From Eledone cirrhosa (lineage: Eukaryota): a stretch of DNA of 64,000 bases. Below are positions 1-64,000 of this stretch, piece after piece (within the stretch, counting starts at the first letter, position 1; each line of letters starts with the position of its first letter). A program made the translations under genes and the position numbers. Below the pieces are notes generated by a model. That model had not been told where the DNA came from, made no database searches, and saw nothing but the letters and a program-made list of their open reading frames with translations. The DNA is taken from contig OZ024745.1 in the NCBI GenBank assembly GCA_964016885.1, forward strand, positions 34,100,001-34,164,000. Direction: 5' to 3'.

Positions 1-90
<90 letters not shown>

Positions 91-115
91 TAATTAGATG
101 TGTATGTGTCTGTAT

Positions 116-174
<59 letters not shown>

Positions 175-196
175 CGTTATTCCGTTATTCTCTCTA

Positions 197-316
<120 letters not shown>

Positions 317-1569
317 TAATTAGATGTGTATGTGTCTGTATCCACACACACATACATACATGATGGCTGCAACTCGATTTCGAGTAATGTCATCGCTTAA
401 TCATTAAGGATGAGCATCACGGACGTGGCTTTTGAGTCGTGCTAGGGACTTGCCTATGACCAGCCATGTCATGCATCACAAAAGAATGTCACATATCAAG
501 TGATGCCTGTGCTTGAGTGAAAAAAGGCACGGGGCCAATCCCACTCACTGAATATAAAATGCATTCACCCAAAAAGTTGAACTGATCTGCATCATTGGGT
601 GCAAACCAAGTCGCGGGTTTTATATCAGAGAGACCTTCTCCTAGAGAGATGTCTTAATGGAGACTAGGAGTCTCCGACCCCACAAAAAAACAAAAACAAA
701 AAAAAAAAAACAACCCCAGAAAAATATGTACATACATACACACATACATATAATTCATGTTATTGATAGAGAACGTAAAGAGAAAAAAAATGAACAATAT
801 GTTCCTTCTATTCGAGTCCGAGTATACTTATTACTACTACTAGAAATGTAATTAAGTTAATTAGATAATTGTTTCATATGAAGAATAAAAGAAAAACATA
901 ATTACGAAAAACAAATAAATAGCTAAATTGTAAATTTACTTCAGTGACCTCGGCTAATATTTAATTGGTTCTATGACACAAATAGTGCCTTGGAGTGATA
1001 TTAAAACAGATGCGGATTGATATTAATATACTGTAATAGATAATGCACTTCTAGCTTATGTATGTATGTATGTATGTATGTATGTATGTATGTATGTATG
1101 TATGTATGTATGTATGTATGTATGTATGTATGTATGTGTGTGTGTATGTGTGTATGTATGTATGTTCTTCTGATTTTATAATTTCACAAATTTTTGCCAA
1201 TAGAGAGAGAGAGAGTCGGTTTCTAACAGAGACACAGGACTCTCTCATTGGAATTTACACAACATCAACTAGGTAGATATGTATGTATGTCTGCATGCAT
1301 GCATGTGTAGATATGGATGTTATTATATGTGTTGGTGTGGATGTTTTGAGTTGTATGTGTGCATGTGTATATGCTTTGTATCTGTACATGTGTATATGCA
1401 GTTATTAGATGCAACATTTTTGGAATGTTTTACATATTTTTACTGTTCCATTAATGGATTGTACTTGTAATTTCTTAAATAGTTGTGTATGTATGTATGT
1501 ATGTGTGTATGTGTGTACATATAAACATTATGTATATATCACGTATATATATATATGTATATATATATA

Positions 1570-1935
1570 TGGTGGCTGCCAACTCGTTTTCAAGTATGGC
1601 CACTACTTTATATCCATGTAGGAGAACTCCTACCGATGCGCTGAGCGAGTGTGACTTTTCAGTCCAGCCAGCGACTTGAAAACTCTGGTACAAACACTAC
1701 ACTTCTGACAATTATTGACACATAGTGCTTGGCCCATGGTACCAAGTGACGACACGTGCAGAGAGATCTCCAGATATAAAGCAATGCCTGTGCCGTGAAA
1801 ATGTTATAGTGAGCAAAGGCACTGCACAAAGCCAGTCCCACTCTCTTAACCAAGATGATATTTACCAAAAAGAAGAACAAGTCAACATCATTGGATACCA
1901 TCAGGGTTGCAGGTGTTATATCAGAGTTTTCCTTC
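1570..1935 (-). mobile_element. RTE-derived short element, copy 1
   Basis: Highly similar to 29804-30167 with the same ends; encodes C2H2-like CSVCTRVFKSLAGLKSH; (AT)n tail. Confidence 0.75.
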
Positions 1936-1981
1936 TCCTAGAATTCTGCCTTGACAAAGGCTAAGGGGTCATCTCTCCCCG

Positions 1982-2033
<52 letters not shown>

Positions 2034-2053
2034 GAGTATATGCATATATATAG

Positions 2054-2124
<71 letters not shown>

Positions 2125-2125
<1 letters not shown>

Positions 2126-2283
2126 GTTATTCCGGGTTGAATCGGAGGTAACCACAGTAAGTAAGGTACTCAATACATAGCAGAGTATAAAAGTTTTAAT
2201 ATAGATGATATTCTACAGGACTAGAACTGTTTCATTCTTTTGATTTCTAAAGAATGAAACAGTTCTAGTCCTGTAGAATCTCA

Positions 2284-2290
<7 letters not shown>
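2125..2290. mobile_element. Mini head-to-head palindrome, PLE-type family A, in (TA)n
   Basis: Arms 2199-2240 / 2249-2290; near identical to 55652-55829 but with a different inversion junction (hammerhead core truncated). Confidence 0.75.
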
Positions 2291-2345
<55 letters not shown>

Positions 2346-2399
2346 TATATGTTTATATATATTTATATTTATATTATATTACATTACATTACATACAAC

Positions 2400-2511
2400 A
2401 CATGGTAAACTGACATATACCTACCTAGGTACTCGGAGTTTTTCGAAGTGAGCTTACCTCAGAAAACTTCGAGTACCTATGAAGGTATATACATATGCCA
2501 GTTTCTCATGT
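2400..2511. repeat. Imperfect hairpin
   Basis: AAACTGACATATACCT..TAGGTACTCGGAGTTTT mirrors AAAACTTCGAGTACCTA..AGGTATA..TATGCCAGTTT. Confidence 0.75.
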
Positions 2512-2819
2512 GTGGTATATAATAAAATATATTTACCTCTATGCTTACCCATGGAGGCCACTTCTGTCCATCTCCGGATGGTATAGACGTGCTTCACATC
2601 GGCTCCTCGATTATTGGATATATTACGTGTTAACAGTAAGTGTTTGTCTGTATTCTTGCGTTATTGTGTTAATTAACCCCCTTGTCTATGTCTTCGGACA
2701 TTAGGGTTAATTTATTTCACCCCTTTCGGGGTGAAAATTTATTTCACCCCTTTTGGGGTGATTGTCTCTACGCTAGTGGTAACCATGACACGACCACTAA
2801 ACAAACTGAAAGAGCGGAT

Positions 2820-3065
2820 AGCGGTCTCTGACCCCATCATCGCTGCCATGTCCTGCGTCTCCAAGAGACCAGTGTCTGTCTTTAGGGCATCAACATATGT
2901 CAACCTCCGTTTCCCTCTTCTAGTGTGTCCATGCAGGGGATCCCACAGGAGCACTGAGTGCAGTGTCAACTCTGGATGTCGGTGAGCATGTCCAGCTAAC
3001 CTCAGTCTCCTCTGTGCTACCTTCGAGCTGACTTTTAGGAGGCTCCCGCACAACTCTGAGTTCTG
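2820..3065 (-). pseudogene. RTE-clade LINE extreme C-terminus, inverted relative to 3070-3620
   Basis: NSELCGSL.KVS.KV..RRLRLAGH..RHPE....VLLWDP.HG..RRG...LTYVD.L..DTG. Confidence 0.88.
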
Positions 3066-3069
3066 GAGA

Positions 3070-3620
3070 AACACCAGGACGCTGGCTTTGCTGTAACACT
3101 GGCTCAGAGAAGGAGAGTTAAGGCGAAAAAGATATCGGATGCTGAATTTGCCGACGACATAGTTCTGGTGACAAACACAGTGAAGGAGGCAGAGGAGTTG
3201 ATGCAGGAGGTAGAGACTGTGTCGATGAGTGTGGGGCTGAGTATGAATGAGATTAAGATGAAGTATCTGATAGAGAACATTAAGAAGGCAGAGAAGATTA
3301 CTAATGTAGGCGGGAAGCCGCTAGAATTGGTTGAGGACTTCCTGTATCTGGGAGCAAAGATTGGGAATACAGAAGATGATGTGGTCGAGAGGAAGAGCAA
3401 AACCTGGACGGCGTGCCACAGTTTGAGATCAATGTGGAAGTCCGACCTTCGTAAATACCTGAAGATCCGTCTCTTCGTTGATGTAGTGGAGTCTGTGCTG
3501 TTATATGGGTCTGAGACTTGGACACTAACCAAGACTCTCACCCAGATGGTGGATGGGTGCTACACGAGAATGCTGAGGATGGCTCTGAACATTAATCAGT
3601 ATACACTGAGGATGAAGAAC
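3070..3620 (+). pseudogene. RTE-clade LINE RT C-terminal fragment
   Basis: AEFADDIVL, GLSMNEIK, VEDFLYLG, SVLLYGSETWTL, YTRMLRMALN. Confidence 0.9.
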
Positions 3621-3642
3621 AGATGGCAACAGGCAGATAATC

Positions 3643-3703
<61 letters not shown>

Positions 3704-3730
3704 AATTTATATATATTTTAAATTTATATA

Positions 3731-3814
3731 TAAATTTTAAACATTTGACTTTTTATTTTACTTTATATATATATATATATAAAGTAAAATAAAAAGTCAA
3801 ATGTTTAAAATTTA
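3731..3814. repeat. Perfect inverted repeat centred on (TA)n
   Basis: 34-bp arms TAAATTTTAAACATTTGACTTTTTATTTTACTTT and its reverse complement. Confidence 0.92.
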
Positions 3815-3827
3815 GCTTCGTTTATTA

Positions 3828-3880
3828 CTGCTATATATATTTCGGTGACAGCCATCTTTGGCTGTGACCTCTTCAGGCAG
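3828..3880 (-). ncRNA. Type I hammerhead ribozyme in (TA)n-flanked PLE-type 3' fragment
   Basis: CTGC-CTGAAGA-GGT C ACAGCCA AAGA TGGCTGT C ACC-GAAA-TATATA-TA-GCAG, then TAATAAA. Confidence 0.85.
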
Positions 3881-4225
3881 CCCGAATTAGTATGGTATAG
3901 ACAAGTACATATGTTGTTGAGGTGTATAATTTTGTCAATACTCTGATATGCCCAGTTCCTGGTTGGGTTGTTATTTCACTGAGGAACTGGAATCAAAATC
4001 TCTCTCTATATATATACTGTATATATATATATATAGTTGTATATATATATATATATATATATAGTTGTATATAGTTGTAGGAATCGGATGATTCCGTTTT
4101 TTAATAAACCTTTTACACTATAATTATATGTATATATTCATTACAAATATGCATATATGAATCTATCTATCTATCTCTCTCTTTCTCTCTCTTTCTCTCT
4201 CTCTATATATATGTATATATATGTG

Positions 4226-4278
<53 letters not shown>

Positions 4279-4281
<3 letters not shown>

Positions 4282-4440
4282 TCTCCACCACTCCCCCACA
4301 CACCCTCGGAACTCTCTTCCCACCCACTTTTCTCCTGAAGAAGGGCTTATACCCGAAACGCCCCCCTCTCTCAAGAGCGTGAAACTAATAAACCTTTGTT
4401 TGTACTGCCTCTTTGTTTTGTTCCCGTTCCATTTTTCACT
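4279..4440 (+). mobile_element. PLE-type 3' fragment with partial hammerhead
   Basis: CTGAAGA-A GGG CTTATA CCC-GAAAC at 4335-4359; cleavage triplet and stem I not intact; homologous to minus strand of 9872-9960; flanked by (TA)n. Confidence 0.55.
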
Positions 4441-4450
4441 ATATTTATGC

Positions 4451-4482
<32 letters not shown>

Positions 4483-4982
4483 GTACATATATATATATAT
4501 ATATATATGTACATATATATATGTATATATATATATGTACATATATATATATATGTATATATATATATGTGTCCGACACGCTAAGATTCTTTCCCCACTA
4601 TATCCAGCGTTAATCTAATGTAGTTCTTCATTGTACTGTATTGTTTGCTTTGTTGTTTCCGTTTAGCTTTGATATATATATATAAATATATATATATATT
4701 TGTGTGCGTGTGTGTGTGTGCGCGTGCGTTTGTGTGTGTGTGCGTGCGTGCGTGTTAATGTATATATTTATGTATGTGTATGTTTGTATATATATATATA
4801 TATATATGCAAACATATATACTTACATGCATCTATGCATGTAATTAAATATGTTTGTATTGATAAATGTGCAGCATTTTTAGTTTATGTGTACGCAGGCG
4901 CAGAATGGCATTACATTGACAGTCCATAAATAGATCTATGACAATATTCCTTCTTTTACTCTCTCTCTCTCTCTCCATCTCG

Positions 4983-5058
<76 letters not shown>

Positions 5059-5387
5059 CCCCTCTCCCTTAGTCTTTCTCTTTCTGCAACACCCCCACGG
5101 ATGAGAGCAATAGACGCTGGGTGAAGCCGTAGCCATCGAACTATTCACATATTTTTCAACATCAATTATTGTTTGCTCGTCTCTGTTGTTTAATTATAGA
5201 AAGTTGATTGACTGATTTAAAAATATATTTTATCGTTTGTAATCGATTCGTTGAGCGTTTCTTTTCAAATTGCCGATAAACATGCCATTGCCAATATATC
5301 TATATATGTATGCATGTTTGCATTTGTATTTATACATACACACCTACATATATAAATACGTATATATTATATATATATATACACACT

Positions 5388-5458
<71 letters not shown>

Positions 5459-5503
5459 GCCTGCAAGCATATACACACACACACCTACACACCTTCATAT
5501 ATT

Positions 5504-5545
<42 letters not shown>

Positions 5546-5547
<2 letters not shown>

Positions 5548-5878
5548 TGTGTATATATAATCGTAGAACAGTGGGTGAGTATATCCGAAGTAGTAGACCA
5601 CTCAGTGCATGGGGCGAGTTAGGTAAATGTAGTTCCACAACAGTTAGTTCACCCTATTCTGATCAGCGACCTGATGATCCGAATAACTAGTAACAATTGT
5701 TCCCGGAAATGTTGTGGAACTACTTCCTATATATATATATACATATATATAGGAAGTAGCTGATCAGAATAGGGTGAAGTAACTGTTGTGGAACTACATT
5801 TACCTAACTCGCCCCATGGACTGAGTGCTCTACTACTACGAATATACTCCCCCACTGTTCTACGATTATATATACACA

Positions 5879-5880
<2 letters not shown>
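5546..5880. repeat. Imperfect inverted repeat (~120-bp arms) nested in (TA)n
   Basis: 5546-5668 mirrors 5759-5880 with several substitutions; spacer has CTGATGA...GAAA and a CTACTTCC-(TA)n-GGAAGTAG sub-palindrome. Confidence 0.9.
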
Positions 5881-5957
<77 letters not shown>

Positions 5958-6016
5958 TATACATATATATACATATATATATATATATATGTATACATAT
6001 ATATATGTATGTATGC

Positions 6017-6098
<82 letters not shown>

Positions 6099-6134
6099 AT
6101 ATATATATATACATATATATATATGGATATATGT

Positions 6135-6186
<52 letters not shown>

Positions 6187-6553
6187 GTATACATATATAT
6201 ACATATATGTATACATATATATATATATATGTGTATATATATGTATACATACATATATATATGTATATATATGTATACATATGTATACATATATATATAT
6301 ATATATGTGTATATATGTATACATACATATATATATGTATATATAATGTATACATACATATATATATATATATGTATATATATGTATATATATGTATACA
6401 TATATATATATATATGTATATATATGTATACATATATATATATATGTATATATATGTATACATACATATATATGTATACATACATATATATGTATACATA
6501 CATATATATGTATATATATGTATACATATATATATATATATGTATATATATGT

Positions 6554-6605
<52 letters not shown>

Positions 6606-6723
6606 GTATACATATATATACATATATATATATATATATACATATATATACATATATATATATATATACATATATATACATATATATATATATATATGTA
6701 TACATATATATATGTATGTATGC

Positions 6724-6795
<72 letters not shown>

Positions 6796-7001
6796 ATATA
6801 TGTATATATATATACATATATATATATGGATATATGTATACATATATATATATATATATATGTATACATATATATACATATATGTATACATATATATATA
6901 TATATATGTGTATATATATGTATGCATACATATATATATGTATATATATGTATACATATGTATACATACATATATATATATATATGTGTATATATGTATA
7001 C

Positions 7002-7034
<33 letters not shown>

Positions 7035-7113
7035 ATGTATACATACATATATATATATATATATGTATATATATGTATATATATGTATACATATATATAT
7101 ATGTATATATATG

Positions 7114-7144
<31 letters not shown>

Positions 7145-7156
7145 GTATATATATGT

Positions 7157-7200
<44 letters not shown>

Positions 7201-7342
7201 GTATTCATATATATACATATATGTATACATATATATATATATATGTGTATATATATGTATACATACATATATATATGTATATATATGTATACATATGTAT
7301 ACATACATATATATATATATATCTGTATATATGTATACATAC

Positions 7343-7374
<32 letters not shown>

Positions 7375-7418
7375 GTATATATATGTATACATATATATAT
7401 ATATATGTATATATATGT

Positions 7419-7466
<48 letters not shown>

Positions 7467-7468
7467 GT

Positions 7469-7532
<64 letters not shown>

Positions 7533-7534
7533 GT

Positions 7535-7598
<64 letters not shown>

Positions 7599-7640
7599 AC
7601 ATATATATATGTATGTATACATATATATATGTATGTATAC

Positions 7641-7698
<58 letters not shown>

Positions 7699-7816
7699 GC
7701 ATACATACATATATATATGTATACATATATATATATATATGTATATATATGTATACATATATATATATATGTATATATATGTATACATATATATATATGT
7801 ATATGTATATATATGT

Positions 7817-7880
<64 letters not shown>

Positions 7881-8420
7881 GTATACATATATATATGTAT
7901 ATATATGTATACATACATATATGTATACATATATATATGTATATATATGTATACATATATATATATGTATATATATGTATACATATATATATGTATATAT
8001 ATGTATATATATGTATACATATATATGTATATATATGTATATATATGTATACATATATATATATGTATATATCTGTATATATATGTATATATATGTATAT
8101 ATATATGTATATATGTATATATATGTATATATATGTATACATATATATACATGTATATATATGTATATATAGGTATATATAGGTATATATATGTATATAT
8201 ATGTATACATATATATATATGTATATATACGTATACATATATATATATGTATATATACGTATACATATATATATATGTATATATATGTATATATATGTAT
8301 ACATATATATATATGTATACATATATATACATATATATACATATATATATATGTATATATATGTATACATATGTATACATATTTATATGTATACATATAT
8401 GATATACAATATACATATTT
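5881..8420. repeat. ~2.5-kb compound (TA)n/TGTA/TACA microsatellite
   Basis: Almost uninterrupted purine-pyrimidine alternation; rare variants recur about 700 bp apart. Confidence 0.98.
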
Positions 8421-8474
8421 ACACTGAGTTCAGTGATGATCCTAGGTTTGTTGATATATTTCTAACATTCAGAT

Positions 8475-8762
8475 AGCCCCCATAGAAAGGAATTAAATGG
8501 CGGTGTATTGAATCAGGGCTGTGTGAGTCCCACTCAAAATCAGTCGTCAAACTGAAAACACGATTTTCAAAGTTATTATTAGCTATTCTCACGATTCATT
8601 GGAAGTGTGAGGGCTTTCTCTGTTATGCTGGAACCATAACACATTTATTAGAGATGGGTACATGATATGTAGCTCCTTTTTCAAGTTTTCCGGGACTTTC
8701 ACTTAACATTCCTTTGTGACTGTAGCAGTGACATAATTTTTTTCGAAGAACAATGGACCAAT
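8475..8762 (-). pseudogene. Tc1/mariner-superfamily transposase remnant
   Basis: GPLFFE, WFQHNRESPHTS (WFQQDGAPxH-like), PD...FLWG. Confidence 0.65.
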
Positions 8763-8959
8763 ATATATGATATCAAAACGTATTTAAATATTGCATAGCA
8801 TAATAAAATAAAAAAATACTTAGAATATCTAAATACAGAAAATAATCAAGAATATAATAGAAAATATATATTCTACGAAAATTATAAAACATTTACCGAA
8901 CTTCAGTATATACATTGTTTTAAACTTGTTCTCTTTTGGGGCATATATGAAGAGTTTGT

Positions 8960-9400
8960 GGGCGCTTCCTTCTTTGGAACAGCCTACATACAATTGGCTA
9001 TCTGAGAAACAATCCTAGATGTAGACCGACAATCTGCAGTTGTTGACATTAGGACTTCTTATTGATCATTATGTAACTGACTCTCACTGGGAATTGCAAT
9101 CACTTGAAACGAAAGAGGACATCTGTTGGCATTAGTGGTATTCTATAAATACAATGTCTCCCTTAACACATTCAGTGAGGATTTTGGCTTCGATAATGTG
9201 AGACTGTAGTTCAGTCACAACCATACGCGTCCCATTGCACAATCATAGCTGATCCAGGTTTCTGAGAAGCATGATGACTGCGCCCTTCTTCAATTTAAGG
9301 TAATGTCGATGGTTCCAAACTGTTAAGAAATTCAATTGCATAATGAACAGCTTCGTCCTCGTCGACAAATTTATCGACAGTTTTGTATTCATAAAAAGTA
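8960..9400 (-). pseudogene. Helitron PIF1-like helicase remnant
   Basis: LKLKKGAVIMLLRNLD..*LCNGTRMVVTEL..IIEAKILT and LQFPVRVSY..INK. Confidence 0.85.
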
Positions 9401-9640
9401 TGGCTAATTATCTATGCATGCAAATATGTTTCCCCATATAACTATTATGAAATAAAGCAATCGTAGTATGTTAATATTTTAAGCTCTGACAATCAAGATA
9501 CCACACTCGCGTACATTATATATATGCACATACTATCTAAGTTGCAGTGGTGGTGCATCCCATTGTGCCATAAAGAAGCATATATATATATATATGCTTC
9601 GTGTGTGTGTGTGTGTGAGTATATATATATATGTGTGTGT

Positions 9641-9752
9641 GTGGCTGAGTGGTTAGAGAATTGGATTCGCAATCGTAAGGTTGTGAGTTCGATTCCTGGA
9701 CCAGGCGACGCGTTATGTCCTTGAGCAAGACACTTTATTTCACGTTGCTCCT
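9641..9752 (+). mobile_element. Second tRNA-derived SINE family (head)
   Basis: A-box TGGCTGAGTGG, B-box GAGTTCGATTCC, then GTCCTTGAGCAAGACACTT; diverged relatives near 23395, 40190 and 53680. Confidence 0.8.
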
Positions 9753-9871
9753 TCTACCTGGAGTTGCGACCGATAGATAGTATTAGCAATTGGAAAGACC
9801 AACGGAAACATTGTTCCCTCGGTCCGATTTGACGAACGTCGATCGTTCCTGTATATATATATATATATATA

Positions 9872-9965
9872 GTTGAAAACAAAATACAGGAGGCAATTGT
9901 ACACAGTTATATTAGGTTCACGCTTGGTGAAAGTGGAGGGGATTTCAATGTTTCGGAGTGAGAGA
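9872..9965 (-). mobile_element. PLE-type 3' fragment related to 4279-4440
   Basis: CCGAAAC...CCCCT...AGCGTGAA.CTAATA...TGCCTC.TGT...TTTTGTT then (TA)n. Confidence 0.5.
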
Positions 9966-10588
9966 GATGTGTAATCCCGACCGCTGGGCCATGGTTTCGG
10001 CTTGTGTGTTCAACAATCCTTTTCAATGCTGTACAATTTTTGCAGGGTGTGCAGAAATAGCTGGACTGATGGAGAAAGTGTGTGTGGTGAGGCCAGAGAA
10101 TGGCAAGTGTATCTAGACAGGCTAGGTGTCAGGAGAAGGAAGCAATATTGGTGGGGGCAGGTGTGGTTAGGGGATAAGAGTGGAGTAGGGAGAGGAAGGG
10201 TGTAATAGTCATAGGAATAGAGGGTGCAGGCGTGAGGAGTAAGCCTATGTAAAGACAAGGCTTAGAAGTTGAAGGAGAAATTTTGAGAAGATAATTAAAT
10301 AAAGTGGGTTATATGTTGAAAACATAAGCCAAGACCACGGGAGTTTACCTGCTTTTATACCCACTCTGCATCTTTTCATGCATTGAGTACTCCCATGATT
10401 AGTGGTCTCCCTAGTCTCAACATCGCAGACTCTCTCTCTCCCTCCCTCTCTCTGTCTCTCTCTCTATATATATATATGTGTGTGGGTGTGCGTGCGTGTG
10501 TGCGCGGGTGTGTATATACTATAAGTATATGTATATCATAATTATATAAATATACATGCATATTATATATATATATATATATATATAA

Positions 10589-10778
10589 ATAATTGTTTCT
10601 ACTTTAGGCACAAGGCCAGCAATTACTCAGTGCATTACTGGTACTTTATTTTATCGACGCCGTAAGAATGAAAGGCAAAGTCAACCTCGGCGGGATTTGA
10701 ACTCAGATCGTAAAGGGACGTAACTATGCTGGAAAGCATGGCGTCCGACCCTCTACCGATACTGCCAATCCACCACCC
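10589..10778 (-). mobile_element. tRNA-derived SINE with Nin-type domain
   Basis: GAGTTCAAATCCCGCC B-box plus GCCTTTCAT..TTACGG.GTCGATAAAATAAAGTACCAG core; multi-copy in the window. Confidence 0.88.
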
Positions 10779-10915
10779 TATATATATATAATGTTATATA
10801 ATATACGTGTATATTTATACAAATATATATATATATATATATAACGTAAGAAATGTGGTAAGGAACCATAACGCACCAAAGTACTCAATACTTAGGGTAG
10901 TAGAGTGGGTAATAG

Positions 10916-11017
10916 AGAAACCGGTTATATTACACCATATAAGTTAGTTCAACAAATTCATACATGTATACATAGGTGTATACATTCATTCATACATACA
11001 TATTTTCATGTGTGACC

Positions 11018-11094
<77 letters not shown>

Positions 11095-11196
11095 AACGAG
11101 TAGGACCCCGACGGCTGAGCTCAAGCCGTTTCGACGGCTAATTCCAGAATTAGCCGTCGAAGCGGCTTGAGCTCAGCCGTCGGGGTCCTACTCGTT

Positions 11197-11234
<38 letters not shown>

Positions 11235-11351
11235 CGTGTGTGTGTGTGCGGTCACACATGAAAATATGTATGTATGAATGAATGTATACACCTATGTATA
11301 CATGTATGAATTTGTTGAACTAACTTATATGGTGTAATATAACCGGTTTCT
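10916..11351. repeat. ~436-bp near-perfect palindrome with 2-nt spacer, spanning microsatellites
   Basis: Centre AATTC-CA-GAATT at 11140-11151; arms mirror through (TA)n and (CA)n/(TG)n out to AGAAACCGGTT / AACCGGTTTCT. Confidence 0.95.
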
Positions 11352-11413
11352 TTATGTAAATAAACATATTTATCTCTATCTCATTCACTCTCATGTACAC
11401 ACACACACTTCTC

Positions 11414-11720
<307 letters not shown>

Positions 11721-11949
11721 CAATACTACAATTTAATTTTATACTTATCTAAATAAAGCAATTCCCTCCCGAAAGAAAACATTTTACAGTTCTAACTCTT
11801 AGCATTGGTAGTAAAATGTCGTAGCATCTCTCCATAAACTTTACATTTTACATTATTATTCACACGATGGGAACATATATCGGAATATTGCTATTTATAA
11901 TTTCTATCGATTATTATTTTAGTCTTATATATAGTTCTAGTTATTGCTG

Positions 11950-12900
11950 CACTTGTTATTGGTGTCGACGTCGTTTGCCCCAGGTCAAACCTTGATATCC
12001 ACGAAACCTATATAAGCTACGCCGTTCCATCCATGATCATCATGACTTTTTATTAGGCATGTAGGACAATATTATTATTTAATATTCAAATCCCGCCGAG
12101 GTTGACTTTGCCTTTCATCCTTACGGGGTCGATAAAATAAAGTACCAGTAATGCACTGGGTTATTGCTGGCCTTGTGCCTAAAGTAGAAACAATTATTAT
12201 TTAATATTTCCTCCTGTTATAAGTGGCAGGGTGTTTAGTTAAGGTAAGATCGGTTTGGCTGCTATTTCTACCAGTTTAATCCTCCATGTATAGACTCTAC
12301 CTTGTTGCTGGTGCTGTAGGAGTTGCTGTTGTTGTTGTTGCTTTTGATGCTATAGCATCATGCACGTTTGCCCCTCTTCATGTCCAGCAGACATATATGA
12401 TCAAAGACAATCCAGCCGTGATTATTCTGTCATATTATTCGGCATGTAGAAAATTATTATCTTATGTCTTTTAAGTAGCAAGATGTACATTGAGATGAGG
12501 TAAATTTGGCTGTTATTTCTAACAAGACAAGCCACCACATACAGATGTCCTCTTCTTTCTCTTGTTGTCGTGACGTTGTCATCGCTTTTTCCAGGTCAAA
12601 CTTTGACATCCATTATACACCTAAGTTCAAAAGCGTTCCAGCCATGATCACCCTGACTTTTAGTTGGAATGCGTTTAGTTGAGTCATTTTTGGCTGCTGT
12701 TTGTAACAGGTCAAGCTACCACGAATAGACACTGCGTTGTTGTTGTTGTTGAGGTCGTCGTCGTTGCTTCTGCTTATACCTTGATATCCAGCAGACAACC
12801 TTTTAGACGGTATACAAAGCCGTATTATTATGCACTGTAATCTTCCCTTAATTTAAGGAGAGATTACATAGCTACTATATTTAACATGTCAAGTCATCAT
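11950..12900. repeat. Degenerate tandem array of ~200-250-bp units
   Basis: Recurrent TTTGGCTG.T.TTT.TA (12253, 12506, 12689), CCAGGTCAAAC.TTGA (11980, 12591), TCCAGCAGACA (12383, 12787). Confidence 0.6.
12085..12200 (+). mobile_element. 5'-truncated Nin-type SINE with TSD
   Basis: ATTATTATTTAATATT on both sides. Confidence 0.85.
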
Positions 12901-13307
12901 GTTTAGCCCTCTTCCTGTCGCTGTTGTTGTAGTTGTAGTAGTTATTGTTATTTTGCCCATTGTCGTTGATGGTAGTGATGGTGCGACTATTCCTGCTGCT
13001 GTTGTTTTTCTGGGTGATGGTGACGGTGGTGGTGGTGCTGCTGCTGTGTTCTATTCGTTGCTCTTGCTGTTACTGTTGTTACTGCTGCTGTTGCTGTTAC
13101 TGATGTCGATATCTTGAAAAACTAATTATATGCGAAAATTGCTGTAATAATAGCGTTTGCAAAATGAGAGTGGGGGGGGGGGGGGAGAAGGAGAGATAAA
13201 GAGAGAGAGAGAGAAACAATCTGAGAAAGACGAAGAGGGTGAAAGAATGGAGATAAAAACGTCTAGAAAGGAAGTGTTGGTATGTAGGTATGCATGTATA
13301 TATGTGG

Positions 13308-13359
<52 letters not shown>

Positions 13360-13424
13360 GGAGAGGCGACCATGAAAGCGAAGATAGTGGACGTAGAAGG
13401 AAGCTGAGAAATGAGAGAAAAATA

Positions 13425-13470
<46 letters not shown>

Positions 13471-14717
13471 GTATGAGAAGAGTAAAGAGTACGCAAGAAA
13501 GAAAACCACAACATGGAGAGAGAGAGAGAGAGAGAGATATGGAGGAAGAGAGACATAGAGGTAGATAGAAAGACAAAGTAAGAAGAGTATGCTAGCCAAA
13601 TTGTACTTGATACCGAACCAAAATACAATCCTACCTAGTTTATTGATTAGTGTGTCCTTGGCAATAAGTTTAGAATGTTTTCCCCGATCGTTATATGGTT
13701 TAGACGACTGATGATTAATGAATTTTAATGCTAACTTTGGAAGTAGGCCGTCGTTATTTAGTGTTGTTTCTAGTATTAATACATAACATGCGTTTAAATC
13801 CCTCCAAGATTCATTTTGACTTTCATCCTTTCGAGGTCGGTAAAATATAGTACTGGTCAAATATTCGAGTCGATATATTCAACTTTCCCTCCCACCAATT
13901 CACCGACACAAAAAAGGTGGCAAATTGGTAGAGTGATCAGAAGGTCGGATTATGTGCTTCTGTATTTGATCTGGCTCTATGCGCTCTGAGTTCAAATCCC
14001 GCCAATATTAACATTGCTTTACATTCTCTCGGGGTTGATAAATAAAATACCACTCCCGAACTGGGGACGATGTTTCCTCTCACTCATTCTCGTTATCACT
14101 TTCACACCAAATATAGAGTGATGAGCTCCGCCAAGCTTAGATGGCCTGGAGCCATCGTGTGTCAGGATGCCGCACTTTCGACTCCCTCGGGAGTTAAGGG
14201 CCCCTACATTTGTTTTTCTCTAACATAACTCAAGACAACAAGTTTAAAGGGATGTGTTTTGAACGATCGTCGGTTTCGACGGAAGGTGTTCTAATGCTAG
14301 AATCAATGGAATAGCCTGCTCATGAAATTGATATGTAAGTCGCCAATCATTCAACATTACGATCTGTGCAGAACATCCTAACCACTAAGCTACACACTTT
14401 CACTACTACACAACGCAACAAGCTTAAATACATTCATTCTACCACACAAATCGAGTAAACTGTGTATTTGTATGAACAGAGATAAGAATGTTTCACTGAA
14501 ATAATATACCTGCTCTGTTGTTTTTCCTTGAAATACCAAAGTGTTTTCAAATGGCAAAAAGTAAGAACAGCAGCAGCTGAGTATAATATGAAGATGATGA
14601 TAATGATGGTGGTGACGGTTTTGATGGTAATGATTAGGATGCTGTCGATGATGATGAAAATGTTGACGATGATGATGATGGTGATATTAATAATAGAAGA
14701 AGAAGAAAGGCGGAGTG

Positions 14718-15050
14718 GGCTTCAAGTACCTCGGAATACTTCAGAGTGACAAGGTACTTAGGTACTTAGCACAGAAATGAAGGGAAAGACACACCAAAAT
14801 ATTTCAGAAGACTCAAGGTCCTCCTGGGATCACAACTTAATGCTGGAAGTATGATAACGGCAATGAACTACAGAGCTGGATCTTTGATAAGAAATGTAAA
14901 GACTGGTTTTTGCAGTGAAAAATTGGTATGACCAAATTGGTGACGAGAAAAGATGAAAGTGTCGCAAAATGATAAAGTCAAGCGGAAGAAAAGATCTATC
15001 ACAACAAACCAGATATAATGTTAATAATCCAGACACGAAAGAACTGTTTT
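14718..15050 (+). pseudogene. RLE-type (R4/Dong-like) LINE RT remnant
   Basis: FKYLGILQSDKV..EMK and QLNAGSMITAMNYRAGSLIR-like peptides; highly degenerate. Confidence 0.5.
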
Positions 15051-15390
15051 ATTGTGGGCATAGCCTGCTCTATTGATACGAGAATAAAGGGTAAAGAAAA
15101 AGAAAATAAACACTATTACAATGACCTAAAATATGAAATTTGGAAAATATGGATAATTTTATGATTATTAGGATGTATAATATGATCTTGCTAAATATTT
15201 GAAACAAATTGCATTTGATCTTCGTATTGAGTCTGTGCAAAATCTATGCCTACATGTCATTGCTAGGATAATTAAAAAAGTGATGGATATCACCTTGAAG
15301 AGACGTGTGGCTTTGCCGTCGTGTATATATGTAGGTTGTTTAGAAATTTTATTAATTACACCAATGCCAGCCCTGGATGCTATACCAGAG

Positions 15391-15421
<31 letters not shown>

Positions 15422-16147
15422 ATATGATCACTGCTTATAATAATCACTGCGAGATTCTTCGTATGTTTATCATAGCGGTGTTCATATACACCTTTATCAA
15501 TGCTATCGTTAATTAATTCGAATATGTATTTGGTGATCTTATTCAGAAATCCGATTAGCGTATTCGTACCAATTATCTTACACTATGGCACCCTTTTCCT
15601 AAATACTCTATATGGCACCCACTTTCCGATTTACCTTTTTTTTCTTCTTATTTTTGCTATATTTATCGATATTCCTACCTTTCATTTACATATTTGTCTT
15701 GATGTCTAATATTCAATCTCATTTTGTCTAAGCAGTTAATTATTCAATCTAATTATTTTCGTTTCTTTTTTCCTTCTTTTCCATTAACGCATTCGTCAAT
15801 TTTATACATTCTTTATATAATGTTTTTCCATATCACACATTTTTCGCTTTCTCTTCCTTCATTAAATAATATTATTGAAACGTCTAAATATTATTTTTTA
15901 TTAATTCAATTACAATTTTGGGCTATTATACTAATGTTTTGGCAAGAAACATTTCATATTTTTTGTTGATATTTGCATCCTCTCTACCTTTGGATCGTTT
16001 TGATCTCCGATTTTCATCAGGTTTAATATTCAAAAGATATATAAATAATAAAAAATACGATAAAGTGCCCTTAACTTCTAAAGGCATTCTAAACCGGGCG
16101 GAGCCCATCCATCTCCAGGTCGGAGAAAGCAACAAAAAGACGGAGAG

Positions 16148-16211
<64 letters not shown>

Positions 16212-17858
16212 GGGGAATGAATCAACCCCAGTACTAGATTGATATTTTATTTATCAACTTCGAAAAAATGAAAGCAAAGTTGACTTCGGTGGTATTTGAG
16301 CTCAGTACGCTGGAAGAAATAGCGATATACTTTTAAATCCAACTCTCTATTGACGCTTCTAATTCGCCGCCGTATGTAATTAGTACCGGTCTGCATTCTA
16401 ACTACGAACTTTGATTTTAAAACTGATGGTAATAACATACTTGTCTGGCATGTAATTTGACGCACCCACATTTAATGTTACATTCTTCGGTTATTTAAAT
16501 TAATTTTTCACTAATGACAACCATATTAATCCTTTGTCAGCACTAGGTTTATTGACTGGGTTTTTTTTAGTGAGAATAGTATCTACTACGGCTTCTTTAG
16601 ATTTTTCTTGGTTCCCTTTCAATTATAGATATTTCAGAATAGCTCAAAATAGAGAAACACTTTGTTAATGCGCTTTCATGTAGTACAGGACCTTAAGAAT
16701 AAATATAAGTGACGGAACCGTGGCTTATGAAGAACGTTTTCTACTTTGAATACACAGCAGTATAATGAACATGTTCTGAAACCAAGCACCGGGTGATTTT
16801 TCAGTAATTTTGACAATAATCAAGAAATTTGAAGGAGTTAGGAATATATCTTGCTTTTTCATTATAAAGAAAAACACTTTTATAACACTTTCGTATCATT
16901 GAATAAAGGGCGGCTGCATGTTGTTTGGTATCAGGGGTTAATCTCTTGTTCTTAAGCCACACCGCATTTCTATTGAAATAATTTCGAAAATAATCAAGGA
17001 TTTTATGGATTCAGTAATAAATTATTAAACTGATGTTTGGAGTTTAACTTAACAAAAGGATTTTAGATAAATATAAGCACTTCAAAGGAAACAGTTTTGT
17101 ATCATAGAACCAGAGATGGTTTTAGCAGTTTGGTATTAAAGGGGTTAATTCTTATTATTCTTTCTCTTCGTCTCAGTTCATTTGTTAATTTATCAAATAC
17201 CTTGATCTATAAATAATATTAAAAACAATCCGCAATGCCTCTTCTCCATTGTCATTGTATCAGTAAAATTTCCTTCTTTGATCCATTATCGTCATTTTCA
17301 TTTTTGTCATATATCCCAATTCCTAAAGCATAATCTTTAGGGTTGCGAACAGGCAAGCTTCTTATGGTGTCAGATAGAAACGTAGCTGGTCTTTATTCCG
17401 TCTTTCTGAAACACAAATTCCGCTGAGACTCACTTTGGCTTTTAACCATCCAAGCTCGATAAATGAAGTACCAATTAAGTACTGAGGTTGATTGCCTCCC
17501 CCCTTCTCTCTCAGAATCACATCACGGCCCCAATAATCCTTTCACCACCACACACTGTGTAGATGTAACTTTTTCTCCTTTTTCTTGATATAGAAAGATT
17601 ACCCACCATTTCTATTCTTTCGTCACCCTCTTTGCACTCTTTTTAATTATTTCAACCAGACATTAGTTATTCTCATTACCATCCAACACAGATATGTAAA
17701 TATGTCAATCTGTAAACAACAAGGCACATAAATTATAGTCATAAGCATTGAAAATTAGATTTAACGCTTTGTACATGTAAACAACCAGCAATATTCCTTA
17801 GAAGAGTTTTGTTTTCAACATATCTATCTATCTATCTATCTATCTATCAACAAATCCA

Positions 17859-17917
17859 CAATTCGGTTTTTGCAAGACGGTCTTTGCAATTCGGTCTTTG
17901 CAATTCGGTCTTTGCAA
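17859..17917 (+). repeat. 14-bp tandem repeat x4 at the Tx1 5' junction
   Basis: CAATTCGGTCTTTG and variants. Confidence 0.85.
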
Positions 17918-17929
17918 GCGGTACGTCAA

Positions 17930-20032
17930 GGGAGGTGATGGACTTTAGGTCTTACCTCGATGGCATACCACGACTTTCGAGCACGGATGCAGGAGCTCCG
18001 AAAGGCCGATCACAGCGGGCGAAATAGAAGATGCCCTAGGCCGCTGCGGGAAACGCAAATCACCCGGTTTAGATGGTCTACCATATGAGTTTTACATAAG
18101 CATGTCAGACTTGTTCTCTGGCGTCCTCGAAGCGGTCTACTGCAATTGGCAACAGAACGGGAGGGTTTCCAGTTATGTAGGCAGAGGCGTAGTAACACTG
18201 ATCAGGAAAGATGAGAACAAGGGGGATGAGATAAGCAATTTCAGGCCCATAACTATGCTCAACACAGAGTTAAATATTTTGGCCAAGGGGTTAGCAGCGA
18301 GGCTGGCGCTTGTCGTCGAGAACCTGGTAGAGGAAGCGCAAACGTGTGTAATCCCAACCAGGTCCATACACGACAACCTCACCCCGTGCGACACATCATA
18401 TAAGGTTAGGGTGTAAACCTGGCTTCGGTGGGGCTCTGATCAATTTAGATCAGTCTAAAGCAGTCGACCATCAATACTTGGAAGCGGTTCTCAGGGCAGT
18501 CGGCTTCGGTCCCGTCTTCAGAGGCTGGGTCGCTGCCATGCACACCAGCATCTGCTCGGCAGTCATGGTGAATGGTTACCTATCGGAGCCATTCCAAATC
18601 ATGCGTTCCATCCGTCAGGGGTGCCTTCTCTCCTCCATTCTGTATGTACTGACTCTCGAGCCATTACTGCGGGAGTTTGAGCTGTTGCAGGGCATCCCGA
18701 TCGAACCAGGACTGTGGAAAGCAGCGTCGGCCTATGCCGACGACATAACCGTAACGGTATCGAAAACCTCGGACATCGGGGTAATCGGCAACCTATTACA
18801 GGAATACGAAACGTTGACACGAGCAAGACTAAACCCAAACAAGTCTGTCGGTTTGCAACTCGGCACATGGAGAGGCAAACCCATGCCTTCCGACAGTGTC
18901 GTTGGACGCTGGATGGAAGGACCCGTGAAATTGCTCGGGGTCTGGTTTGGTCCAGATCTCCAGGTGGACAAGAACTGGAACGAGGTCACGGCGAAGGTGT
19001 TTGCACTCACCCAGAACTGAGCTGAGTGCAAACTCTCCTTGAAAGGTCGAGCGGAGGTGGCGAACACTTACATAGCGTCCGTCATCTACTTCCACTTGAC
19101 AGTTGTGCCTTGTCCCCGCGAATACCTCACCAAAATGAACGCCTACTCTTCAAGTTCCTCTGGAAGAAACAGGCTCCATTGGTGAGGAGATCCATCACCT
19201 GTCAACACCCTTCGAACAGAGGGCTGGGCATGCCGTGGCTAATGATGCGCAAACACGCGCTGAGGCTACGCCATCGCCAGTTATTCCTGATCGGCGAACC
19301 GGTGTGGTTGTCGTTTGTGAGACGAGCTCTTCCACAACTCCCCTCACTAACAGAGCTGCAGTCCTGGGTCAAGCGAAGACCGAAACTGGGCACCTGGCAC
19401 CTCGATTGCCTTCAGGCGCCCACAGCTCCTCACCAAGCGGAAACGGCAACCAGCGGAGACTCCACTTCGATATTCTATAGGGGATTAGTGGAGGATAAGT
19501 ACGACGACGTTTTCGAGGAAACTCTAGGCATCGAGGAAGATGAACTGACCAGTCTGTTCGGGAGGACTTTCTGTCCAGGGCCTATGGATAACTTCCAGAG
19601 GTCTCTGGCCTGGCAGTGCTACCGAGAAGCTCTACCATTTCGAGACAAAATATACAGGCACAGACGCCCTGGCAGAGATCCTGCCAAAAGGACCTGTCCA
19701 AGATGCGAGCAGGACATCGAAACCGTTCTGCACGCAATTGTTCAGTGCCCAAGGTTGACCGACCTGTGGAATTATGTCGAACAGCTACTGTCACGTGTAG
19801 GACGCATCCAGTTATCAGCCGAGTCCGCAGCCTTCATTTAAGATTAAAGGAGAGGCGGTCTTCCTCTGTTTGGTGGCTATGGCGAAAGTGGTAATATGGT
19901 GGACGAGGTTAAAAGGACTGAGGACAAACACCTTGCTCTCCGGACAACTCCTCATCCCCTTCTTTAAGTACCACTTCAGAAGGAAGGTGAGAGTGGAGAG
20001 AGATGTGTTACACCTTTCAGCGGAAGTGGGCT
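17930..20032 (+). pseudogene. Tx1/L1-clade LINE ORF2 (RT plus CCHC), 5'-truncated and frameshifted
   Basis: KSPGLDGLPYEFY, NFRPITMLNTE, DQSKA, IRQGCLLS, AYADDI, VKLLGVWF, GLGMP, CPRC..DIETVLHAIVQC. Confidence 0.92.
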
Positions 20033-20080
20033 GAGTGCAAATTCTCGCTGAAAGGTGAAATACTGATAGTCCTGATAACG

Positions 20081-20140
<60 letters not shown>

Positions 20141-20144
20141 CATA

Positions 20145-20218
20145 AAGATGCCTATACTCTGCCAATATATTGAGTGCTTTTTTATTTGTGGTTACTTCCC
20201 GACACAACACGGGAATCT
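20145..20218 (+). mobile_element. Diverged family-A 3' tail between (TA)n tracts
   Basis: TATACTCTGC..TATTGAGTGC..TGTGGTTAC..CCGA..CAAC..GGAAT aligns by eye to the reverse complement of 2125-2190. Confidence 0.6.
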
Positions 20219-20226
20219 ATACATAC

Positions 20227-20268
<42 letters not shown>

Positions 20269-20308
20269 CATGCACAGATGCATACATACACAGATACATA
20301 CATAAAAA

Positions 20309-20364
<56 letters not shown>

Positions 20365-20853
20365 ATATGCATACATATATACATACGTATATAAGTACAT
20401 ACATACATACATAGACAGATGTGTTGAGAATCAGCTTAGGTGTTTTAAATTATCTTGGACGGCATCTCAGTTTTCTGAGATTAAATTAAACATTAAACCC
20501 GTGGACATGTTTTCCTTTCAAATGGTAAAATCGATAAATCAGTATCGGTCATATACCATATCGAATTCAATATATATCACTTCTGCTTCATAATTAAAAA
20601 ATCCTGTATTCCCTTATTTGTATTCCCTTCCTGTCTTATAATATTTTCTTACTGATAGTATACTGATAGTACACATTTAACATACATACGCATACACTCT
20701 ATATACATGCATACACACATACACACACATATATATAAATACACATATACAAATATATATATATATATATATATACATATATACATACATACACATATAC
20801 ATACACACACACGCATATATATATATATACATACACATATACATACATACACA

Positions 20854-20888
<35 letters not shown>

Positions 20889-20928
20889 GTACATACACAT
20901 ATACATACATACACACTCACACACACAG

Positions 20929-20961
<33 letters not shown>

Positions 20962-21212
20962 CAAATGTACACACCTCTGTGTGTTCGTGCAAGTGTTCAA
21001 ATTAAATTGTTCGGTATTGTGCTTTTATTTGATTTCATAAATCTCTAATGTAGAAATTATTCTCTTGTAGAGAGGAAATAATTGGCGGTTTCTTTAACTC
21101 CCACACTCATTCATTGAATTAATTATATGAAGCTTATGAAAGATTATATATATTTGCATTAATTGAAGTGTGATCTGTTGGTCTCTTAAAGTGACGGCAT
21201 ATATATATACAT

Positions 21213-21254
<42 letters not shown>

Positions 21255-21340
21255 ATATATATTTGCCTGTATGTGTAAATATATATATATATATACATAC
21301 TGTTGGCTTCTTGCTCACAATAATTTCTATACTTTTCATT

Positions 21341-21405
<65 letters not shown>

Positions 21406-21564
21406 GTGTATGTATAAATATATATATATCTGAAATTAATTAAGAAATATTCCAGAAGGTCGGTGTAAATGAATAATCTATATTTAAAAAAGAAAGTGGA
21501 TATTTATTTAAATTAGGTTAAATGTATTTATATGTGTAATCAGAAGAAATTATTACTTCAACTT

Positions 21565-21900
21565 GCCATTCTGAGTTCAAATCCCGCCGAGGTTAACTTT
21601 GCCTTTCATCCTTACGGGGTCGATAAAATAAAGTACCAGTAATGTACTGAGTAATTGCTGGCCTTGTGCCTAAAGTAGAAACAATTATTACCTCAACTAC
21701 TATGGCGGTGAATTGGCAGTATCGGTAGAGGGTCGGACGCCATGCTTGCTTTGACGCATATAGTTACGGCCCTTGTCATTCTGAGTTCAAATCCCGCCGA
21801 GGTTAACTTTGAATTTCATCCTTACGGGGTCGATAAAATAAAGTACCAGTAATGTACTGCTAAATTGCTGGCCTTGTGCCAAAAATTAGAAACAATTATT
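21565..21900 (+). mobile_element. Two tandem Nin-type SINEs (truncated plus full)
   Basis: Core at 21565-21690 and 21703-21900; ATTA(T)TAC(T/C)TCAACT repeated at three junctions. Confidence 0.88.
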
Positions 21901-23587
21901 ACCTCAACTACCAACTTTTTCTTTAATTATCTCGAAGAAAAGCATTAATTGTAGGCACATTCATGGCTGTATGGTTATGAAGATCGCTTCGCAGCCAATT
22001 GGTTTTATGTTCAGTCCTGACTAATGGAACCTTGGACAAGAGACTCAGGTTGGTCGATGTCTTGTGTGTACAATAATAGTTTTCTTTCGAGGTCCATTAA
22101 ATATAGTTCCAGACAAATACTGGGATCAATTTAGTCGACTTTCCCTTCCTCACAAAATTATTAGCCATGTGCCTGAAGTAGAAATAATTATAAGAGAGGT
22201 AATCAAACCGATCCTCGGTTAGTTTAATAACCAGACGGTTATTTGTATAGTAAAATCTCTTTCGTTCGTCACACATTCTGTGGCCTACTCAACGACTAAT
22301 TTTTCCCCTGTGTCTCTTCTTTGTTTTGATTTCGTTTTATTCACTCCATCCTGTAACATGACCCTACAGAAATATAACATTATATATATATTTCAAGCGT
22401 TAAACTAATATATTTCTTTCATGTACTGTGTCGTTTGTTTTGTTATTTCTGTTTACTTTTTACACACACACACAAATATTTATATACATGTATATATATA
22501 TATATATATATACATATATACACATCAACCCAAGCCCAAGTTCGCTCACATGCCATTGGTGAACTCGAAATTATATTCCAACACACATGGTGTAAACCCG
22601 AAACCTCATTTGGCTGCAGCCATGACTGCATCTATCACGCAAAAATCTTATGAACGAAGTCAATTGTTAGATGGATAGTATGTTACTAACCACAGTTCTC
22701 ACTAATGCGTAATTAGCCTGAAAACATAATTAGTGCTATTGACATTGAAGGAAAGGTTGACTATCTGATTCCATTTTATTGGGTCATTTCAGTATTGGAT
22801 ATACTATAAGACCGTTGATAGATTGTATCTTCATCATTAAGGCGGCGAATTGACATAGCTGTTGGAACGTCGTATACAATGTTTCGCGGTATTCGTTCTG
22901 CCTTCCTACACTCTCAGTTCAAGTCACACAAAAGTCAACTGTGCCATTTATCATTTCGAGATCGATAAGTAAAGTACGAGTCTAGAACTAGAGTCGATTA
23001 TTATGTCTCTCTCTCTCTCTCACTCTCTCTCTATCTCTTGCTCACTTTCTCTTATTCTACCCCTCTCTCTCTCCCTCTCTGGAAGAAATCGAATGTATTC
23101 AGTCGAAGAGATGGATATGCTCCGTCAAGTTTAAATATCCCAAAACACGCCGTATGTCACAACGATATCCCTACACTTCCATCAAAAGTGAAAAGCCTGA
23201 TCCCAACTCTCCTTAATGTGTAATTAATCTTGAAATGTAATTAATCCTATTAACTTTGAAGGCAGGAATGGCTATCTGATTCCATTTTATTAGGTCATCT
23301 GAACAATCTAAAATTAAACCACAGTTAATGGTATCTGTCTTCAACATAGGATATTTACAGCTTCATAGCTACAACTTGAAGTTGTGCGGAATAATGGTTA
23401 AAGTGTTCGGATCACAATCATAAGATTCAGAATGTGTTTACCTGACGCCGCACGTTGTGTGTCGTTGGAGAAGTGACTTTATTTAATGTTGCTCCAATCT
23501 AAACTATAATAAAGAAAGGAGTGCGGGACTGCGTCCAGAATATACTTTTTTATCCCGTTTGTAAAATCAGTTGGATTACTTTGAATA

Positions 23588-23690
23588 AATAATTGTTTTT
23601 ACTTTTGGCACAAGGCCAGCAATTACCCAGTGTATTACTGGTACTTTATTTTATCGACCCCGTAAGGATGAAAGGCAAAGTTAACTTTGA
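23588..23690 (-). mobile_element. 5'-truncated Nin-type SINE with TSD
   Basis: ACTTTGAATAAATAAT duplicated at both ends. Confidence 0.85.
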
Positions 23691-24646
23691 ATAAATAATG
23701 AATGAATATTACATAATTTATCTACTAAATTTCGTTATTCTTGATTAAATATATATAATTTTGTGGCTTATTTTAAGATTCACTTCTTTAACATTTTCAA
23801 ATGTCAACACTTCCGGTTAGCGATCGCTTAAATAAACATTCATATATTTCCGTCACTAATTTTCTCCTAATGCAGTTTATATATAAGATCGTCTTTTTTA
23901 AATGTATCATGGATTACGTTACTGATTACATAAGACAGTGTAACGCAGTCTTCGTTCAATTTCTCTGTATATTGTCAATTACGATTTTATTTGATGTATC
24001 ATATCTACATGCATATAATATCAATATGCATAATACACATGCTAGCAGAAACCGCCCGAAGGGTGGTTTTTCTGCTAGTCCATATAACTGTACAAAACTG
24101 AGTTCTACCTGTAATACAAAGATCCAGCTTTGTAACATTGTGTCACGCTGAATCTAACGATGAACTACGTTGTAAGTACACGTGTCTGTAGACCAATTCG
24201 TCACATACACGCTAATTTCACGAATCAGCTTTTCCGTTGATCGGCTCATCTGGAACACTCATCGTTGTAACCGATGGATGTCCAGTCCTCATAAACACAC
24301 ACACACACGCGCGTGCGCGAGTAAAAACTTGCAATCAAAGAGTTGTGGCTCCATAGATATGACGAAAAAAAAGAAAATCAAAATACTAAACAACATAGCT
24401 TGTATTTAAGATTAAAAGAAAGATGGGCTAAGAAAATAAGTGTTATTTTCGTTTAAATAAACAAAGCGAACACAATCATTTCATTCTATTTACAATCAAA
24501 TGCTAATATTTATTTTAGTTATGGAAGGTTTTGATAGCTATATATGTATATTTTTATTGTTTCATATTTTTATTTTTATTTCTCACCAATAGAGAGAAAA
24601 AGCGTGTTTCTAACCCAGTAACAACATTTTCTCTTAGAATTTAGAC

Positions 24647-24677
24647 AACTTCAACTTGATAATTATGTATGTTCGTT

Positions 24678-24715
<38 letters not shown>

Positions 24716-24746
24716 AACAAACATACATAATTATCAAGTTGAAGTT
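24647..24746. repeat. Inverted repeat centred on (TA)n
   Basis: AACTTCAACTTGATAATTATGTATGTT.GTTTG / CAAAC.AACATACATAATTATCAAGTTGAAGTT. Confidence 0.9.
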
Positions 24747-24799
24747 ATATATATATACATGTATATACATATATATACACACATATATAGGTGTGTGTA

Positions 24800-24980
24800 T
24801 AAGAAGGTCGGCTGAAAGGTTCATAGGCTAAAACGTTCATAGATTGACCAAATCAGATTTATTTTTCAACATAGTCCTTGGAAACAAACAATGGTGTTAT
24901 TAATGAAAAGAGTTGAAATTAATAAATGAAAGATTTCACAGCGCTAGCATCACATCAATCAGAGTGATCCTATGAACTTT
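24800..24980. mobile_element. Mariner-type MITE (same family, right end eroded)
   Basis: GTCGGCTGAAAGGTTCATAGGC...CCTATGAACTTT; internal similarity to 40613-40800. Confidence 0.7.
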
Positions 24981-25004
24981 ATATACATGTAACATACATG
25001 TTAC

Positions 25005-25025
25005 ATACATATATATATATATATT

Positions 25026-25056
<31 letters not shown>

Positions 25057-25159
25057 ATATTTATATATATTTATATATATATATATATTTATATATATAT
25101 TTATATATATATATATATTTATATATATATTTATATATATATATATTTATATATATATT

Positions 25160-25246
<87 letters not shown>

Positions 25247-25277
25247 TTAAATATATATATTTATATATATATATATT

Positions 25278-25314
<37 letters not shown>

Positions 25315-25383
25315 ATTTATATATATATATTTATATATATATATTTATATATATATATTTATATATATATATTTATATATATA

Positions 25384-25473
<90 letters not shown>
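25005..25473. repeat. (TA)n array with TT interruptions
   Basis: Direct observation; same texture resumes at 26396-26698. Confidence 0.97.
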
Positions 25474-26394
25474 CGTGGGAAAGTAGAAATCGGAGAATAG
25501 ACCGTTAAAACATGTCTATTTAAAATATCACCTACGTACGTTTCGCTCAGTTGGGCTTCTCAAGGGCATAAATAATCACAAGTGTTCCTTATATAGTTCG
25601 GAAAGAGTTTTGGGGGTTAAATCAACATCAAGATTCATTGCTCGCAAAAATATCTTGTTTTGATTTTGCAGCAGGTCAAGGGACGTAACTCTGGCCGGTG
25701 TTAGGGCAGTCTTTCCCGGATAATTTTTTTTTTTTTTTTTTGCCGCATCCGTTTGTCCGAGGCTGGGTCTGGTTTTTAAGGATTGTTTTCTGGGTGTTAT
25801 TTTGCTGCGCCTGCCCGCCGGGGTGTTAAGACTTGTTGCAGGGAGATCCAGTGTACTATTTCACTCTTCATTCTTAACCCATCTAAAGAAGGATATTTTT
25901 AAGCGATGTGTACAACTTATCGCTGTTTCAGCTCTGCTGTTGATGAGCTCGTGGGATGCAGTTATGATGTGGTAGAGCTCCATGAGGCAAAGATCGCATT
26001 TCCTCTTGAAGTTGTACGGTGCAGCCCGGCCGACAATCTCCCAGTGCGTGGAGAAGCTGATGTTTAAGTCCTTTAGTGATGTGATGTAGTCCGCGAGCGA
26101 AGTGGAGTGCCTTAGTTTTCTATTTGTGAAAGAGTGGAGATCTGTTCGAAACCTAATTTTGAACGGGCCGGAGGTGGCCCCTATATAATGTTTAACGCTA
26201 TTGTGGCTAGTAATAGTGCATCTATATATAATCCTATCAGTCAAGCAGTATCCTCTAAGGGGCAGCGTCCTCTGTCGAGGCAGTTGCAATTTCTGTGGCG
26301 GTTCCGTCTATTTCCCACGGTAAGGCTATCATTGTTGCTGCCTACGTTGTTACCTACGCTACCGCAGCTGTCGTTAGCACAATTACAACCCACA

Positions 26395-26395
<1 letters not shown>
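25474..26395 (-). mobile_element. Second PLE (Naiad-like) family, 5'-truncated: GIY-YIG domain plus 3' UTR and hammerhead
   Basis: [11 protein letters not shown] / frameshift / [47 protein letters not shown]; embedded between long (TA)n/TATT arrays. Confidence 0.88.
25526..25570 (-). ncRNA. Hammerhead ribozyme variant (U3-A8 core), somewhat degenerate
   Basis: TATGCCC-TTGAGAA-GCCCAACTGAGC-GAAA-CGTACG-TA-GGTGATA, downstream of a GIY-YIG ORF; stems I and II imperfect. Confidence 0.65.
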
Positions 26396-26465
<70 letters not shown>

Positions 26466-26467
26466 TT

Positions 26468-26651
<184 letters not shown>

Positions 26652-26702
26652 TATATATATATATATATTTATATAATATATATTTATATATATATATTTG
26701 GA

Positions 26703-26815
26703 AAAATACATATTAACCCCATCATAACCTCAGAGACTGAGAGAAAATATAAAAACATTTAAAAAAAATATTTTCTCTCAGTCTCTGAGGATATGATGGG
26801 GTTAACATGTATTTT
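26703..26815. repeat. Hairpin adjacent to (TA)n
   Basis: ~48-bp arms, 2 mismatches, A-rich spacer. Confidence 0.9.
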
Positions 26816-27014
26816 AAATTGAGTGGCACTGCTTTCAATGTTTAGCAATTTTTAGACAACTTTATCATTGAAACAATTGTTAGACTAAATAAATTTCCTT
26901 GTTTGTACTGTTGACCATGTTATTCTTCATTTTTTCAATTTTATTACTCCAAGATATACTTACATAGGAATACAAGTGAAGTCGTAAACTTGTCATCCAC
27001 GTAAACCTCTGGAG

Positions 27015-27040
27015 TATATATATATATATATATATATAAA

Positions 27041-27091
<51 letters not shown>

Positions 27092-27122
27092 ATATATATA
27101 TATAATATATATATATATAAAG

Positions 27123-27158
<36 letters not shown>

Positions 27159-27160
27159 AT

Positions 27161-27191
<31 letters not shown>

Positions 27192-27200
27192 TTTATAAAG

Positions 27201-27238
<38 letters not shown>

Positions 27239-27286
27239 ATATATATATATATAATATATATATATAATATATATATATATATATTT

Positions 27287-27318
<32 letters not shown>

Positions 27319-27364
27319 ATATATATATTTTATATATACATATATATATATATTATATATACAT

Positions 27365-27399
<35 letters not shown>

Positions 27400-27477
27400 T
27401 ATATAATGTATATATATATACATATACATATATATATATATTATATATATATATATATATAAAATATATATATAATG

Positions 27478-27508
<31 letters not shown>

Positions 27509-28036
27509 ATATTATATATATATATATAAAATATATATATAATTTATATATACATATACATATATATATATTATATATATATATAAAATATATATATAAT
27601 GTATATATATATATATATATATACATATACATATTATATATATATATATAATATATATATAATATATATATGCATATATACATATATATATATTATATAT
27701 ATATATATATAAAATATATATATAATGTGTATATATATATAAAATATATATATGTGTATATATATATAAAATATATATATAATGTGTATATATATATAAT
27801 GTGTATATATATATAAGGTTTAACATATGTTGATGCCCTAAGGACAGACACTGGTCTGTTGGAGATGCAGGATATGGCAGCGATAATGAGGGACAGAGAC
27901 CGCTGGAGAGAACTCGTCCATGGATCTCGGGAATTTTACCCGCCTTAGATAGATATATATATTATATATATATATATATAAAATATATATATAATGTGTA
28001 TATATATATATATATATATGCATATATACATATATA

Positions 28037-28083
<47 letters not shown>

Positions 28084-28100
28084 GGTGTATATATATATAC
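27015..28100. repeat. Compound (TA)n array
   Basis: Direct observation; interrupted by the RTE tail at 27817. Confidence 0.97.
27817..27953 (+). mobile_element. RTE 3' terminus (same family as 2820-3065) inside a (TA)-rich array
   Basis: ACATATGTTGATGCCCTAA.GACAGACACTGGTCT..TGGAGA.GCAGGA.ATGGCAGCGAT matches; ends in TAGATAGA. Confidence 0.85.
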
Positions 28101-28739
28101 AGAGAGAGTGTGTGTGTGTAAGAAAAAGCACTATATAGACGAGATTTTTATATGTAGCGAAAGAAAATTATATGAGAGGAGCGTTTTAAGTTTATGTCTA
28201 ACGTGGAAGTAATATATATTTAGCAGGAAGTGATGCATAGCTGGCATGAAGAAAATGTACATTCACTTGCCTGTGTAAGTCTGCATAAGTGTAATCATAC
28301 GAGTATATGTGTATATTTGCGCACGTATCTGTGTGTGTGTGTGTACTTGTGTATTGTGTAAATGTGCACATATACATTAATGCGCGGGAATTTGAGTAAG
28401 TTGTGCATGCATCTATGTCTATGTATATGTGTTAGTGTGCCTGTCTATCTGTGTGTTTGTTCTTGTGATATGGCAATGGTATTGGACCGAAGAAGAACTA
28501 CTCTATCTATATTATAATAACAGCAGATGTAAGGTCGATGAGTAAAGTCGGAGATTATGACTACCTTTACATTTTCCTTTCTGAAAAATATATTTTCAAT
28601 TTACCGGGTACTTCGTATTTCCTGGCATGTTTCCACGTCTAAATATTAAAAAACAAAACGTGTATATTTATATACACATTGTGGGAGTCTCGGTTACCCA
28701 CTCTGTAAATATACACATTTTCGGGAGGATTGTGGGGGC

Positions 28740-29069
28740 GGTCCTCAGTCAAGTCTTCCAGCGGGTCCTATCAGAAGCGACCGCCTTCAATTGATCTGGC
28801 TTCATTCCCAAGCAAGAACACACTAGCCCATGAACGTTATCGTACTATCTTGCTCGGGCTCTACCCCTGGCGCGCCTGCTGCCTGGTGTTTTCCCGTAGA
28901 ATCTGTTCGGCTATTAATTCCTTAGAGATTCTGACCACATGTTCGTAGTATCACAGCAGAGATCTCTCAATTTTGAGAAGTTACGGCCATATCTGATCTT
29001 CAAGCTGCGCACTCTATCCGGTAACGTTACTCCAAAGACCCATCGGTGGAACCCCATTTCGACCGCCTG

Positions 29070-29072
<3 letters not shown>
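28740..29072 (-). pseudogene. RTE LINE C-terminal remnant
   Basis: IQAVEMGFHRWVFGVTLPDRVRSLKIR..; degenerate downstream. Confidence 0.7.
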
Positions 29073-29101
<29 letters not shown>

Positions 29102-29803
29102 TGTATGTATGTATGTATGTATAGTCGTAATAGGTAGGTAAAATACTCCAAGGTATAGAGCAACTCAAGTCCGTAGGGCTAATTTGAATATAATTGTTTA
29201 GGCCAGTTACTACAACTGCACAAGACCCTAGTACGTATATTTAGTTGTTCCTGAGGAGTCCATGTGTATATATATGGAGTTTACCAACGGCAATACATTA
29301 GTATCCTGAACAATTGTTGATGTACGTAAGGGCCCACATAATATGTTTACAAAGAAAGTAAAGCTGTGATATGTTTTGAAGGAATCCATTGAATAATTTT
29401 AATATAATGAGGCAGCGAAGTTTTATATGGAAGGAGTCTCGTCCTCTGTAATAAAAGCCCTGAATGGATTCAGATTATAACTATGTGCGTCTAATTAGAC
29501 TCCTGGCATGACAGTTCCAAATCAGAATCTGATTAGACTGTGTTATGACCTGTAAGAGATCATTGTAGGGAATTTAACAACCACCTATATGATCACCAAC
29601 CTCCGACACCTCCCTGTACCAACAAAGTACATTGACCTGGAAAGTCTGCCGCTTTTATTTGCATAAACATAAACAATCTTTCACTTCAATATAATTGTAA
29701 ATTTTATTGAATATTATGGTGCACCGGGATATCTTATGTTTGTGAAGACTAAACACACACACACACACACATACACACACACATACATACATACATACAT
29801 ACA

Positions 29804-30167
29804 TGGTGGCTGCCAACTCGTTTTCGAGTACGGCCACTACTTTATATCCATGTAGGAGAGCTCCTACCGATGCGCTGAACGAATGTGACTTTAGTCCAGC
29901 CAGCGACTTGAAAACTCTGGTACAAATACTACACCTGTGACAATTATTGACACATAGTGCTGGGCCCAAGGTACCATGTGACGACAAGTGCAGAGAGATC
30001 TCCAGATATAAAGCAATGCCTGTGCCGTGAAGCTTTTATAGTGAGCAAAGGCACTGCACAAAACCAGTCCTACTCTCTTAACCAAGATGATATTTACCAA
30101 AAAGAAGAACAAGTCAACATCATTGGATACCATCAGAGTTGCAGGTGTTATATCAGAGTTTTCCTTC
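29804..30167 (-). mobile_element. RTE-derived short element, copy 2
   Basis: See copy 1; (ATGT)n on both sides. Confidence 0.75.
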
Positions 30168-30329
30168 ATACATACATACATACATACATACATTCGAATA
30201 ATTCTGTTATGAATGGATAGACCATATGCAATAACTGGATTCATATTGAGTGCACACTTCAGAAATAATGTTGGAAATTATTATCGAAGGGAGGATGAAC
30301 AAAAGTATGTATGTATATACACACTCGCG

Positions 30330-30364
<35 letters not shown>

Positions 30365-30369
30365 ACACA

Positions 30370-30457
<88 letters not shown>

Positions 30458-31583
30458 CGCACACACGCACACACACACACACACAGCGACTACCTCAAGT
30501 ACATAACCTAACTCTAATCCGGTACACAGGTGGGCGTCATTACACAACGTTGACTACAGATACTGCGGTAGACCACACGTTAATATCAGTTGCTATACGG
30601 CCATAAAGCCGAGATATGCTGAAGACATCGCCAAACCTGTGCCTGCATGGGATAACAAATGCAAAGCGACAGGATAAAAATCACAGAAAGAGAGAGATAG
30701 CGAGAGATAGAGGAGATTGATATTCTTTTATTATTTTCTGTTTCCTGTCACTAGACTGCGGTCATGCTGGGGCACTGCCTTGATTATGTCGATCATACTG
30801 ACCACAGTATTTTTTTTGAAGTCCAGTAATTATTTTATCGATCTCTTTTTCTATTATTACAAGACCAGACACAGTGACCATCGAAATACATGCGCGCGTA
30901 TATATGACAGGTTTTTGCAGATTCTGTCAACAATTTTCCACTCACAGTGTATCGATCAACCCAAGACTACAGTAGAAGACCTTTGTCCAGGGTGTCTCGC
31001 AGCGTAACTGAACCCAGAACCAGGTTATTTCAAAGCGACTGTTTTAACCCACGGACGTGCTTCTGCTCAAGTGTAGCGAAAGAAAATTAAGCGTGCGCAT
31101 TTTAAGTTTGTATTGAAGAAGAAGAAAAGGGGAAGAAATATATACTTAATAGGAAGTGACGCGTAGTTGGTATGAAGAAAATGTCTTTTGAAGCTCCTGT
31201 GTATTTGCGTAAAAACAGGCATCTTCGAACCGTATTTGAATCCGCCAAAGAAAATATGATGTTAATATTTATTAAATGTCCACTATGTAGAACATGTCTA
31301 AATTACAAAAAAATGAATCTTCTTCATGGCAACATAGACATGATATATGAATTAAATTCCTTTCGCAATCAATTAGCAACCTCGGAAACATATACCGATT
31401 CAATGTATTAATAACATGAAAGAAAATCAAAACTAAGTGAAAAGATATTCATAAGCGGAAGCACGAGCACGTGGCTAAGGAGTTCACTTCGAAACCAGTT
31501 AATTCTAGATTCAGTCCCGCGACGCAAGTATCTTCTGCAATAGTTTTAGGTTGATGAATACCTAGTGAGTGGAATTTGGTACA

Positions 31584-31675
<92 letters not shown>

Positions 31676-31931
31676 TGTTTGTGTGTGTGTGTGTGTGTCC
31701 AATAACATAGTGTTTTGACAAAAAGGAAATGGATAAAATAAGTACCAGACTTGATCAACTAAATCAAGGCGGTGTCTATTGAATGAAACAAGGGAGAGAA
31801 TAGAAGAGTAGTCTTGCGTGGTCAATTGATTCCTTAAACATCCAGTAAAACAGCCAGTTAGAGAGTGGGGTAAATAGAGAGAGGATAGGAGGAGGCAGAG
31901 AGAGAAAGTAAGCGACCATCATAAATTAAGA

Positions 31932-32040
31932 AATAATTGTTTCTACTTTAGGCGCAAGGCCAGCAATTACCCAGTGCATTACTGGTACTTTATTTTATCG
32001 ACCCCGTAAGGATGAAAGGCAAAGTCAACCTCGGCGGGAT
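31932..32040 (-). mobile_element. 5'-truncated Nin-type SINE
   Basis: Core match; AGAAATAAT on both sides. Confidence 0.85.
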
Positions 32041-32774
32041 AGAAATAATGTATTAGATATTTGTGAATTGTGTATTCTCACCATCAAAAATAACTAAAAA
32101 TATATATATCGACCTTAAGAATGAAATTCAATATACTACAAAATTAAATATGTCGCTGCGAGTTCGTATCATCCGCTCGCAATGAAAATAGTTTAAGCTT
32201 TGGAATATAGGTAATTCCGATCATAGAATCGAGTCACGGAATATCACAGTATTCATGAGAAATATACTGCTTTCTTTGAACGTCGATACTATTCGGATCA
32301 TATTAAAAGTGCTGTGCTGAGCCGTTTCAATCACATATCTGCTTATGACTTCAGGAACTGGTTTATATTCTGTGTCTGCTTAATCCCATGGGTGGAAGAG
32401 GTCACAATGTTTTAGAGAATATACTTTGTTGATTATATTTAATAAAACTCAAAATCAAATATGTGGATGTGAATTCGTGTCATTCGTATATCAAAAATGT
32501 AATTTTTCTTATTCATATAAATGGAACCTTTCCCAATTCCGTAATTTAGCGCGCGCGCGTTTGAGTGCATATATCAATATATATATATATATATTCATAT
32601 TACCAGCAGCATCAGTATAGCGTGGTTCATTATAGGGGTGTATATAAAAGCATACACAATATTTTATGTATACAAACCATACACAAGACTCTCTATTGTA
32701 TATTCCTTCATATATATATATATATTTATCACCATCATTAAGTATATATTCTTAAGTATATTAAGTATATATAT

Positions 32775-32897
32775 GCCATTCTGAGTTCAAATTCCGCCGT
32801 GGTTAACTTTGCCTTTCATCCTTACGGCGTGGATAAAATAAAGTACCAGTAATGTACTGGGTAATTGCTGGCCTTTTGCCAATAGTAGAAACAATTA
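32775..32897 (+). mobile_element. 5'-truncated Nin-type SINE
   Basis: Core match; ATTAAGTATATATAT on both sides. Confidence 0.85.
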
Positions 32898-35149
32898 AGT
32901 ATATATATATATAAGGGCAATGGATTGTCAGAACCATTATAGCGTTGAACAAAATGCGTTGCGAAAATCTTTTCGGATATCTAAGATCTGAATTCGAATC
33001 TCTGTCTCTCACGTTTGCGGTGTTATTCAATTAGTGTACCTGTGAAATACTGAGGTCGATGTAATCGAATAATTGCCCAAATTGTCGGCCTTGTGCCTAA
33101 AACTGAAACATTTTATTTGTAAACATTGGATTATACATTCCGTAATGCCCACATACTCATATCCACTGACCTGCAAACATACACACACAAACTCTCGCCT
33201 GCAAACATACACACACACACACACAGTCACAGACCCACACATAAAAAAACATCGCGCACATTCACATACACACGCGTAACATTATATACAGCCGTCCAGA
33301 TTGTAGTGTTTCTACAAATGTGTTTCAGTTGTCAATGTATACGAATTGAGTGAAATTTAATAAATAGATACATAAAAGGAATAAGTCAATTTACGATTTC
33401 AATGTATTCCTCGTTTGTTAGTTTGTGATAGTAACACAAGTTATTTATGTCTACATGTTATTGATTTAATCACAATACATAGGATATAATAGAGATGCGG
33501 GAGGGCGGCTGTTTTGAGTATCTGATGTAGAAGATGAAGCAAATGATGGATTGTTTACCACGCAAGTTTAAATGTGATTGGGCCATCATTATAATATTAG
33601 TTGATAGCAATAGGTTGGCAGAGTCGTTAGGATGTTGGGTGGGATACTTTTCCTTTATCTGTACTCTGGTTTCAAATATCGCCGAGGTCAACATTGCCGT
33701 TCATCGTTTCAAGATGGACTACCAGCTCAGTACTGTTATTGTTTCATCTCTCTCTCTCCCTCTCTCTCCCTCTCTCTCTATCCCTCCTTTTTCTCCCTCA
33801 CTCTATATATCTGTAAATATATGTTTGTAAATATATAAATATATATATGTTTGTATATATATATATATATATGTTTATATATATATATATATCGATGCTG
33901 TTACAAACGTCCGTCTCGTCTTAAGCTGTATTCTGAGGTTAAGTTGGCTGTGCTGTGCAGAGTGTAAATAAAAGTAAGCAGAGTCGAAGTCAATGTTGCA
34001 CCATATATATAAATTTGATTGGCATATTACAATGTTTGCAATATCGATGAGCTCATGGTACAATCACAATTAACGGGGCCCAACTCTGCCTCGACATCTC
34101 ATCAGATATGCGAGTTTATATGTGCTAAAACATATTCAAACTGTTGAAAGAAGTAAAGGAATCCCTTTATATACACTTATTAATGGCTGTAGGGGTAGGA
34201 AAGAGAGATAAACAAATAACTCTAAATTCACATTTAAAGTCCATGAAAAAAATAAGGAGGATGACAGAAGATAAAAGGGACAGAAGGAAAACATGAAAAA
34301 TATAAATAAAAAATAGTAATAAAAGTATAAAGAATAAACGAAAGTAACAAATACTGATATGGCTACATCGACAGCAGCAACAGCAACAACAACACAGCAA
34401 CAATGGCAGCTACGTCGAAAACAGGTACTTTAATCCAGGGGTTGTTTTTGTGGTAAGCAGTGTGGGTACGGCGATATCGATATCATCAACCATAGTAACA
34501 ACAGCAACAACGAAAACAATCCAATACCAGCCAGACGAATATCAACTACGGGACCAATAGTGAGCAAATGGGGAGAGCGGGAGAGACGGAAGCAGGGACA
34601 GTAGGAATTTGGTTCTTTTGTCTTCGGACCTGGTGTATATATGTCTATATGAGAAAGAATGGATCTTTCCCACTACTTGTTAAAAGTATTGTATATGATA
34701 ATGTATACACACATTTCTATTACTGCTAAAACACTCATTATATATGTTAATAAATATGATGTCGTTTTCTGCCTAGGCCCGAGGAAAGGCACACATGTAT
34801 GTGGAAGGCTCACTATCTTACACGTTAATTTCAGGAACAGGCTATTCCTATCTTCGAATCAAATGAAACACTGACATAGTATTTGGTGGTTATTGTATAT
34901 AATATATCCCACGTATGTTATGTCAAAGTATTAGGGTGATAGCATATAATCTGTAGTGTATGCTGTGTTTAATATTGGAAGCTAATTGTTTATAATATCT
35001 GCTATATGTGTTGTGTTATAGTATTAATGTTCATTATTGCCGTTTTATGTCCGTTTCTCCATGCTTGTTTGTGTTGGATGGTAAAGTATATAATATATGC
35101 TATGTAAGAGATATGTGGAGATATTGATTTTAATGTGTGTAAAGTTGTA

Positions 35150-35620
35150 AGACTAATAGGATTTTTATGTTTTGTTCCTGTTCTTATTACCATACTCAGT
35201 TCCAGGATTTTTATCGGTGCCAGTTTTCCTTTCATATACGACACGTTGCATATCCACATTTCAGTGTCCTTGTACTTTAAAGTCTTTCGACTTCCTTCAT
35301 CGCGATATTTTCTTTAGAAATGAATGAAATATTTTCCAGAGTTCTTAAGTTCATCTTCGATTATGATATCATACCTTCATACTTTGACATTCTTTTCAGT
35401 TAGGAGAATCATTTCTCAGTGTCGTCGCTCGATCTTTATCATCTGCTATCTCATATACTACACAAGGCTTATTCATATTTCAGTATCATTGTGTTGAAAT
35501 GGTATTCCGAATTTCTTTCGGGCGATGTTTGTTCGGAAATGAATGAACTTAAAGCTTTGGTATTCTTTTGCATTCGGACCGAATAGTCCCAGAATATCGT
35601 AGCCAGGTCATTATCCCCTA
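35150..35620 (-). pseudogene. RLE-type LINE endonuclease remnant
   Basis: ATIFWDYSVR and ENIAMKEVE..KYKD motifs. Confidence 0.45.
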
Positions 35621-36193
35621 CCCGACTGCCTGCAAGAGAGCTGATCTGAGAATAGTCATATAACATCAACAACTGATATCTTATATTATTTATTCTCAGT
35701 TTTCATTTAAATATGTAAATTGTATAGGCGCAGGAATGGCTGTATGGTTAAAGAGTTCGTCGTGCAATAAAGTAGTTTCGAATTCACATTTACTGTGAGG
35801 CAGAGAGAGAGAAAGACAGGGGTACCGCAAGTGAGAGGGGGTAGAAGGCAGAGGGGGTGAGTAAGAGAGAGGGGGAGAAGGGAAAGAGAGTTAATCCAAA
35901 AGGGTGTACGACGCACGTGCAACCGGGACCAACAAACAAGCGAGAGAGGGGGGGGGGGGGTGATCCAAAAGAGTGGCAGGATATAAGTCCAACCAGGAAC
36001 AACTGATAAAGAGTGTTAGAAAGTAAGGCGACACAAACAAGATATGGACAGTTTCCCTTCGTCAGCTGTTTACTACGGATCACGGATGTTTTGGCGCATT
36101 ATAAACAGTGCATCTATTCGAAGCGCGCCAATAGCCTTTTATCTATAAAAACGCCACGAGGGAAAGAAGCGATAGCGAAGAGAGAGAAAATTA

Positions 36194-36493
36194 TGAAAAT
36201 AGGTTTATAAGTATGAATTTTCATAAGATTTTTGTAGTTGTCTATGTGGCCTAGCAGTAAGACAGTGAAGATCCTGGACTTCGGATCAATCCTGGTCAAG
36301 AGGTACATGTAACATTTTTCAGTTTTATTTTACAACCAATAGAAAAAAAAACTGAAAAGGTTTACCGGGAACCCTACTCCAGATCAGGATCGAACTTTAG
36401 ACCAGGATAACCACCGTCCATGATTCCTCCAACTAGGCCACCGAGACAGCTACAAAAGTTTAATGAAAATTGATAATTATAAACCTACTTTCA
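36194..36493. repeat. Imperfect palindrome of two convergent tRNA-like units
   Basis: Arms of ~135 and ~150 bp; each reads inward as GTGGCCTAG (A-box-like), GTTCGATCC/GATCAATCC (B-box-like), TTTTCAGTTTT. Confidence 0.65.
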
Positions 36494-36668
36494 AAATCAA
36501 AGTTAAAAAGATGTGGTGTTGTTCATGGCTTGCCTGGAGTTATTAGTAACATTTAAGGTCGACTTGTCAATCTTCTGGCTCTTTGGTAGCAACCTTATTA
36601 TACCAAGCGTGTTTAACTGTTGAATTAATTTAATTTGGTTATATTAACAAACAAATAATATATATATA

Positions 36669-38009
<1,341 letters not shown>

Positions 38010-38249
38010 TGTGTGTGTGTGTCTTTAGTGAGCGATTTGACAAAAAGAAATCGATAAAGTACTAGGCTCGAAACAATAACTACTGGGCGAGATGAGATAG
38101 AATTAATCTCCTCCCGGAGGTGTCCAAACTTAGCTGCAGTCTAATGGCTGCAACCTATAAAACAATAAAAGGGAAAATATAGAATAATTACACACCTTGC
38201 GGAATCAGCGGTGTAGAGGGCCAGATGATTTGGGATGCGTGAGTATTGA

Positions 38250-38612
38250 CTTTGTAGTGGTAACTGAAGGATTAGAAACACTAAAGACGGTCCAAAGGTC
38301 ATACACATAAGGTTCCCAGCAACTGTGATGGTTCTGGAAGTTGTGAGCAGATAGGAAGATCTCATGTCTCCTCTCCTTTTTCCTCAGGGCTTAGGGGTGT
38401 TGCTGATTATAAAAAGTTGTTGGCGAGGATTGTGAGGTCTTGGATAGACAGCGTGATCAAAGGAAGACCGAACACTTGCCAATAAGACTCTGCATCGTAT
38501 AATAAGACCAAGAAGTTCAATTACAATCTCCATGATCGCTTCACCATAAACATATGGCCTCTTAACACTCCAGATCTGAATGTGTTAGACTTCTGGATAT
38601 GGGGCGTAGTTG
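38250..38612 (+). pseudogene. Tc1/mariner (maT-like) transposase remnant
   Basis: VMVLEVVS..DLMSP..FPQGL, Q*DSA, IWPLNTPDLNVLDFWIWGVV. Confidence 0.8.
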
Positions 38613-40612
38613 GGGCGGGGAGTTAAGTACTAAATTCAAGATATGAGCAAGCCTGTAACTAAAATGACTCTTTCACCGTGTCATTACTTCCTTTTGATTA
38701 TTTCATCAATTGAATGCTTTAAAGCATTGGAGTGTCAACCGCATTTGTCTGTGAGTGGAAGAATAATATCTGTTTGATATTTTTTATAAGCATTTTTTCT
38801 TTTTTCTTATATGGTCTTGTAACCGAGGGGAGTTGTGGTTAGAAAATCTAGCTACAAATGAGGTGTAACATCATACCCCAAGAGAAACGTTGTTGAAACA
38901 ATAACACAGATTACAGAAAAATCATAAATAGGAAGGAAAACAAAATTGACAGTAAAATATTGTCACAGAGAAATTTGCACTTTTAATGACAAATCCAGAC
39001 GGGAATACGTTTATATACACAGACTGTCGCAATCTAATACACGCAGTAAAATAAAATAAGATGGACATTCGTCTGCTTCGATGATGAGAGTTGCAGTTTA
39101 TCGATCAAATCAACGCAATAGCCGGCTCATAAAATTAACATGAAAATCGCTCAGCATTCCAAAAACATGTGTGCTCTTGATGTAATTCTCGGGGAGATTC
39201 AGCGTGACACAGTTTGAGATAAGACTGTCCTTTTGAATGAGAGGTACCTTCTATCCCAGGGACTTCCTTGCAAAAGCATCTACTCATCTTCACTCAAAAT
39301 AGTTGTGTAGACTTGAGGCTATGGTAAATAACACCGTCCCAAGATTCCACACCGTGCCATATATTTGTGAAATTAATTTGTTAATCATTCAAAGTGGTAC
39401 GTCTAAGTACATTATCAAACTGGCTAAGGCATATAAGCGAAAGGAAGGCATTACAGATGGGTCAGCCTTGGCAAAGTGTCTGGTAGAAGACACTGGTCTA
39501 ATATACCAGTGGGATCGAACTCTGAACCTCATGGTTGCAATTATTCACTATGGACAATCCCAGAAATATACACTAAAAGAAACCACCTCCATATTTGCTG
39601 CCCTTTCAAAATATTACCTCCCTCTATCTATCTCATATTTACATTTCCAGTCAGAGAGGAAGCCTCTATGTAATCAATTTCTGGAATGCTCAGCCACTCA
39701 GCACGTTTATTCCAGGTGCAGACTATCCATTGAAGAAAAAACTGGAGCTCTCATCGTCGAAACCAACGGAGGTTCATTCTATTTCCATTCTAGTCATAAC
39801 ATACTGTATACAATGTAGTAAACAGAATTATATACATAGTATTTTTTCTACATCTTTATATACATTGGTTGGTCTCTCAGAGAAGTCAGGTCAGAGTAAT
39901 TTATCTATCTCTGTTCATTATTCATGCTATTATATACATTTTGTTTTCACTTCTTCCCCTTGCCCTGTAACATCCTTACTACTTTCTTATCATTATCACA
40001 TTCCCGAAACCCATCCTATACATATTTGGCTATTTTCATCAAAATACCATGCCTATATGTTAATCCTTAAATATACTGTTACATACAGAAGACAAGGTTT
40101 TTCTTTCTTATTTCAGTTTGTTTCAATAATTTCACTCGTGATTCTATAGAATTCTTCAGATATATTTATCCTTCATGTGAAGGCGGGTGGTTCACGATTG
40201 TGAGGTCGGAAGTTCGTTGTGTCTTTGAGCAAAGCGCTATATTTCACTTTGCTCCAGTTCTCTCAACTAAGGTCATGCCTTGTTACATGTTTTGTTACGC
40301 TGATTTTGCGTGAGAATTATTTTAGGATTACACCTATCTGTGGACTGCTCGAACACTTACACATTAAGTCATGAGTTGGACGTTCACTATATCGAATAGA
40401 TGAATTCCCATCGTTGGAAACCAACAGAGAATCCTTCATCGTTTGGTTGAATAAATATATTGGAATATCAACGAATTATTCGCTGTGAAAGCTTAAAGGA
40501 GTCATAGTGGCACCATCTTGGGCATTTAATCCTATGGGGTGCATATCTCTCCACTCTGGAACACAGCCAGTTTCTTACAAAAATTTAGTATGAGAGAATT
40601 GAGAAAGACATA

Positions 40613-40800
40613 TACGAGGTTCGGCTGAAAAGTTCATAGGCACATGAAATGACCAAATGAGGTTTACTTTTTAACATAGTCCCTGGAAAGAAACAATGCA
40701 GTTATTAATAAGATGAGTTGAAATTAATGCATGCAAGTTTTCACAACTCTAATATCAATCCTTCATAGGCAGCCTATGATCTTTCCAGCCGACCCTGGTA
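40613..40800. mobile_element. Mariner-type MITE
   Basis: TIRs TACGAGGTTCGGCTGAAAAGTTCATAGGC / GCCTATGATCTTTCCAGCCGACCCTGGTA with TA ends. Confidence 0.8.
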
Positions 40801-41323
40801 GAGGAAGGAACGACCGAGTATTGAACTGATACTTATGTATTAATCTCGAAATGAGGCAAAGTAAAGTTGATATCGACGGGATTTGAATTCACTGCGCAGA
40901 CTGTCGGAACAAACACCGTAAAATATTCTATCTGACGTGCTACCGAATCTGCTATTTCGTCGACTTAGAAAATTAAACATAAAAATGAAAAAAAAAAAAA
41001 TAGTAACACTAAAGATGATGTTTGTTAATTGGTGGGGGAAATAGTAGGGAACTGGTACAACGTTGGAAATATGTTACACTTTCTAAATGTGCCATTTTCA
41101 ACATGGAAATTTCTTTTCTTTACCTTTTCTTTTTTGTGTTAAATAATTAGCAAAGATTTCTTTACCGTTTGTCAGATCTTCTTTCATCTTGTAATATTAA
41201 ATAGATTCTAACTTTCTCTCTTCCCATCATTCTCTCATTTCACTTCTCACCACCTCCCTTTTTTCACCTGATTTCTTTTTGAAAATTCCATCATCAGTCA
41301 TCCTTTTTATACATAGGCTTCAA

Positions 41324-41368
<45 letters not shown>

Positions 41369-41940
41369 TCCCCCCTCTCTCACTAGCTAGCTATCTAATT
41401 GTAAAATCTCTTGAATCAATAAATAAGATAATTTAAGATAAAATCCATCATCCATCTGTAGCATTTTGGTGGGAAAAGCTGCATGCAGATGATACGAATT
41501 TAGAACTCAATAATAATTTATTAATTAAGCATACGATGATCCTTATTCAAAACTAGATGCATGACTCTTTCTTATGAAGACAACACCTGCGATGTAATAA
41601 AAGGTTTTATGTGACACCCGAGATTGTTTCAGGCAATGGCACGTCCATAATGAAAATATTTACAAAATTTAGAATCTATTAAAGGTTAATTAACTATTAA
41701 TCAAACCTTGGCAAATTGTGAAAGTCCTTGGGCTTAATCTACTCCGACGAGCTTATAATCTCCTGTTCAGAACATTATTTATTAACTTATTAATATTTAA
41801 GTGGTCAAGTAGTTCGGTTTACAACCATGTGACTCCAGGTTCAATCCCACTGCGCTACACGTTTGCCACATGTTTTCTACTACAGTTTTGGGTTCATCAA
41901 TGCCTTGTGTATTGAATTTAGAAGGCGGACACTGTAGAAG

Positions 41941-41983
<43 letters not shown>

Positions 41984-41994
41984 CATATACACAC

Positions 41995-42028
<34 letters not shown>

Positions 42029-42912
42029 GGATGCATGGATGGATGTGTTTGTGTGTGTGTGTTTTCATTTCTATCTACACGTGTATTTATGTTCTGTAAC
42101 GTAGCAGTTTGATCAAAAATATGTCGATAAAATAAGTCGATACGATCGACTGAAAATCTTCTTATGGTGGTGCCCCACCATCACCACAGTCCAATGACTG
42201 AAATCTGTAAAATAATAAAAGAATGACATGGATTAAATTTATTGTTGCTTTTTTGTGATTCGAATACAATAAAGTAAATAGCAAGTCATGAACCTGCAAT
42301 TACTGGACGATATTGTAATGATAACACCTGAACATAGTGACATATTGCTTTTGCACCTTAGTTAAGTTGAAACGGGTCGTTGCCTAGGTGGTCGTTTTGC
42401 TAACACGTTCATGATGTTTGTAACAACAATCAGGCAATCCCTAAACTTTTAGTAATTTACGTCTTTAACCAGACCATAACCACCTAGAAACCGGTGTTTA
42501 TGCTAAGCTATTCCGCGGCTACATGTATTAATCCACACCCCTCGTTTTTCTTTTGTCCTTCCATGACTGTCTCTACGATTAGACATCAAATGGTTTTCTA
42601 AGAATTCCTATTATCATGACCTGACAAACAATTCCTTCATGCATCTTTATGTAAGCCTATTCTTGAGGTGTGCAATATTTTCACATTAACTTTAGCAATG
42701 TTTGCCACGATATAATATCCTTGCTTCTAGAAATCAACAAAATATCTACTTAATAGCATCTTTCTTTCATTCGTCTCTTGAATAAAATCATTTCTTGTAA
42801 ATATTTTGTCTTCTCACCTTTTCCTCTTTTTGAAACCTTTTTGTGCCACTTTCAATATCCTGTCAATATTTCGTTCAATTTTGGTTGAAATTATACTTCA
42901 GAATACATTCAT

Positions 42913-43101
42913 GATAATTGTTTCTACTTTAGGCACAAGGCCAGCAATTACTCAGTGCATTACTGGTACTTTATTTTATCGACCCCGTAAGGATGAAAGG
43001 CAAAGTCAACCTCGGCGGGATTTGAACTCAGACCGTAAAGGGACGTAACTATGCTGGAAAGCATGGCGTCCGACTCTCTACCGATACTGTCAATCCAACT
43101 A
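42913..43101 (-). mobile_element. Full-length Nin-type SINE with 18-bp TSD
   Basis: GAATACATTCATGATAAT at 42901-42918 and 43104-43121. Confidence 0.9.
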
Positions 43102-43753
43102 TTGAATACATTCATGATAATAAGTGAGAGACAGAAAGAGTAATATTTCTTCAATATCCATTTTCAGACAAGTCTCTTTCTTTGGTATTTCAATTATAAT
43201 ACCTTTCAGCTATGCAATTAAAAGGTCTTATGAGTACGATTGATGTTAACATTTTGTCAGCTGCTACCACATCCAACTAGACTCTACCTGAATAAATAAA
43301 TATAATTACATACATAAACAAATATTTCTAAAGAAAAGTAGTCACAATTTCAAAGTTAGCGGACCAGATAGCCCGCCGATATGGAGAGGAGCCGTCATTT
43401 GGGACTACACTATATATCTATAGAATAAATAAATACGTAGTTCTTTCCTCGTTCTCGCTACTTTCCTGTAGCAATTTATTCAGTATAACGAGTAAACATT
43501 TCATTTCCTTCCAGAGAAGGGGTCTCTCCGAAACCTTAATCTTCATTTTCTTCCTCATAGCAAGGATTTTTGTTTTAATCTACTGTGTGAATTCTTTGCA
43601 TTCCTGAAGATAGTCTCCATTATATTTTTGTAGGTTTTATCAAATACTTTAAGAAGCCCTCACTGATACTTTGTTGATCCATTATTAAGAAGGGAATAAG
43701 TTATGACCATAGTATTATCTGTCTGTTTGTCGCTTACTCTTGCTTCTTCTTCC

Positions 43754-43855
<102 letters not shown>

Positions 43856-43986
43856 TGGAAAGTTATATTTAAATTGTTGTGTTACAACTAGTAAATATTT
43901 ATAACTGATATAAAAGCACTCGACAAATATTTGGAGTATATTTACAATATTAAATAAATGGAAACTATATTTATAAAACCATATTT

Positions 43987-44050
43987 ATTTCATTATATAT
44001 ATTTCAGGGATAACATATTAACAATATGCTATGCCTTCCTCAGACAAAAT
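43987..44050 (-). ncRNA. Type I hammerhead ribozyme (mirror copy in left arm)
   Basis: Reverse complement of 50961-51024. Confidence 0.85.
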
Positions 44051-45451
44051 ACAATATAAACAGTTTTATAGATAAATAGATTCGACATACCGTAACAACA
44101 TCTACTTGCATTTGAGAAGGTTGATTTGGTTGTGACAAAATTGTACACAGAGAGAAAGAAAGAGAGAGAGAAAGAGAGAAAAAAGAGAGAAAAAAAGGAA
44201 AGAAAGACAGAAAACGAAGAAAAAGAAAAAGAAGAAATGCATGGAACAAAATAGAGAGATGGAAAGATAGATAAAGAGAAGAACTTCATGTAAAGAAACA
44301 GAAAGATATATATATATATATAGAGAGAGAGAGGAAATAGAGATAGATACATATATAGAAAGCTAGGTAGTGGGACAACTGTTGAATAACGTATCAATGA
44401 TACATTTATTTATTTATTTATTTAGCTCTAGTATTAATGTAAGGGAGATATATGGACGGAAAATCAGCTGTTATATAGGGAGAGAAAAAATATAGAGAGA
44501 GAAAAAAGAGATAGAGAAAATTCAAAAATATCCAGACACAGGCGAGGCGTACAACCTCTGTTTTAATGTAGAGGTCTTAGTATTTACAAAACCAGCCTCT
44601 GCATTGTAAATATCAGTATTCCTGGATGAGATATGTATCCACAATGTGTGAAAATGAATGATCTTATGTTTAGTTTTTTAAAGAATTCATATGTTTATGT
44701 GATAATTACAAACATCTATGTGAATGTACATGATCAATTCTGCAAACCCTAAGTTCACGGAAAGTATTCTCAATGCGGTATAAAAATTTAAGTATACATA
44801 TATGTGTATATAGAGTCAATATTACTATTTCTGTCTCTACTCTACAAGATTATCTATCAAGCAGAGATAGAGCAGATTTCAATATACTAATAAAAATAAA
44901 AATAAAAATAAAAATATAAATAAAAATATATCGGAAACAAAACTAAACTAAAAATAACAATAATAATAATAAGTAATAATAAAATAGAAAACTAAGAAAT
45001 ATTACGAAAAAATATTACATATTAAAAATATTACATATTAAAAAATTTACATATTAAAAATATTAAAAATAAAAAATAAAAATTAGGAAATACTACAGTA
45101 ATAAAAATAAAATAAACCACAAAGATCAACCCTTCAAAATTAATTGACAATATATTGCCAAGTTCATTATAAACATCAGAGTCGAAAAACAGATAAAGCC
45201 AAAATATTATCTATCAAATCGCATCTAGCAAAGATCATTTCAAAAAGTATAGGATGCCCAATTTGGTCTACATGTGTTCTTATATTTAATATAGAAGTTT
45301 ATCTAGTGTAACGTTTATTCGAAATATTTGGAGCATCAGCTTTTAGGATAGCTTAATTTTTCATGAAGAATGTTTAAAAAAAAAAAAAAAAAAAAAAGTA
45401 AAAAGATTTATCGGCTAGTTTCCCATATAATTATAAATCAAACTAAATATA

Positions 45452-47659
45452 CTACATTTTAAATTTAAATTTATATTTAAACGTTGAGTTTAATCTATGT
45501 TTGCAACAACTGAATAAATTTGTCCGTAGATTAAGGGAATTTTTAGATTTTAGTATAAAGAATATCTCCTCTGCGCAGAGGTCACATGTCTCAGAGGATG
45601 AATTAAAAGGAATCCCTCTTGAGACTATATTCCAAGCCGTCGAATATCTAACGTTATCTAGCTTAAGTTGCCATAGTACGCCTGAAAGTGCCGTTGAAGA
45701 TTTTTTTACTTGGATCTGTGAAAGAATTCTTGTGGTTATTATAGCGAAGTTTAAATTCCGTCGATGTGGAACCGACGTAGTTAAAAGAATTAGAGTCAGT
45801 ATTAACATTACAATTGTATATTATATTTTTAACTAAGCAGTTGTTATTTAACGGACATTTAGATCTATCTCTACAGTTACATTTGTTAACTTGTATATTA
45901 TTTATGCTGTTATCACTAGGTTTTAAGTTCCTATTATTTATTCTATTGATATTTTGTGCTAAATTTTTGGTGGATGAGTAGGTTAATTTAATTGTATGTC
46001 TATTGAAAATTGAGTGATATCTATGTGTTCTAGGGAAGCGATTATCAAGAGCTTTAAAAAATAGTTTAGCGATATGGGTTTTAATGTTTAGTGAGAAGGG
46101 GGGGGGGGGGGGGCAAACCAAATTATGTTCCTAGTTCTATTTCTTTTTTGGCCTTTGGAATTATTGTAATGCTTTCTATTATAGTTGTTAAGGATGTTGC
46201 CGTAATTAAAAAAGTTGTTACTTTGTTTAGTTTGTCTATCATTATCTATGTACACAATCTTATCAGCATATCCTGCTCTAGCTAATGCTTCATTGTAGTA
46301 TTGGGCTTTTTCGTCGAAAATCTTTCTATTCGACGAGATCCTAGAGATACGTTTTTGGACAGAGTTTACTATAGTGTTTTTGACAGATCTGGGGTGGTTA
46401 GAGTTAAAGTTTACATAGTTTAAGTTTTCATTCAACTTGTGAAAAGGATAGTGAAGACATGTGTTGAGATTTAATGTTATATCTAGGAAATTGACTATTC
46501 TATGGTTGTTTTCAATTTCTATTTTAAGATTAAAGTAATTAAAAAATTGTGTAATTTGTTTACATTTTCTATTTAGTTCAGAGTTATTATTATCAATAAG
46601 TAAAAGCATGTCGTCTCTATATAAACCTCCGGTAGTACCGGGTATTTTCCTATGTAGCGAATTGATTAAAAATAAACCCACAAGGTCAGTTACCTGGGCT
46701 GAGTCGGATGATCCCATAGTAATGTCAAAATTGCTATCTCTATCTGCTCTGGTTCATAGTTAGTCATTAAATTCTATCAAAGTTTTCCTAGCCGATAATA
46801 TAATATGCATTTCATTGCTAGTTAGGTCAGTATGTTTGAATGCGTAATTTAGTGCCTTATTTAGTAGATTAGGGGTAATAGAAGAATAATAGTTAGCTAT
46901 ATCAAGTTGAATAAACTTATTATTATTGTTATATTTAATTTGCTTAAACCACTCAACGACTTCTCCAGTTCCCTTCCACAAGCTCAGGTTAGATAAACAA
47001 TCCAAGTTCTTAATTTGCTGTATCACCCTGTCAAGAATGTTTTTGCTTAATTTGCCCAGGTCCGATTTTGATGGTGCGATCAATCTAACTGGCAGGTCAT
47101 TTTCAAAATTCCGCTTGTGATCTTTCATATTGATCTTCGGTTTCCTGGGCACGAAAGGTTGTGTTCTGTTCTCAATTTCCAACTCGTGCATTATACAAGA
47201 TGCTTCAACATTCATTTTCTCAAGCTCGGCCTTATCTGCTACCTTGTACTTTTTCCTCAGCTCTTTCAGTATGAGGCCATTATACATGTCTTTCTGCACT
47301 CCATAGAGGTTGTTGGTCTTGTCAGATTTCACCAAGATCTTCTCAGTTTTCTCTAAGCTCTCAATGTTATCCTTAATGCCTTTCAGATATTCCTGGCCTT
47401 TGAAGTTTCTCTTGAATTTGACCCCTTGTATGATAGAAATTATATCGTTTTCAAAGTCAGATAAAAGTTTGTTAGGGGGTGGATTTCTTTTAGATTTGAA
47501 AACTTTGTTTAAGTCCGAGACATTTTCGTCTGTATTAGATTTATCAAAGTGGAATGCTCGCCACCTGATTCTCCTTATAAAAGAGTCAGATTTATCTATT
47601 AATTGTTTTATAAAGTCTTTGTTTCTAGGTAGAGGTATGTCTTTTAGAGGTATGTCTTT
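45452..47659 (-). pseudogene. Disrupted PLE RT-GIY-YIG ORF (left copy)
   Basis: ORF pieces 46760-47335, 46088-46717, 45663-46121, 45452-45808. In-frame TAA and TGA (F-N-D-*-L-*-T-R), frameshift at G16 run (~46098-46113) and at T7 run (~45701). Confidence 0.9.
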
Positions 47660-47670
47660 TAAAGAAGATC

Positions 47671-49549
47671 TTGGTGAAATCTGACAAGACCAACAACCTC
47701 TATGGAGTGCAGAAAGACATGTATAATGGCCTCATACTGAAAGAGCTGAGGAAAAAGTACAAGGTAGCAGATAAGGCCGAGCTTGAGAAAATGAATGTTG
47801 AAGCATCTTGTATAATGCACGAGTTGGAAATTGAGAACAGAACACAACCTTTCGTGCCCAGGAAACCGAAGATCAATATGAAAGATCACAAGCGGAATTT
47901 TGAAAATGACCTGCCAGTTAGATTGATCGCACCATCAAAATCGGACCTGGGCAAATTAAGCAAAAACATTCTTGACAGGGTGATACAGCAAATTAAGAAC
48001 TTGGATTGTTTATCTAACCTGAGCTTGTGGAAGGGAACTGGAGAAGTCGTTGAGTGGTTTAAGCAAATTAAATATAACAATAATAATAAGTTTATTCAAC
48101 TTGATATAGCTAACTATTATTCTTCTATTACCCCTAATCTACTAAATAAGGCACTAAATTACGCATTCAAACATACTGACCTAACTAGCAATGAAATGCA
48201 TATTATATTATCGGCTAGGAAAACTTTGATAGAATTTAATGACTAACTATGAACCAGAGCAGATAGAGATAGCAATTTTGACATTACTATGGGATCATCC
48301 GACTCAGCCCAGGTAACTGACCTTGTGGGTTTATTTTTAATCAATTCGCTACATAGGAAAATACCCGGTACTACCGGAGGTTTATATAGAGACGACATGC
48401 TTTTACTTATTGATAATAATAACTCTGAACTAAATAGAAAATGTAAACAAATTACACAATTTTTTAATTACTTTAATCTTAAAATAGAAATTGAAAACAA
48501 CCATAGAATAGTCAATTTCCTAGATATAACATTAAATCTCAACACATGTCTTCACTATCCTTTTCACAAGTTGAATGAAAACTTAAACTATGTAAACTTT
48601 AACTCTAACCACCCCAGATCTGTCAAAAACACTATAGTAAACTCTGTCCAAAAACGTATCTCTAGGATCTCGTCGAATAGAAAGATTTTCGACGAAAAAG
48701 CCCAATACTACAATGAAGCATTAGCTAGAGCAGGATATGCTGATAAGATTGTGTACATAGATAATGATAGACAAACTAAACAAAGTAACAACTTTTTTAA
48801 TTACGGCAACATCCTTAACAACTATAATAGAAAGCATTACAATAATTCCAAAGGCCAAAAAAGAAATAGAACTAGGAACATAATTTGGTTTGCCCCCCCC
48901 CCCTTCTCACTAAACATTAAAACCCACATCGCTAAACTATTTTTTAAAGCTCTTGATAATCGCTTCCCTAGAACACATAGATATCACTCAATTTTCAATA
49001 GACATACAATTAAATTAACCTACTCATCCACCAAAAATTTAGCACAAAATATCAATAGAATAAATAATAGGAACTTAAAACCTAGTGATAACAGCATAAA
49101 TAATATACAAGTTAACAAATGTAACTGTAGAGATAGATCTAAATGTCCGTTAAATAACAACTGCTTAGTTAAAAATATAATATACAATTGTAATGTTAAT
49201 ACTGACTCTAATTCTTTTAACTACGTCGGTTCCACATCGACGGAATTTAAACTTCGCTATAATAACCACAAGAATTCTTTCACAGATCCAAGTAAAAAAA
49301 TCTTCAACGGCACTTTCAGGCGTACTATGGCAACTTAAGCTAGATAACGTTAGATATTCGACGGCTTGGAATATAGTCTCAAGAGGGATTCCTTTTAATT
49401 CATCCTCTGAGACATGTGACCTCTGCGCAGAGGAGATATTCTTTATACTAAAATCTAAAAATTCCCTTAATCTACGGACAAATTTATTCAGTTGTTGCAA
49501 ACATAGATTAAACTCAACGTTTAAATATAAATTTAAATTTAAAATGTAG
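47671..49549 (+). pseudogene. Disrupted PLE RT-GIY-YIG ORF (right copy)
   Basis: ORFs 47671-48246, 48289-49338, 49193-49549; YRDD motif; same TAA/TGA stops (48244-48252) and same A7 frameshift (~49294-49300) as the left copy. Confidence 0.9.
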
Positions 49550-50960
49550 TATATTTAGTTTGATTTATAATTATATGGGAAACTAGCCGATAAATCTTTT
49601 TACTTTTTTTTTTTTTTTTTTTTTTAAACATTCTTCATGAAAAATTAAGCTATCCTAAAAGCTGATGCTCCAAATATTTCGAATAAACGTTACACTAGAT
49701 AAACTTCTATATTAAATATAAGAACACATGTAGACCAAATTGGGCATCCTATACTTTTTGAAATGATCTTTGCTAGATGCGATTTGATAGATAATATTTT
49801 GGCTTTATCTGTTTTTCGACTCTGATGTTTATAATGAACTTGGCAATATATTGTCAATTAATTTTGAAGGGTTGATCTTTGTGGTTTATTTTATTTTTAT
49901 TACTGTAGTATTTCCTAATTTTTATTTTTTATTTTTAATATTTTTAATATGTAAATTTTTTAATATGTAATATTTTTAATATGTAATATTTTTTCGTAAT
50001 ATTTCTTAGTTTTCTATTTTATTATTACTTATTATTATTATTGTTATTTTTAGTTTAGTTTTGTTTCCGATATATTTTTATTTATATTTTTATTTTTATT
50101 TTTATTTTTATTAGTATATTGAAATCTGCTCTATCTCTGCTTGATAGATAATCTTGTAGAGTAGAGACAGAAATAGTAATATTGACTCTATATACACATA
50201 TATGTATACTTAAATTTTTATACCGCATTGAGAATACTTTCCGTGAACTTAGGGTTTGCAGAATTGATCATGTACATTCACATAGATGTTTGTAATTATC
50301 ACATAAACATATGAATTCTTTAAAAAACTAAACATAAGATCATTCATTTTCACACATTGTGGATACATATCTCATTCAGGAATACTGATATTTACAATGC
50401 AGAGGCTGGTTTTGTAAATACTAAGACCTCTACATTAAAACAGAGGTTGTACGCCTCGCCTGTGTCTGGATATTTTTGAATTTTCTCTATCTCTTTTTTC
50501 TCTCTCTATATTTTTTCTCTCCCTATATAACAGCTGGTTTTCCCTCCATATATCTCCCTTACATTAATACTAGAGCTAAATAAATAAATAAATAAATAAA
50601 TGTATCATTGATACGTTATTCAACAGTTGTCCCACTACCTAGCTTTCTATATATGTATCTATCTCTATTCCCTCTCTCTCTCTCTATATATATATATCTC
50701 TTTCTGTTTCTTTACATGAAGTTCTTCTCTTTATCTATCTTTCCATCTCTCTATTTTGTTCCATGCATTTCTTCTTTTTCTTTTTCTTTTTCTTCGTTTT
50801 CTGTCTTTCTTTCCTTTTTTTCTCTCTTTTCTCTCTCTTTCTCTCTCTCTTTCTTTCTCTCTGTGTACAATTTTGTCACAATCAAATCAACCTTCTCAAA
50901 TGCAAGTAGATGTTGTTACGGTATGTCGAATCTATTTATCTATAAAACTGTTTATATTGT

Positions 50961-51024
50961 ATTTTGTCTGAGGAAGGCATAGCATATTGTTAATATGTTA
51001 TCCCTGAAATATATATAATGAAAT
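50961..51024 (+). ncRNA. Type I hammerhead ribozyme in PLE 3' end
   Basis: ATTTTGT-CTGAGGA-AGG[CATAGCATATT GTT AATATGTTATC]CCT-GAAA-TATATA-TA-ATGAAAT; stem I 7 bp with 2 GU, palindromic stem III, overlapping AATAAA. Confidence 0.85.
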
Positions 51025-51195
51025 AAATATGGTTTTATAAATATAGTTTCCATTTATTTAATATTGTATATATATATATATATATATAAACGGACAAAAT
51101 GAAACGAAATTTCATTTCCCACTCTTAGTACGGCTGTTACTTAAATATAAGTATGTACACGTACATATATGTATACAGACGTACAGTAGTACATA

Positions 51196-51240
<45 letters not shown>

Positions 51241-51856
51241 CTACTTGTTTATATATATTTACAATAGCAATCTATTTAAATTAATCTAAATTCATATTAA
51301 TGGTTTTCTTATTTGCCCATCACTAAAATAAAAACGAAATATATACCTGAGGCATGAACACGTCCCTTGTTAACCGACGCAGAGGACGATGCAGTATGGT
51401 TGTTTTTCTTACCTCTCACCATATTGCAGTTTTGCTGGTCTTATTCGCGCCAGTCACTAATCAGATACTTTCTCAAACACGCGAAGACTAGGCTTTTTCA
51501 GAGGCGGCCTTTACTCGCCTCGTCATAGCTACATTACAGTGTTGTAAGAGTTTGCTTGGGATCTGCAGGTGTCATCCGTTGCTGCTTGTATTTTACCGGT
51601 GTTGGTCCGGGGCTGCTTATTCTTCAGGCAGGTATCCACTTATATTCCAACTAACCATCATATCTGTGGCCGTTTCGCTATCCACCACCTGCGACCCGTT
51701 CTCTCGCAGAAGAGCTCCGAAACCCAGGAGTAGCCACTGAGCAAGATGACTGGATAACATTCATGAACTCGGTTGGAATAAGTGGGTGAAGAAGAAGAAA
51801 AAGAAAAAATACATACTTATACAAATACATACATACATACGTATTTACATACATAC

Positions 51857-51896
<40 letters not shown>

Positions 51897-51963
51897 AACG
51901 TAAGATAAGAAAATTATAAAATTATAAAAAAAATTATAAAATTGACTTACTTACTAAAATATC

Positions 51964-52045
51964 ACTTCCAACTAATTAGTTTCTGGAATGGAGTAAATAT
52001 ATTTTCCGAAGAACATACAGAAAAGCATTCCGTCGTCAGGAAAGT
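51964..52045 (-). ncRNA. Type I hammerhead ribozyme, downstream repeat of retrozyme-like element
   Basis: ACTTTC-CTGACGA-C GGAATG...CATTCC A-GAAA-CTAATTAG-TT-GGAAGT; stem I 6 bp, long stem II, palindromic stem III. Confidence 0.85.
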
Positions 52046-52505
52046 CTCTTTTCATGTAAGTTTCCAGGCATAGCGAGGACTCTGGAAACTTATTAAAGAA
52101 ATAATTCAGTGGAGAGGAAATAGCGAAGCGTGGACTGAAATCCTAGCCATTGAGAAAATCGCTGTCTCCACGTCCGTGGCAAATTCAAAAAGAATCAATC
52201 ACGTGACATCGAGGTCAATCAGTGGAAAGCGAGTTGTTAAAAAGACAGCGGCCTGCTTACTACTATAGCAGCAGTCATGGCCAATATTGCTCGACAAATG
52301 AATTGGAGATAATTATAAAGAATTTATATCTAGTAACATTTATATACATACAGATGCATATCAATGCTAGCAAATATATAGGTTTTGTCTTAGTAACGTT
52401 GTGGTTCAATGCATGGGGTTGCAGAACAATAATATGAGAGACGTAAGATAAGAAAATTATAAAATTATAAAAAAATTATAAAATTGGCTTACTTACTAAA
52501 ATATC

Positions 52506-52584
52506 ACTTCCAACTAATTAGTTTCTGGAATGGAGTAAATATATTTTCCGAAGAACATATGGAAAAGCATTCCGTCGTCAGGAA
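52506..52584 (-). ncRNA. Type I hammerhead ribozyme, upstream repeat of retrozyme-like element
   Basis: Same motif as 51964-52045, offset 542 nt; 5' stem I strand cut to TTC by adjacent (TA)n. Confidence 0.8.
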
Positions 52585-52651
52585 TATATATATATATCGT
52601 TTCTGAATTTGTTTAGCAAGATTCTTTATCTGAAAACGTGTGTTGAAACCG

Positions 52652-52872
52652 ATATTGTTATACTTTGGGAGGGTCATGTTGCCAATAAGAAATACACGCA
52701 CCAGTTGCTTTCACTTCAATTTATTATAAATTTGACAATATAAGAACAATCATCTGGTTGTGGAACCAACCAACCAACCAACCGGAAATTTATAAATTTA
52801 ATTTATAATAAATTGAAGTGAAAGCAACTGGTGCGTGTGTTTCTTATTGGCAACATGACCCTCCCAAAGTAT

Positions 52873-52880
<8 letters not shown>
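52652..52880. repeat. Head-to-head type palindrome in (TA)n with one-sided tail
   Basis: Arms 52652-52732 / 52800-52880 (1 mismatch); extra ~54 nt on the left before (TA)n. Confidence 0.92.
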
Positions 52881-52913
<33 letters not shown>

Positions 52914-53008
52914 TGTGTATGTGTGTGTGTGAGTGAGATTCATTTCTACAATAAAATGAATATACTTATACTAACGTATTGACAGTAGTCATCTGATTTA
53001 CATCAGGA

Positions 53009-53107
<99 letters not shown>

Positions 53108-53454
53108 TGTCTGTGTGTGTGTATGTATGCAATTGCGTATTGGTATATGTGTGTAATAATTCACTGTTCCGTTTTGACGTGTTGTCTATGGAAACTTAAG
53201 AGCTTTTGCACGTCACATCTCTCCGATTTTGCACAATTATCTATGTTATCAACAGACCACAAGAATATTGGTGTCTGTCATTTCAATTGACTTGTTTTCA
53301 TCTGTATATATTAATTTATTAGTAGCTTTCTAATAATATCTCATAACTAAATTCTAATAAAACTATGATTCTTACAAGACGTAGACAAATAAACTTATAT
53401 TGTATTCACTATTAGATATTCCAGGACAAAGCGATGCAAGTTTAAATTTCATTA

Positions 53455-53655
53455 TACGAGAGTCGGCTGAAAATGTCATCGTCTGACCAAGATACTCTCA
53501 TGGAATGACCAAATGAGGTTTATTTTTCAACATAGGCCCTGAAAAAACAATGCAGTTATTAATAAGAAGAGTCGAAATTAATGCATGTAAGATTTCACAG
53601 CAATTCCCTTGCTATTTCATAGTCAGTCTATGTACTTGCCAGCCGAGCTTCGTGC
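53455..53655. mobile_element. Mariner-type MITE (same family)
   Basis: TACGAGAGTCGGCTGAAAA...CAGCCGAGCTTCGT. Confidence 0.72.
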
Positions 53656-54299
53656 ATTATGTGTGAATGTGCTTGCCTTAGTTGTTAAAGTTTTGGGCCT
53701 ACGATCGTATGTTTCTGCTTCGATTCCGCAACAGAGTGGCACATTGTTTCGTTTAGCACATCACCTTTCTCCAGTCAATTTAGCTGGCAGAAATGAGGTT
53801 TTACTTGTAATTCAAAGGGCCAGCTTTGCCTCACGCCGTGTCTCGCTGAATCTCTCTGGAAACTACGTTATGGATGCTAGCGTGTTTATTATTTAGGCTA
53901 TTGTGTTATTCAATCGACTAGAAACTCGTCGTCGGAACCGACGGAGGTTCAACATCAAATATATATCAGGTATATATTTTGTTTTTATTTATGAACTTTT
54001 CTTCCGTCAATTTTCTTTACCTTTGAATATCATTTGGATCAAACGCAATTACCCCTCATTTTATAACAATTATAATATTACATTTGAGTCAATGCATTTA
54101 TTCATATTTCAAAGACAAGTAGGTTAGTAGTTTATCTAAAAAAATTCGTCTATGCGTGTATCGAAATTCTATTGTATTTCGTAAAAGTACAACCAATTTT
54201 CAGAAATGGTGTATATACCTAAGAATGTAGTATATTAAGACATATATAAAGGAGTTCTTAGAAGATGTAGAAATCTCAAGCGTGTAAAGAAAATGTAAC

Positions 54300-54815
54300 A
54301 ACAATCGATTGCTGTAAATGATAGGTTAGAAAATCTGGTAAAATACTCCTCCAGACGGAAAGAAGTAGCTAGTAGTTGCTAAGATGAATGGAATTTCGTA
54401 CTCTCTAATTCTGGTTGAGCACCATTGAGTTAAATTACCCTTCACTTATTTTGGAAATTTAAAGACGTGTTTCAATATAAAACTTGGCGTTTAATGAGAT
54501 AATTTGTATACAGTCTATAAAACTCTTTAGGTCTGCGAAAATATAGAGTCTTATATTTGTTATATATGATGATGATAGATCCTCCATAGAGTTTCGTTTC
54601 GAAGATCATCAAGGTACAACCTCCTAATGCGGCATGATATTGTTGTTAAAACAATTTACAATGTCATCCGAAGAAAAGATTGCCCTGGTAGAAATATAGT
54701 GACCTTCCTCTGTTATTAAATAGATACAGACATATCAACACAAAGGATGTCAGAGGAAAAGCCCCATCAAGCCTAATTGTAAACATAACAGGCCTATTGT
54801 TGTTGTTTGAGACAC
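54300..54815 (+). pseudogene. RLE-type LINE C-terminal remnant
   Basis: MRHDIVVKTIYNVIRRKDCP (RHD motif) and KHNRP.VVV (HNRPD-like). Confidence 0.55.
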
Positions 54816-55651
54816 TATTATCTGGTGTTCTCACATTGGAGTAGATATGACTTGATCAAGATGAAAATGTCCACAACGAGACGTCTGTATACCATAATCA
54901 TAATCTATTTGCTTTCATATACGCCTCTATTATGAATGACCAACTCATAACGTAACGTCCATGGACGCAGAATGATTTCCTTCCCATTTCTCCCCTTCCG
55001 TTTGTATTTGTCTTCTTTCATTTTTCTCTTTGATTTCTTTCTGACGTCAAAATATAAATGAATTTTAAATATAGTTATTTATGCAGAAAAAATGTACAGA
55101 ATCAGAGGAAAAAAAAAAGCAACATTTCTCATATTTTCTCCTGGAAGTAATTATCGGCTGTGTATCATAAATCTTTTGTACTAATCTTTATTTATCAATA
55201 AATAATAATTCGACATGTTTATATAAAAGATGTCATACTTAAAGAAAGACAGATTCGAAATATATTAAATAGGGATGAAAAGGGAGAAAAAATTAATCAT
55301 TCAGGAATATATCTTTTGATTATTTCTCATCAATCTCAGAGGACAAGTCTACATCTTTGAAACACTTAGAATGCGTTGGGGTATTCATTCCAGTTTTCTA
55401 CACATTTGGTTGAAATCCCGGTGAAGTTACTATTACATTTCATTGTCTTGAAGTCGATCGATAAGGTATCAATCTAGTACTGAGGTCGATTGTTCCAATG
55501 CCTCCATTTCTCACTTTCTCTTTGGAAGAAATCCGTCGTTTTAGAGCTCATTAGGGACGAGTCCCACCAGATGCCGAAGACACGTCAAATGCCATGATGG
55601 CACACCGACGACTCATTGAAATGAATATATATATATATATATATATATATA

Positions 55652-55825
55652 CGTTATTCCGGGTTGAATCGGAGGTAACCACAGTAAGTAAGGTACTCAA
55701 TACATAGCAGAGTATAACAGTTTTAATATAGAAGAGATTCTACAGGACTAGAACTGTTTCATTAATTCCTGATGATTTCTAATGAATGAAACAGTTCTAG
55801 TCCTGTAGAATCTCATCTATATTAA

Positions 55826-55829
<4 letters not shown>
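55652..55829. mobile_element. Mini head-to-head palindrome, PLE-type family A, in (TA)n
   Basis: Arms 55719-55763 / 55785-55829; right copy carries the full hammerhead, left copy carries an extra ~67-nt tail. Confidence 0.78.
55765..55811 (+). ncRNA. Type I hammerhead ribozyme in mini-palindrome (family A)
   Basis: ATTC-CTGATGA-T TTC TAAT GAA T-GAAA-CAG TTCTAGTC CTG-TA-GAAT; all three stems can be drawn. Confidence 0.78.
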
Positions 55830-55872
<43 letters not shown>

Positions 55873-55874
<2 letters not shown>

Positions 55875-56097
55875 TAATTGAATATAAAAGAGAGATAAAC
55901 ACAGACATATACATATATTTGTTCAAATTGTAAGGGACCAGATTCCAGTTTGTATTTATTTGCTTGATTTATTCTTAAATTGAGTCTGGCAAACCCTATT
56001 GTCCACAGTTAGTATCTTTTTCACCTTAGCCAATCTGGTCCCTTACAATTTGAACACATATATGTCTGTGTTTATCTCTCTTTTATATTCAATTATA
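55873..56097. repeat. Head-to-head type palindrome in (TA)n with one-sided tail
   Basis: Arms 55873-55944 / 56033-56097; extra ~84 nt on the right before (TA)n. Confidence 0.9.
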
Positions 56098-56179
56098 CTA
56101 TACGACTCAGAAAAATTTATTTCCTTGAGCTATTTTATTGTAAGAGACTATTTTGAGTTTCTAACTCAATATATACCTT

Positions 56180-56260
<81 letters not shown>

Positions 56261-56398
56261 ACAGAGTATTGTAGGTTGATTGAAGCATTGTTGAATAGGA
56301 AACAGAAATTTAGATAATTCTGAAAACCAAACAATGCATTAGAAAGAAAATGAAATAGCTAAGATAAGAAAAGAATCTTATCTTAGCAAGTTTAATGA

Positions 56399-56438
56399 TC
56401 CCAAATATTTTCGGGTTTAAAAACCCATTATCAAGGGA
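56399..56438 (-). ncRNA. Minimal hammerhead variant (U3-A8 core)
   Basis: TCCC-TTGATAA-T GGGTTT TT AAACCC-GAAA-ATAT-TT-GGGA; fragment runs into (TA)n at ~56258. Confidence 0.72.
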
Positions 56439-56534
56439 GTATCCCTAGGAGCGACTTAAAGGGTCTTTCGGAGTTGACTTGTGTGGAAGGAATATTTAAC
56501 TTAAATCTGCCTTTTCAAAATTGGTTTTCAAAAT

Positions 56535-56857
56535 TATTTATATTTGCCTTTCATTTTGCCTTTCATCCTTACGGGGTCGATAAAATAAAGTACCAGTAAT
56601 GCACTGGGTAATTGCTGGCCTTGTGCCTAAAGTAGAAACAATTATATATATATATATATATAATGGTGGATATAACCAGTGGATTGGCAGTATCGGTAGA
56701 GAGTCGGATGCCATGCTTTCCAGCATAGTTACGTCCCTTTACGGTCTGAGTTCAAATCCCGCCGAGGTCCACTTTGTCTTTCATCCTTACGGGGTCGATA
56801 AAATAAAGTACCAGTAATGTACTGGTTAATTGCTGGCCTTGTGCCAAAAGTAGAAAC

Positions 56858-56862
<5 letters not shown>
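56535..56862 (+). mobile_element. Two Nin-type SINEs (truncated plus full) separated by (TA)n
   Basis: Core at 56535-56645 and 56678-56862. Confidence 0.88.
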
Positions 56863-56889
<27 letters not shown>

Positions 56890-56897
<8 letters not shown>

Positions 56898-57089
56898 CAG
56901 AAGCTTTCACCATATTTTTGACACAGAAATTTTAGCCTGATAGTAGTGTTTAGAACCTTCAAAGAAATCGAAAAAGATGAGTATTGACGTACATACTCAT
57001 CTTTTTCCATTTCTTTGAGGGTTCTAAACCTCAATATTAGGCTAAAATTTCTTTAGTCGAAAATACGGCGAAAGCTTCTGTTTCTAATA
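56890..57089. repeat. Fully palindromic ~200-bp element between (TA)n tracts (diverged fold-back or MITE)
   Basis: TTAGAAACAGAAGCTTTC...GATGAGTAT-TGACGTAC-ATACTCATC...GAAAGCTTCTGTTTCTAA; mismatches mostly mid-arm. Confidence 0.85.
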
Positions 57090-57146
57090 TATATATATAC
57101 ATATATATATAATGAAATGCAAATTTAAATAATATCTGTAATAGTA

Positions 57147-57189
<43 letters not shown>

Positions 57190-58043
57190 GAACAGAGCCG
57201 ATGTGTCCTTAATAAAATACTATATAGTATTGATCAAGTTTTATACATATATGTATAATTAAATTAAATATATAATTTCTTACGTTCAAGGAATAATTCT
57301 CTAAACATATTTGCGTGGCGTAACAGCGTTGTGGAAATATGCAAAGCCGTATAGAGAGGAGTATAGTATCAACCTGTTACATGATTTTGTTTGGGTAAGG
57401 AAGAGCACATTGTAGAGCTACTCTAGGGTTCTAAATGCCCAACCAATGTCTCTAAATGTCGGCTAATTCTGAATGCTTTACGTTTATTCACTGTCTCTTG
57501 TCGCGCAATTATTATTTTTACTCAGAATTTATTGACCTGATTACTTGAACAGACTTTGATGCTACAATTTTCCAATAATTTTTTTCCCCAGAAATATAAT
57601 ATCTGTGTGGCATTGTTCCTCGATATATTTTGTGATAACAGCAAGATCAAGATTGTGTGTACTTTTATTTGAATGAATTCATATTAACTTCCTAAATGTG
57701 ACAGATTTTCATTCAGAATGATTTATATTATAGTTCCTCATGTTGATGTCATTATAATTTTCTGTCCAATATATATTGGATTTCCTGAAACGATCTCATC
57801 TATGCATCCCACTTGTCGTGAATACTTGATCGATTTAAATAGAGCCGGATAATTTGAAAACTTGAAACAATTGTACAATTCAAGCCTATACTTAGTGATA
57901 TAAAAAAAGTTAGAAAAGAGTAAAACAAGAGAACAAGAAAACAACGCAATACAATGCAATACAATGCTGGTACATAATTTCAACGCTTGATATATTTCTA
58001 AAAGAGTCATAATGTTTCGGACGCTATATATATGTATAAATGT

Positions 58044-58160
<117 letters not shown>

Positions 58161-58863
58161 CATACATATATGTGTGTATATAAATATATATATATACATA
58201 CATATATGTTTGTATATCTATATATACATATACAGATATCTTTGTATATCTATATATACACAGACACCCCCCCCCCACACACACACACACATATATTTAT
58301 ATATATCGTAACAAATTAAGATCATAGAGAATAGATTTCTAAAATCCTTTAATAACTTTACAAATGTTTCAATACAAGTAATTTAACTAATATTATAATA
58401 AAATATATATATATATTAGTGTGTGTTTACATTTGAGGTCTGCAATCAGTATTTCTTATTTGCAATGTATGTACTTAATTAACCTACTAAATGGAATGGA
58501 ATAGGCATTCATCGGTTTCGACACCCAGTGTTCCAGCATGCGCGTGAAATTAACTTATATGTGGCTTATCGTCCTATAAACACGTATACACGTAACATAA
58601 TTGTCAGGGAGATTCAGTGCGACGCAGCGGGAGACTAGGCTGGCTGATTGAAATACAAGTAAAACTCATTTCTGCCAGCTGAGCTGACTAGACCAACATG
58701 AAATATAGTGTGTTGTTCAACGACAGGATTCCAAATAATTTCTGTCTACTCAATTTCACTCATCAGTATTACATGTATCCCACTGTGGGCTCGAACCTGT
58801 AAATGAATGTCTGCTAAGGGGACGTCTTAACCTTTCAGCCACGCTGCACCAACAATGTTTTAA

Positions 58864-59143
58864 ATAATTGTTTCTACTTTTGGCACAAGGCCAGCAATTA
58901 CCCCAGTCCATTACTGGTACTTTATTTTATCTACCCCGTTAGGATGAAAGGCAAAGTTGACCTCGACGGGATTTGAACTCAAACTGTAAAGGTCCATAAC
59001 TCTATGTTATAAAGCACGGTGTCCAACGCTCTGCTGATTCTGCCAAAGTATTAAATAATTGTTTCTACTTTTGGTACAAGGCCATCAATTACTCAGTGCA
59101 TTACTGGTACTTTATTTTATCGACCCCGTAAGGATGAAAGGCA
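58864..59143 (-). mobile_element. Two tandem Nin-type SINEs
   Basis: Core at 58864-59047 and 59054-59143. Confidence 0.85.
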
Positions 59144-60153
59144 ATAAATAATGACAAAAATATTGACAAGAAATGGGTGAAGACGATAAAACTAATTGTC
59201 GCTATATAATATAAATATATTCTCTCTTAGTCCCTAATGTTACATTTTCAGTTGGATCTATTCATCCAAAAGTAATTAAATAATTAAATAACTACGCCAT
59301 GCCTTCTTATGTAAGTATTATTCACGTCTGTCTCGTCTATTGATTCACTAACTAAAGGAGAAATCACAGAGGAATAAGTAATTATTTCATTCTAAATGCA
59401 ATTTTTCGTCGTTAAATGCAAATGTAAAACTTTACATTTTCTTCTAAGCAGATCCAATATATCGACTGATACAACCCTGGCTGCACGCTACTAGACAGTG
59501 ATAGTAAAGATTGTGTTATATTTATTTATTTAAATTTTTTTTCATCGGGGGAACATTTTAAAAGCGAATGAGTAAAAAAATTGACAATCATCTAATCGAT
59601 AGGACATTTGATATTAAGCTGAGAAATTAATTTGCTGGTTAGTGGCGAGTTATGTTGCTAGCTAGTAACGAGGAAATTGTTAGGTAATCACACGGAAGTC
59701 TGCTTATTTCACGAAACTTAACGAGGACTTATTTTTCAGTGAGTTATTCAGTGAAAGAAGATAGTTTATGACAACGACCTGTTTATACAGTCATATACTC
59801 TTACACTACAACACATAAAAGCACACAAAAACCCTTACATACTCATACACCCTTACACATACAAGCAGACATAGACTCATAAACACTCATGCACCCCCAT
59901 CCCTATACGTTCCAAATTTCACGCACAATCTCTCTCTCTCTCTCTCTCTCTCGCCCACACACACATAAACGCACACATTAATTGAGATAAACACACATGC
60001 TTGCTGTTATTACAATTTAGTCATTAATAATTTTGTAAATAACAATTCCCGACTGAAACTACGAAATTTGTCACCGGGTTCAATCTACACATCACTTACC
60101 AAACAAATATTGTGTAATCATTATATATTTATATATATATATATATATATATA

Positions 60154-60609
60154 TGATCTCACCGCTGGCCTCTCTCTATGACGGGGCGGTAGTATTACAC
60201 TATAAGCCTACGCCCCTTCACCAGAAGGACATAAGAAGACTTAATAATCATCACTTGAGGGCGATTGACCGGGCTAGAAGCTGCTAAATGTTCGGCCACC
60301 CACATGTCTTTGTTTTTCAGCCCCATGGATTTTGTCCATTATATTCCTTTGTTATATTTCGAATACCTGATGATGTCACCGGATTCATACTGAACCCGGT
60401 CACTGAAATGATCATAGTATAATAAACCTTTTAAGGAATTACACCAGTCCGGACTCCTGTTATTTTATAATAATTAACTACGTACTCGCACCACCAACAA
60501 CACAAACGAAGACGGATGTGTTGCATTACGTCGAGTGCTCTCCATAATATTACATCGAGGTTGACCATACGGATGACCAGTTCTATCCAGTGGTGAACCA
60601 ACAAACCTG
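60154..60609 (+). mobile_element. 5'-truncated PLE-type 3' end inserted in (TA)n
   Basis: (TA)n on both sides; hammerhead, AATAAA and GTACTCG...CGAGTGC stem-loop in that order. Confidence 0.7.
60363..60420 (+). ncRNA. Type I hammerhead ribozyme
   Basis: ATAC-CTGATGA-TGTCACCGGATTCATACTGAACCCGGTCACT-GAAA-TGATCA-TA-GTAT, immediately followed by AATAAA. Confidence 0.85.
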
Positions 60610-61855
60610 TATATATATATATTTAGAAAATGGCCAATTAACATAGAATGATGAAACGAAAAAAGAGAGTATATTAATAAAAATGTTCTTGTCTCTTATT
60701 TTGTAACAATCACAATCCTGGTTTAACTTTTAGAATTGCAATAACAACTTTTCTCAGACAAGAATTCTTTCATATATTAATCTCTCTAAGAAATCTGTGA
60801 GAGTTCTGTTTGCTTCAAACACATATACATATCTAAGTCTTAAGCTAATAAAACGTCACTAGGTACTAAAATACTTTAGTTTCATGAAAACATCTTCCGG
60901 TTTCTAAAGTATCTAATGAAAATTTATTTCAGATAATCTATGTGAAGGCGCATGACTTTTTAGTTAGTGTACTGGGCCCATGATCGTAACGTCGTGAGTT
61001 TGAAAGAAACAGGGTTTGAATTCAATAGGTTTTGAACTAGGGCCGGAAAAAACGAGGCTTTAGTCTGTAGATCAATTCTTAGATTAAAATTCGATTTCCT
61101 TTGGCATTAATATTAATTACACTTATAAATTAGAAATTCTCTACCGATATAGAAATTCTTTTAAAATTAATTTTGAGGTTACTTTGCCTAATTCAGTTGC
61201 TCCTAAACTGTGGACACAGGTGCCCCCCAAAAGAGCAACATTCTATTATAGAATGTGAAAAATACATGATGAAATCTGTAATATTGTTTAGATATAGCTG
61301 TCAAAATGGGAACAAAAATAAACAAAGAATGAAAACATTGCCATAAAAAAACAAATATATGTTTCTAATTCATCATGTTTCTTCTATGAAATAAATTTTC
61401 GATTCTAAGTAGAAAGTTTACCAACATATTTATACTTACTCTAGTGAGTATAAAATAACGTTTGGAAATCGTTGGTCTAACCATTGCTAGCTATTTTTGA
61501 CTGCTACTTCAGTGAAATTAGGTAGATCCTTTTGGTCAGCCATTTGCATTACTTTACCACTGAAAAATGTTTCCTCATCATCCTTTTCATTTTTAAAGCA
61601 ACGAATTAATTGAACACACGACGATATTAGAAAGCAGAGAACTGTTAACGGAAAATACATACGCAGAGTTATTTTTAGAAATACTTTGTTAAAGAGCTTC
61701 TTGAGTGTTTTCAAAAGTTTATATAAATGTACTTATATGATTAACCGTTGAACTGTGCACTAAGCAGCTGAAGTATACTACAAATCCGTGTCTGTTCAAA
61801 ACAGTCCTGAATGTAACGGAAGCTGCGAGAAATGTCTATGTAAACACACACTCAC

Positions 61856-61953
<98 letters not shown>

Positions 61954-62366
61954 CATGTTTTATTTAGGCATTTCTCCTAAATGATTTAAAATTCATAAAA
62001 ATGTAGAGTTTCTAAGTTAATAAGAGTATAGCATAAGCGGAAAAAACTGTGGTGAAGATATGTTCCCGTTCAAATCTTATCAAACGTTTTCTTTATATTT
62101 CTAAACGAGGACACTACTTTACTATTTTTCTTCACGTGCAGTTCTCTTGTTCTTTTTCAAACAGTTTTTCTTCTCTTTCTGTATTTCATACATATTTATT
62201 GTTCGATCTCCCACAACAAATACATAAATAAATAAATAGATAAATAGACAATTAAATAATGAAAAGAATAAACGAATAAAAGAAGCAACAGAATAAAGGC
62301 ATTTTTACTTCAACTCTTTATTTCTCTCTTCATATATATATATATATATATATGTATATATGAAGA

Positions 62367-62440
<74 letters not shown>

Positions 62441-62590
62441 CGAGAGAGGAGGAGATGGTTGTTTTACGTTATATTACGGCATACCAAAGTATAGTGTTCT
62501 AACAAGAATAGAAAGATAATATTCTAAAGGAAGTTTGTGAGCTTTAAATCAGTTCGTATGTGAAGGGAAATCTGCTGTTTGTTCTTACGA

Positions 62591-62647
<57 letters not shown>

Positions 62648-63149
62648 TGTGTATATATATTATATATATATATAGAGAGAGAGAGAGGGAGAGAGAGAAA
62701 GCGAAAATATTTTGAACAAAAATAATTTTTTTTCCTTTTCTCTCTGAGACGAAGAGGAAAATAACGAAATGACAGGTTCCCCTTCTTCCACGTTATATAA
62801 ACTTACCCACACTTGCGAACCTGGATATATAATATTTACCGATACGCGGGCACCAAGTTTCTTTGGTAATGTGTTTCAGGTTGTTTGTTATTTTCTACAC
62901 TTATTCTGCGATAACCTATCTCTTTAAAAGTTTAAAGAGAAAAGTTAATTAGTTGTCCAGACAGTTGTTTTAAAACAGTCGAATAGTATTTCCGATTCCT
63001 TCAGTGATATAGACTGCAAACTGGGCTTGAGAATTAATTTTACGTATGGAATAGTATGTGGTTTAAATTATATAATTTTATGTAACATTTCATGTGGTAT
63101 AATATCTTAATGTTAAAAAGAAAACCCACAACAAAAACAGTAGTTGGTG

Positions 63150-63350
63150 AAGTAATACGCCAGCTTCGGCATTTAGTCATCAGAAGTGGGTAAACTTTTA
63201 ATATCCAAACTCGCTATCTTCAATTCGGTATTTGTGTCAATTCTTACCTATGGTAATGAATCTTGGGCAATGACCGAAAGGATACGATCACGAATACAAT
63301 CGGCCGAAATGGGGTTCCTCGGAATGGTCTTTGGAGTAGCCTTCTTCATA
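63150..63350 (+). pseudogene. RTE LINE remnant
   Basis: KLAIFNSVFVSILTYGNESWAMTERIRSRIQSAEMGFL. Confidence 0.8.
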
Positions 63351-64000
63351 GAGTACATAACTCGGCGTGGCTGAATTGCTAAGAAGACATGTGCCTCTTC
63401 CTTAGCTCGGTCCAAGGCTTGCCAGTGAAATTGGGTAGACAGAAATTGTGTGGAATCTCTTGACAAAGAGCCTCACTTGTCACATACTATCGTAAGCATG
63501 ATTTCGTGGTTAAGACGTTCACTTTATAATTATGGGATCTCGGGTTCGATTCCACTCCATTACATCTTGTACAAATGCCTTTAGTCTAGCCTCGGGTAGA
63601 CCCAAGTCTTGTAAGTGAAACTGCGGAGTCTGAAATTGTGTGGTAACTCGTCTGATAGATTGTACATTTAATTTGAACGTCGAGATTTATCATATATTGT
63701 GTCACATTGAATCTCAGTGAGAATTACGTTATGGTAGCGCGTGTCTATAGAATACTCAAAGTATTACACTTTAACTTACGAGGTGGTCGCTCAAAAGATG
63801 GTAAAACTAAAAGCTCACCGTCCAACCCGACGGAGGATCAATCACTCTATCGTTAATAGCAGAAGTTCAACTGATAGAAAATTTCTTCATGCAGGAAAGG
63901 TTTATGGCATGAGTCACTTCAATGAATATAAAAAAAAATCTTAAAACCATACATACACACTTACACACATCCACCAACTCTCCACAGTAATTCACACGCA

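Follow-up and report, generated by a model that had tools for sequence, protein, structure and literature searches.

Structured, bulged RNAs that recruit a reverse transcriptase (RT) and fix the start of copying are known from hepadnavirus epsilon, the 3' stem loops of stringent LINEs and SINEs, and the anchors of telomerase RNA. For Penelope-like elements (PLEs), the closest described systems are the Hydra clade and Poseidon. Hydra-clade elements (Craig et al. 2021, PMC8557442) are marked by RWK-like, DKT, and CxCx5C motifs, a GIY-YIG endonuclease at the C terminus, a hammerhead, (TA)n targets, and pLTRs in tandem or inverted arrangement. The PLE tail is described in PMC8557442 and PMC3846280; the former gives its length as 30-40 nt and ascribes it to endonuclease-mediated resolution. 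The sole in vitro study of a PLE, on Poseidon PAc (Frangieh et al. 2024, PMC11167929), reports in its text two start sites and no conserved signal. Irrespective of how long the template is on its 3' side, the PAc RT initiates internally at two sites that bound a 30-40 nt tail and lie inside one AC-rich stem loop within the ORF; RNA-seq read ends fall at these sites, both target strands are cut and extended in vitro, and the RT is predicted to dimerise (PMC11167929). The same paper cites the D. virilis endonuclease as needing the tail in DNA.

Here we analysed a 64,000-nt stretch of AT-rich animal DNA from Eledone cirrhosa, rich in microsatellites (the window), together with related loci from metagenomes. 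The elements resemble Poseidon PAc (PMC11167929) in their optional one-end extension, in having two ends interpreted as two initiation sites, in their AT-rich target, and in a stem loop. They differ in carrying a conserved bulged hairpin twice in the 5' UTR, with ends 5' of a copy and a tail of 54-86 nt, in dozens of families. With the described Hydra clade (PMC8557442) they share the protein motifs, domain order, hammerhead, (TA)n targets, and pLTR arrangements; the main text of that paper contains neither "hairpin" nor "stem-loop", and its consensi show the motif without comment.

A Hydra-clade element in a lopsided palindrome

On sequence criteria (domain order, motifs, hammerhead, and insertion in (TA)n), the element that forms a 7-kb palindrome in the window is a Hydra-clade PLE. 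In it, a long copy is joined to a second one that is inverted and 5'-truncated (Table 1). Translations of RT, linker, and endonuclease align with relatives throughout and contain RWR, DKT, and the CxCx5C linker CNCRDRSKC; the GIY-YIG endonuclease lies C-terminal to the RT in one ORF, which is broken in the window copy by stops and a frameshift. Intact ORFs of relatives have RW(K/R) and DK(T/S) in 28 of 28 cases and CxCx5C in 27 of 28. The sole named homologue of the palindrome protein is from Octopus bimaculoides (40% identity); Pfam gave no match to the RT and endonuclease translations, and no relatives were found among the viral contigs searched. A first, strict hammerhead descriptor had no match in the window, where hammerheads were located with a core pattern instead, and Rfam did not recognise those of this element.

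The arms (44404-50597) are ~99-100% identical and share two in-frame stops and one frameshift, which means that recent copying, in trans or in a second round, used a dead template.

The sequence-only reading had noticed that only the left arm carries a tail and that the right arm ends 4 nt before TACTC, and both observations are borne out. The 86 nt at 43857-43942 are unique to the long copy and are the known PLE tail, as that reading had supposed. Exact identity between the arms ends 5 nt before the ACTC (4 before TACTC) at 43937, and the TA run of the short copy matches the long arm up to 43937 when one mismatch is allowed. In the elements studied here, the tail measures 54-86 nt, is optional at one pLTR of a pair, and originates in the 5' portion of the tandem unit that follows.

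Table 1. Features located in the window (coordinates are window positions).
Feature	Coordinates	Strand	Description
Long copy of Hydra-clade PLE	43857..47662	-	near-complete; broken RT and C-terminal GIY-YIG ORF; 3' pLTR with tail; ends in (TA)n
Inverted, 5'-truncated short copy	47663..51068	+	short end 5 nt before hairpin 1, running into (TA)n
86-nt PLE tail, long copy only	43857..43942	-	arm comparison
Hairpin 1 of giant palindrome	43913..43937	-	ACUC / 3-4 bp upper stem / UC bulge / GAGU-GC-U-n-U; covariance model E 0.0035
Minimal type I hammerhead motif of pLTR, predicted	43986..44050	-	pattern match; core starts at 44043, 106 nt before hairpin 1
Hammerhead motif of short copy, predicted	50961..51025	+	pattern match; core starts at 50968
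Family-A mini palindrome	55652..55829		hairpin 55693-55713(-) and 62-nt tail on long arm; end of short arm 5 nt before hairpin; hammerhead core 55769(+)
Second family-A palindrome	2125..2290		hairpin 2166-2186(-); short arm stops 12 nt before hairpin (exception)
Third asymmetric palindrome	10844..11355		hairpin 10881-10906(-); other arm stops 5-9 nt before hairpin; top covariance-model match, E 0.00026
Non-coding mini element, partial tandem	51893..52600	-	hammerhead 52581; hairpin 1 52402-52427; hairpin 2 52287-52309; second hammerhead 52039; in (TA)n
Hairpin copy on short (TA)n-flanked stump	20156..20177	+	71 nt before (TA)n; model E 0.06
Hairpin copy, 5-bp upper stem and UU bulge	10363..10390	+	~67 nt before (CT)n run; weak in model, E 3.4
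Decayed hairpin copy	37551..37577	-	76 nt before (TA)n; descriptor only, not found by model; folds otherwise
Long variant hairpin	60483..60538	+	116 nt behind hammerhead core 60367; ~126 nt before (TA)n; closing pair non-canonical; missed by descriptor and model

The motif is a predicted bulged hairpin, usually present twice per element

The window motif had been read as a plain stem with a variable loop. The stem is real, but the predicted fold is a bulged hairpin of the form RCUC-Y...R-UH-GAGY-RCU-n-U, with a 4-bp stem, a 2-nt 3' bulge, a covarying upper stem, and a conserved ACU-n-U run behind it. A metagenome scan yielded 78 Hydra loci (best 80 of 502 confirmed), which form 56 families at 85% nucleotide identity. 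In these, hairpin 1 lies 73-125 nt behind the hammerhead, hairpin 2 another 54-83 nt on, and an ATG mostly 13-26 nt after that; hammerhead and hairpin are separate motifs of the same pLTR. Sequence of at least 200 nt before the ORF N-terminus was available for 32 families, of which 21 have two strict copies, nine have one, and two have none; with one mismatch allowed, hairpin 2 is present in 43 of the 56 families and both hairpins in 35. The motif had been thought to mark the end of the short arm; it does, but because it is present twice it marks both ends of the tail and not the short end only.

Enrichment in a larger set, which the sequence-only reading had proposed as a test, is clear: with one locus per family, 26.6 kb of UTR hold 90 sense and 2 antisense matches, compared with a single match over 176 kb of ORF and five over 73 kb of flank. 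GCUC/GAGC is the common form across Hydra loci, and mostly ACUC/GAGU is found in the organism of the window. The lower stem is nearly invariant in the metagenome set, other forms being ACUC/GAGU and GUUC/GAAC in the window and GCAC/GUGC in one locus (L085).

Inspection by eye of six published Hydra consensi (PMC8557442) showed a clear motif in Hydra-2_Amil, Hydra-2_Ajap, and Hydra-1_Ajap, a variant in two, and no clear copy in Hydra-1_Obim; the Hydra-1_Ajap consensus starts 2 nt before hairpin 1 and has both copies before its ATG. A search of the supplement of that paper with six 9-mers, in which line breaks can hide matches, gave seven matches, four in Hydra consensi and three within Naiad/Chlamys coding sequence.

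Two ideas about the origin and pairing of the motif were rejected. Recent duplication within a family does not account for the two hairpins, since hairpins 1 and 2 are no more alike within a family (0.215) than between families (0.192). General pairing with hammerhead stem III, suggested by ACUC-n-GAGU in several Hydra families, was dismissed because stem III of the window element differs.

Covariation and fold

Covariation, likewise proposed as a test, is seen in the closing pair of the upper stem, which is Watson-Crick in 71 of 75 copies (C-G 54, U-A 17; shuffle mean 46.1), and in 31 of 33 copies of hairpin 1 alone (16.0 in shuffles). Pair 2 of the upper stem is formed in 43 of 75 copies (mean 22.8) and pair 3 in 44 (19.0); pair 4 is not above chance. 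Placed on an RT tree of 31 families, hairpin 1 shows six swaps of its closing pair between C-G and U-A, at least three of them forced by strong branches. The 3' bulge is UU in 51 copies, UA in 12, and UC in 11, its first base being U in 74 of 75, and the U residues at +1 and +3 are kept in 73 and 74 of 75; the closing-pair, bulge, and U columns all lie outside the search pattern. A model-fitted alignment gave a pair score of 0.266 versus 0.088, which leans to the model and is not relied on.

Taken singly, most hairpins have weak predicted folds (z -0.5 to -2.3), and two fold otherwise. Counts of G-U versus A-C do not settle which strand folds. The 12 nt before both hairpins are U/A-rich. In Rfam, the motif reaches no family's gathering score (best 19.2 of 50 bits and 10.4 of 61), and a first scan gave only microsatellite and miRNA noise among the best 150 of 372 matches.

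Most inserted copies end just 5' of either hairpin

We classed 42 downstream pLTRs among the 78 loci; the others comprise 12 loci without an alignable reference and 24 without downstream DNA or a family reference. Thirteen pLTRs end before hairpin 2 and four before hairpin 1 (both at 0 to -6), a ratio biased by which references were long enough. Six end elsewhere (-9, -12, and four far off), 11 stop at the contig end, and eight read through into the next unit. A uniform spread of ends, the outcome that the sequence-only reading had named as counter-evidence, was not what we found: 17 of the 23 informative 3' ends (15 of 18 families) fall within two 10-nt windows (binomial P ~1e-11 to 1e-13 versus uniform ends; the -8 to +1 window was chosen after the first cases, and same-family copies are not independent). 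The ends track the hairpins and not the hammerhead cut site. As they lie just 5' of hairpin 1 or hairpin 2, the tail comprises hairpin 1 and the spacer that separates it from hairpin 2.

A held-out set of 14 loci, animal DNA in bacterial bins with families partly overlapping the first set, has ends at -4, -5, -5, -6, -6, -6, and -13 (six of seven at -4 to -6; all from one assembly). The two-hairpin layout recurs in three of its loci (L079, L088, and L085), and inverted pairs of a long and a short copy occur in L082 (two) and L086. Loci L079-L091 are animal Hydra retroelements with hammerheads inside bacterial genome bins, likely host contamination.

Ends in the window lie at -5, -5, -4, -5/-9, and -12 relative to the hairpin. 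Reads over 43840-44140 have (TA)n loose ends at 43937 in four of four runs from three organisms (27, 3, and 1 contigs; 4426 reads), with more junctions at ~43938-43948 and depth rising above 43939, so short ends are common in the window's family. Among the 24 of 317 loose ends listed, hairpin 2 was not seen behind the long end of this family, whose 5' UTR is absent from the window. Short ends also occur in direct, non-palindromic copies (L010, L026, L041, L066, and the mini element at 51893).

Two further copies, L041:980-3400 and L004:3015-5570, start and end near the same hairpin boundary in (TA)n, are of unit length, and have no pLTR. L041 runs from site 1 to site 1 and L004 from site 2 to site 2, a pattern compatible with a circular template or with copying halted by the next bound hairpin.

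Palindromes and hairpin copies across the window

Arms are lopsided in four of the five motif-bearing palindromes of the window. The short arm of the family-A palindrome at 55652 ends 4 nt before TACTC, as previously noted (5 before ACTC). The end reported near 10916, 8 nt before CACTC, holds by strict identity (9 nt before ACTC) and moves to 5 nt before ACTC with one mismatch. The fifth palindrome (5560-5866) is older, with 80% arm identity, and carries a variant hairpin and tail on both arms, which are both long; its middle contains a hammerhead core and a small inverted repeat centred on TA.

The second pLTR of the non-coding mini element has a short end, 4 nt before the hairpin-1 position. 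Its hairpin 1 is the variant GUUC/GAAC, which the covariance model misses; its hairpin 2 is matched at E 0.0016.

The loose pattern of the sequence-only reading has 13 matches in the window, a count that includes three self-palindromic sites counted on both strands, versus a mean of 2.1 and a maximum of 6 in 60 block-wise dinucleotide shuffles. The bulged descriptor has 7 (shuffle mean 2.2, maximum 5). A covariance model was trained on 13 sequences from outside the window and seeded with a same-length set, as MAFFT misaligned hairpins of unequal length. It ranks sites at 10877, 2162, 52283, 43912, 55689, and 20150 first, and these top six include five of the eight sites of that reading. The five further sites that it had listed are all present where it placed them, but the model is weak at 10362 and, at E<=5, does not find 37551, 60482, or the GUUC variant. 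Sites at 2429-2476 and 19003-19029, which match the loose pattern, were discarded as unrelated self-palindromes. A long near-perfect hairpin at 2380-2520, whose core starts with TACTC and ends with GAGTAC on both strands, resembles a fold-back element and seems unrelated, and a weak model match at 63744-63773(+) (E 0.23), with a different 3' half and no (TA)n nearby, is probably due to chance.

Several other repeats were observed. A (TA)n-flanked asymmetric palindrome at 52600-52880 has a ~52-nt tail and lacks both the RCUC/GAGY motif and a clear hammerhead core; it possibly belongs to another PLE clade with its own signal. A GC-rich near-perfect palindrome between two (TA)n runs (11093-11199) forms the centre of the one at 10844-11355. 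A 3' fragment of a second Hydra family (25474-26390(-)) lies between (TA)n arrays, encodes an endonuclease C-terminus with a degenerate hammerhead-like core, and apparently has a short end. Two copies of a ~180-nt SINE-like repeat (42925-43100 and 10590-10775) presumably resemble cephalopod SINEs, and decayed non-LTR retrotransposon RT fragments lie at 17949-19838(+) and 3060-3650(+), the latter with a weak RVT_1 match.

Proposed mechanism and alternatives

The positions of the ends make it probable, in our judgement, that each hairpin binds the RT and sets target-primed initiation directly 5' of it. A tandem transcript would be bound at a hairpin, the endonuclease would nick a (TA)n target, and the freed (TA)n 3' end would pair with the U/A-rich sequence immediately 5' of the hairpin and then be extended; because priming would occur 5' of the bound hairpin, that hairpin would not be copied. 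Priming at hairpin 1 would produce the short end and priming at hairpin 2 the long end, and if both were used, one on each strand of a single target, asymmetric head-to-head palindromes would result. In support of this model are the layout with two copies, the covarying pairs, the bias to the sense strand, and the clustering of ends 0-6 nt 5' of a hairpin. Counting against it are the 6 of 23 ends elsewhere, the palindrome with two long arms, the failure to see hairpin 2 behind the long end of the window's family among the loose ends listed, the weak single folds, the position of the PAc starts within a stem loop of the ORF and not 5' of a duplicated hairpin (PMC11167929), and the absence of a clear copy in Hydra-1_Obim. 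Two priming sites bounding the tail, already suggested by the sequence-only reading, have a counterpart in the two RT starts observed in vitro for Poseidon PAc (PMC11167929).

An alternative that we consider unlikely is that the hairpin signals RNA 3'-end formation, acting from just downstream of the cut as a terminator or nuclease site; two RNA ends would result, at which the RT would prime as LINEs do. In its favour, the motif is found 3' of the end and stays uncopied, it is biased to the sense strand, and its stem followed by A-C recalls the acceptor end of a tRNA. RNA-seq read ends at the PAc start sites (PMC11167929) agree with this, but PAc starts internally regardless of the 3' length of its template (PMC11167929), and 8 of the 42 classified copies read through both hairpins.

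It is rather improbable that the hairpins act on DNA, as a cDNA fold or endonuclease site at which an intermediate is cut or the second strand stops, so that ends would reflect resolution and not priming. The compensatory pairs and fixed bulge argue against duplex recognition, short ends also occur in the direct, non-palindromic copies, and the PAc start sites are already present in first-strand products (PMC11167929). In favour are the attribution of the tail to endonuclease-mediated resolution (PMC8557442), the D. virilis endonuclease requirement cited in PMC11167929, and the 5' junctions that also fall at hairpins (L041 and L004).

Ends might instead be set by annealing of nicked (TA)n to U/A-rich patches, with the hairpins serving transcription or translation and adjoining the patches by accident. 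The U/A-rich 12 nt before both hairpins, the TA microhomology at junctions, and the fixed distance of hairpin 2 from the ORF start (~22 nt before the ATG) would suit this idea, which is nevertheless very doubtful: the whole pLTR is AT-rich, yet ends pile up at two narrow places in many families, and both hairpins persist in a non-coding mini element. That a few repeat families resemble one another by chance, as the two discarded self-palindromes might suggest, has a negligible probability and is refuted by the 56 families, in which a signal at the tail boundary is shared as the sequence-only reading had inferred.

Returning to RT-bound hairpins, a further step that we put forward only tentatively is that an RT dimer grips both hairpins of one RNA and primes two cDNAs from two nicked (TA)n strands. 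The twin hairpin would then cause both the tail and the asymmetric palindromes, in a telomerase-like RNP in which a bulged anchor, not the RNA end, sets the template start. The Hydra motif differs from epsilon, the LINE stem loops, and telomerase RNA elements in being duplicated and in lying just 3' of an internal start, and no sequence likeness to these elements was found in Rfam.

Meaning for PLE biology

No description of the duplicated motif was found in the open literature on PLEs (e.g., PMC4209133, PMC7229834, bioRxiv 10.64898/2026.07.22.740005, and the text of PMC11167929). It is a duplicated and apparently undescribed cis element that belongs to a known PLE clade and explains both tail ends, with its function inferred. 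PLEs are the closest transposon relatives of the telomerase RT, and their choice of template start, their tails, and their lopsided palindromes have lacked an explanation. A duplicated motif of 20-35 nt in dozens of families from several animal groups provides mutational handles, as it can be deleted, swapped, moved, or compensated, and offers a minimal RNA for structure work. It also gives a simple rule for annotating the ends of Hydra elements and of their non-coding derivatives. If the dimer reading is true, the anchor could be moved to programme what is inserted.
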